Origin: Flaccisagitta enflata
Taxonomy: Eukaryota
Length of the DNA stretch: 64,000 bases
Direction: 5' to 3'
NCBI GenBank assembly: GCA_965153355.1
Contig: OZ231126.1
Coordinates: 23,560,001-23,624,000, forward strand
Shown: positions 1-64,000 of the stretch, piece by piece
Position numbering within the stretch: the stretch's first letter is position 1
How the letters are laid out: each line of letters opens with the position of its first letter
Notes under the pieces: model-generated
Told to the model about the DNA's origin: nothing
The model's input: the letters and a program-made list of their open reading frames with translations, nothing else
Databases searched by the model: none
Position numbers and translations under genes: made by a program

Positions 1-245
1 GCCAATCTAGTTTCTCTCCAATGACGAAACGCCAATCTAGTTTCTCTTGGATGGCTTGAAGCTAGTCTAGTTTCTCTCCAATGATGTAACGCCAATCTAG
101 TTTTTCTCCAACGACGTGGCGCCAATCTAGTTTCTCTCGGATGGCGTGATGCCGATCTAGTTTCTCTCCAATGACGTGGCGCCAATCTAGTTTCTCTTCA
201 ACGACGTGGCGCCAATCTAGTTTCTCTTCAATGTCGTGGCGCCAT
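1..245. repeat. 30-bp minisatellite, about 8 copies, truncated by the window start
   Basis: Unit GCCAATCTAGTTTCTCTCCAATGACGTGGC starts at 1, 31, 61, 91, 121, 151, 181, 211. Confidence 0.95.
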
Positions 246-894
246 TTTCCCTCAGCCTGTTTTTAAGAAAAGGCGCTGACCCGAGGTTTTCGTCATGGTG
301 GAATTTATAGCGCGAGGCCAATTTTCATGGTGGAAATACTTTGATGGTTGTATGGTTTCAAGCATTAACGGAATGTGCCAAGTCATTGACCTTCTGACCT
401 CGAGGCTGTGGAGGGTGGAATCGGTGAGGACGAAGCGAAGTGAAGGGTAAGGACGTGGGTAGGGTAGTAAAGAAGGCTGAGGTGGTAGAAAGTGAGCAGG
501 TCGAAGCGCTAAAACGTGAGCCGCTTTTAGTTTATAAGACTGATTCTAAGCCTGAGGGCAGATGTTACTCCAGATAGAGTTAGCTTGGGGCATATGCGAG
601 CTGGCTGATGAACTTAGGGAGAGGGGACAAACGACCGTATAGATAAATGAACAATGATTTTTTTATGTTTTACCTCTGTGTTCTACAGAACATCGGCTCT
701 TTGGGGCCGCTGCCCATAGAGGGGTGCGAGGAGGGATTGAATCTGAAACTGTTTGTCATCATCTATGACGACTGGATGTTACGCGTGATGAGCTCTAATT
801 TCAGTTAACTGCCTATTAGTCAACGCCTGTCTCCCTTTCAAGGTTTATCCTAAATACTGGTGACACCACAAACGGTTGGGTGCGCTTTTTGTAA

Positions 895-904
895 GGTTGT
901 TGTT

Positions 905-953
<49 letters not shown>

Positions 954-969
954 TTGTTGTTGTTGTTAA

Positions 970-1066
<97 letters not shown>

Positions 1067-1104
1067 AATGTTGTTGTTGTTGTTAATGTTGTTGTTGTTG
1101 TTAA

Positions 1105-1197
<93 letters not shown>
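895..1197. repeat. (GTT)n/(GTTGTC)n microsatellite
   Basis: About 300 bp of GTT units; source of the poly-V/T/L ORFs. Confidence 0.98.
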
Positions 1198-2697
1198 AAA
1201 TTTAATTGTTATCTTTACATACCTCACGGTAATTTTGCGTCCACTATTTACACATGATCGTCTTCGAAATGCAAAAAAAGTTTGCCTCAGTTCGAACGTC
1301 CGCTTTTTTTTCACGCTCGCCGAGAAAGCTTCGTGGTCCTTTGAGGGCTCTCGGGACCCGCTTGATCTGTTTCATCATTACCGACAAAATTTGAATAGAG
1401 GTAATTGAGGCATCGAGAGATTTAGGATTTCGGCGCGAAAGAGAGAGGTTAGTCTTTCAAAACAGTATCTATCTGTGAAAGCAGTCGGTCGCGTCTTCTT
1501 CGTCTGTCCATTTGCTGAACTGACTAGCACTAGTATAGATATTGACCTCAGATCCTAAATCTAAGTCCTTGTGAATTTTCATATTTCTCTTTTATATGCG
1601 GCCGGTCCGAAGGTAGTAACGGCTTGAGCTCTAGCTTGAACTAATCTGCTTGAATTTGTTCCTGAAAGATACCTTGGCATATGCACATAACTCTGTTGAT
1701 CAAAATCTTGAACCTCTTAGGGGGCCCCTAGGGGCCCCAAAAAGCCCTTTGTGAGGTTTTTTTTTTTTTTAAAAGTGGGGTTCACTTGATAGGAAATTGC
1801 TTGATTCGCCTAGATCCAAAATCTTGCAATTTCACTATTTTCAAAAAGAATTAGAAAATTTTTGTGTCGGCCATATTTCAAAAGAAAGTTTAAAGATTCT
1901 CCTGGAATTTTTTTAGTTTGATATGGTTCTAAAGTATTTGAGCCAGAACCTTGAAATTTGAAACGTGCATTATTGAAAGCGCTGAGCAGGTCCGTGCAAA
2001 AGATTGAGCTACTGACTGACCTAGGAAAATTTTCCGAGTCTAAGTCTAACTAGTATAGTGGAGTTTTTATCACCTATGCCTGACTATTCGTTTTTGCGTT
2101 TGGTCCGTCGATTCGTCGGTTCGTCTGTTCTTACAACAGCCGGTAACATTTGCGAGGGTTGTTTTTTATTACTTCCTCTGCCCAGGTGTATGAGACATGT
2201 GGGTTTTCCTTGATTATTCAGATATTTGGCGATAACCTTTTTGGAACGCCAGATCTTGAGGTGAAATGATGTTTTATGAACGCCTTGAAATCTGGACTTA
2301 CAATTCAGGGGTGTCATGTTTTTTGATAATGCCGGAGAAGACAATGATAACTAAAACGACAGATTAAGTTCCATGTAGTTGGGCAGGGTTAGTTAGGATT
2401 AAAAAGGCTTGTAGACACCTAAAATGATACAATCAGTTGCCACTGAGGATTCGTGCACGCGGACGCACCGTAAAACTGTTCGAGTGGAGAGGCGAAAGAA
2501 AGAATACAGACGCCTAAGTAATGAACGATTGTACATCTGGGAAACGTGGGAGTTAAAAAGGAGCCGGGTTGCAAAAATCCCAAGAAGGTAGTTTAAATGC
2601 GAATGAAACATCATTTAGTCATTTGCCAAAACGTTTTCCTTTATTTATTTCTGGTTTGTTTTTTTTTCGGCAGAGATTTCGGTTTTTTTTTCTTTTT

Positions 2698-2914
2698 AGT
2701 TGCGGACACGCAACTCTATAAGAGACTTTGTCCGTCCGTCGGTCCGTCCGTCGGTCCCTGAGCACGAGTCGATAAGTGGAAAAACGAGCGTTTTAGAAGC
2801 TCTTTGTGTATGTTTCTGTGTTGGAAGGGGGGTTGGGAGGGGTGTTGGGTGTGGATGGTGGTTGGCTGCCCCTGCTCACCCATCCGCAACGATAATGTGA
2901 TCCCGCGTCACTTG
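2698..2914 (+). mobile_element. HINE/DINE-1-like non-autonomous Helentron, GTGAC-hairpin subtype
   Basis: T-run, AGTTGCG-GACA-CGCAACT hairpin, GTCY repeats, G-rich core, 3' subTIR ATCCGCAAC, hairpin GTGATCCCGCGTCAC, then TTGTT. Confidence 0.8.
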
Positions 2915-2969
2915 TTTTCTTTTTCTCTACTTCGTGCTCACCGTGCCATGTATTCTCTCTTTTTACAAA

Positions 2970-3171
2970 CGAGTAAAGCGGGGTCACAATATCATTGCGG
3001 ACGGGTGGGCAGGGGCGTCCAACCCACATGCACAACCCATGCTCTGCCCGCACACAGAGCATCTAAAATGCTCATTTTCCTACGCTTTGACCAACCGACC
3101 AACCAACCAACTAACCAACCAACCAACCAACCAACGGACACAGCCAGTTAAAGAGGTGCTTTGTCGCACCT
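2970..3171 (-). mobile_element. HINE-like element, AGGTGC 5' hairpin joined to a GTGAC-type 3' end
   Basis: Minus strand reads AGGTGCGACAAAGCACCT, (GGTT)n, GTCCGCAATGATATTGTGACCCCGC. Confidence 0.7.
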
Positions 3172-4490
3172 ACAAAAGACAAAAAAAAGACTATATTTGA
3201 GGAATGTGATGGACGGACCCACGAATGGACAGAGCGACAAAGCAAGTTGTAGAGTCTCGTGTCCACAACCAGTAAAATGGTGCATCGTGGAGGAGAGAGG
3301 TTCTTCTCTGGCACTGCTTGTAATTCAAAAAGTTTTTTTTTTTTAAGTGTTACCATTTTTTTCAATCATCGGGAATAAGACGGCAAGTCCCCCAGAAAAA
3401 CAGCAAACGCTTCAGCCTATTCTAAGTTCAATACGGCGTCATAAGTCCCCTCATTAATGTTTTCTTCGGTCAAGTAGTCACTGTCTGCACTTAATGAGCT
3501 AACATTCACCTCACCATAGCCTCTAAAGGGTGATTTGATAGACATATATATGAAAAAAGCAGCAAAAATAGTGGTATTTTTGTGAAAAACCGTCGACATT
3601 TCTTCCCATGACTCTACATATCATAACATTTTTCTGACAATCAATACAACTTTGTTGCTACCCGAGCTATTTATATTCTCCATCAGGGTTCCTAATAGGA
3701 TAACAAAGCGATGCAGGGGCCGGATTTTCATTATTATAATCAGGGGAGAGGTCAAAAGCTATGTACCTTGGGTGACAAAGATAATTTACATAATGATGGA
3801 AAAATCAGAAAAAAGTAGTATTTTGTGTGTAGAAATCATAGAAAACTGTTACCGAAGCATTGAAGCATCTTAACAGGTATCATTGATGGTGACTTAGTAA
3901 AAAAATTCACTCACAGGCAATTGTACAACCGAGAAAGCCATCTTACTTGAGGCCAACTACTAAGAAAAAAAACTTTAAATCTAACTTTTTCCTGTGGTCG
4001 AAATTATAAGACAGCCAAATGCGGGGATTTTTTGCATTTTCAAAAACATAGTTCTCTTTGGAATCGAATTTGGAAGAGAACTATGTTTTTCGTTTTTTCA
4101 TTTTTTTGTTTTCTATGCAAACTTATAATTTCGACCAGCACCCTGTCAGTGGACAAAAAAGAAATTTGTAGAAATTTTTAGTACAACATCTTCAGAAATA
4201 TTGGCAAAATCTGAGTTTCTTGCTAAGGGGATGCAAATTTTACTTTCAAATATCATGTATGTCTAATCTCAATCACTTTTATTCATTTGTTTTTCTATTT
4301 TAACTTTCATATTTTTTCCATTTTGACGCAAGTTGATGCCCTAAATGGTGGCTTCGTGGGCACGCTGTCATAAGAGGCGTAGTTGTGCAACGTTTGACTG
4401 AAGACTGATTGACTAAATGTTTTCCTTTTTATCTTTTTTTCCTGTCTGATGATGTTTCTCATCGCAGGTTTTTGTTGATTTTTTTTTCTT

Positions 4491-4666
4491 AGATGCTTAC
4501 TCGCATCTCTATAAGTAGGCGTGTCCGTTGGTATGTTCGTCTATCCGTAGATAACAAGAGAATTTTTCGACACAATTTAGAGGTTTTTCCCTTGATTTCT
4601 TTCTTTCTTTTCTCTGAATTTATTTGTAACGAACGAGGAGGCATCTTTGGACATCTCATGGCCTTG
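4491..4666 (+). mobile_element. HINE-like element, AGATGC family
   Basis: AGATGC-TTACTC-GCATCT hairpin after a T-run; 3' GGCATCT and GGCCTTGTTTT; related copy at 41605. Confidence 0.6.
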
Positions 4667-5250
4667 TTTTCCCTCATAGCCGCTATGCAAACGTGCAAAT
4701 GTTATGCGTTTTCATAATCAAAACGAAACGGTGCGTAGCAAGCTAATCGAAACGCAGATAAATTTTTAGTGAGTAAGAAAAAGAAAAAAAGAAGCTCTCG
4801 TTGCTTCACGATGTCATTTGGAGGCCAATAATCATTAGCATCCCATACGAAAAAAGGCCATTCGCTTAATTGTTATCGGCGGTGATCTTTTTTTTTCTCT
4901 CTAACACTCTCATCACATTTTTTTTCTCTGAAATTACTTTTTTTTCGTCCCCCTTTTATCCCGCCCACACCGTAAAAGTTTCCTCCCTCTTCGCTCGTCT
5001 ATGCTTCGAAGTTAAGTCTCTAGATCCTATTCTCTCTATCTCCTTTTACACGTTGTTGTGGCTTTTATTGTTTTGTTTTTGTTGCTGATTTTGTTTTGTT
5101 TGCTTTCTTGTCCTTAGCTTCTTGTTTGTCATCTCGCTCATCACTTAATTGCGTTTGTTCCTGTTTTTCTTTGTGTTCTTGATTACCTTGTTGAAGGTGC
5201 TCCTCTTTTACTGTTTTGAAGTTGATATTGTCATTGTTCTCATCTTTTTT

Positions 5251-5489
5251 AGTCGCGGACACGCGACTCTACACCTTGTCGTGTCGGTCGGTCTGTCGGT
5301 CGGTCCATCCATCGGTCCGTCCGTCCGGCCGTCACGTTTCTGAATTTCGAGTAGTTTATGCATTACTGCTCCTGCCCAACCGTCCGCGACTGTCCTGCCG
5401 TGTATCCGGCCTAGTTGAATTCCGAGCGGTTTTCGCGTTACTGCTCCTGCCCAACCGTCCGCGACTGGATTGCCGTGTATCCGGCCTTG
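5251..5489 (+). mobile_element. HINE-like element with a tandemly duplicated 3' end
   Basis: AGTCGCGGACACGCGACT, GTCY array, then two successive GTCCGCGACT...GCCGTGTATCCGGCC modules. Confidence 0.85.
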
Positions 5490-5895
5490 TTTTTTTGGAG
5501 GGGGGGGGGCTCCTTTTCCCCGCTACATTTTTCATTGCTCACTACTTTCTTTCTACCCCTCGTTCGCGGTTCCTCTTCATTTTGCCTTCTCTTCTCCTGG
5601 CAAATGTAACGGTTCCACAGCAAGCAGGAGGGCCCGACTTTCCACCTATCTACGTTAGCACAAGCTTCCGATACATCTTTATATGCGGATTAAATGGTTC
5701 AAAGACATTCATGACTACCCAATGCACAATTTCAAACCATTTTTGTGATCCTCCCTACCCTTAGGGGGTCTAAAAATTTGGTCAAAGAGCTTTTTTTGGC
5801 TTGTCTCCATTCTGTCTCCAGTAGAAAGCAGCAAGCAAAACAAATCAAGAAATGTCTTTTCCTATGATTTTATGAGTTTTCATCAACTAGTAGTA

Positions 5896-6057
5896 CAGTG
5901 GACTACTGCCTTATCGGCACCTGATTTACCAACATTTCGGATTTAGCAGCCAGCATACCTTAGTCCCAAATTTTTATAGGCTTTTACAATGTTAATTTTT
6001 TCTGATTTAACAACACCTGATTTAACAGCTGAACCTGATTTATTCTTTGGTCCCATC
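5896..6057 (+). mobile_element. Fragment of a TA-flanked pogo/Tigger-like MITE
   Basis: TA-CAGTGGA start, repeated CCTGATTTA motifs and GTCCC motifs; no matching right TIR found. Confidence 0.35.
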
Positions 6058-6563
6058 AAAAAATCTTCCCCAATTCCAAGGCATTATTACAAGATTTAAT
6101 CAAATTTACAGTATTTTTTCGTTTTAAATTTACAGTATTTTTTCGTTTTTCTATGGATTCGTATATGTAACTTCATAAGCTATACAGTAATGTATAGTTT
6201 GGTTGAATTTGAATCATGAAAAAAAATGGCTAGTTCTACCTCTGTTCACTTGCCGTTTCTTGACATTTGCCTCCTTTCCCTCGCTTCATTTCTCTTTCTT
6301 CGCCTTCCTCCTTTCACCCCCCCCATCGCCCCCCCCCCCTCGTTTGCAGTTCCTTCTCATTTTCCTGTACACATCCTCGCCGTTCAAAGCTATGAGTTTT
6401 ATGGCTATAATTGCACTGGAATAACCATAAACCTTCCAACACAAAGAAAAACCTAAATCGAGCTCCGAGTTTTTCTTTTCTTCTTCTGAAGCGCGACGCT
6501 CAGGAATATTCACCCCGTGTATGGATGTATGTGTGGGAATGAGTGAGGTAGGGGTTGAGAGAG

Positions 6564-6619
<56 letters not shown>

Positions 6620-6801
6620 CGCAAAGACACACCTTGTATTTACATTTCTCACACTGCATAGCATGGAAACCAAATTGTAACAATAGTGAAGTAGACCAAC
6701 ATGAATGATCAAAGGACCCGGGTCGTTAAGCATCGAGGCTAAATGATAGATAAAAACTTGTGTATGTTGCATGCGACAAAGTAAGACATGGAGAGACACA
6801 A

Positions 6802-6986
6802 CAAGGCCGGATACACAGCCATCAGTTGCGGACGGGTGGGCAGGAGCGGAAATACGCGTTTTCCCACTTTTCGACTCGATGGTTACGGACCAACGGACGG
6901 ACGGACGGACGGACCGACGGACGGACGGACCGACGGACGGACGGACGGACGGACAAAGCCTCTTATAGAGTTGCGTGTCCGCAACT
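6802..6986 (-). mobile_element. HINE-like element, full length, GGCC-hairpin subtype
   Basis: Reverse complement of AGTTGCGGACACGCAACT...(CCGT)n...GTCCGCAACTGATGGCTGTGTATCCGGCCTTG. Confidence 0.88.
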
Positions 6987-7591
6987 AAAAAATGATACAA
7001 CCGCGAGGATATTTGTTGTTTGTTCTCACATGAAGACATTTGTTGTCGGACAGTGGAGAAACCCTGTGTCGCGTATAAAGAATTACTATTAGGGTGGTGC
7101 TGGTTCTTTAATTTAAGCGATAGTTCTATGGAGGAATGAAATCATTGAACACATAAATCCTTTTCAATTTCTTTTGCATTCCTCTTTCTTTTTGCATAAA
7201 ACCATCGACGGAATGTTTTCAATGGTTTTCTTTTTTCCTTTTCAAATTCAAATATTTGGAATTTTACTCGATGCATCAAAATTCTTCGCGGTTTACTATT
7301 TTCCAGCTACGTTTACATCGGCGTCTCTTCTTTCCCCTCCCAAAGATAGAGCCCAGCGAGAGGGGATAATGCTTGACAGTTCATGCAAGACGATAAGCAA
7401 GAGGAAACACTCGTCATGTGCTTGCCAAACCTCCCAAAACTAAAACGTAGGCATTAAGTCTTGGATTATCCAGATCGAGATAGCAAAGTGGATACAACGG
7501 AGCCGAAACTAACTCCAAGATTGACCAAACATGGTGCGAGAATCTAATTTGTATCTATGATTAGAAAGAAGTTCCAATTGCTACCCGTTGT

Positions 7592-7704
<113 letters not shown>

Positions 7705-8048
7705 ACTAGATTTTCATTCATTCGAGGTTCATGTCCCATCCCTCTTGTCCCAGAAAACCCCCACAACCACAGAAACCATGCCACGTTTTATTTGTCCCCA
7801 CGGATTCGGCGTTTTGATTAGGCAATCTAGTTAGGCAATCGGTTCCATAGTGTAGTTGATGATTCAAATTCAATGGTAAGTATGGAATTTGAGAATTATG
7901 AATGCGACGCACAGTAAAATCATTATGCATTTAATTTGTTGTAGGACAATTTGAACCATGAAAATCTTTCAAGACTTGTTTTTATTTTTTGTCATTTTCT
8001 TCGTCAGTTCCTTGCTTTGTATCATCACTTTTACTTTTGTTTGTTTGT

Positions 8049-8095
<47 letters not shown>

Positions 8096-8476
8096 TCCCG
8101 CCTAATGTCACTATCCATTTTTCTTGATCGGCGCGATGACTTCAAAGAAGACAACTTCTTCCACATTTTCTCATTTCAAAGTAATGGCAAAGCTCGTCGT
8201 CGTCGTCGTCGTCATCATCATTGCCGTCATCGTCGCCGTCGTCGTCGTCATCGTCGTCATCGTCGACTTTTGTACAAGTGTGCAGTCCGGCAAAAAGAAA
8301 CGTCAGCATTTGTTGCAAAGACTGATTGTCTCGCCGTTAATATTTCAATTAGTTTCTCTGGAATTGAATTAGCCAACCTCCGTCTTTCTCCTCTTCATCT
8401 TTCCTCTTTTTCTTCCTCCTCCTCCTCCTCCTCACACTTCTCAACTTCTCAACTCCTCACCTTCCCCTCTCTTTTT

Positions 8477-8679
8477 CGTCGCGGACTCGCGATTCTATAG
8501 GAGGCTTTGTCCGTCCTTCCGTCGGTTGGTCGGTTTATAACCCTGAAAGTTGAATAGTTTGAAAATGCGCATTTAAGGTGCTGCGGTCGCGATTGCGTGA
8601 AGTGTGTGTATGGGGAAGAGGGGGTGGTTTACGCCCCTACCCACATGTCCGCGATGATATTGTAACCCCGGGTTAATCG
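8477..8679 (+). mobile_element. Degenerate HINE-like element
   Basis: GTCGCGGACTCGCGATTCTATAGGAGGCTTTGTCCG...GTCCGCGATGATATTGTAACCCCGGGTTAA. Confidence 0.7.
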
Positions 8680-8787
8680 TTTACGTAATTATTCCCTTTG
8701 TTCTCTCCCTCTACAGAACCTCCCGATGCGCCCCGTCCTGAATCTCCCCGATCTGAACCCCGTCTTCCTTATCTTAATCTGACGATA

Positions 8788-9331
8788 CTATCTTGGAAAA
8801 AATAAAAGTCCAGGACGTTTTGTCATATTATAGCTTTGATATACATGATTTGATATGAAAATTGGTGACCAAAATGAAGCTAATAAAAAGGGCTAGCAAA
8901 TGGTGCTAAGCTGAGACTCATTGCGTTGCTTGTTTAGATTTTACATCAAAATAAGTGGAAGTGTTGATTTTAGGAAATGGACACAAGACTTGAATAGATC
9001 ATAAACGCATGACATTTTGTTACAGTGTGGCTTTGATATGTAAAATTTGAAAGGAAAATCAGTGACCATTTTGAAGCTCTTGATCAGGGCTATCTATTGC
9101 CGCCAAGCAGAGACTCATGGCTAGATTCGTTTGGATTCTACATCCAAAAAAATGAGAACGTTCATTCTCAGAAATTGTAAAAGATTGTGTGGAGGCATTA
9201 TATGCAAGCGGTTTTTAAACTCTAACAAGGTTATTCTAAACACTGAGCTTATAAAAATGGTCATTATTTTATCATATTTAAAATAAAATCATTCTTTTAA
9301 CCAGCTTGGACTTTTATTTTTTCCAAGATAG
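8788..9331. mobile_element. TA-flanked MITE (Tc1/mariner-type) with an internal ~197-bp tandem duplication
   Basis: Perfect 25-bp TIR CTATCTTGGAAAAAATAAAAGTCCA; TA on both sides; diverged internal units start near 8833 and 9030. Confidence 0.85.
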
Positions 9332-9422
9332 TACTTGTACTTCTCCAGCACTTATGCGCCATACCATCTCCCTTTCTTCACTTCGACTGCAGTTCACGAT
9401 CCAACCATTGTAGCTAACGTTA

Positions 9423-9979
9423 CCCTGTCATCAAATACAACTGTAACGAAAGAAACCTTTATTATGCTTAAGGTATTCATATTGAGCAATTTTGCTTTGT
9501 ATTATCTTAAAATACATATCCTACCATTTATCCATGCAAAATTTCAAAGCACTGGCTCAAGCGGTTTGGTTTCCACATGATTTCCAAATTTGACAAGATT
9601 TTCCGTAAAAACATCATTTTTTAGTAATTTTTTATATAAAAATTTGTTTAAATTTATGTAAATTGAATGAAAATGACCAAATTAGTCAAGAATACTTGTT
9701 GATATATCAATTCTTTTCATTTTTCAAAATTTTTTCATAATAGAAAAAATTTGAGTAAATATCTTAATATTTTCCGATTCAAAATTTGCTTAAACTTGTT
9801 TATCAATTTTTTTGTTCAAATAGGTGTTGCCGCCAAACCATTTCAGTTAGTGCTTTAAAATTTTGCATGACAAAATGGTAGATCATGTGCTTTCAGAGAA
9901 AACAAAGCGGAATTCCTCAATATAAATACTTTGTGCTCAATAAAGGTTTCTTTCGTTACAGTTGTAATTGATGGCAGGG
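9423..9979. mobile_element. TA-flanked MITE with long imperfect TIRs (~150 bp)
   Basis: CCCTGTCATCAAATACAACTGTAACGAAAGAAACCTTTATT versus AATAAAGGTTTCTTTCGTTACAGTTGTAATTGATGGCAGGG; TA flanks. Confidence 0.88.
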
Positions 9980-10033
9980 TACCACCCGTTGCCTGGTGGG
10001 ATCTTAAATGACTTTTTCTCTCTTACCAACAAA

Positions 10034-10119
<86 letters not shown>

Positions 10120-10120
10120 A

Positions 10121-10548
10121 CAGTGGACGAACTTTTAACCGAGACGGAAAACGATTCGATACTTCATTAGTCAAACAAACCTTGTTCATCAGCCTACCCT
10201 GAAAGTGTGTTTTCAGTCAGAAACTGATACTGTAATGGGCCGGTGGTACTGTACATTTTGTCCGAAGACTTCCGGACATTCCCATCCTTTCATACCTTAT
10301 CAGCCGGTCCTGTCCATCAAACTTGTGGCCTGGCATGCCAAGGCATGGCAAGATTCATGTTGTGAAGAAAGACATTTACTTCTCAAAGACTATTTCAAAG
10401 ATTATTCTATAATGGATATCGTGTCTTAAACTAAAAAGTACCAATTTCCTTTAGATCTTCTTAGGAAAATTTGCACTTTTTCATATGAGACCTGTTAACT
10501 GCCGTTGTTCTTTAATTCATTAAGTTTAGATAGAAAAGTATCGCACTG
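10121..10548. mobile_element. Possible old Tc1/mariner-type MITE
   Basis: TA-CAGTGGACGAACTTTT ... AAAAGTATCGCACTG-TA; TIR short and imperfect. Confidence 0.4.
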
Positions 10549-11020
10549 TACTTACATCCATCTTCATTCTTTTCTTTAATTATCTTTTATGCCATTGGCT
10601 CCCACGAATAGGAAAAAATGCTTACGTGGTGGCGAAAATGAGTCAGACTGAAACTGAGACGCGGTTGAAAAGAAAAAGTCTCTTTTCCTCCATTTCTCTG
10701 TAAAAAATGATGAAAAAGCAGAAAAAAAAAAAAAACTTAAGTTGGTCGGAGAAAATAGGCGGGGCTAAAGAGAGTAGACAGTTTTTATGAAGGCCATGTG
10801 AGTAAATCAATGTCTTGAGGCGTCCTCGCCAATTGTCCGCAGCTAGGTAGAAAACCACCAATACTGCCCAAAAATCACTCGGTAAAAAGGAGCCTTCAAA
10901 TTTATGATTGTGCATTGTGCAATTCCTAGTACACTCACTTCACTAATGAGTCATGGTTACCACTTACAACTCAGCCAATGGGTATGTTTAACACAGTTAC
11001 GCTTTCACTTGTCGATTTTT

Positions 11021-11226
11021 AGTCGCGTTCTACGCAACTCTACACCCCGCTTTGTCTGTCTGTCTGTTAGTCGGTTGGTCCGTTGGTCTGTCGGTCACTT
11101 TTTTAATAAAAAGAAATTATGCTTTTTCATATTCTTTGACCTCCTGCTTCTGCCCAAATTCTCTGGTAACCTCTTACGGCCCCTACCCACCCGCACGCAA
11201 CTGGGGTAGCCGTGTATCCGGCCTTG
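11021..11226 (+). mobile_element. HINE-like element, GCACGC subTIR family
   Basis: AGTCGCGTTCTACGCAACT ... GCACGCAACTGGGGTAGCCGTGTATCCGGCCTTG. Confidence 0.8.
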
Positions 11227-11726
11227 TTTGTATTAAGTAGGGATGTGGAAGCGATTGACCGCTTCCATTTTGGAGGATCAGATAGCTACTAGTGTTTGAA
11301 CTGTAAAATGAAAGCGAAAGCGGAAGCGGAAGCGGCGCGGTGGAAGCGGCATAAAAATCGACCGCTTCCACATCCCTAGAGTTAGGGTTGTTTTTGTTTT
11401 GTTTTTTTTTTTGGCGGCTGGATGGATAATCTTCTTGTTGGATGGTTGTGCCTTAACCTTAGAGCACCCGACGGAAATTCTTTTTCTTTTCCATCTTGTT
11501 CGTGAGTCATTCCGTTTGATCATGAACTTCCATTTTGTAGTTTCGGAATTCCGAGAGACCCTCTCAGAGAATTGAAAGGCGTAGAAGTTTCGCCGTGGAA
11601 CAATCACGCGATGACACGCAAGGTGGAGGGAGGGAGGAAAGGAAAGGAATATGAAAAGGAAACGGTCAGCCTTTTTCGACATTCACAAAGCGTTGCGCCG
11701 GAATAATTAGTTCTATTTTCATCATG

Positions 11727-11828
<102 letters not shown>

Positions 11829-12028
11829 AAGAATCTGTCATCAGAAATTCTATGCATTGTTAAGCGGCAGGGATCACCATTTTTACCGTTGAAAATGGAG
11901 AAAGTAGAAAATGGAGGTAGTGGGAAGATAATAGAGGGACAGTGAGACATGAAAGGGGAGTGAGACAAGTGCGAGTTTGAAAAAGAAAAGTTAAGCGGAG
12001 AAGGGGACAAAAAGTCATTATCAAATAG

Positions 12029-12751
12029 CAGGCCTCTAGATTTTGGAGCAGCGAGCAGCGCCGCTTTTGGCAGGGAAAGGGATATGTCGGCAGGTCCCAA
12101 AGATAGAAGAAGAAGAAGAAGAAGAAGAAGAAGAAGAAGAAGAAGAAGAAGAAGAAGAAGAAGAAGAAGAAGAAGAAGAAGAAAAAGATGAAAAAGAAGG
12201 AGGAAAAAGCATGAAAAGAAACAGAAAAAGAAGGAAAAGATCAAAATGGAGATAATGGTAATTGCAGTCAGCATTGATATCATTTGCATATTGTAGTTTT
12301 ATGATTGCTGCTCTTGCATAACTTAGTTGATTTGGAAAACTGTAAGTTTGAACTAAAGATATAATAACAACTTAGTCTTTTATGTTGTGAATTGAAAAAA
12401 GGAAAATCTTAATCGCATGTAAAAATTATCAACATCATCATGTGTTTCATGAAGCCACCCGCCAAAAAATGGATATTGATGATACAAATACTGAAAGAAA
12501 AACCAAAAAAGTAGAAATATAGAAAATCCAGCGCGCAGAATTATATGTAAATACTGCCGCGGAGATAAGAGGCAGCATTAACTTGGCAGAGGTTTGCGGG
12601 CAGTGGCTAGGCCCAAGTTGACTATCCAGTGGTATCCGCAAGGAAAAGTAAGTGCTTGCATTTATCCACTGACCCCCACCTTCAAGTTAAGTGGGCAGCG
12701 TTCAGGGGAAAATTTTTGCTTGTCGGCAGAAAAGAACAATCAAGAGGCCTG
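12029..12751 (+). mobile_element. Non-autonomous hAT-type element, copy 1, carrying (GAA)n
   Basis: TIR CAGGCCTCT(A/T)GATT...AATCAAGAGGCCTG; 8-bp TSD TCAAATAG/TTAAATAG (7 of 8); homologous to 58340-59238. Confidence 0.88.
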
Positions 12752-12784
12752 TTAAATAGTCAGTCTTTACTTCCATTGCACAAT

Positions 12785-13001
12785 TTGCTACGCGACTCTA
12801 CATCCCGCTTTATCCATCTGTCCGTCTGTCCGTTGTCCGTCCGTCTCTCTGTCCGTTCATCGGTCATATTTTACTTTTTACATTTTTCAAAAATTGCTTT
12901 GCGGTATTTTGCCTCACTGCTCCTGCCAAAATGCTATAAAGACCTCAAATGCAGCCCCTGTCCACCCGCACACGACTGGGGTAGCTGCGTATCCGGCCTT
13001 G
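12785..13001 (+). mobile_element. HINE-like element, 5' end degenerate
   Basis: GCTACGCGACTCTACA, GTCY repeats, GCACACGACTGGGGTAGCTGCGTATCCGGCCTTG. Confidence 0.75.
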
Positions 13002-14376
13002 TTTATCTCAAAGCGTTTTCAACATGTGTTCGTGTATCGCCTGATTGAATCATTAATAATAAAGATGATGATGATCCTTACAACTTTAATAGATTGTCAC
13101 TTACTGTGACAGATGATGACTAACTATCACTGATTGACACTAATTTTAAGGGATGGTAATTTTGAGGCTCATCACAGCAAAGCAGACCGAAGGGCGGATT
13201 AAGGAACGCTCAATGCCCTTACGGTAGTGGGTGTAATTCTTCTATCTACAGGAAGCAGGAGTTGAAGGTTGAGAAAGAACTATACTGAGTGTAAAAAAAA
13301 TTCCATCTGTGGATGATATAAATCACAAAAATATCTTTACCTCTGGCTCATAATTTCTAACGCAATTTCTTTTAGAATTTAGAATAAAACGAGAATATAG
13401 CATGATCCTTTCAAAAGACGACCATTTGGGAAAGCTGAAAAAAAAACGAAAGGGGAAAATATTGTGTTTGCGAAAGATTTACCTCGAACTAGCCCCCGCA
13501 TCGAATTCCCCACAGTGACTCGGGGGATCGTTTATTTTTGAGGAAAGGTAGACTCTATAAAGACAGACTCAGAATTGCGTGTTTGATCTTTTGTTTGAAT
13601 TATTCCGCGCGTGTCTGCGCTCCGGCTCACCGATTCCCAGTGGCGCTTTACCTTATCTTCAATGCTTTTATTGCTTTCTATTAGAAAATCCGTTGATATC
13701 ATCGCGCCCCCAAACAAATCCCGCAGCCCTCTATCGCTAAGTTCGAAAATAACCCCTCCCCCCAACTGTTTGCCGGCATTGAAACATCGCGTATCGACTT
13801 CGTCATCTCATCTCCTTCATTACCTCTTCACCGTCATAACCATCATCAGACCATAGGTTTATATCGTCATCGTTATCTTTCCATGTCTTTCTATCTCAAT
13901 CGCCATAACCGTCCTATCCTCTTTACCGCCCGATTAGCTGAATCTCATTGTAATTATTGTCACCCGATCGCCGTTACTTCATTGCCCTTTATCAACCGGT
14001 ATCACCTTTACTGCTGCTATCGTCCCTCGATCATTCAATTCCAATACCATTCCACTTCCAATCGAACCTCTGAACAGTCTTTGCGTCATCTCCGGGTTCT
14101 TTACTTAGCTACTGTCTAATAAGTAATGATTTATCTTCATCTTCGCCTGTTGATCTTTTTTTTTAACTTTCACAATGCGGCATTTGTTATTTCAGATATC
14201 CTGTATCTAAAGCTCTTTTGTGAGTTGGGAGGAGGGTCAGTGGAGACAGACACGAGAGTGCAGGGCAGTGGTCGTGTTTTCCGCTACCTTTTCTATCTTT
14301 CCTTTCCTTTCGTTTCCTTTCCTTTTCTTCACCTTCTTTTCTTCTATATCCATTCTTTTTCTTTTACATTCTTTTT

Positions 14377-14508
14377 AGTCGCGGACACGCGAATCTACAC
14401 CTTGCCGTGTCGGTCGGTCGGTCCATAACATTTTTGAATTCCAAGCGGTTTTCGCAATACTGTTCCTACCCAACCATCCGCGACTGGATTACCGTGTATC
14501 CGGCCATG
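14377..14508 (+). mobile_element. Short HINE-like element
   Basis: AGTCGCGGACACGCGAAT...ATCCGCGACTGGATTACCGTGTATCCGGCC; similar to copies at 5251 and 53735. Confidence 0.8.
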
Positions 14509-14846
14509 TTCTTTTCTTATCTCTTTCTTTCTTTTCTTTTCCTTCTTTTTTGTTATTGTGTTCATCGTGGTCCAGTTCCGAGTCCATTCGCATATTCGAC
14601 CCAATGACCTTCTACGCCGCATAAATTCTCCATTGGCAAAGTCGGTCACCATCCTATTGTGTTGCTTATACACCCCCTCCCCCCCTTACACAACCTCACC
14701 GCCGCTCGAATTCTCCATTGGTAAAGTTGCCCACCATCCAACGGTGCCGTTTATACACCTCCACCTCCCCAGTGCCACTGTCAAAGCCGACCATCACTGC
14801 GTGGTTATGAAACATCCTCTTCCCCCGCTTCTTTTTTCCCCTTTTT

Positions 14847-15094
14847 AGTTTCGGACACGCAACTCTAAAAGCGGCTTTGTTCGTCCGTCGGTCCATCTGT
14901 CGGTCCGTCTGTCGGTCCGTCCATCGGTCCATTGGTCCATCGGTGAGCACGAGTCGAAAAGTGGAACAACGAGCGTTTTTGAAGCATTTTGCGTATGTGT
15001 AAGTGAAGGGGGTGGGGTGGGGCGTTGGGTGCGAATGGGGGTTGGCCGCCCCTGCCCACCCGTCCGCAATGTAATTGCGACCCTGTGTCAATTG
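14847..15094 (+). mobile_element. HINE-like element, GTGAC subtype
   Basis: Same layout as the copy at 2698. Confidence 0.8.
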
Positions 15095-15174
15095 TTCATT
15101 GGCCCAGTCCAACACCAGCATCATCCAAAAAACTCCGTCTGTTTCTCTCTTCTTTCTCCTCTCCCTTCATTTTT

Positions 15175-15395
15175 AGTGGCGGACACGCAACTCTATGAGA
15201 GGCTTTGTCCGTCTGTTGGTCCGTCCGTCGGTCTGTTGGTCTGTTGGTCTGTTGGTCTTGAACAAGGGTCGAAAAGTGCAAAAATGAGCGTTTTAGATGC
15301 ATTTTGTGTATGTGAGTGGGGGACTTGGGGTGTGGATGGGGATCGGATGCCCCTGCCCAACCGTCCGCAACGATATTGTGACCCCGCGTCCCTTG
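15175..15395 (+). mobile_element. HINE-like element, GTGAC subtype
   Basis: AGTGGCGGACACGCAACT...GTCCGCAACGATATTGTGACCCCGCGTC. Confidence 0.8.
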
Positions 15396-15879
15396 TTCCA
15401 TTTTTCCGCCATGCAAACTTTACCCCGCTTCCGTCTCGCTTTGGCAAACAGTCTCACTTCGCTTTACTTCTTAAATTCCTCTCAGTCACAGTTATGCCTT
15501 ATTCTGCTTTCTTGTTTTCCCTTTCTGTTTCAATTTCTTCCCCCCCCCCCCCTTGCACGTTTACCTTCTATCTCCTCTATATAGCTCTATCCCTTCATCT
15601 ACCGTCTGCTTTACATTTCTATCTTATTCCGTTCTTTTTCTATTCCCATTCCTTGCTCACTACCTTTCTTTTCCACTTCTCTCTTTCTTTGCTCTTTATT
15701 TCTCTTCCACGTCTACCTCCCCCCCTCTCTCTCTCTCTCTCCGTTCTCCTCTCCTCCTCCACTTTTCCTTTCCTTTCCTCTTTGTTTCTAAAGCCGTGGT
15801 TGCAACTGCTATCCAACCCGCTGACCCCAGATTCCCATTGCAAACAAACGCCGGTTGCGCTCAAAGGCTTCCACTTTTC

Positions 15880-16410
<531 letters not shown>

Positions 16411-16670
16411 TTTTTTTCGTTCCTGTTTTTTTATTGCTTTATTTCACACTCTTTACGTTTTCTCTTTCCTTTTGTAATTCCCCTTCCCCCCCTCCATATT
16501 GTTTTTGTGTGTTAAGATTTCTATCCTCCCCTCTTACACTTGCACTGTCTTCCAACGATTGTCTATCCGTCTCTTTCTCTTTCTTTGCGCTGCGGCCTCT
16601 GCAGGCCATAACTCAGCGGCTCAGTCGGAAATGCAAATGGCGACTATTGTAAGACTGCAAAATCTCGGCG

Positions 16671-16748
<78 letters not shown>

Positions 16749-16763
16749 ACCGAACGGAGTCCC

Positions 16764-16814
16764 GATGACGCGATGACCTATAAAAGTCACGTGAGATGGC
16801 CTTTCCCTCACTCC
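16764..16814 (+). promoter_or_regulatory. Candidate TATA/Inr core promoter
   Basis: TATAAAAG at 16779-16786; Inr-like TCACTCC with A at 16810 (TATA at -31); adjacent GTCACGTGA E-box; upstream TGACG and (CT)n tract. Confidence 0.3.
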
Positions 16815-17299
16815 ACGTACCACCTTTTCTCTTTTTAGCAAAATATTCCTTTCCTTCTTTCTTTCTGTACCGCAACTGGACGAAAATATAAGCAGGACAG
16901 ACACGACCGAATATAGAGTGGACGTATCTTTGACTTATTGATGCTAGGTCAACAGGCAGTGTTGCCTTCCTTTACTGGCCACATGAATTTGAATTTGAAT
17001 AAAAATGAAATAGAGGGAAACCATGGCGTCCTTGGCGTTTTTTCTTAAATAATCCAGAAAAAGGCTACAAATGCATGGTTATGAGGAGAGAGAGCGATAT
17101 CTTGCTCGATCTTGTTCGATCTAGCTCGAATTTAAACAAACAAATAAAACGCCTACAACGGACGGACGGATGGGCAAAGCCTCTTTTAGAGTGTCCGCAA
17201 CTTAGAGAAAAAATATGAAAATTGTTAGAAGAAAAGATATCGAAATTGTTAGTACACATTTTTTCCCTCAATTTTTCTTAAATTCCACAATGCCACGCG

Positions 17300-18455
17300 C
17301 GGGTGTGTCAATATGCAAAAGGTTTATTGATGAGACCATCAACATCAATAAACTGATTTTATCAAATTCCAAGACCTTTAACATTTTTATTTTGTCAAAT
17401 TTAATTCATCCTCCATTTTTCTTCAAAACTCCTTTTTAACCACGTATTTGTATATTGCTGTCTTGATGAATTTGTATCAGTATCATTGCTTATAAATTAA
17501 ATCTAATTGAAATGCATAACTATCTTGGTGCTAATTCTAGTTGCATCAAGGTAAAGGTTGTTCATTAGCTTGTACCTAAATGACAAAAAGTGATAAATTT
17601 GGCATTCTACATGCACTTTATGCTGTGGGGCTGTCTTGGCCTCCTGTTAAGATCAGTTTTGCCACTCAAATCCTACTTTAAGCTTTCCGCGTCTTACCCT
17701 TGGTAAAACCTACCTCTATGGGGAACCAAAAATTTCAAAATGCTTAAATCTCTATTTTGACTGCAGATTTGAAATCTACAGAAAAAACTGTTAATTGAAA
17801 GTGCTTTCCTTTTTTCAATATTCCAACTAGAAGGTGCTCAAAATAAGCGTCAAAGTTTGCAAAACTTACCTTTCTCTTTTATTTCTTTGTAAAATTGCCG
17901 AACTTACCTTTTTGTCATATTTTCAAGATGAATTTTGATTATGATCCCGAAGGAATTTTGTAAAAAGGAGAGCACTTTCAATTATCATTTTTCCATGCAG
18001 ATTTCAAATATGCAGTCAAAAATGGGATTTTAGTAACTCGAATTTTTTGGTTTCCTATAGGCAAAAAAAAATTTAAAGGTAAGGCGCGGCCAGCAAGATG
18101 CAAATTTTTCAATCTGAAATTGATGTTATTAGAAGCCCAAGACAGCCTCACAACAAGAACTACTCGTGGACATCTGTTTTTTGTCATTTCGGTACAAGCT
18201 ATTGTTCATTTATCACCAAAGTTGTAAAAAAAACAATTACAAATCTTTTCTGTACAAGTTATGGGTCTTATTTTCACCAAAACTGGGTGCAGATGCTGGG
18301 AGTATATATATTTTTGACAATCTTTTCTTGCACTAAAAAAATGGAAGGTGAAAGAAATATGAGAAGATAAAAACGCTTAGTTTTAGAATTTTTTTGTTTA
18401 CACTCTCTGATGTTGATGATCTGATCAAAAATGGTTTTGCATATTGACACACCCG
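17300..18455. mobile_element. Degenerate foldback (palindromic) DNA element, ~1.15 kb
   Basis: Perfect 21-bp IR CGGGTGTGTCAATATGCAAAA; internal mirrored blocks ~17570-17645 with ~18130-18200 and ~17718-17825 with ~17952-18060; TSD unresolved. Confidence 0.85.
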
Positions 18456-18669
18456 AACGTCACGCATACCAATTCTATTGCTGGGAACATTTTCCCCTCA
18501 CGCGTGTTTGCTTGACTTTGTTGTCGCTGCGATGACGCAAACATTTTTTTTTTCAAAAGATTTCGTGCGGCGCCAAATATTTACTCATCGTTTATTCATT
18601 TCGGTTTTTGTGACGATGCGGCGCGGCGCTGACGCTGTCAAAAGCGGTGCTGGCTTTAACGATTGTAGG

Positions 18670-18910
18670 CCTGTGGCACTGCTGTTGTTGGGAGTGGTGC
18701 TGTTTTTGACGATTGTGGCGCTTATTTTGATGTCAACAGCACTGTTTTTGACGATTGTGGCATTGATGTTGTTGACAGTGACGGCTGTGGCGCTGGCTTT
18801 GACTAATGTAACACTGAGGTTGTTGACAATGGCTAATGCAATCGCAATGGTGCTAGTTTTGACGAATGTGGCGCTGATGCAGCTGAGAGCCGCGCTGGTT
18901 GTGACGCTGG
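18670..18910. repeat. Degenerate ~21-bp minisatellite
   Basis: Variants of GCTGTTTTTGACGATTGTGGC recur; explains the LFLTIVA periodicity of ORF 18478-19002. Confidence 0.6.
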
Positions 18911-19573
18911 CTTCAAAAAATGTGGAGCCAATGTTCTCGATTGAGGCGCTGATAGTAACATGTGGAGGCCATGGCGCTGATTTTGCAAATGTTTCATGTT
19001 GATATGAGAGACTATATTGGAATGCTTTTATATTTATATGGCGCTGATACTGCGTTGTTATTTTTTGTTTTGTTTTTTTTTTGTCGTTCGCTGTGCAGAG
19101 GCTGATGTTACAAACATGGGTACTGACGTTTTAGACTTTAAATCAAATTTGCCATCCGTGTTGCCGTTTTGTTTGTTTGTTTAGTTTGTTTTTAGTCGCG
19201 GACTAGCGACTCTATAAGAGGCTTTGTCTATTCTGCCAATGTTTATCCAGAGCAAGTACAAATTCTCAATGCATGGAGGAAACTTGGCGTTGCGTTGAAG
19301 GCCCAAGGGATGACGTTGGAGGGATGGGGTAGGGAAGGGCCGGGGAAATAGGGCGAAATAGGTCGGCGATGGAAGAATAATGAGGAACATACAATACAAA
19401 TACGATACAAACGCGACTGATAAAGTAACAGATGTGTGGAGCGACGGACAGAGAGAAATTTTAAGGTGGTGAAGGGAGGGCGCTCCTGAACACGAGAAGC
19501 GTTGAGGAGAAAACTTCCTTTTCTATTTTTGGAAATGTGAAAACCTTGATCTCCTGAATTCAATTCCTTTTGC

Positions 19574-19779
<206 letters not shown>

Positions 19780-19986
19780 CAATGCTCTCCTCAGCTCTGT
19801 TCGTTCACCCAAAATCATGAGCATGACTGCACAAATTTATCGAATCATCTTTTGAATCATTCATAAGATGTTCCTAGTACCAATGCAATGGCCAAAAATA
19901 GATGTGTAAGATTGCAAGTACAGGTGATGAAAATTATTTTAGCTTCAGACAAGCCAAATACTTCCCCAGCCCCAGTTGCAATTATT

Positions 19987-20164
19987 AGTCAAATGCATGC
20001 GACTCTATTATTCGCTATGTCGGTCAGTCCCTCTGTAACACTTAGCTTTTTAGGCGTTTATGGGCGCGCGTTTATTGCATCACTGCTTCTCCCAAAGTGT
20101 TAGCCTTACTTACCACTGTCCCTGCCCACCAGCACGCAACTTGGGCAGCCGTGTATCCGGCCTT
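19987..20164 (+). mobile_element. Degenerate HINE-like element
   Basis: 3' GCACGCAACTTGGGCAGCCGTGTATCCGGCC. Confidence 0.65.
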
Positions 20165-20666
20165 TTTCCACAGTTCAGCGAAATCACCGCCTCTTTAGAG
20201 TTAGACTTTTGCATTCCATTCTCGATGGTTTTTGTGTTGCTCAAACATACGATTGAGCAGGACACACCGCAACTTCCTGTGCCGAAGTATCTGACGATGT
20301 GATGTAGTGAAAAAGGAATGTTTTAGAATGTACGTCAAATGTACAAAAGGGTTTGCGTGAATGGCGAAGGGTTTACATAAACAAATTTGACCGTATTGTT
20401 TGACTTTGTTACGGCTGTGAGATTTATCTTTCCGTCTTTGATACAATCGTCTTTTCTTTTACTAGGGCTAAGGAAGAAATACGACAAGTCAGCCTTTGAA
20501 GTTTTTAACCCTTTTCAAGTCATTTTTGGCCCAGATTCGAAGAAGAGGAAAAGCTACAGAAGAAAAGCTTACAAGGAGAAGGAGGAGCAGAAGAAAATCT
20601 TTTAGAAGAAGAAGACAACGAAAGAAAATGAAAGAAAGAAGAAAAGAAAAGAGAAAGAAGATAAAA

Positions 20667-20868
20667 CAAGGCCGGATACACGGCTACCCTAGCCGAGAGC
20701 AGGTGGGCAGTGGCAGTGTTTGAGTCACTATAGTGGTTGCACAATTCATAGCATTAGGGCAGGGGCAGTTAGGCTAAATACCGCGAAAACAGTAAAAATT
20801 GAAAAGAGCGACCGATGGACGGATGGACGGGTGGACAAAGCGGGGTGTCGATTCGCGGTGCACGCGAC
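20667..20868 (-). mobile_element. HINE-like element
   Basis: CAAGGCCGGATACACGGC...GGACAAAGCGGGGTGTCGATTCGCGGTGCACGCGAC. Confidence 0.7.
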
Positions 20869-20992
20869 GATAAACGGAAAAAGAAAAAAAAATGAGGGTA
20901 AGGGTTGGGATTTCGGTCTCAAGTCTGGGATTTGGGCCTCGAGGCTGGGATATGGGCCTCGGGGCTGAGATATAGGCCGCTGCCCAAAAAGG

Positions 20993-21112
<120 letters not shown>

Positions 21113-21409
21113 AATTTTTTTAGTAAGGAACAACACTCATTTGTCAGTAATAACATTTTCTTGTTAGGAACAACATTCGTTGGGAACAACATTCATGAGT
21201 CATGAACTACATTCGATAGGCAGGAACAACACTCATTAGTTAGAAACATCATTCGTTTGTCAGGAACGTCGACCTCCGTCTTTCCTCTTTGAGAACAAAT
21301 TCAATCAGGTTTCCATTGTAACTCCGTCCCCTTTTCGACCAGCCGGCCCGAAACGGCGACCCTTAGTACAATATCCACCATTATTTCTCCTTCCTCTACA
21401 TTCCGACTC

Positions 21410-21926
<517 letters not shown>

Positions 21927-22145
21927 TTTTCTTCCTTTCTCTCCCTGCTTTCTCTCCCTCCTTTCTCTCCCTCCTTTCTGCCTCCTTTCTCTGTCTCTTT
22001 CACTTTCTATGAGTCGTGCCTCGTCTGTTTGCGGTCGGGGGGCTTTTCTCTCCTTTCATCTCTCGGTTCTGATTAATTTCACAATGTATCACCTACTGTG
22101 AATCTCTGACGGCGCGATTGATTTAAAGCGTCGAGTTCCAAGGAG

Positions 22146-22237
<92 letters not shown>

Positions 22238-22786
22238 GAAAAGAAAGGCCGATGTACCCGACACAGGCACAGACGATGCATGGAAACCCGCAGGCAACGC
22301 ATCAGACGAAGAAAAGGGCGTAGGAACTTAGTCGATGGGGGAATCTTTAAAGAAATGGAGGCTTGTGGAAGGGTTGAAGGAGCAGAGAATGCGATTCAAG
22401 AGAATCGAAATCGAAAATTGTCAGATTGACGCGGGGCCGGGGCTATATCCGCCAGTTGGTCCGTCCGTTGGTCCGTTGGCATGAGTTAGCCCCCTTTGTT
22501 GGTTGGTCCGTGCACTCAAGGCTCTTTAGGTCATTTCTTTCTTTTTTCTTTTTTTCTTTTTTTTGCAATTCCCCTGCCAAATGCTGATATAAAAAAGCAT
22601 CTAAGGCCAAGCCCTCGATAAGGGAGAATAGGGGTAATAACACCATGAAATATTACGGGAGAGGGTTTGAAGGGATTGAGGTGAAGAACTCATGACCATG
22701 ACAAGTAAAGACATAATATGACTTGGCATATCGATCGAGGATACTCTCTGTGTCGACATGTGCTTGTGCATAAAATAGATTGTATC

Positions 22787-23024
22787 AGAGAGAGCGAGAT
22801 CGAAAGCGAGAGCGAGATTGAGAGCGAGAGCGAGATTGAGAGCGAGAGCGAGAGCGAGATTTAGAGCGAGAGCATGAGAGTGAGAGACTCGTGAGAGAGC
22901 GCTAGAGAGCGAGAGTAAACAAAAGCAAGCAAAAGTGAGCGAGAGCAAGCAAGAGCAAGCAAGAGCAAGCGAGAGCAAGCGAGAGCAAGCAAGAGCATGA
23001 GCATGAGTATGAGCATGAGCATGA
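22787..23024. repeat. Graded GAGAGC / GAGCAAGC / GAGCAT simple repeat
   Basis: Unit changes progressively along the array. Confidence 0.85.
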
Positions 23025-23456
23025 GGAAAAGGTATCAAAATTCCACTCGAGAAAAAATATTCCTTTTTCACTAGCCACCATTAAGGCATTACAAAGCCAT
23101 GATCTGACATTTCACATAAGTTTACGTGATCTCTTAGTTTGAAAACGAAAGGTATTCAAGCTCTTCTTAATTGATCGAGAGACAGTGAGTGCAAAATTGC
23201 AAGTAAGCGAATTGATTCTATCTTTTATCGGCCATAGCAACGCGCTGGATGAAACGGCATTATAAGTTACCCCTGCCACGAACGCGCTTTCCGACTGACC
23301 AACATAGTAACAAAGAGCGTCGCTCGAGAGCTCCGTCGCGGCGGTTATAACTGTCGAAACGTATAACACGAACTCGACTGCATGAGCTGACCGAAAGACT
23401 CAGGGGATGTTTCTAGTGAAAGCGTGACAAACGCGTTTTAAGGAGTGAGACCATTG

Positions 23457-23538
23457 AAAAAAGTCTCAGACCCATCAAGGATCGAACCCCCAAATTATAG
23501 CAGGGGAGTTGGATGACTTATCAGTGCGCCACGAAGCA
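23457..23538 (-). pseudogene. tRNA-derived (SINE-head-like) sequence with a Pol III T6 terminator
   Basis: Minus strand GCTTCGTGGCGCACTGATAAG (A-box-like), GGGGGTTCGATCC (B box), then TTTTTT; stems degenerate. Confidence 0.6.
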
Positions 23539-23681
23539 TAACATAATACTTGGTGATGGGATTAGGCTAATTTCAAAAGTGATTGGCAAATTATTTCCCA
23601 AATGTAGTTCAAGACCTGTGCAAGAGTACCTTTTCCCAAAGATCGCTATATGAAAGGGCATTCACAACAGAGTAGTCTATC

Positions 23682-23763
23682 TCCACGGTGGCGTACATGT
23701 AGCGAGCGCGACTGTAATTCTAAAGGTGTGAGATCGAACCCTGCAATCCTCGGGAATTTTTTT
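23682..23763 (+). pseudogene. tRNA-derived (SINE-head-like) sequence with a Pol III T7 terminator
   Basis: GGTGGCGTACATGTAGCG (A-box-like), GACTGTAATTC (anticodon-arm-like), AAAGGT, GAGATCGAACCC (B-box-like), then TTTTTTT. Confidence 0.6.
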
Positions 23764-24170
23764 CAATGGCCCTACTGCCTAAAACGCGTTAATCTTGGAA
23801 TACGAGCAAAACGCGTTTCAGGCTTTCACTAGAAACATCCCCTCAGACGAGATGTTATCTTTTTCTGAGCCATCCTAGTTAGGGGAACGCTTCGATCAAG
23901 AGAATGTTCCTCGTGATCCTGATCTGTGATACCAGCGCGTTGACGATTGACAACGGACAGAACCAAATCATCAGATCAGTGAAACGCCTGAAGGGCTAGA
24001 GATTTATTTGAAACCGATTCCATTTTAAACGGAATAATTACAGTAGATTTGCGATTGAACATGTATATGTACCATGATCCTCAATATCTCTAGAGACTCT
24101 AGCACTGCGTTTATGAAATCCATTAAGACTTTGCTCCAACTTGCCTGAGCGCGCATCAAACCCGCTTTTT

Positions 24171-24327
24171 AGTTGCGGACACGCAACTCTATAAGAGGCT
24201 TTGTCCGTCCGTTGGTCGGTCGGCTGGTCGGTCGGTCGGTCCGTCACGCTCGAGTTGAAAAGTGGGAAAACGCGTATCTCAACCCCTGCCCACCCGTCCG
24301 CAACTGATGGCCGTGTATCCGGCCTTG
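24171..24327 (+). mobile_element. HINE-like element, full length and near consensus
   Basis: AGTTGCGGACACGCAACT, (GGTC)n, GTCCGCAACT, GGCCGTGTATCCGGCC, T-rich flanks. Confidence 0.9.
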
Positions 24328-24845
24328 TTTCATTTTTGCACCTTTGTTAGCGCCTACATCGAGTTTCCTTTGTTTTGTTTTTTTTGTTTTGTTTTTTTTT
24401 TTTGTTTTTTTTTGTTTTGCTAGGTTTATCTTGTTTGTTTATGTTTGTGGTTGCTTTTGATAGCGGATACATACTGTATGTGTGCTTTCGTCTCATCGTG
24501 TGTGATTGTGTGTCTGTCTGTGGTTTTCCTCGACGTGCCTGGTCAAGCAGTTCGCACACTGCATACGTGCTGCACGGCATACGATGGCATGATATGCGCC
24601 GCATTGGCATTTACTTATTCTCGGCGAATGCACGCGGGATTGTGTCCGCCTTCTTCGCCTTCATTGCACGTGTCGCGGCGAAAGAAGAGAGGGTCAGTGA
24701 AACGAGCAGATCGACTGATTGCCAGAAGGAAGAAATTAGTCAGCGAAAGAGCGAATGGAAAGAGACAGACAGCGACAGAGACAGGAAGAACGAGACAGAG
24801 ACACTTCAATGACTCCGCCCTAGACATGCGCACGTGACGGCGGTG

Positions 24846-24896
<51 letters not shown>

Positions 24897-25189
24897 CACT
24901 TTGCAGACATCCGCGCTGACATTCTTGGCTGCCGCGTAAAAAAAGAGGGAAAGAGTGGGGGGTGTGTTAAGGGGGATCAAGTGGGGCTGCATGATAGTTT
25001 GCAGCTGGGGATAGTAGGGGTGGTATGACACGTGGCCCCCGCAAATGCCGTGTGGTCATGAAGGATTCATACCCGCTAGGCCGCTGGCGCAAAGAGTAAA
25101 GGCCCAGAAGCTACGAGGGAGTGAAGTTGAAATGTGAGTATTCTGGAGTGGTTGGCTTTAAATCAATGAACAAAGAACGACTAAACCTA

Positions 25190-25752
25190 ACACCCCTGAC
25201 ATAATTAAGCGAACTGGGAATATATGCCATAAAGAGTGAAATACTGGCCCCAGCTCTACAAGATTTGACATAGAAATAGCAAAAATATCATACTTTGACA
25301 TAGTAAAACAACAGAGAGCAATTATTTACCAGTAGAAGGGTGAGAAGGAAATCAGTCAGAAATGGCAAATCGGATTTTAACTGATTTTCCCCACAACATT
25401 TCTACATGAAGATGACACATAATCACAGCTGTTTTTTGTGGTCTACACCCAAGTCATTTGTTTTTGTTAGCTGGAGACTTTTTTTATTTTTGTTTTTTTA
25501 GAAGAGAGGGCCAAGAAATAGACAGGGGCAGCCCATGAAAATGACGAAATTTTGCATTAAGTAAATTAGAAGTAGTGGACATAGTGAGAGTGTCTTCTAT
25601 CGATTTAAGGACTTAAATAGGCTTTTAACCTAGTCTTTGAGTAGGCTTTGGAATTTACCCCATATGCATGTAGTGTGAACATATCCCAAAGTGTCATTCA
25701 CGCTCAAATAAATGATATTTAACCTCAGTTCGACTAATTTTGTCAGGGGTGT
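25190..25752. mobile_element. TA-flanked MITE
   Basis: TIR ACACCCCTGACATAATTAAGCGAACTG versus CAGTTCGACTAATTTTGTCAGGGGTGT; TA on both sides. Confidence 0.8.
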
Positions 25753-25821
25753 TAGAATGGTCGGAGTAAAAGACAACCGTATGTCTGTGTGTCTGTCTGT
25801 GCGTCAGTGTGTCTGTCTTTT

Positions 25822-25881
<60 letters not shown>

Positions 25882-25980
25882 TTGGTACGGTCATTTCACC
25901 AAACGGTTATTGCTTATGGCTAGCAAAGTTATGGAGAGGAAAGTTGTGATACTTCGTCGTTAAGGGAACGGAATCAAAAA

Positions 25981-26089
<109 letters not shown>

Positions 26090-26384
26090 AGAGAGACAAA
26101 TAGAAAGAGAGAAGCTCACTCGAATAGTCACAGAGAGATAGTCGACGAATGACTTGACAAACAAACAGACTGCGAGAGTGAGATGATTGAGATTCACAGA
26201 GAGACAGGCAGAGACACATGAAAACAGACATACAGACCGACAAAAAAAGGATATATAGAAATGATATAACTTGATTTCAAAACAACTTTCGAAAGCGGTA
26301 AAAAAGGAAAGAAGCGATCTTGCTTTAAAAATGTTGTTTTTTGTTTACGGCGTTAATTGTTGATGTCTTTTGTTTTGCCTCTAG

Positions 26385-26656
26385 GCGACGCCTACCGCCC
26401 GTCGTCTCAAAACACTCCAAGAGACAAATGAACAAAAATGAGAATGCGGTTCCCCGCGTTTAATGGTGGTGGTGCGGTGGCGTAAAGTAACAACAACAAC
26501 ATCACATCGCGGCAAAGCGAGAGACGCGACGACGACGATGGAAAGATGCTGCAACAACAACAACGGTGGTTGCAGCAGTGGCAATGACGGGAGCAACATC
26601 AACAATCCAAACGCCAGAGCGAGCGACGCCGAAGACGCGATGCAGCAACAAATGCG
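26385..26656 (+). other. Candidate exon (5' UTR plus possible start of a CDS)
   Basis: Acceptor TCTTTTGTTTTGCCTCTAG, donor CG/GTGAGC, CpG-rich unique sequence, ATG at 26538 in ACGATGG context; no recognisable homology. Confidence 0.35.
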
Positions 26657-26661
26657 GTGAG

Positions 26662-26662
26662 C

Positions 26663-26732
<70 letters not shown>

Positions 26733-26751
26733 ATAACAACAACAAAAACAA

Positions 26752-26814
<63 letters not shown>

Positions 26815-26920
26815 AATTGTTTCTTTGTTTCTTTGTTTCTTTGTTTCTTTGTTTCTTTGTTTCTTTGTTTCTTTGTTTCTTTGTTTCGTTGTTTCTTTGT
26901 TTCTTTGTTTCTTTGTTTCT
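26662..26920. repeat. (AAC)n followed by (TTTGTTTC)n
   Basis: Direct inspection. Confidence 0.97.
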
Positions 26921-27037
26921 TACTCTTCACTCACGTCTCGTCTTTCATCACAATCTTAAAACGAGTTGTATTTGGTTCTGCTTTTCGATTCGATTAACTA
27001 GGTCTAAGGAATTCTATAATATCCTTTGTCTACATAA

Positions 27038-27610
27038 GACGCACTGAAAATTACCATAGAATTTGCTACCCGAGCTAGATAAGTCATGAAATTTATCAAA
27101 TGAAATTTAATGAAAATTTTTCTTTTTATATTTTTAACAAAACTACCAACAACCATATTTTGCATGAATTGACTTGCATACAGCTGGGGAGTAACAAAGG
27201 TAGTAGAGCTAATTACCTGTATATTTGTCTCTTTTTCTAGCCGTGCGATTGCCATGTTAACTTTAGTCAAACATTATGAGTGATTGTTTGGAGGAAAGTC
27301 CATATCAAAAGCTTCATTTTAATACCGTTTTTGACATTTTTTACCATATCTGGCTTGCCGTGTCAACGCGGACAAAAAATGGTGAGGAAAAATGTTGACG
27401 TTAAGGGTCCGGTAATTTTTCCAAAATTATACCAGAAGTATACCTTGTCAAGGCCTGCTCATGGGTGAAATCATTTCAGGTCGGACTCACCTCCTAGATA
27501 GTAAGATTAAGCATCAAAAGGTGGTGGTCATCAAGCCTAATTACTTTACGCAGGAACTAGGTCTAACAACCTGCTCTGGATAGAAAGTAACTAAAGGTAT
27601 TGATTCTAAT
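27038..27610 (+). repeat. Unclassified dispersed repeat, copy 1
   Basis: Colinear inverted homology to 35655-36574, for example CAGCTGGGGAGTAACAAAGGTAGTAGAGCTAATTACCTGTATATTTGT; both begin GACGCACTGAAA. Confidence 0.8.
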
Positions 27611-27949
27611 TACTTAGAAGTAATTAAAGCTAGTGACTTTTTGTCCAAAAACTGATTCCACTATCCAATTGAGGGAAAATAATGAATCAAAACCGAATAT
27701 GATTTTTTCTGGGAACCTAGATTTAGTGATGTTACCTAGCAAAAAAAAATTTGCTCGATGATTAATTGGCCTGAATGTCATTTGCTCGAGCATTAATCGA
27801 GCAATTTCGAGGATTTTTCTCATTAATCGATATAGCTATGTATCCTAGCCACCAGTACTTAAAAAAATACAAAATGACATGGGAAAAAGATGTTTCTTCT
27901 ATCATATTTAAAGCAGTAAGACGTTTCAAAGTGTTTAGTAGTAAACAAA

Positions 27950-28109
27950 CAAGGTCGGATACACAGCCAATACCAGTCGCAGACGGGTGGGCAGGGGCGG
28001 AAATGAGTGTTTTCCCACTTTTCGACTCAAGCGTGACGGATCGACCAACCAACCGACCAACCAACGGACGGACGGACAAAGCCTCTTATAGAGTCGCTAG
28101 TCCGCGACT
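27950..28109 (-). mobile_element. HINE-like element nested in hAT MITE
   Basis: AGTCGCGGACTAGCGACT subfamily on the minus strand. Confidence 0.88.
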
Positions 28110-28338
28110 AAAAAAGTAATTATTATGTAGCAACCAAGGTTTTTTTCCTCAGGAAGATAAGAGCATCGATGGTTTTGTCACTTAAACGGGATCTTAATTT
28201 TTCACGAACATCCCGGCAGCAGAGATGGCGCGCTCAGCCTCAACGGTAGTGGGAGGGAGAGTCTTTATCCTGCAAAATACTTTTTCAAGGATTGCTGGCC
28301 GTTCACCGGTGTTTTCACAAATTGTCAGTTCCCTTTTT

Positions 28339-28482
28339 AGTCGCGGACTAGCGACTCTATAAGAGGCTTTGTCCGTCCGTTGGTCGGTCGGTTCGTCACG
28401 CTAGAGTCAAAAAGTGGAAAAACACGCATTTCTGCCCCTGCCCACCCGTCCACGACTGGTATTGGCCGTGTATGCGGCCTTG
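28339..28482 (+). mobile_element. HINE-like element nested in hAT MITE
   Basis: AGTCGCGGACTAGCGACT...GACTGGTATTGGCCGTGTATGCGGCCTTG. Confidence 0.88.
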
Positions 28483-30529
28483 CTATTTCGGATAGGATGT
28501 CCGCTTGAGAAGACAATTTTTCTTTTCCTACTTTGTCTTGCTTTCCCACTAAAAATGACTGCAGCTCCTCAATTTTGCTATTTTTTTCTTTGGGTTTTAA
28601 TCGCCGTTTTCTAAATAAATGAACAAAAATTTTCCTTCGAGGATTTTTGTATTGCTCGAGCAATTAATACAAGATTTTAATCGATTAATGCTCGATTAAT
28701 TGCTTGCTCGGTAACATTACTACCTAGATTTGAACAGGAGACGATGTCTGTCTGTCTGTCATCTGATTTGCCTATCTGCCTGTTCCGTAGTTGTTGATAT
28801 GAGTCATGTCTTGACTTGAAAAGCTGCAGATATTGCACCGATTGCACAGACTAGTCCACTCAGCAATGTTATGAAGTTTTTTTAGTCGCGTGCTACGCGA
28901 CTCTACAGCCCGCTTTGTTGGTCCATCCGCCCGTCGGTCTGTCCGTCGTTCCATCCATCTGTGGGCGTTATTTGTTCCCCACTCAAAATGATCGGTTTTG
29001 AGAAAATCCTGTCTAAAGCTGAATGGGATAGGCAGGAAATGACCCTGGTATACAATATTGTTGCGATTTTGGTGGCTGGGGCTCACAACCCCCCCTTTAC
29101 ACACTGGCACATTTCACACTCTAAAAACCGCAGCAAACTTTTCGAATAGAGCATCACAGAGGGACGGACCAACAGACCAATGGCTGGACAAAGCCATATC
29201 TGCAACTGAAAATAAGCGTGAACCACCAATAAGGTCTATGATTGTGGTCGATGGCTTTAGTAACAGCTTGGATTTTCACGTACAGTTACACCCTGCATTG
29301 GCAATAACATAAATCCATCTATAACAGACAAAATTTGTTGGTCCCTTGACATCAATATTGAAGGGTCCAGATGTAAAGAAAGGGTGTCTGTATTTCCGTC
29401 TGTTGAAAGGTCCGAAACTACAACAACACAAAATCTGCTGATTTTTTTTTTCATTACACCCTTTCCCAGCCATGCATTAGGTTTAAAAGCCCTGATTACA
29501 GTTTACAGAAAAGTAAGTAATTCACCAAGCAAAATAAAATTTGTTTAAATTCATTAAATCGTAAAATCTTTTGACGTGTGTCAAAGTTGCTACAATCTCA
29601 CTGGCCCAGAAGATATTTTTTGTCTCTTCATATATCCAAGCAGAAAATAATATGTGAGTCAATACTTAGCTGATCAGTTGGGTTTGAGAAAAAAAAATGG
29701 TCTTCGTGCCTAATGGATGTATGGGAGCTCCAAAATTTACCGGGTCCACAAGGCATTTAAGTCCGACTTTTGTACATGGTGAAAACTGAAAAGAACGAGG
29801 CCAGATACATGGCAATCCAGTCGCGGATGGTTGGGCAGGGGCAGTACTGCGATAATCGGTCGGAATTCAGAAATTTGACCGATGCACCAAAGCACCAACG
29901 GACCAACGGACCAACGGACCAATGGACAGTGTAGAGTTGCATGTCATGGGTCTTTCATAGTATGTTTAGCTCATCTAGATAGGGGGACCAGAGTTCAGGT
30001 CTATTAATATAGCTGATACTTTGGTTCTCCCTTTACATTCCAGTGGTCTATTAATATAGCACTGGTATGTGTATATATGTGCAGTATCTTTGTGTAAATA
30101 TGTTTGAGTTAGCTTCTTGTATTCAGTTAGTTTAATGTTCTATGTATATTTTGTATTTGCATGGTTATGTCTGCTGTTTTTAGTTTTTCTTGTTTAGTCT
30201 GTCCAATTTGGTGGCACTTGTCCTTCCTATATCTGATTGTCTCTGGTCCTGTGATGTTTGGTTGTCTGCTGTCTCTCTCTGAGCTACTCTAGTCGCTTCA
30301 TCCTCTTCTTAACTCTTTTTCTCCTCTTCTTCATCTTAATTCTACTCTCTTCTGAGTGACATTCTGTCATTCTCTCCAAACCCTCACTTTCAACTTCTTT
30401 TCTCTCTCTAATTTTTCTGCTATTTCTTTGGTGTCTGGGATAAAGTGGGATGGGGCCTAACCACGCCTGGGTTAGGGGAAGAAAAGTGGCTTCTTCCTCT
30501 TTCTCAGACAGTCCACAGCCTGTACCTAG

Positions 30530-30625
<96 letters not shown>

Positions 30626-30685
30626 TAACCCTCTCTTTTATCTAAACCTAACATAAGCATATATAAAAATTGGTTTTCTTTTTTT

Positions 30686-31665
30686 GTCCGCCATGGAATA
30701 TTTTTCTGACGCGGACTATAATTCAAGGCGGGTGGGTGTCGTTGTCGTTGTCGTTAGGGATTACTTTTTTATGCTTTCACCGATTTGGTTCATATTTGGT
30801 GGGAAGTTGTACTAGGGTAAGGCGCTTTACATCCTATCCGATTTTCGTGATCCAACCAACCCAACCGGCCCAACCAGCCTACCGGCCTAAAAGTGAAAAA
30901 CGTGCATAACTTTGACGTTTTTCAACCAATTTGGTTGAAATTTAGTATGGAGTCTCTAAATAGAAGGACTCAACATATGTATGTGATTTATATGCATTTG
31001 AGCATGCTGACTGGCCAAACCGACCTACCACCCAACCGGCCTACCAGCCTAAAAGTGAAAAACTTGCATAACTTTTATATTTTTCAACCAATTTGGTTGA
31101 AACTTGGTATGGAGTCTCTAAATGGAAGAACTCAACATATGCACACTATTTATCCTGTCAAACCAGCCTACCACCCAACCAGCCTACCAGCCTAAAAGTG
31201 AAAAACGTGCATAACTTTAGCATCTTTCAACCAGTTTGGTCGAAATTTGGTATGGAGTCTCTAAATGGAAGGACTCAACATATGTATGTGATTTATTTAC
31301 GTTTGAGTGAGCTAACTGGCCTAACTGACCTACCACCCAACCAGCTTACCGACATAAACTTGCATAAATTGGACATTTTTCAACCAATTTGGTTGAAACT
31401 TGGTATGGAGTCTCTAAATGGAAGAACTCAACATATGCACACTATTTATCCAAACCAGCCTACCACCCAACCACCCTACTAGCCTAAAAGTGAAAAACGT
31501 GCATAACTTTGCCATTTTTCAATGGATTTTCATGAAACTTTGTATGGAGATGTAAGACTTATAGTTTTAGCGAACTTACAGGGTTAGCGATCTTTTGGTG
31601 ATAGCGATCTTATAGAATTGGTGATCTTTAACCCTCCTCCATCGCGGACCCAGATACTGTTCAGA
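30686..31665 (+). mobile_element. Satellite-bearing HINE/pearl-like element
   Basis: T-run then subTIR GTCCGCCATGGA with downstream IR GCGGAC; (GTCGTT)n; ~150-bp tandem array; 3' subTIR TCCATCGCGGAC (11 of 12 match); terminal T-run. Confidence 0.75.
30886..31550. repeat. ~130-162-bp satellite monomers in A/B alternation
   Basis: Monomer starts 30886, 31048, 31191, ~31351, 31483; each holds the palindrome TTCAACCAATTTGGTTGAA or a variant. Confidence 0.93.
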
Positions 31666-32070
31666 TTTTTTATACATTCATGAACATTTTTTTGGTTATT
31701 TTTCAAACAAAGTGAGTTAAATTCTTCTCTCTAGAAGTCTAATTCATATCAAATTTTCATCTTTTTTTATATTATTTTTTTCATAATTTAAGACCGATTG
31801 AGTTTCAAGACCAACATTTACCCCCACGCGTCCCATACATCCAAATCCGTCCAGTCCGTCGGTCCATTGGTCTGTCCATGATAATTTAGTCGAAAACTGA
31901 GAAAATGCGCATTTCTGATGCTGCAGTTGTGTTTGTCTCTGTGTGTCTATGTGTGTATGTGTGGGGTGGGGGAGGGTGTTGATAGGGGTTGTATGTCAGT
32001 CAGTTGTTAAGATGGTCTGTTGAATAGTTGGTATGTATCGCTTTGCATTTCGCCATTTCCAGGTGTTTTT

Positions 32071-32602
32071 AGTGCCGGACATGCAAATCTATGGGAGGCT
32101 TTGTCCGTCCATCTGATGGACTGTCAGTAATGATTAGGTTAAATAGTCGCAAAAGCGTTAGATGGTCAGCGGTGCCTGGAGGCTGAGATTTGGGCCTCAA
32201 GGCTGGGATCTGGGCCTCTTGGCTAGGGTTTGGACCTGCAGGCTGAGATTTGGGCCTCAAGCCTTGGATTTGGGTCTCCAGGCTAGGACTTGGTCCTTGA
32301 GGCTAGGATTTGGGCCTCAATGCTGGAATTTGGACCTCGAGACTGGAATTTTGCCCTTAAAGACTGGAATTTAGGCCTCGAGACTGGGATTTGAGGGGGG
32401 GGACAAAGAAGAAAATGAAGGAGAAAATCCCCCATGCGTGTGAAAGCATAGGTCATCGACCCCTTTGGGGCCGCTGCCCAAAAGTGGAAAAATGAGTGTT
32501 TTAGATATTTTTCTGTGTGTGGGGATGGGGGTTGGGATGTGGATGGGGGTTGGAAGCCCCTGCCCACCCATCGGCAACAATATTGTGACCCTGCGTCACT
32601 TG
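32071..32602 (+). mobile_element. GTGAC-subtype HINE interrupted by a GGGCAGCGG-family element
   Basis: 5' half 32071-32142; 3' half 32480-32602 ending GTGACCCTGCGTCACTTG. Confidence 0.75.
32143..32479 (-). mobile_element. GGGCAGCGG-family HINE-like element with a 21-bp minisatellite
   Basis: Minus strand TTTTGGGCAGCGGCCCC ... CCGCTGACC, hairpin CGCTTTTGCG; (GGCTGAGATTTGGGCCTCAAG)-like array. Confidence 0.75.
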
Positions 32603-33281
32603 TTTGCATAATTGCTCCTTCCCAAAAGCTTGGTTCAGACAATTAAACCCGCTTGGCTCTGCTTTTAACGGAATTCCGCCTATAACTAATGCAATTTCTT
32701 TTTCCCCTCAGCCGATTTTCTTTTCTAGTCGCATGCTACGCGACTCTACACCCTGCTTTGTCTGTCCATCCATTGGTCGGTCAATTGGTCATCGACCCCT
32801 TTTAAGCCGCTGCCCTGCTTCCCATTCAACTTCAAGCACAAACTACTTAGGCAGGGCACGGGTACCGCTGACCATCTAACGCTTTTGCGACTATTTATTG
32901 TTTGACCTCACTGCTCCTGCCTAAGGCCTTGCGCATGGCGTTTTTTTCACGGTTTTGGTGCGGGTTCAGAATACCTCAAAACCTTTCTTTGGGTTTATCA
33001 TGGGTTTATATTGGGTTTGTTAGAAATTTTAGTAACAAGAAGATGTTTGATTATTTGCCAGAGACAAAAAAATGGGAGGAGAAAAAAAGAAAGAAAAAAA
33101 ATGAAAGAAAGAAAATAGAGGAAAAAAAAAAGAAAAAGAAAGAAAAAGAAAAAAGGAAGGAAACAAACACTTATACAAACAGACACGGACACACTGAGAC
33201 AGCACTGAAACAGATAAAAATCTGAGAAAAAAAGTGAGCAAAAAAGCGGAAAAGAATAATTTTGAACAGCATGATAAGAAA

Positions 33282-33469
33282 AAAGGCCAGATACACAGCT
33301 ACCTTAGTTGCGTGCGGGTGGGCAGGAGCAATGCTGGAGGTCACTAGGGCATCTGGGCAAGAGCCGCATGCTCAAAAGCATAAATACGCCGAAAAAGTAA
33401 AAAGGGGACCGACAGACCAACCAACCAATCGACCGACCAACATAGCGGGGTGTAGAGTCGCACACGACT
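33282..33469 (-). mobile_element. HINE-like element
   Basis: AGGCCAGATACACAGC...AGTTGCGTGC...AGTCGCACACGACTAAAAA. Confidence 0.8.
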
Positions 33470-33500
33470 AAAAAACAAGGAAATAAATGCAACTAAGAGA

Positions 33501-33607
<107 letters not shown>

Positions 33608-33699
33608 GACAGAGAGAGAGAGAAAGAGAGAGACACAGACAGACACAGAGAGAGAGAGAGACACACACACACACACATACACATGATATCATAAACCCC

Positions 33700-34046
33700 C
33701 GCCTCAAGGCTCAAATATAGTCTCAAGGCCCAAATCCTAGCCTGGAGGCTGAGATTTGGACCTAAGGCTGGGATCTAGGCCTCTTGGCTGAGATTTTGTC
33801 CTTGAGGCTGAGATTTGGGCTTCAAGAGTGAAATCCGGGCCTCCAGGCTAAGATTTTGGCCTTGAGACCAGGATTTGGGCCTTGAGGCTGGGATCTGGGC
33901 ATCAAGACTGGGATTTGGGCCTTGAGACCTACAGTAATGTTACTTTTCTCCGGATCCTGCTGTGAGAGGGTAGTGGAGGACAAAGAGGAGAAAATCCCCC
34001 ATCTATGATAAAGCATAGGTCATCAACCCCTTTGGGGCCGCTGCCC
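33700..34046 (-). mobile_element. GGGCAGCGG-family element with a 21-bp minisatellite, 3' truncated
   Basis: Same terminus and array as 32143-32479. Confidence 0.75.
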
Positions 34047-34189
34047 AAAAAGGTGAAAAAAGAAGACAAAAATGATTTAATGAGTGAGAATGAAAAAATA
34101 ATATGATTGAACAAAAATATCCTAAAAAACAAAATCGGGTCTGAAGGCAAAACCGAGCCTTGGCCCTCTCACGGCCAAACCCGCAGGAG

Positions 34190-34740
34190 TCCTGCCCAAA
34201 TGGTCTAGTGACCTCACATACGGCCCCTGCTCACCCACACGGAACTGGGGTAGCCGTTTTTCCGTCTTTTTAGTCGTATGATAGGTGGAACAACATCCCT
34301 CACTATACCCAAACTAAAGTAACTGGAAGAGGGCCTTGTTAGCCCTCACGGACTAGTTACTACGCGCATCACTCCTAATTTTCCATGAAACTTAATTTGA
34401 ACAACAATATGATACGCGAATCCACACATCGCTGTGTCGGTCCATCCGTCGGTCATTCGGTACGTCACACTATACTTTTTATTGGTTTTTGCGGTCTTTA
34501 GCCTCACTGCTCCTGCCCAAATGATCTAGTGACCTCAAATACAGCCCCTGCCCACCCGTACGCGACTGGGGTAGCCGTGTATCCGGCCTTGTTTTTTTTT
34601 TCAATTGGCTCTTACACAATTCCATCTATAACAAATAAAATTTGTTGGTCCCTTGAAATCCATTGGAGTGGGATTTAACTGTATTTTCATCAAAGCCCCT
34701 GCCCACCCGCATGTGACTTAGGTAGCCAGGTATCCTTGTT
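34190..34740 (+). mobile_element. Cluster of a HINE copy and extra 3' modules
   Basis: GCCCCTGC(C/T)CACCC...GG(G)TAGCC module occurs near 34223, 34543 and 34695. Confidence 0.7.
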
Positions 34741-35172
34741 TCATAGTTTGCTGCGTTTCAAATTTCTTGCGGTTTTTTTTTCTTGTGGCTTTAAGGAGTG
34801 AGCAGGAACAAAAAAACTCAAAAAGCGACAATGTAATAGGCAGATAGACCAAAGACCAACACCAACGGACCAACCAATTTAAAACAAGACTGATGGAGTT
34901 ACATGTCCGCAACTGAAAATCCTCTAGGCAGCGTTAGACGGTTGGACTATGTATGCCAAGTATGCAATTATCATCTTTTTAAAACAGCGTCTCATTCACA
35001 TTCAACCTTCTCGAATTTGATTGCGCCCTAAAAAAGGTTCCCGAGCGAGTAGAATGTTGCGCATGGGCTCGTTTGGTCACATTTTTGCGAAGTAACAATA
35101 AAACCCGGTTGCAACGGCGTGATTTAAAGTATGACGGCGATGCGATCAGCACAGTCCGACCCCCCTCCCTAA

Positions 35173-35596
<424 letters not shown>

Positions 35597-35654
35597 CCAT
35601 TGAGTTGGTATGACCTTCTGTCTCTTGCCCGCGTAAACAACCGACAAAGAGGCA

Positions 35655-36574
35655 TTAGAATCGATACCTCTAGTTACTTCAGGTTAGTTTAAGTCCCCGA
35701 CTGGGTATTAAAGCTAATGACTGTGTTGAGTAATTAGGCTTAATTACCATGTAATTTTGGAGCTCAATTCGACTAACTAGGGGGTGAGTCCGAGTTGAAA
35801 TGATTTCACCCATTGGGAGCCCTTGGCAACAGCTACTTCTGGTATGATTTTGGTAAAATTACCGGACCCTCATCATCGACATTTTTCTCGACCATTTTTT
35901 GTGTGAGGTACACAAACATGCCAAATTTGGTAAATTATGTTAAAATTGGTATCAAAATGAAGCCTACGTCAGGGGCTTTCCACTAATATGTTGCTTATAA
36001 AGTTAGACTAAAGTTGACCTGGCAAACGCACGGCTAGAAGAATGCACAAATATACAGGTAATTAGCTCTACTACCTTTGTTACTCCCCAGCTGGCATATG
36101 CCAGTTTTAAATTTCAATCCTTTATTTTACAGCTAAGAAAATATGCCAAATTCAACAAAAAAAATCATTTTGTCAAGGGACGATGGCTCATTGAAAATTT
36201 TAAATTTGCGTAGAAAATCAAAATATTAAGAAAACAAAAACATAGCGTGATTCCTAAAAGATCAACTGAGGGCGCTATGTTCTTATTTTAATGATATTTG
36301 GATTTTTCATGCAAATTTAAAATTTTCAGTGAGCAGTTACTGAAATCATTGTCACTATTTTATTCACTTTTTAGTCTCATCAGAATTGTATATTTTTCAA
36401 TCTTTTTGCATTTTTGTCCTTTGCCGGTGACAGATGAGTTTCCTCATGTAAGTTTACCATTACAATTTAAAGTACAAAGAAATAAACACATGCATTGACC
36501 TAAGCAAAAATAGTAACATGAATGGTAACTTAGTTCTCTGGGTAAATTCCTCTTACTTAAATTTCAGTGCGTCA
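35655..36574 (-). repeat. Unclassified dispersed repeat, copy 2
   Basis: Inverted homolog of 27038-27610 with a longer AT-rich segment. Confidence 0.8.
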
Positions 36575-36924
36575 TAACCAAACTTCTTCTCTAAGGCAAG
36601 CAATATCAATTTCCTTTATCTCTGTTTTTCTGCATTGGCGCTCCCTTTTGTTCATATTACGACTTGACAGTTGTAAAATTTTGAATGTCATCGTGGATGA
36701 ATTGATTTAAAAGTTAAAACAACGAAGCAACGAAATAACAATGCCATAAATAATGCTTTTACGAAGTGCTCTATTGATGATGTGGTGCTTATTAGCTCTA
36801 AAGCAGTGAACAATGACATTGCAGTGTTGCATGCTGTAACCTTAATCAGGGCGCCAATATAATGTGTCTGTCTGTTTGTTAAGGTTTGTCGGTCTTCCGG
36901 ATTTTCTGTTTGTCGTTATTTGTC

Positions 36925-37194
<270 letters not shown>

Positions 37195-37452
37195 GCTCCC
37201 TTCACTGCCGCTTTTCCCTTCTTTTTGCCTTTTCGTAATTTCGGCGATTTTCCCCAGCCTCCGTCCTCTTGTGTCGTATTTTGAGGCTGGTGTCTGTCTA
37301 CAGGGGGGGGGGGTCGGTGTGGCAATTCTGATGCTGTGGTATACAGGGAGGCTGGTGGGTGTGTCAACTCTGAAGCTGTGTGTCCACTTTGGGGCTGGTT
37401 TGTGTGTCAATTCTGATGTTGTGTCTGTATTGAATTACGCTTTTTGTTTTTT

Positions 37453-37660
37453 AGTTGCGGACACGCAACTCTATAAGAGGCTTTGTCCGTCGGTCGGTCG
37501 GTCGGTCGGTTGGTCGGTCGGTCGGTCGGTCGGTTGGTCGGTCGGTTGGTCGGTTGGTCGGTTGGTCGGTCCGTAGAGGTGATTGAGTCGAAAAGTGGGA
37601 AAACGCGCATTTCCGCCCCTGCCCACCCGTACGCAACTGGTGGCCGTGTATCCGGCCTTG
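37453..37660 (+). mobile_element. HINE-like element, full length
   Basis: All terminal motifs present; expanded (GGTC/GGTT)n. Confidence 0.9.
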
Positions 37661-37748
37661 TTTTTTATAAGAACGTAATACTAGTAAACTAACTATGACG
37701 TTCTTCATTTTTGAGTTGTTTCAAGGCTTGATGTTCTTATAAAAAAAA

Positions 37749-37869
37749 CAAGGCCAAGTAGGCCAATAAGGTGTGACGTGTGGATCGTCGAACGAATGCG
37801 TTACCCGAGAGACCAACAGACCTACAGACCAACGGACACAGCCAGTTATAGAGGTGCTTTGTCGCACCT
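37749..37869 (-). mobile_element. HINE-like element, AGGTGC family
   Basis: 5' AGGTGCGACAAAGCACCT; 3' subTIR GTCACACCT; hairpin GGCCTACTTGGCC-TTG. Confidence 0.75.
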
Positions 37870-37968
37870 AACAAAAAGCGTATCAATGTCGACCGACGGA
37901 TTGACACGGCAAATTCTGGTGTCGCGTGTTCGCGACGAAAGAGTTTTTAGTTGGGCTGCGGACACGCA

Positions 37969-38139
37969 ACTCTATAAAAGGCTTTGTCCGTCCGTAACAC
38001 ACAAGGCGAAAAGTGAAAAAAAATGTGCGTTTTAGATGCTTTTTGGGTATGTGAGTTGGTTGGGAGTATGGGGTGTGAATGGGGGTTGGATGCCCCTGCC
38101 GCAACCCGTCCGCAACGAATTGTGACCCCGCGTCACTTG
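37969..38139 (+). mobile_element. HINE-like element, GTGAC subtype
   Basis: GCGGACACGCAACT...GTCCGCAACGAATTGTGACCCCGCGTCACTTG. Confidence 0.8.
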
Positions 38140-39026
38140 TTCATGTCCGTATTATCAACCAATAAAATCATGTGTCTGCTCTGAGTTGATGGCCTCCGTG
38201 TCTCTGCTCTGAGGCGAAAATGTTGATTTCAAAAAAAAAGCTGCTGTGCGTTCGGGGTGAGGGTGGTACGTGTACCTTCTTTGCTTTTAGAATGCTGTGA
38301 GTGTGCTGTGAAATTTCTTTGTGTGTCGCTGGAGGGTTTCTTGTCGCCCGTTACGAGTCCCACTGCGCTGGTTATCATTAAGTGGAGATGATTTTACTAC
38401 GCGCCAGAGAGAAAAAGCAGGAAGTGAGGACTGAGGAGATTCTTTTTAGGGAAGTGAGGATATTCTTTGAATTTGAAGAGTTCAAAGCAAAGACCTACCG
38501 CACTTACACGAACTGTCAAACCAGAGCGTATCTGCAATTAAAGAATATGTATCCTAATATATATGTTCTTTTAATTCGTCAGCAAGTATAGCGACAGAGA
38601 CAAACAAAACACTAAGAAGCATAAATTTGAAATATCATTGTTCTAAGGCCAAGTAACGAGCGAGTTTAGAAATGATAGGATTATGGTGTGTCAAAACAGA
38701 AGAATGGAAACATAAGATTTTCGGTCGCGGGTTCTCAAATCCGCCTGTCAGTCCGGGTGTCCGTCTACCTAGATGCTATTTCATACTACTTTTATCAGTT
38801 TTTTTTTTCGTTGGGTTTTGAATATCTCTGCCACTGCCTAGCCCCTCGACTGAATTGCCCCTATATTGAGGAGGAAACATTACATCCAAAATGCGTTCCT
38901 CAACCTCGGTTGCGTGAAAACGTCTTTACGACAAAATTACACTTTTAGTGTCAATCGTGTTCTGATGCGCGAGGAATCCTCGGCTCCGCCCTCCATGCGC
39001 CCAAATGTGGAACGAGGATATGCATA

Positions 39027-39589
39027 CAGTAGATCTCGTCTAGACTTGAGATAACGGGGGCAAGCACTGTGGAAAGACGAATGAAGCCAGGGGAGTAATA
39101 TTTGGATCATAGACTAATCAAAGGATGCTTAATTCCCCATGATAGCTGGTTGCCATGGAAACACATTTCCATGTATTCTCGCTAAAATATCAATATTTTG
39201 AGAGATTTTTTTAGGGAACATTGCTTAAAATCAAATTTGCTACAACTTTCCCACAGTATGTTCTGTAAGAATGTTGCTCGTTTGGCCGTTGCTAGGGAGC
39301 GTATCTATGTGTGACAACCCTTAGCAACCGCTAAACGAGCGACATTCTTACAGAACATACTGTGGGAAAGTTGTAGCAAATTTAATTTTAAAAAATGTTC
39401 CCTCAAAAAATTTCTCAAAATATTGATACTTTAGCGTGAATACATGGAAATGTGTTTCCATCGCAACCAGCTATCATGGGCAATAAAGCATCCCATCATA
39501 AGTCTATGTTTCAAATATCACTCCTTTGGCTTCATTTATTTTTTTACAATGCTTGCCCCCGTTATCTCAAGTCTAGACGAGATCTACTG
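39027..39589. mobile_element. Fully palindromic TA-flanked MITE (563 bp)
   Basis: Perfect terminal IR CAGTAGATCTCGTCTAGACTTGAGATAACGGGGGCAAGCA; symmetry continues to the centre near 39310; TA flanks. Confidence 0.95.
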
Positions 39590-40030
39590 TATATACTCGC
39601 ACGTATTTGCACACTGGGTTGTTTTGCATGTACAGGGTCCACATTGCTAGCACAGACAAAACTCACGTAGTCACATACGTTTGCCGGCATTTGCAACGGA
39701 CTCCTCCACATTTACATGGCCTAAATAGGCAAGGCAGTCACCTAAAAGCACTTACACTGATTTGAATGCACTTGCATCAGACTGGCTTGCGCGCACATCC
39801 TCCGTATGTGCGTGTACGCACTGATGTGTCTCTTTTGCACATTCCAATCGGCACATGTACAGCGTTTCACCTCTCCCTAGCACGTGGTGACTTCGTGCAC
39901 GTCTCTGATGTACACCTTTATTTCTTCATCATTTGCAGAGCACGCTGGCACGTCATGTCTTAGCTAAGATTCTCATCACCCATCTTATGTTTTCCGCGCA
40001 GTTTTACTCCCCATTCCCAGCCCCATAAAG

Positions 40031-40045
40031 GCAACCAATTTTTAG

Positions 40046-40137
<92 letters not shown>
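40031..40137. repeat. (CTTT)n microsatellite
   Basis: Direct inspection; the pure tract begins near 40051. Confidence 0.9.
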
Positions 40138-40519
40138 GCTTGGTTGGTTGCTTGGTTGCATGGTTTCTTGCTTTCTTCCTTTCTTTTTTCTTTACAAGTA
40201 AGAGGAATTTTGGGTTGGACATTTGGGTCCGATAACTATATTAACTATATTAACTATATTTACTATACTAAGAGTCATGCGCCTATTCGAATGTTTTCCC
40301 TCTCACCCTCACCATCTTCATCATCATAATGCATCTTTTCTTTCTCTTCATTTCTGAGTTATTTCATCCTCATCTATGCTCATCTTTCTTTATCTTCCCT
40401 CATCTATTCGTTTCCCAGCGAGAGAACCCTATTTGTTGCATCAGTTGTCTTTTATATCTTCACGCATTTCCTCCAGCAATAAACGCGTTCACGTGACGCA
40501 ACTTTCTCTCTGTCTTTTT

Positions 40520-40894
40520 AGCTGTGGACACGCAGCTCTCTATAAGAAGCTTTGTCCCTCCGTCGGTCTGTTGGTCCGTTGGTTCGTTGATCCGTCGGTC
40601 CGTCCGTCCGTCCGTCCGTCCGTCACACTCGAATTTTTTATAAGAACGTCATTTTTTTTCTGAAGCCTTCAAAAGAGATAGAGATAACAACTAGTAAAAT
40701 AACAATAATGTTCCTAATTTTTGAGCCATTTCAATGCTTGATATTCTTATAAACTAGGTTCTTGTAAAAAATAAAAAGTGTATTTAGGATGCTGCAGTTG
40801 GTATGGGTTGTGTTGGAGGGGGGGTTGGGGTGAGGCTTGGGGTTGGATGCCCCTGTCCACCCGTCCGCAACGATATTGTGACCTCGCGTCACTT

Positions 40895-40895
<1 letters not shown>
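40520..40895 (+). mobile_element. GTGAC-subtype HINE interrupted by a small AAGAAC MITE (~40633-40780)
   Basis: Both HINE ends present; insert matches 37661-37748 and 41578-41973. Confidence 0.7.
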
Positions 40896-40970
<75 letters not shown>

Positions 40971-41092
40971 ATTAAAAGAAGAGAAGCGTCGAGGTAATAA
41001 AGCTGCTCAGCTCTCTTCCCGGCGAGAAGTAGCAGAGCTGATTTGTTCCTCTGTACTATCCACGGTAAATTCTTACGACTGTATTGTTCGAA

Positions 41093-41260
41093 CAAGGCCG
41101 GATACACAACCAATACCAGTCGCGGACGGGTGGGCAGGGGCGGAAATGCGCGTTTTCGCACTTTCTCAACTCGATCACCTCTACGGACGGACCGACGGAC
41201 CGACGGACCGACAGACCGACGGACGGACAAAGCCTCTTATAGAGTCGCTAGTCCGCGACT
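41093..41260 (-). mobile_element. HINE-like element, full length
   Basis: AGTCGCGGACTAGCGACT subfamily; 3' GTCCGCGACT. Confidence 0.9.
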
Positions 41261-41577
41261 AAAAACTCGCAAGCAAATTAAAAGATAACGAGAAATTTCA
41301 TTTTGTTCAAGAAACATTTTGATTCGTGGACTCGCGATCCTACATGAGGCTTTGTCCTTCTATCCATTAATCTGTGCGACTGTCCAACTGTCCGTCAGTC
41401 TGTCCGTGATAATGCAGTTTTTGTGGATGTGTGAAGGGGGCTGTACGCCTCTGCCCACCCGTCCATGAAAAAATGTAACCCCGGGTTACTTGCTTTTAGT
41501 CGCAGACACCGTCCGTCCGGAACCGTAACGCATTCATTATCCCCTATCTCTTTAATTTTCAATGGCAGACTACTATA

Positions 41578-41973
41578 CACTTCTTTTTAAAGAACGTCAT
41601 TTTTAGATGCGTCCTCGCATCTCTCAAATAGGCTGTGTCCCTCGGTCGATTGGTCCGTTGGACTGTCAGTAACGCATTCATTAAAAACATCAAAATCATG
41701 CATTTTTAAACAGAAAAGTGGGCTGAACCCAATATAAGTAGCATATATTATTTAATTCATCCATTAAGATATTGATTCATTTATAAATGACATTCAAAAC
41801 AAATATTCATTTATGAAAAAAAAACATTCATTCATAAAAAACATTCATTCAAAGATGACGCATCGTTGGCCCACTGGGCCTTGTTAAAATAAGAAGAAAT
41901 AGCTACTTAATTTTTGAAGCGATTTCAAGCCTTGATGTTCTTATACACTAGGTTCTTGTAACAAAAAAAAGTG
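41578..41973. mobile_element. Small TA-flanked MITE with a nested AGATGC-family HINE (41605-41883)
   Basis: TA-CACTTCTTTTTAAAGAAC ... GTTCTTGTAACAAAAAAAAGTG-TA; nested AGATGCGTCCTCGCATCT ... GACGCATC, GGCCCACTGGGCC-TTG. Confidence 0.7.
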
Positions 41974-42205
41974 TAGCGACTGGATAAGATGCAGTGTTCG
42001 TTGGTCCGTTGGTCTGTGATGCTCGACTTTCTTTTCTCGATTCCTTCGTTCTTCATTCTTTTCACGAATCGTCTTCCTTTCTTTTAAGACTTCTTTTATG
42101 GTTTTCTCTTTTGGCGGTTCTGTTGTGACCGATCGCCAGAGTGAGAAAAGTAAGATAACCCAGATATGAGATATGTGTTTTGGTCGGCTAGACACAAAGA
42201 AGGAA

Positions 42206-42262
<57 letters not shown>

Positions 42263-42928
42263 CCAGGGAGACACTGAAGTCCGTTTTTGATGGAAACCCG
42301 GCTTGAACCATTTATTCCTCAGACAAGAAAAGAAAAGAAAAAAAGAATTAAGAGGAAAGAAATAAGAGATAGAGAGAAAGAAATTCTGACATAGAGACAG
42401 ACATAGAGACATACAGGCCGACATATTTTCAGCGAGTGGCACAGACTCATAGACAGATACAAATCGAAATGCGGTGGTTGGTGGGTGAGAAATACAGCAA
42501 GTAAGACACATACGAGATAGATTGACTAACCACGCACTACCGCTCTTGTAGGTTTAGATATTTTCACATCAGGTTTTAAGGACGAATGACTGACATAGAC
42601 TTAAAAGGTACAATGGTAGAGTTGCCGGTAGACCACGTCCACATCTATAGACTTAAAAAAAAATCCCATGATAGTTGGTGAGACAATAAAAAAGAAAAAA
42701 AAAACAGAGTGCGAGGCAGAGATCTAGAGAAGTCTAGAGACCGAGCATGACAGAGACAGAGTGCGAGGTAGAGAGATCCAGAGACCGAGCCGAGTAATAC
42801 CGGAGTTTGGCGGGGAATATAAATGCGTCAAAATGTTGTTCTTTCTTTGGATAAAAGATGGTCTTTTGTTGCACTTGATCTTTCTATCGCAATACGAAAT
42901 CGGTTTTTTTTCTTATGTTTTATGCGAA

Positions 42929-43726
42929 AGTGACACGGGTTCACAATATCGTTGCGGGCGGGTGGGCAGGGGCATCCAACCCCCAGCCTCACCCCAACCC
43001 CCACCCCACATGCAAACATACCCAACAGGTCGCCCAAGGGCAATATGTGGTCAGCGATACCCGTTGCCCTGCTTTGTATGTTGGTGATCGTAAGTATGGT
43101 TAGCAGGGCAGCGGCCCCGAAGAGGACGATGTCCTGTAGAACACAGGGGGACTTCTGCTCAATTGAGTTTGTGAGGCCGGGATTTGAGCCTTAGGTTGAT
43201 ATTTGAGCCTTGAGGCTGGGATTTGAGCCTCACGGCTGGAATTTGGCCTCAAGGCTTGAATTTGAGCAGCAAAGCTGGGATTTGGCTATGAGGTTGGGAT
43301 TTGAGCCTCAAGGCTGGGATTTAAGCCTCCAGGCTGGAATTTGAGCCTATAGGTTAGGATTTGAGCCTGGATGCTGGGATTTGATCCTGGATGCTGGGAT
43401 TTCAGCCTGGAGGCTGGGATTTGAGCCTCATGGCAGGGATTTGAGCCTTATGGCTGGGATTTGAGCCTCAAGGCTGGGATTTGAGCCTCCAGGTTGGGAT
43501 TTGAGCCTCAAGACTGGGATTTGAGCCTTGAGGCTGGGATATGAGCCTCAAAGCTGGGGGGGACGCACGAAAGAACGGACGGACGAATGGAAGTCCCCCT
43601 GTGTTCTACAGGACATTGTCCCCTCAATCATCACGGACCAACGGACTGACGGACTGACGGACCAACAGACCGACAGACCGACGGATGGACGGACAAAGCC
43701 TCTTGTAGAGTTGCATGTCTGCCACT
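42929..43726 (-). mobile_element. GTGAC-subtype HINE interrupted by a GGGCAGCGG-family element
   Basis: 3' half 42929-43025 and 5' half 43625-43726. Confidence 0.72.
43026..43624 (-). mobile_element. GGGCAGCGG-family element with a (GGGATTTGAGCCTCAAGGCTG)-like 21-bp array
   Basis: Shared end CAGGTCGCCCAAGGGCAATATGTGGTCAGCG; IR GTCCTGTAGAACACAGGGGGACTT brackets the array. Confidence 0.82.
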
Positions 43727-43750
43727 AAAAAGATGAATTTTAAGTAGAAA

Positions 43751-44458
43751 CAGGTCGCCCAAGGGCAATATGTGGTCAGCGATACCCGTTGCCCTGCTTT
43801 GAGTGATTGTGAACTGGAGTGAGGGGAAGCAGGGCAGCGGTCCCGAAGGGGACGAAGTCCTGTAGAACACAGGGGGACTTTCGTTCGTCCTACCTGAAGA
43901 AGTGGATGAGATGCTATAGAGGGCTGACTGAAGGCATCAAGAGCCTAAACTGAGGTCTAAGAAGGCTGATATAAGGCCTCAGAATGCCAATTGGAAGCTT
44001 GAGAGGGCTAACTTGAGGCTTGAGAGAGCTGGATTAAAGCTTGAAAGGCCAGAGGACTGATTTGAAGCCTGGGAGCAATAAATAGAGGTTTAGATGGCTG
44101 ATTTGAGGCCTGAGAGGCCTAATTTGAGGCATGAGAGGCCAGGTTTGAGGCCTGAGAATTTGGAATTGAGGCCTGAGAAGCCAGATTTGAGGCCTAAGAG
44201 GCCAGATGTGTGGCCTGACAGGCCAGATTGGTGGCCTGAGAGGCCAGATTTGAGGCCTCAGAGGCCAGATTTGAGGCCTGGGAGGGTGGATTTGAGACCT
44301 GAGAGGCTGGATTTGCGGCCTGAGAGGCCAGATTTGAGGCCTGAGGGGTCTGATGAAGGAGGGGGACTAACGAACGAACGGATGAATGGACAAACGGACG
44401 GATGAACAAAAGTCCCCCTGTGTTCTACAGGACTTTGTCCCCTTTGGGCCCGCTGCCC
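43751..44458 (-). mobile_element. GGGCAGCGG-family element with a (GATTTGAGGCCTGAGAGGCCA) 21-bp array
   Basis: ~50-bp IR 43832-43881 with 44409-44458; same end as the 43026 copy. Confidence 0.85.
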
Positions 44459-44575
44459 AAAAAGAGAGATAAGAAGATAGGTAAGAGAGGAAAAGAAGAT
44501 CCAAACAGTCTAATGTACAGTCGTTTCCTTGATTAAGTTAACATTCGTCCAAGTTCTGGGTTTAACTGCCTTTTT

Positions 44576-44931
44576 AGTCGCGTGCACGCGACTCTACAAC
44601 CCGCTTTGTCCATCTGTCGGTCCGTCCATTGGTCCATCCATTGGTCCGTCAAACTTTACCTTTTTATTACTTTTAGTCAGTTTTAGTCATTTTAGGTCAT
44701 TTTAAGTCATTCTAAGTCGTTCTAAGTCATTTTAAGTTATTCTAAATCATTTAAAGTCATTTTATGTCATGTTAAGTCACTTAAGTGAATCAGGTCAATA
44801 TCGTTATTTTAGTCATTTTACATCATTTTATGACCTTTGAAGTCATATTATGTCATCTTGAGTCATTCAAAGTCAATTTAAGTCATTCTAAGTTATGTAT
44901 GTCCCGCACGCGACTTATAGGTGTTGGCCTT
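44576..44931 (+). mobile_element. HINE-like element with an (AGTCATTTTA)-type 10-11-bp array
   Basis: AGTCGCGTGCACGCGACT ... GCACGCGACTTATAGGTGTTGGCC. Confidence 0.85.
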
Positions 44932-44936
44932 TTCTT

Positions 44937-44972
44937 TGTTGTTGTTGTTGTTGTTGTTGTTGTTGGTTGTCG

Positions 44973-45061
<89 letters not shown>

Positions 45062-45310
45062 CTTCTTCTTCTTCTTCTTCTTCTTCTTCTTCTTCTTCTT
45101 CTTCTTCTTCTTCTTCTTCTTCTTCTTCTTCTTCTTCTTCTTCTTCTTCTTCTTCTTCTTCTTCTTCTACTCTTCTTATCCTTCTTCTTCTTCTTCTTCT
45201 TCTTCTTCTTCTTCTTCTTCTTCTTCTTCTTCTTCTTCTTCTTCTTCTTCTTCTTCTTCTTCTTCTTCTCCTTCTTTTTCTTCTTCTTCTTCTCCTTCTC
45301 CCTCTTCTTC
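44937..45310. repeat. (GTT)n-(CTT)n compound microsatellite
   Basis: Direct inspection. Confidence 0.98.
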
Positions 45311-45675
45311 TTTACCTTCTTTTATTTACCTTTTTTTCATCCATTTCTCTTCTACATCGACCTCTCGTGATGTTTAAACCGATAGAAGGGAGAAGTAGAA
45401 AGAAGGCCAACTTTTGTGGATGAAAGAAACGGTTTTACATCGACTTTAACACGAAATAAAAGTCACTATTATGCCTCGTTCATTTTCTAGTGAGCTCCAA
45501 AGCCTCCCCTTTCAGTCTTTATTTTTCTGTCTGTTTCATCATTTCTTCTGTCTCTTTGTCTGTTTTCTCTTCATTGCATCGTTCTCGCCATCGTTCTCTA
45601 TCTCTCTCTTTCTTTCTCTCTCTCTCTCTCTTTCTCTTTCTCTTTCTCTTTCTCTTTCTCTCTCTCTCTCTCTCT

Positions 45676-45764
<89 letters not shown>

Positions 45765-46384
45765 AGACACACTTGCATAGCCCTTGACCTTTAGTTAGAA
45801 GAATTTATGTTACTAGGCAAACTAGAGAGATGGTCTGTGGCAAAAAAAAGGGAGCAGGAGTCGGAGTCTGGTGAGACTTTGACATGGCTAAGCTGAAGCT
45901 GATTCAAGAAGGCGGGGTACACGGCCACTTAGTAGTCGCATGTGGGTGGGTAGGGGCAGCGATGCGGGTGTGCGGGCAGAATGTAGCTGGGCAGAGGCTG
46001 TAATGCTCAAAAATCACTATTTCGAGCAACTTCGGCTAATCTAAAAATTTGCGTTGCCTTTCTACCAACCTCCCTAGCTACTGACAGATGGACACACCCT
46101 TTTGTAGGGTCGCTTAGCGGCAAGCGACAAACATACTTTTGATGAGAATAGATATCGGTGGAAGGTATGAACAAAGCCAGAACCACGGCATCCAGTCGGG
46201 GACGGTTGAGCAGGAGAAGTAATACAAAAACCGTTCGTAACTCAACAAGGTCATAAGACCTAAGTCGCGTGCGTCGACACTTTCGGAAAAGTCAGGCAGA
46301 CAGATAGATAACAGACTATAACATTTAAAGAGACCTCTACGGCCAGGAATCTCGATGGAGAAAATCTCAATTTTAAGGGTTATG

Positions 46385-47380
46385 AAAAAAAATGGACCCA
46401 TCCCAGATTTTTGCACAGGGGACCTAAAAAGGCTGTAGAACAAGATTCTGATGTTCATTTTGACCTAACTTGAGCCAAAAAAAAAAAAAAGAAACGGGTT
46501 TTAGTGCAAAAAACAGCTATTTTTCCTTAAAAAATGGCATTAAATGAAATATTTTGGCCCTTTTTTTTGCAGAAACATAAAGTACCAATAGTAATTGATA
46601 TTTGAGTGAATGTAGAACAATTTTTAATAGGTCTATGAGGTTCAAAAATAGCATTAAAATGCTCAAAAATGAAGAAATGACCTAAGAATTAAAAAATCAT
46701 CAAAACTGATGATTTGGAACAGTTTCTTAGGGAAAAATATGCTGTCAGTATGAATTTCATTGATTTACTTAAAAAAACATGGCTGTGATAAGCGAAAAAT
46801 GCAAAACCGCAGTATGCAAGTGCGGTTTTTGCAAAAAATGGCTTTAGAGGGGGGAAAACACTTGCATTCCTCCAGAAAAGTGTTTGTTTGGTATAGAAAA
46901 GCAATAAAATCAACCTATGTATACATAAACAAAAACCGCACATGGACCTGATTTGCATAATATGGTTTTGCGTTTTTCGCTTATCACAGCCATGTTTTTT
47001 TTTGTAAATCGATGAAATTCATACTGACAGCATATTTTACCCTAAGAAACTGTTCCAAAACATCGGTTTTGACCATTTATTTATTTTTAGGTCATTTCTC
47101 CATTTTTGAGCATTTTAATGCTATTTTTGAACCTCATAGACCGATTCAAAATTGTTCTAGAGTCACTCAAATATCAATTACTATTTGGACTTTATGTTTC
47201 TGTAAAAAAAAAAGTCAAAAACATTTCATTTAATACCATTTTTTTAAGAAAAATAACCGTTTTTTGCAATCTTTTTTTCTTTTTGGCTCAAGTTAGGTCA
47301 AAATGAACATCAGAATCTTGTTCTACAGCCTTTTTAGGTCCCCTGTGCAAAAATCTGGGATGGGTCCATTTTTTTTTTTT
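46385..47380. mobile_element. Foldback element, ~1 kb, arms ~425 bp
   Basis: Arms ~46385-46810 and ~46963-47380 are near-identical reverse complements at the outer ends; TTAA lies near both ends but the exact termini are asymmetric. Confidence 0.92.
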
Positions 47381-48038
47381 TTTAAAGAATTTTGCAAGTG
47401 AGAATTCTGGCCGTCTAAACTAGCAACAAAAAGCCTTAAAAACAACTTTGTGACAAACCAATGGACAGGCAGACGGATAGACAGACAGATGGACGGATGA
47501 ACAGAGGACAGACGGACCAGAATGACGTAAAACATTAAAAAACATTTAAAATGTCTTTAAATTGCCTGAAACGCCCTTTCAACAACTTTATGACGGACAG
47601 ACTGATGGACCAACAGACCAACTGACCTACCAAAAGTGGCTTATAGAGGTTCATAAATGCCTAAAAAACATTCAAAAACATTCAAAATATCTTTATTTTG
47701 TCTAAAAACGCGTTTTAAACAGTTTTGTGATGGATGGACTGACCGACCCACTGACAGACCGACCGACAGACCGACCCACTGAAAAGTGGCTTCTAGAGTC
47801 GCTTAGCACGCAACTAAAAAATGTGACCAAAGGATCTACGGACCGACGGACGAACGGACCGACACAGCAAGGTGTAGAGTAGCGTTTCCGCAACTAAAAC
47901 GTAGACGCTCTATGGTTCGATTTGGAGGATGTACACTGTAGGCTTGAGATTCGGTGATTCACCAACGGAAAAAACGGTGGAGTGAATGCCAATTTTCACT
48001 GATTCAGTGATTTGGATTTTCGGTTTTTCACCGTTTTT

Positions 48039-48201
48039 AGTCGCGGACAAGCGACTCTATAAGAGGCTTTGTCCGTCCGTCCGTCCTTTGGTCCGTCGGT
48101 CCGTCGGTCCGTCGGTGAGCACGAGTCGAAAAGTGGGAAAACGCGCATTTCCGCCCCTGCCCACCCGTCCGCGACTGGTATTGGCCGTGTATCTGGCCTT
48201 G
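48039..48201 (+). mobile_element. HINE-like element, full length, nested
   Basis: AGTCGCGGACAAGCGACT...GTCCGCGACTGGTATTGGCCGTGTATCTGGCCTTG. Confidence 0.9.
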
Positions 48202-48535
48202 TTATCACCCTTCCCCAACTGCCCTTCACTTTGCTGAAATTGCTATCATATTCAAGAAAGTGCTCATATTAATCATTGAAATTTGCAGGAAAGAATTCCA
48301 TATTATCAAAATCCCTTATTCTACAGTTACCATGGTGACAAGAAAGCTGTGTCTGATACTCAGGTAGTTTTTGTTTTTTTTAACTTGAGAAATAACAACA
48401 ATACCTTTAGTTCAAGATATTATGTTTTCCCTCACTACTGTATTTGTATTCATTGATTGTGTCACTACTGCCAATTCTGTTATTAAGAAAAAGAGATAAA
48501 GTCCAATGATGAAAGACAGAGGAAGTACAAGAAAG

Positions 48536-48597
<62 letters not shown>

Positions 48598-48645
48598 TAT
48601 TAAAATGAAAGTAGCAAACTGACTGAGATAAGAAAACACCTTATT

Positions 48646-50499
48646 AGTCGCATGCACGTGACTCTACAATCTGTTTTGCCCGTCCATCCATCCGTCGGTC
48701 CGTTGGTCCATTGGTCAAACTACTTTTTTTATCGCGTGCAGTTACTCTACAAGTCCATTTTTAGTCATTCTAAGACATTCTAAGTCATTCTTAGTCATTC
48801 AAAGTCATTGTAAGTCGTTTATGGTCATTTTGGGTTGTCTGGAGTCATTTTGAGTCATTTTTTGTTGCTTTAGGTCATTTTTGATTGTTTTTAATAATTT
48901 TTGGTCATTTTTGATCATTTTTGATCATTTTTGATCATATATGTCATTTTGCTCATTTATGTCATTTGTGTCATTTTTGGGTGTTTAAAGTAGTTTTAAG
49001 TCATTTCAAGCCATTTTGGGACATTTCCTGTCATTTTTGGTCATTTTACATCATTTTTGGTATGTTTTGGTCAATTATGTCATTTTGTTCATTTTGATCA
49101 TTTAACTCATTTTTGTCCTTTTTTCTTATTTCTTGTCTAAATAGGTCTTCTTTGGATATTATGGGTCACTTTGGGTCATTGTAGGTCATTTTGGGTCATC
49201 TTGAGTCGTCATGGGTCCGGGCTGGGGACTCCATCTTTTGTCATTTTTTGGTCTGCTATAAGTCTGCTTTAAGTCTGGTTTGAGTCTGGTTTAAGTCTTG
49301 GTTTGAGTCTGGTTTAAGTTTGGTTTAAGTCTGGTTTAAGTCTGGTTTAAGTCTGGTTTAAGTCTGGTTTAAGTTTGGTGTGAGCCTGGTGTAAGCCTGG
49401 TGTAAGTCTGGTGTAAGTCTGGTTTAAGTCTGATTTAAGTCTGATTTAGGTTGGGATGAGGTCTGGATTAAGTCTGGTTTAAGTCTGGTGTAAGTGTGGT
49501 GTAAGTGTGGTGTAAGTGTGGTGTAAGTGTGGTGTAAGTGTGGTGTAAGTCTGGTGTAAGTCTGGTTTAAGTCTGGTTTAAGTCTGGTTTAAGTCTGGAT
49601 TAAGTCTGGTTTTAGTCTGGTTTTAGTCTGGTTTGAGTCTGGTTTGAGTCTGGTTTGAGTCTGGATTGAGTCTGGTTTGAATCTGGTTTGAGTCTGGTTT
49701 GAGTCTGGTTTGAGTCCGGCTTGAGTCTGGCTTGAGTCTGGTTTAAGTCTGGTTTGAGTCTGGTTTAAGACTGGTTTATGTCTGGTTTATGTCTGATTGA
49801 TGTCTGGTTTGGGTCTGGTTTAGGTCTGGTTTATGTCTGATTCATGTCTGGTTAAGGTCTGGTTTAGGTCTGGTTTAGGTCTGGTTTAGGTCTGGTTTAG
49901 GTCTGGTTTAGGTCTGGTTTAATTCTGGTTTAATTCTGGTTTGAGTCTGGTTTGAGTCTGGTTTGAGTCTGGTTATAGTCTGGTTTGAGCCTGGATTGAC
50001 TCTGGATTGAGTCTGGTTTGAGTATGGATTCAGTCTGGTTTGAGTCCGGTTTGAGTCTGGTTTGAGTCTGGTTTGAGTCTGGTTTGAGTCTGGTTTGAGT
50101 CTGGTTTGGGTCTGGTTTGGGTCAGGTTTAAGTCTGATTTTTGATAAAAAGATACAATAAGGAGTCACGTCAGTTCAGTTATTTTTGTCCTGCACGCGAC
50201 TTATAGGTGTGGGCCTTGTTTTATTACTTTTAGTTATTCTTAGTCATTTTAGTCCATTTTTAGTCATTCTAAGACATTCTAAGTCATTCTTAGTCATTCA
50301 AAGTCATTGTAAGTCATTTTAAGTCATTTTACGTTATGTTAAGTCACTTAAGTCAATTTGCTCAATTCAGTTGTATAAGTCATTTATTATTGTTTTATGT
50401 CTTTTTAAGTTAGTGTAAGTCATTTTAAGTCAACTTGAGTCAATTTGAGTCATCCTAAGTTATTTATGTCCTGCACGCGACTTATATGTGTTGGCCTTG
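48646..50499 (+). mobile_element. HINE-like element with expanded 10-11-bp arrays and two 3' ends
   Basis: Homolog of 44576; 3' modules GCACGCGACTTATA...GGCCTTG end at 50218 and 50499. Confidence 0.8.
49250..50140. repeat. 11-bp minisatellite (AGTCTGGTTT[A/G])n, about 80 copies
   Basis: Direct inspection; locally homogenised variant blocks. Confidence 0.97.
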
Positions 50500-50769
50500 T
50501 TTTATTCAAACGTATAAATCAATCTTTTGACCATGGCATCAAGAATACCATCTCACGGTAAATCTGTATGGGAACAGGATATGGGATTTTCCTCTGTTTG
50601 GTAGCACCAGGAACAAAGGTCATATAGCGAACTCAAGAAATATAAAAGTGCAAAAAACCTATCCACTTCCAGCCTGTTCAAAGAAGAGACTTAGAGGTTT
50701 ACTTTTTCATGTGTAAACATTCAGACAAAAATCAACTATTGGCAAGTTTTAACATGCACATTTTTTTAA

Positions 50770-50899
50770 AGTTGCGGACACGCAACTCTATAAGAGGCTT
50801 TGTCCGTTCATCGATCAGTCCGTCCATCAGTCAGCACGAGTCGGGTTGGATGCCCATGCCCACCCGTCCGCAACAATATTTGTGACCCCGCATCACTTG
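50770..50899 (+). mobile_element. Internally deleted GTGAC-subtype HINE
   Basis: Both ends intact and core missing. Confidence 0.8.
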
Positions 50900-51296
50900 T
50901 TGATCTTCATTCAGGTCTGTTGCTCAATTTGAAAAAAAAACTATTCAATTTAGCACTTCTTTTTTCATTACCTTGGCATTTATTACGTTCTGATGATTAA
51001 TTACGCTCAAGGTTCATACAGCATGATGCATCTGAACAACCCAATAAGCAGGTACAGAGTAAAAATCACTGAAAATAACCGAAAAACGGTGGTGGCAAGG
51101 GAAAATCCCTGAAAATCAGTGGTGATTGAAAACGCGAGTCACTCTCAACTCTAGTACACTGTATAGATCACACAATCGCTCGTGGTTCTATGTACTTCGA
51201 GTTCAGTAAAGACAAATAGTCTACCCATTCTAGTTCATTTACATTGTGAATGTACACTTTGTCCATCCCTTTCCGTTGGTTACTGACGTGATCTAA

Positions 51297-51585
<289 letters not shown>

Positions 51586-51947
51586 TATGTCTGTTGGGGG
51601 GTCGGTAACAACGAACTTTGGAAATGCCAGTCGGACATATGACCAAAGTGTGCACAAAAACGATCTATAAACACATGTGAAAGGAAAAAGGAGTCACACC
51701 ATATCATTTACAGTCGTGCCACACCCCTTATTTACATTGTAATGAATAAGGAGAAGGAAGAGGAAGAGGAAGCTCCTATACTTTACTATAGGAAAGGTAG
51801 GGTTGGCACGACTATAAATGATAAAATCTCATGAACTTTTCCTTCTAGTTCTCAGGTTGTTTTGTGATTGCGCATGGTCTGGTGATATGTCCAATTGGCA
51901 TTTCCAAAGTAAGTTGATACCGACCCCCCCTATGTCTGTGTGTGTGT

Positions 51948-52036
<89 letters not shown>

Positions 52037-52347
52037 TTTAATCGCTAACTGACCACAGACGTCACGCCGTTTCCTGCAACAAATCAAATTACGTCTAATC
52101 CTTTGAAATGTCCGCTGGATCTCGGATATGCGTTTGAAATTAAATGAGAAGATTCATTCCTAATTTCTGCTGACTTAGCTCCGGTCAGAAATCTCTGGAT
52201 CTCTTCCATTGAAATTCGCCGAACTAGACCAGGACGGTCTCTGCGGTTATAATGCTTTTGCATGAGTGTCATTCTTTCTTTGGTGTGTGTGTGTTTGTTT
52301 GTTTGTTTGTTTGTTTGTTTGTTTGTTTGTTTGTTTGTTTGTTTGTT

Positions 52348-52423
<76 letters not shown>

Positions 52424-52820
52424 GGTTGGGATGATCTAGTGAAAGTTCATACATATTTCCAATCAGGCTTGTTTAACTAAATTGTTCATAATTCGAACTA
52501 TTGCCAAGTGGATTGTCGTTCGCGTTGACAGCTCATCCAGGTCAATGGTTCGTTTCAAATTCACATCCTCAAATAACTTATAGAGCGCATCTGCACTAAC
52601 TATTCAACATGTACCCAATTCTTACCAATTCCCATGATTCTTCCAATGAAAATATAGCTCTCATATGAAGGTTCGTTTGTTACAGATGTTCAGTAGCCCA
52701 CTGGCAACATGAATCTATGATTTAAGATCTATGGATCGAAGGAAATTAGTTCTAAAGGACTGAAAAATATGATGGTGACTCTCAGATCGATTTAGTGGAT
52801 TTTTCTCAACATCTTTACCG

Positions 52821-52853
<33 letters not shown>

Positions 52854-52992
52854 TGTTTCCCTCAAATTATCTCCGTGATAGGCGGATTTCTCTTTCGGAT
52901 CCGTTACAGCGGGGAAAGAGTATGACTGAGCATCCAACATAGTCTCCTCCTAACTTCTACCCATTTGTCCATTCTGTCTGGTTCCATTTCAG

Positions 52993-53240
52993 ACGCGCAT
53001 AATGGCCTCCACGGATTCAGTCTCGGTTTCAACTTTCTCTGCGACGAATTCGGCGTTTCAAAGCTTCCGCCCAAATCGGCCGCTAAAATCGCCGACCGCC
53101 GGCTCGCCGCATTGGATGGCCAAACGCGACCAGACCATAACAGCAGGCTGGATGCGGCCGGAACATAACAGCCGGCCGGACGTGACCGGACCTCAACAGC
53201 CGAATGCACGCGCACACACAAACGCGAGACGCATCTCAAC
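52993..53240 (+). other. Candidate exon in a CpG-rich unique patch
   Basis: CTAAC branch-like motif near 52950, pyrimidine tract, TTTCAG acceptor ending at 52992; two frames open (stops at 53168 and 53304); no clear donor and no recognisable homology. Confidence 0.35.
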
Positions 53241-53308
53241 GTTAGGTTCTGAAGGCTTCCTCACATATGTATACATACACACACCCACACACCCACACAC
53301 ATAATTTT

Positions 53309-53390
<82 letters not shown>

Positions 53391-53734
53391 CACTTACTGA
53401 CCGCGCGAGAGAGCGAGAGGGAGAGGGATCAAAAAGAGCCGCCGATATCGAGATTCGCCGTTTTTCGTCTGGCCAAAGAAAGCAGCGGCGGCAGCAGGAA
53501 ATCGAAAACGGCGGCAGCAGACGCTCTTTTGGAGGTGGCGGCGACGCAGCAGACATTTTATTACATCCGCTGCAGCCTCGATTTCAGATATGTACCAAAT
53601 CTGGTCTTGTCTTTCTCTCTTTCTCCCTTTCTCCTCAAGCCGGGGTTCGAAAAACAGTCTTACACTCACGCTATTGAATACATCTTGCTTACATATACAT
53701 GCATTTAAACATCCGACGAAACGGGCTTTTGCTC

Positions 53735-53859
53735 CGCGGACACGCGACTCTACACCTTGCCGTGTCGGTCGGTAGGTCCGAAATATTGTTGAATTCCAAG
53801 CGGTTTTTGCATTACTGCTCCTGCTCAATCGCGACTGGATTGCCGTGTATCCAGCCTTG
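53735..53859 (+). mobile_element. Short HINE-like element
   Basis: CGCGGACACGCGACT...CGCGACTGGATTGCCGTGTATCCAGCCTTG. Confidence 0.78.
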
Positions 53860-54262
53860 TTCTAGAGGTTTCTGAAATTTCCCAAGATAAGTTTTTTGGG
53901 ACGTCTTATAATCATCGATGTTATCATCGATAACACATCGACTCCACGCTTCATGCGTTGAATCCGGACAGGAAATGGATTATGTACTACGTCTTTATCG
54001 ACCGTTTACGATTTTTGCAATTACTACGTTTACCGGATACTTGGATTATATTTTATTACAAATCATTACTTATCAAGTCGAAAAAAGCAAGGTTTCATCC
54101 TATCTCAAACCAAGTTAACAACCACGGCGAACAGCAGAGCTATGAAAAGAACACTGCATGGATATAGATATCAAATGCTGAATAATTTTTTTGTGCGGTT
54201 TTGAAATTTTACTGGTAGGCAGAAATCAACTTTGTCCTTCTCTTTTTCCGTCTGTCTGTCTT

Positions 54263-54395
<133 letters not shown>

Positions 54396-55509
54396 CTCTT
54401 CAAAGCTCCCCTCTCGACCCTTTAATGACTGCAGAAGTTCAGAGAAAATTTCAGCCTTTGGATCCGCAAGAGCTTCAAAGAATTTTTCGTCCCCTCCGAC
54501 CTTAATTTTTTTCTTTTCTTTCATTAACTCTATTTTCTTTTTTTTTTTCTTTTTTTCTCATTTCTGAAGTTTTTTTCTTGGCCACCCCCTTATTTTCCTA
54601 TGAAAGTTTTCTTTCATTCCTCTCAAGCTTATTCACAAGCTGGGCTGTTCGGCTTAAACTAGCATGTACCACCTAGATCATAAAGGGTTGACCTTACCTC
54701 TCTACTATCTAGGAAATATGTTTGGCAGCACCTGTAAAGAGAGATATCTTAACTTCTGGTTTAGATAAGTGAACAAAAATTAAGAGCATTTTAATCTTCA
54801 TCAAAAAATCTACTTTCTGGGTGCAATCTCGTCTTTGTGCATCAAACCATTTAAAAATGCCATTAGTTTGAAGTTCATCATGTACCATCTTTGAAATACT
54901 CTCAAATTTTACCAAAAAATAATAGAAACATGCAGATTGCACCACTGGTTAGCTCTTGAGCCCTAGTTTTATAATCTCATGGATTTTTAGTCAGATTAGT
55001 AAAATGTAGTAGCCCAATTTTGCAGCCAAAATGACTAAAATTTATTTTGTTACCACAACCACCTTTTAGTTATGATAAATAAAACCATACTCGCTGTCCC
55101 TAAATTGGATTGAAGATTGTTTTTCTTTTTTGTTCTAGTTAGTTTGAATACAAAAATAATCAAAAACAATAAGGTACATGAATTTTGAGCACATAAGGGG
55201 GAAAATATACCATCAACTAAAAGTGCTGCAAAATATTTTTCGTAGATAGAAGTAACAGTTATAAACTTACTAAATCTCTGATCAATAGAAAATCAATAAA
55301 ACTTGAAACGATATTATAGTTTTTTTTTTCAAATTACTTCATATTTTCAAGCGTAATAGGTTAAGAATATAGATAAAATTAAGAAATAGGTGTTGAGAGG
55401 GTGGCAAACTTTTGATCTAGGTAGTACGCCACTTTATGGTGTTTGTATGACGAAAATTCCTTTACTCTGTTTTCCCAAGGCTTACGAATACAAAATAATG
55501 GAAGGAGAA

Positions 55510-55741
55510 CAAGGCCGGATACACGGGTACCCCAGTCGAGTGCGGGTGGGCAGGGACAGTGGAGAAAGTCACTTGGGCATTTGGTCAGGAGCGGTGAGCT
55601 CAAAAAGCTCATAATCCGCAAAAAAGTAAAAAGGTGACCGACCAACCGGCCAACCAACGAGCCAACCAACCAGCCAACCAACCATCCAATTCCAACCAAC
55701 CAACCAACCGACGGACGGACAAAGCGGGGTATAAAGTCCTA
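55510..55741 (-). mobile_element. HINE-like element
   Basis: CAAGGCCGGATACACGG...(CCAA)n...GGACAAAGCGGGGT. Confidence 0.78.
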
Positions 55742-55864
55742 AAAATCATTGCTTAGTTTCGAATACGCAAGTACATCGAATTATCAAAACTAGTTTTTCA
55801 AAATTTTTATGAATCTTAACTTCCCTAGGTTTTCTTAATCCTTTTCTTGCACCCCCCCCCCACA

Positions 55865-55958
<94 letters not shown>

Positions 55959-56041
55959 AACAAACAAACAAACAAACAAACAAACAAACAAACAAACAAA
56001 CAAACAAACACAAACACACACACACACACACACACGTTTTT

Positions 56042-56225
56042 AGTTGCGGACACGCAACTCTATAAGAGTCCTTGTCCGTCCGTTGGTCCATCCGTCGGTC
56101 CATCCGTCTGTCAGCATGAGTCGAAAAGTGGGAAAATAAGCGTTTTAGAACATTTTTAGTGGCGGACAGTTGCATTTCCGCCCCTGCCCACCCGTCCGCA
56201 ACTGGTGGCCGTGTATCCGGCCTTG
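56042..56225 (+). mobile_element. HINE-like element with an internal second 5' fragment
   Basis: Consensus ends plus internal TTTTTAGTGGCGGACA near 56153. Confidence 0.82.
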
Positions 56226-56370
56226 TTTTCCTGGTTTTCCCCCTCTTTCATTGCACTCCCATTTCTTGTCGCCTTTCCTCCTTTTCTTTCCTCAAGTACA
56301 CAACATCTCACTTTCTCCTTTTCTCCAGTTTCCCTCTCTTCCTCCTCCCATTGCGATTGGCCTTTCGATT

Positions 56371-56449
<79 letters not shown>

Positions 56450-56561
56450 CTTTCTCCTTCTGCGGCGCCTCACGTCACCACCAGTGCTGCCGCCTACGTC
56501 ACTGAACTTCCAACTGGCATGAGCAACAACTGTGAGACGCCAAGAGAGAGTAAAAGAGAGA

Positions 56562-56600
<39 letters not shown>

Positions 56601-56745
56601 AGAATAGAGAAATGGAATGGAATAAAGAAGAAACCAACAATCAAACTTAAGGAGGAAGAAACAAACAAACAATACAAGAAAGAGGCAAACTAAGAACCAA
56701 CCAATGAAAGTGAGAGAAAAAACTAATTAATGAAGAATGGAAAAA

Positions 56746-56893
56746 CAAGGCCGGATACACGGCCACCAGTTGCGGACGAGCGGGCAGGAGCGGAAATGCG
56801 CGTTTTCATACTTTTCGACTCGTGCTCACCGACCGACGGACGGACGGACGGACGGACGGACAAAGCCTCTTATAGAGTTGCGTGTCCGCAACT
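56746..56893 (-). mobile_element. HINE-like element, full length
   Basis: All terminal motifs present on the minus strand. Confidence 0.9.
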
Positions 56894-57670
56894 AAAAATC
56901 CCTAAACCCACACGCAGAGCGGAAAAAAAACAGCAAACATTTTCAGCTTCGCCGGAATTTCAAAAGCAAATGCAAGTGCAACGTGTCACGCTCTTTCCTT
57001 GTGCTGCTTAAGGTGGCCGGAGAGAGAGAGAGGACGAAAACAAGAAGAAGGCAACCATGATGGTTCACTGAAACGGTGAACATCTTCGATAGAATGAACT
57101 AATGAACAAAAAATTCGTTTTAAAAAGAAAAACCCAGAGAGGAAGAAGCGACATGAAACATGAAAACATGAAAACATGAAAAAAAACAAAACAAATATCA
57201 ATGAATGAAAAAAAAGAAAAAAAAAACCAACAAAAGGGGATTAAAACAAGCCCATCCGAGCAACTCGATGTCTCATCCCCGTGTTTTTCGAATAGGTGTA
57301 ACGGAGAGACGGACATACGGGCGGACGGACGATGACGCAGCTAAAAACGTAGGTTGATTTCTTCAGCAACCTTAATGCTCTCTACAGTAGTTATAACGAC
57401 ATTGTTCAGATTCGTGCCGACGGGACAACTTGCTCGGACTTTATTTGAGGAGGCCGAAGGCCTGGCAACGATTTTGGGTCACATGTTCTGCAAGCATGCA
57501 AACTTCATGGAGAAGTGTATAAAAGCAACTATGTACCAGTTCATGTTCAGTAGACTCTCCCCTGTTTTTGTTTTTGACCTTCCTTTCTAGACTCGCCATC
57601 AACTAGCAAGTCTGCCTGTCATGTCTTTTTGTCTATGTATACGGTCTCTGTATCTGTCTCTGTCTGTCTG

Positions 57671-57751
<81 letters not shown>

Positions 57752-58339
57752 TTTCTCACGCGCGTGAGTTGGGTTTTATTTGCTTCTCTATTTATCTCCT
57801 TTATCTCCATTTCAACTTGACCTTCTTTCCTTTTCCTCCGTTTTCCTCCCTTTTCTTTTGCTGCGGTTTTTGAAGAGGTGCAGTGATCAGTTTTCTCTCC
57901 ACCGCAACGAAACTTAAAGAATTTTTTACAGCCTTCTAGTCAATTTTTAGAAAACTGATCGGACAGTTTGCTGTTAGCAAATGAGAATGCTAAATCATCG
58001 CAGTCGAAATGAAATGGAATGAAATGAATTGTATTTCTCCGGTATCTACTCGACAGAAAATGTGGAGAAAGTTGAACTATTTTTGAGGCTTGTCACCAAC
58101 TTCCTGCTGCCATTATGATCTTAACTACTCTAACAAGGCCAAAAAATGGCAAATGAGTGCTCCTCGCTTGATTAAGAATTTGTGTATGAACATCATCATC
58201 GTCGCTTATACCGTAACGATCCCATTGAAATTTTCGACATTAGATTTGCAATTTCCACCACCATTAGAACCAGTGCCGGGATCATCCAATTGAAGCAATC
58301 AACAAAGGGATTGCAATAACTAGTATACAGTAATAACGC

Positions 58340-59238
58340 CAGGCCTCTTGATTCTGGGGCAGCGAGCAGCGCCGCTTGTCGGCAGGGTAAGAAAGATATT
58401 GGCAGGTCCCAGAAGAAGAAGGAGAAGAAGGAAGAAGAAGACCAACACCAACACCAAGACCAAGACCAAGACGGAGACGTAATAAAGGGAGAAATGATGG
58501 TTGGAGAATAGCAATTGAAGTCAGCACTAGGATAATTTGCATATTGTAGTTTTAAGATTACCGCTCCATTGCATTGTCGCTGACTTGATTTACAGTCAAT
58601 TTGAATTGGAATCAAATCTTGAACTAAATCTCAATTTGTTGTAAAATAGAGGGAGGAATTCTCATGAGCATCAGTTAGTTGTCAAAGTTGTTCTGCGTTT
58701 TACTTAGCATTCCGCATCAGATTTGCACTGATGATAAACAACTTAAAAACATCATTTGCTATTGAAATGATTTGATCAAAGCAACTGTCGCGTCAGAGAG
58801 TAGCAATTACTCTTTTAGACAACCTTTTGAGAATCGTACACTAAGACCCTATTTATTGTCAGTAGTTTGTAGAAATTTGAATATTTGATTCCCAAGAAAA
58901 AAACATTGATACTAATTTCATGATATTGACACATGCCATTCTTCTTCCTTTTCATATCAAAAATCCAAATCAATCGAAAGGACATGAACTCATAGAAAAA
59001 AAAATGATTCGATCTTTTCGTCTGTCAGACTGAAGACGAAGGGGATTGCTGCACTCATGTGTGGGTCTGAATTTGATCACTGCCTAGTGAGTAGTGACTT
59101 CCAAGAGCTTTCTAAGCGTCGTAAGCATGGAAGGTATCATGCTGCTATGAAGTACGATGGGGGGGGGGCTTTCCTTTTCTGGTCGGCAGCCTTGCAGGAA
59201 AGAATTTTGCTTCTCAAGAAGAAGAATCAAGAGGCCTG
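58340..59238 (+). mobile_element. Non-autonomous hAT-type element, copy 2
   Basis: TIR CAGGCCTCTTGATTCT / AGAATCAAGAGGCCTG; perfect 8-bp TSD AATAACGC. Confidence 0.93.
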
Positions 59239-59484
59239 AATAACGCTATTATCGATTCCAAGGCGGCTCATGCTGGATTATACCCACAGTATGCACCAGA
59301 CAATATCGCTTAAGCGATCAACGCTATCGTCACCAATATCGAAACCATGCAATTAATGGTGTGCAATATGCAATGATGCAACTGCAATGCCCAATACCAA
59401 CACCACGCCATACAACGTTTTTTTCCCGTTTTCCTCCCTTTTCTTCTGCTGCTCAAACACGCCCAATGACATTCCCATGACCAG

Positions 59485-59777
59485 TAGGGGTGTCGGGGAT
59501 TAGGGTCAAATTTCAAAAAATGATATACTCCAGGTTATTGCTTAAATATACCAAATTAGAAGGTTTTCCTACAATCAGAGGTCTAAATATAAAGAATAAA
59601 CTATGTCGGCAACACTATAGGCTTCCTATGGCAAAAAAATCCGCATAGTAAGTCTAGGGTTTTGCCAACAAGGATTTCACACCCCAACTTATGAGAAATC
59701 CTTCTTTTATTGGATGTTTGTGCAAAGGGCCCAAGTATATCAATATATAAAATTTGACCAAATTCCCGACCACCCTA
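59485..59777. mobile_element. Palindromic hAT-type MITE (293 bp)
   Basis: Imperfect TIR TAGGGGTGTCGGGGATTAGGGTCAAATTT / AAATTTGACCAAATTCCCGACCACCCTA; perfect 8-bp TSD ATGACCAG. Confidence 0.9.
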
Positions 59778-60072
59778 ATGACCAGAGCCCCCCCTTCCTG
59801 AACCTTTCGCGAAATACCGTCACATCACTCGAAAAAACCGCTATAAACGTCAACACCACCACTTTTACACTCACCACCACCATCACCTCCACCGCCACTA
59901 CACTGACCGCCACCACCGCATTGACTGCCATCGTCACCTGACCTAAAAGTGACCGATGTGGTTTTGCGACGTCCAATGAACTCCTTCTGGCGTCGTCACG
60001 TCGTCCATCGTTGGCCTCTTCCTCGTCATCACCGTCGTCACCGTCGTCGTCACCGTCAAAAACCCATTTGCT

Positions 60073-60174
<102 letters not shown>

Positions 60175-60719
60175 TTGAATATCATTTTCCAAATGCAAAA
60201 TGGAGGAAATCTTCTCTCATTGAATCCGTTTTGAAATTTGAGAGGACAACGTTTCTGCTGCTAAAGAGGGAGATGATGACGACGGCGACGACGACGATGA
60301 CAACGACGATGACCAAAATGACGACTGAGAAGAAAGAGTAAAGAAAAAATTTTCGTGAAAATCGGTTGTTAACCTTTTCCTCTTGAAATTTTCCACGGTA
60401 CAAAACAGTCATTTATTTTGTTCTCGCAAAAGAATGAACAACGGCGAGTTGACGACATTTTCCAAATATTTAACGTCAATGAATTTTTTTTTTTTCATCA
60501 GTCTTTTATGTCAACACCTATAAAAAACATCAACGATGCGACGACCACAGTGACAACAACAACTACAACAACAACAACAACGACGATTTACGGTAGAAAA
60601 TTACATCGATAGCAACGTCAACAGCGGCAACAACATATCTGTGCGTAACCAACAACAGCAGCAATAACAAGACTCTCGACTTTCTTCTCCTCATCCTACT
60701 CCTCCACTGTAACGTCAAT

Positions 60720-60745
60720 TCATCATCATCATCATCATCATCATT

Positions 60746-60794
<49 letters not shown>

Positions 60795-60863
60795 ACGTTA
60801 TCATCATCCTGATCATCATCATCATCATCATAATCATCATCATCATCATCAAAATCATAATCT

Positions 60864-60894
<31 letters not shown>

Positions 60895-61180
60895 AATCAT
60901 CAACGTTATCATCACTTTCATGTAACGGACACGAACAAACCCTACTATTCGCCAGGTGAGCATTTACCCTGTAGAGCCGAGCATGTGTCATCCAAAGAGC
61001 ATCACTCATCCCCCTGAGGCAAGTCTCTGTACACATGTTCGACCCGAGGGAAGCTGCTCCTGTGCCACTCACGACGGTTTCGTGTACAGATTATCATCAT
61101 CATCACTATAATCATCTTCACTATAATCATTATCATCATTCATCACTATCATCATCATCATCATCATCCTCACCAATCAC

Positions 61181-61220
<40 letters not shown>

Positions 61221-61225
61221 GTCAA
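60720..61225. repeat. Two (ATC)n microsatellite blocks
   Basis: About 60720-60915 and 61091-61225. Confidence 0.95.
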
Positions 61226-61458
61226 CAACTTCAGTTTACATCGTTCAAGCCGTATTTTGTATACCACCGCGGTCCCTGTCTCTTTATGAATTGTATCGCC
61301 GTGAATTACAGTGTCCACATTGCAATCGCATTTCCTCCTCTTCTTAATTCTATGTTCTTAAATTCTCCACTCTACTCTTCGTAAATATTCTCCCTTGCGT
61401 GTTGCCTTCACTCAGTTTAAAGCGTCGTCAAAAAACAACCGACCGACCGAATTATATA

Positions 61459-62060
61459 CAGTGGGGTTCGTGGAATAACAGCCTAAACTGGAGGAAGGTA
61501 TTTGAGTGTCTTAATTTTATTTAACAAACTTGATATTTGAAATATAAGTTGTTCACTTGATGCTTTTGTCCCCGAGTTTTTCGGTTGCTATGGAAACCAA
61601 AATTATTTTTTCAAACATTTATAGCCACTAAAATATCAATATTTTGAGAAATATTGTCAGGGAACATTGCTCAAAATTAAATTTGCTACAACTTTCCCAC
61701 AGTATGTTCTGTAAGAATATCGCTCGTTTAGCCGTTGCTAGGGGGCATCACACCTAGCAACCGCTAAATGATGCTCCCTAGCAACGGCTAAACGAGCAAT
61801 ATTCTTACAGGACAAACTGTGGAAAAGTTGTTGCAAATTTAATTTTGAGCAATGTTCCCTGATAACATTTGTCAAAATATTGATATTCTAGTTGTTATGA
61901 ATGTTCAAAAAAATAATTTTGGTTTCCATAGCAACCAAAAAACTCAGGGACAAAAGCATCAAGCGAACAACTTATATTTCAAATATCAAGTTTGTCAAAT
62001 GAAATTAAGACACTTTAATACCTTCCTCCAGTTTAGGCTGTTATTCCACGAACCCCACTG
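61459..62060. mobile_element. Fully palindromic TA-flanked MITE (602 bp)
   Basis: Perfect terminal IR CAGTGGGGTTCGTGGAATAACAGCCTAAACTGGAGGAAGGTATT; symmetry continues to the centre near 61760; TA flanks. Confidence 0.96.
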
Positions 62061-63498
62061 TATGGTTCATCATTTACAGCCGGAATCTACATTTTGGGAG
62101 CGGATTTCGAAAATGCACTTTTTTCACTCGAGCATTTCTGTCTGACTGACGTTCCGACGGATGGACGGATATTCGGACGGACGGACATTCGTATAGCCAC
62201 AGCCCTTAGTCCGCGACTTAAGATCTCGAGTGCTTAACGCAGGCTAACCAAGTTGAACTTGGCTTGAATTCCACCATGTCTCTTTTTATCGCTTTGCTAT
62301 CTCGTTGCTTTCTTTTCGTCAGCTTCTCTCTTTACAGTTCTTTTTTTTGTCATTTTTCTTCATATCATCCTCTTTTTCGTTTTCCTTCTTTTTCATCATC
62401 ATCATCTTTTTCTTCTCCTTCCCTTTCTTCTTTTTCATTCTACCATCACCATCGGTCGTGGCCGTCACCATCATCAGTCACGACCATGATTTCCTTTATT
62501 TCCACTTCTCCATTCAGTTGCCTCGTTTTTTCCGTTTCGTTTTTTTCTTCTGTATTTTTTTAAAACTGAATTCTTTTGCAAAAGTCGAGAGAAAAAAAAC
62601 TGAACCGTGTCTCCGACTAAACGACAGTTACAATCTCGATGACATTTATATCTTTTAGCAGGATTTTTTTTTTTTCGACCAATTTTTTTTTTTCATATCG
62701 TTAAACATGCCGAAAAAAAATCTTTTTCACCATTCACCAACTCTCCGTTTCAACATTGGTAAATTTGAATACAAATATGCTCAATCACTGCATGGCTTAA
62801 CTCTAGTTACTCGGAAAAAATGCCACAGCATATAGACCCATACTGGATGATAGTATGGACCCTCCCCATCACATCTATACCAAGAACGAAATGTTCTACT
62901 GGGAAATTAGGTCAAAATGGCCCATTATGGCCATTTTTTTGGTCATTTTGGCTTTTTTGGACCTTTTTTTTGTCTGACTGTTTTTTTTTCTCCAAAATTG
63001 ATGTCAATAAGTATCTTTCCTTCCTGTGGGTGAAATCGTGAATCAAAACTGGTCAAATTGACCTAATTTGATCAGATTTAAGGTACTTTCTGGCCTAAAA
63101 TCCATTCTATCTCGTCTCAAGCATTTAGAATGTACATGAAACCTTTTTTTTCTCTGAAGGTATTACCATAGGGTATATTCACACCAAATAAATATAATAT
63201 CGGCCAGAGTTGCCAAATCTCAGGTCAAAATGATCAACCGCGTGCCCTTAATAGACCAACATGAAAAATTCCACCAATTAGCAAAAATCATTTACTGTTG
63301 TTGTTACTAGAGCGCATATCAAGACTCAAGAGACTAATTACAATCACGCCTTACAATGATGCTGCCATATTGCCAGTAAAGAGATAAAGATAATTCTTTT
63401 TAAAGGGACTGTTTAAGGCATGCCGTAATAATGATAGGAGCGCTGTGGCAAGGTTACACTGATATGATTATGATTGTTGGCAATGATAAGTTGTTCTT

Positions 63499-63694
63499 AG
63501 TTGCGTGCTTCGCGACTCTTTAAACCACTTTTCAGTCCGTCAATTGTTTCACCCGTTCACAGGTCAGTTGGTCACATTTGCCCATTTTTGCATCGCAGCT
63601 CCCGCTAAACTGCCTGAGTGGCATACATCATGCATCACTACCCCTGGCCAACCGCACGCGACTATTATTGCCGTTTATCCACTATCCAGCCTTG
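63499..63694 (+). mobile_element. Degenerate HINE-like element
   Basis: AGTTGCGTGCTTCGCGACT ... GCACGCGACTATTATTGCCGTTTATCC. Confidence 0.7.
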
Positions 63695-64000
63695 CTTCTT
63701 GTTTAATGAAATACGTAATTCTCAGTCTCCTCTTTTTCATCAAACAAAATTGGCAAGCAGCCTACAAGCAATACTAGCAATTGTACCCTGAAAATCACTA
63801 CTCATGTATCCATCAAAAAATCTAAAGCGTTTTCATTCACTTGAAATCCAAAACCATTTCATTTACAATCATTTCCACTGGGACAATTCTTTAAATGATA
63901 ACTCAATTTGGCGGCGACTAAAGAATTGTATTTAACTATCCCAAATTCTTCTATTCCTTATTTTATTTATTCTTTTTTATTTCGAGTAAGATCAATAAAA

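What the first reader, a model, noticed from the sequence alone, without database searches (positions are those of the whole stretch)
23403..23842. DNA-transposon MITE carrying two divergent tRNA-like Pol III cassettes
Seen: perfect 21-bp TIRs starting GGGG and a TCA duplication. Inside are two outward-pointing tRNA-like units (minus 23538-23463, plus 23682-23756). Each has a GTGGCG A-box-like motif, a B-box-like motif (GGTTCGATCC and AGATCGAACC) at tRNA spacing, then T6/T7 followed by the same CAATGG...AAAACGCGTT. The two heads differ strongly between the boxes, while the promoter boxes and terminators are retained. Established: 3-bp TNA TSDs with G-rich termini typify PIF/Harbinger; A box, B box and a T-run define a type 2 Pol III unit; TFIIIC-bound tDNAs can act as chromatin insulators. 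Inference: a cut-and-paste element that spreads paired Pol III transcription units or TFIIIC boundary sites, unlike a SINE because there is no tail and the layout is symmetric. By eye the heads resemble the Arg/Trp/Asn tRNA type, but I cannot assign identity.
Basis: partly seen in the sequence, partly recalled or inferred. Interest (0 to 1): 0.8.

Follow-up and report, generated by a model that had tools for sequence, protein, structure and literature searches.

The report
DNA transposon carrying tRNA-promoter cassettes
A small cut-and-paste transposon family in an animal genome carries worn-out tRNA genes at both ends that keep only the RNA polymerase III promoter boxes and terminator, and these signals seem to be preserved only while the element is itself jumping, which is unexpected for DNA that moves without an RNA step.

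Summary
The element is real. It has 21-bp TIRs and a TCA duplication, and is one of about 100 copies (72 full-length analysed; 468-477 bp; 3-bp TNA duplication; target C|TNA|G, as in NuwaII/PIF-Harbinger). Both arms derive from tRNA but have lost the cloverleaf: Rfam and ARAGORN miss them, and adding structure to a host-tRNA model lowers their score. In 50 copies the A/B boxes change at 1.5 per column against 3.6 in the rest of the heads. In 11 copies multiplied as passengers of another transposon the boxes are not spared (few changes). Longer relatives with the same ends carry 2-5 such units, outermost pointing outward, with strongly diverged sequence between the boxes (12 units in 5 kb; 1 in 252 kb of background). 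No free SINE source was found. Best reading (0.6): Pol III/TFIIIC sites selected in cis for the element's own mobility, acting by occupancy or transcription rather than through an RNA product. Not shown: transcription, binding, an autonomous partner. A far more abundant sister family lacks the units. Ten paper searches found no such DNA transposon; the nearest analogue is TRIMp3 (LTR elements). Unchecked notes from this scan report similar cassettes in transposons of other genomes.

The parts
23400..23402 (+). Left target-site duplication (TCA)
   Evidence: 40 of 60 independent insertions have identical 3-bp flanks
23403..23423 (+). Left TIR, 21 bp
   Evidence: 181 exact 17-mer hits in the genome, 0 for the reversed control
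23424..23439 (+). Left subterminal region with one AAACGCGTT motif (23429-23437); 25 bp present in other copies are deleted here. Inferred binding sites for the transposase or its DNA-binding partner
   Evidence: role inferred
23457..23462 (-). T6 run (T7 in the consensus), Pol III terminator-like
23463..23538 (-). Left tRNA-derived unit pointing outward; B box 23479-23487, A box 23519-23531; cloverleaf lost
23571..23646 (.). Conserved central core, as constrained as the boxes (1.66 changes per column); similar sequence lies upstream of the first unit in longer relatives
   Evidence: boundaries were chosen after seeing the conservation profile
23607..23634 (+). Possible remnant of a third unit: B-box-like 9-mer (23607-23615) and a T-run (23631-23634; T5 in the consensus)
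   Evidence: weak score 16.3 in the consensus; inference
23682..23756 (+). Right tRNA-derived unit pointing outward; A box 23689-23700 (lacks the G18G19 pair), B box 23732-23740; cloverleaf lost
23757..23763 (+). T7 run, Pol III terminator-like
23781..23821 (+). Right subterminal region with two AAACGCGTT motifs (23782-23790, 23809-23817)
23822..23842 (-). Right TIR, 21 bp
23843..23845 (+). Right target-site duplication (TCA)

Best explanation
The element is a non-autonomous PHIS-type (NuwaII / PIF-Harbinger-like) DNA transposon, moved in trans by a transposase not found here. It is a short internal-deletion form of a lineage whose ends carry arrays of tRNA-derived type-2 Pol III units. Shown: tRNA ancestry, loss of the cloverleaf, retention of A box, B box, spacing and T-run, and sparing of these only in self-transposing lineages. 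Inferred: the boxes bind TFIIIC/TFIIIB, probably giving about 75-80-nt transcripts that stop just before the subterminal repeats. Also inferred: this occupancy or transcription keeps the ends open, nucleosome-poor and unsilenced, or helps them pair, so copies with intact boxes transpose more often. The RNA sequence itself matters little.
For: Boxes 66 changes in 43 columns against 400 in 110 for the rest of the heads (50 A copies, Fitch counts, binomial p=6e-13); the gap holds for non-CpG sites and for each base. Random same-size blocks do as well in 7 of 20,000 trials. The four box CpGs carry 1-3 transitions each; free CpGs in the heads carry 3-18. Across three subfamily consensuses about 80% alike, 7 of 43 box columns vary against 39 of 110 (Fisher p=0.014); T-runs 0 of 14. 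Internal control: 11 B1 copies share the same flanks inside another 3.2-kb transposon, so they multiplied without their own transposition, and there 8 of 11 head changes hit the boxes. Diverged relatives with the same ends keep A-B spacing 42-45 nt and mostly a T-run 22-25 nt after the start of the B box while the sequence between changes: 12 units in 5,060 bp of ends, 1 in 251,599 bp of background, at most 1 in each of 60 shuffles. A real tRNA gains from structure (73.4 against 48.7 bits), the arms lose (e.g. 9.8 against 19.5 bits).
Against: No transcript or binding data. RNA contigs in two metatranscriptome runs span the TIR and inner parts together, which fits DNA carry-over or read-through and cannot show a short RNA. 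The replicate in subfamily B2 (8 copies) is in the same direction but not significant (14 of 69 changes, p=0.09). The passenger control rests on 35 changes in all. Singleton alleles are as frequent in boxes as elsewhere, which I read as free decay after insertion, though the count saturates in variable columns. Boxes are imperfect: the right A box lacks G18G19, the left B box of subfamily B lacks C61, a lineage seen in L080/L154 has lost the left B box, and 48 of 72 copies keep both B-box cores. A sister family with a similar end has 1,394 exact hits and no units in 72 kb around 24 hits, so the units are not needed for high copy number. The central core is equally conserved, so a non-Pol III factor could explain part of the pattern. 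The score threshold was set; L220 and L225 ends have no unit above it. No autonomous partner.
Confidence: 0.6

Rival explanations
1. The units are decayed passengers (captured tRNA or SINE heads). The apparent conservation comes from uneven mutation rates or from how I drew the regions.
For: No cloverleaf and no Rfam hit; the B2 test is not significant; the unit-free sister family is more abundant; tRNA-derived heads are common in animal genomes (general knowledge).
Against: Sparing holds for non-CpG sites and each base and disappears in passenger copies. [quoted passage not shown] 67 of 69 and 59 of 59 head-motif hits lie in copies of the element, so no free SINE of the same sequence was seen (most matched by coordinate, by eye).
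Confidence: 0.12
2. The conserved boxes and central core are binding sites for the element's own proteins (transposase or Myb/SANT partner) or another host factor that took over old tRNA sequence; Pol III machinery is no longer involved.
For: Boxes, core and subterminal repeats show similar constraint (1.0-1.7 changes per column); both heads begin with the same six bases; several boxes deviate from the host tRNA consensus.
Against: A box, B box, their 42-45-nt spacing and a downstream T-run are kept together in many diverged units, which is the Pol III requirement and not that of a single protein site.
Confidence: 0.12
3. The RNA products matter: the units make small Pol III RNAs that act in trans, for example as decoys against small-RNA silencing, in the manner of viral Pol III RNAs (analogy recalled, from no call).
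For: Each unit is a complete promoter-to-terminator cassette, and longer elements carry several.
Against: Sequence between the boxes is the fastest-changing part, and folding is no better than shuffles (z -0.2 to +0.3). A product acting in trans would not give selection copy by copy, which is what the passenger contrast suggests.
Confidence: 0.1
4. The host keeps the boxes after insertion as chromatin boundaries.
For: TFIIIC-bound tRNA genes can act as barriers (established knowledge, not checked by a call); each copy offers paired sites.
Against: Boxes decay in passenger copies and carry as many singleton changes as the rest; host selection on some 50 scattered young copies is unlikely.
Confidence: 0.06

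Closest known systems
NuwaII group of the PHIS (PIF/Harbinger, ISL2EU, Spy) superfamily, Han et al. 2015, PMC4482050 (passages and section 8 read)
   Same: 3-bp TNA duplication with preferred target C|TNA|G; TIR of 13-46 bp starting GG. Here C at -4 in 35 of 60 and G at +4 in 36 of 60 insertions.
   Different: No transposase or Myb/SANT ORF found with these ends; the paper's main text has no occurrence of 'tRNA'.
TRIMp3: Helenus, Ajax, Cassandra, Kojima 2024, PMC10886601 (abstract and passages read)
   Same: Short non-autonomous elements with tRNA- or 5S-derived sequence in which promoter boxes are conserved and the RNA is probably not a working tRNA.
   Different: These are LTR retrotransposons, where the promoter makes the transposition template. 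Here the element has TIRs and a 3-bp duplication, the units point outward, stop after about 77 nt and cannot template the element. The paper's main text has no occurrence of 'DNA transposon'.
tRNA-derived SINEs (general knowledge)
   Same: Head with A and B boxes and a decayed cloverleaf.
   Different: No body or tail, terminator right after the head, fixed place inside a TIR element, no free copies of these heads seen.
Dada DNA transposons, Kojima and Jurka 2013, PMC3706591 (passages read)
   Same: DNA transposons tied to tRNA and snRNA genes.
   Different: Dada inserts into such genes; this element carries tRNA-derived units inside its TIRs and inserts at TNA sites.
Zator DNA transposons (PMC12905397, passages read)
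   Same: 3-bp TAA/TTA duplications and TIRs of similar size (33 bp there).
   Different: Here TCA and TGA duplications also occur, with the C..G flanks of NuwaII; no Zator transposase search was done.

Membership tests
PHIS NuwaII / PIF-Harbinger | 3-bp TNA target-site duplication | tested here: met
   40 of 60 independent insertions identical (31 of them TNA); 14 more TNA on both sides with a different middle base; 6 other. 14 paralogous empty-site matches for the L002 flank hold a single TAA (overlapping loci not removed).
PHIS NuwaII / PIF-Harbinger | Target preference C|TNA|G | tested here: met
   C at -4 in 35 of 60, G at +4 in 36 of 60
PHIS NuwaII / PIF-Harbinger | TIR 13-46 bp starting GG | tested here: met
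   21-bp perfect TIR starting GGGG
PHIS NuwaII / PIF-Harbinger | Autonomous partner with DDE transposase and Myb/SANT ORFs sharing the ends | tested here: inconclusive
   PF13359 gave 4 short hits of 14 candidates; none has this TIR within about 5 kb. Long copies hold nested repeats, no transposase recognised. The searches ignore introns and are lower bounds.
Zator | Zator-type transposase; TAA/TTA duplication | tested here: inconclusive
   TTA and TAA are commonest (26 of 40 identical TSDs) but TCA (4) and TGA (1) occur; transposase not searched
tRNA gene | Cloverleaf with intact stems (RF00005, ARAGORN) | tested here: not met
   0 genes; no RF00005 hit at E<=10 in the window or 10 copies; structure lowers the score
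Type-2 Pol III unit | A box and B box at tRNA spacing | tested here: met
   spacing 43-44 nt against 44-46 in host class I tRNAs; box scores below most host tRNAs
Type-2 Pol III unit | T-run terminator shortly after the B box | tested here: met
   T6/T7 25 nt after the B-box start; T7 in 51 (left) and 53 (right) of 72 copies
Type-2 Pol III unit | TFIIIC binding and Pol III transcription | not testable with these tools
   only assembled contigs of RNA runs were available
tRNA-derived SINE | Free-standing copies with body, tail and variable-length TSD | tested here: not met
   67 of 69 and 59 of 59 head-motif hits are in the TIR element; the 2 others show no similarity to it. Exact motifs would miss a diverged SINE.
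TRIMp3 (Helenus/Ajax/Cassandra) | Two direct LTRs, PBS and PPT, 4-5-bp TSD | tested here: not met
   inverted ends and 3-bp TSD
Dada | Inserted inside tRNA or snRNA genes | tested here: not met
   flanks of the copies are unrelated non-tRNA sequence; the tRNA-like parts are internal

The most novel reading that the evidence does not exclude
Cut-and-paste DNA transposons can use host Pol III machinery as a cis part of their life cycle: arrays of tRNA-derived promoter-terminator cassettes beside each end raise transposition by recruiting TFIIIC/Pol III, and are kept by selection on the element alone. If the unchecked notes on hAT, Ginger and other TIR elements hold, this is a recurrent, undescribed design across superfamilies.
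Probability: 0.45. Interest if true: 0.85.

Novelty: new variant of a known kind. Interest (0 to 1): 0.7.

Why it matters
Pol III promoters in mobile elements are explained by the need to make an RNA template (SINEs, TRIMp3). A DNA transposon has no such need, so conserved boxes point to another use: opening chromatin, shielding the ends from silencing, or pairing them. The family gives a compact 470-bp test object and a natural control (passenger copies). It would also make DNA transposons a source of dispersed TFIIIC sites and tRNA-like pseudogenes, and suggests a cis element that might improve transposon vectors.

Tried and rejected
tRNA gene: rejected (ARAGORN; relaxed thresholds gave only inconsistent calls; Rfam; folding z about 0). 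tRNA-Cys origin of the right arm, suggested by its anticodon-loop-like stretch: host tRNA-Cys scores below Trp/Arg/Asn; the isotype stays unassigned. Independent SINE insertions: rejected. Autonomous partner: long TIR pairs proved to be nested insertions; four PF13359 loci lack the ends; a homologue search with the 97-aa fragment found nothing; the representatives search gave 8 proteins, mostly short fragments, which hit no element interior convincingly (one E=0.33 match); a 46-kb stretch between two related ends showed no recognisable transposase. Sequencing runs: the query held 420 of the 468 element bases plus 48 of flank; RNA rows had small shares, and laid contigs do not show a short transcript. 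Upstream regions of host tRNAs showed no obvious shared motif with the units, by eye only. Papers: 10 searches listed none on a DNA transposon carrying Pol III cassettes; I saw listings and abstract starts for most; passages of PMC3845634 were irrelevant, PMC6431247 had no hits, and of PMC11893794 (a Harbinger-derived protein regulating a 7SL gene) I saw only the abstract and outline. Repbase and Dfam could not be searched and no supplements were read, so a prior database entry is not excluded.

Full report
1. The observation. The window holds a 440-bp element at 23403-23842 with a perfect 21-bp TIR and TCA on both sides. Two units point outward, each with an A-box-like and a B-box-like motif 43-44 nt apart and a T6/T7 run 25 nt after the start of the B box. 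ARAGORN finds no tRNA in the window and Rfam no tRNA at E<=10; neither arm folds better than shuffles.

2. The family. The own genome (G000, 794 Mb, 9 contigs) gave 40 full-length matches of 40 candidates scored (137 seen), 88-94% identical apart from the window copy itself, and 181 exact hits to a 17-nt TIR motif, 0 for the control. That suggests about 100 copies. I analysed 72 copies with both TIRs 350-520 bp apart: subfamily A (53 copies, consensus 468 bp), B1 (11) and B2 (8), with B about 80% identical to A. Truncated copies and copies with nested insertions were left out. After counting once the copies that share flanks (10 B1 and 2 A dropped), 40 of 60 insertions have identical 3-bp flanks, 14 have TNA on both sides with a different middle base, and 6 are otherwise changed; C precedes in 35 and G follows in 36. 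An empty paralogous site carries a single TAA. This matches the C|TNA|G target and GG-starting 13-46-bp TIRs given for NuwaII, a PHIS group close to PIF/Harbinger (PMC4482050, section 8). Zator also makes TAA/TTA duplications and is not excluded. No autonomous partner was found.

3. Are the arms tRNA-derived? I collected host tRNAs from clusters in the same genome. All nine arm sequences tested align almost without gaps to Arg, Trp, Asn or (one) Ala tRNAs; at most 1 of 500 shuffles reached the score in any case. Because the arms were picked by eye I also scanned blind: they rank 2nd-3rd of 5,114 windows by alignment and 1st-2nd of 10 hits with box weights. A sequence-only model of 21 host tRNAs finds the window's right arm at E=1.2e-4 and the left only by its B box; the B2 consensus left arm is found over nearly the full model (E=0.007). 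With the cloverleaf added, a true tRNA rises from 48.7 to 73.4 bits while arms mostly fall (9.8 against 19.5 in L170; 9.6 against 15.6 in L161); one unit of a relative (L219) is level at 15.7 against 15.2. So ancestry is tRNA, the fold is gone, and the isotype cannot be fixed. The heads are not a free SINE: 67 of 69 and 59 of 59 exact head-motif hits are inside copies (11 new places fetched and checked, the rest matched by coordinate by eye).

4. What is conserved. In 50 A copies (3 near-duplicates dropped) parsimony changes per column are: ends 0.98, T-runs 0.57, boxes 1.53, rest of heads 3.64, central core 1.66, rest of centre 4.31. Boxes against rest of heads: p=6e-13; the gap persists without CpG and for each base; same-size random blocks match it in 7 of 20,000 trials. 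The ends are partly conserved by my selection of copies, the boxes are not. Homopolymer alignment can hide T-run changes, but T7 is the length in 51 and 53 of 72 copies. Across the three subfamily consensuses 7 of 43 box columns vary against 39 of 110 (p=0.014); against the whole centre the difference is not significant (p=0.12). B2 alone gives p=0.09. The B1 copies all sit at one site in another 3.2-kb transposon, so they were multiplied passively. There the pattern vanishes: 8 of 11 head changes fall in boxes, and constrained regions carry 24 changes in 258 columns against 11 in 185. The numbers are small, but they argue against a mutation-rate artefact and against host selection, and for selection during the element's own transposition.

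5. Longer relatives. A search with a diverged end (L067) found six more places whose ends are closer to it than the A/B ends are. Their ends carry several units: in L219 four above threshold on one strand, all pointing to the TIR; in L217 three toward the TIR, by the tRNA profile, and weaker ones inward; in L242 two or three toward the TIR, by the profile, and one inward. L218 with L244 forms a complete element of about 2.1 kb that joins an L067-type end to an L242-type end with nested insertions, showing how short two-ended forms arise by internal deletion; I infer the same origin for the window element. Sequence between the boxes is strongly diverged among these units (seen by eye), while A box, B box, spacing and usually the T-run remain. 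At one threshold, chosen, there are 12 units in 5,060 bp of ends, 1 in 251,599 bp of background and at most 1 in each of 60 shuffles. L067 and L217 stay collinear over about 19 kb of the C3 stretch, starting at the TIR, and a related end lies 44.5 kb from L217; this may be one very large element, but no transposase was recognised in it. Against necessity: a sister family with a similar end motif has 1,394 hits and no units near 24 of them.

6. How it most likely works. Shown: a TIR element with tRNA-derived promoter-terminator cassettes under constraint tied to self-transposition. Inferred: TFIIIC binds the boxes and recruits TFIIIB and Pol III; short transcripts would end at the T-run just inside the subterminal repeats. 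Since no RNA can template the element and the RNA body drifts freely, the useful effect is probably local: open, unsilenced chromatin at the ends, or clustering that favours end pairing (0.6). Rivals: passengers (0.12), sites for another protein (0.12), functional small RNAs (0.1), host insulators (0.06). RNA-run contigs could not test transcription.

7. Comparison and novelty. As a mobile element it is a new family of a known kind. The Pol III cassettes have their nearest published analogue in TRIMp3 LTR elements (PMC10886601), where the promoter has an obvious job; Dada relates to tRNA genes as targets. Ten searches of the open library found no DNA transposon with such cassettes; subscription papers, supplements, Repbase and Dfam were not seen. 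This scan holds no note on this sequence or genome but has unchecked notes on similar cassettes in hAT, Ginger, foldback and Harbinger-like elements of other genomes. I did not test them and do not count them as support; my reading was set before I saw them.

8. Verdict. Observation confirmed; interpretation partly supported; new variant of a known kind; interest 0.7. What this case adds is a quantitative sign of selection on the boxes, a passenger control, and the multi-unit parent architecture.

Noticed in passing
L107:271-3442 (G000:C1, about 30812878-30816049) and 10 similar loci: A young 3.2-kb element (96-99% identical copies) with short inverted ends carries the B1 copy inside what looks like an interrupted reading frame; superfamily not determined.
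   Followed up: partly
L217, L241, L245-L247, L242 (G000:C3:80312061-80356571) and L067/L172 (G000:C1:79306044 onward): Two loci are collinear at about 80% identity over about 19 kb of the C3 stretch starting at the TIR, and a related end faces it 44.5 kb away: possibly a giant, cargo-laden member of the family. A short hAT-like C-terminal remnant (recognised from memory, not tested) lies inside.
   Followed up: partly
flanks of the 60 independent insertions: 14 have TNA on both sides but a different middle base, more than the 6 with any other change; unexplained (repair of the staggered target, or exchange between copies).
   Followed up: no
L080, L081, L141, L154, L218, L242: Other repeats with GTCY-type microsatellites (Helentron-like by recall) have inserted repeatedly into the T-runs of the units, splitting terminator from TIR.
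   Followed up: no
L143:915-1163, L181-L204: A short sister family with a similar end motif, 1,394 exact hits mostly unpaired (its two ends differ), with no tRNA-like units.
   Followed up: partly
L045, L101-L106 (G000:C4:75.7-76.15 Mb): A large repeated tRNA gene cluster with about 30 tRNA types in units of roughly 5.3 kb; sequence upstream of tRNA-Trp looks like the end of a 5S rRNA gene (by recall). Separate tandem arrays of tRNA-Arg(TCT) on C7 and tRNA-Cys on C8.
   Followed up: no
window 23571-23646: The conserved core shows a loose repeat of about 12 bp (a CAA-purine motif six times) and an imperfect palindrome; seen by eye, role unknown.
   Followed up: no
L083, L084: Two truncated copies are interrupted after about 106 bp by an LTR-retrotransposon-like element with long open frames.
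   Followed up: no
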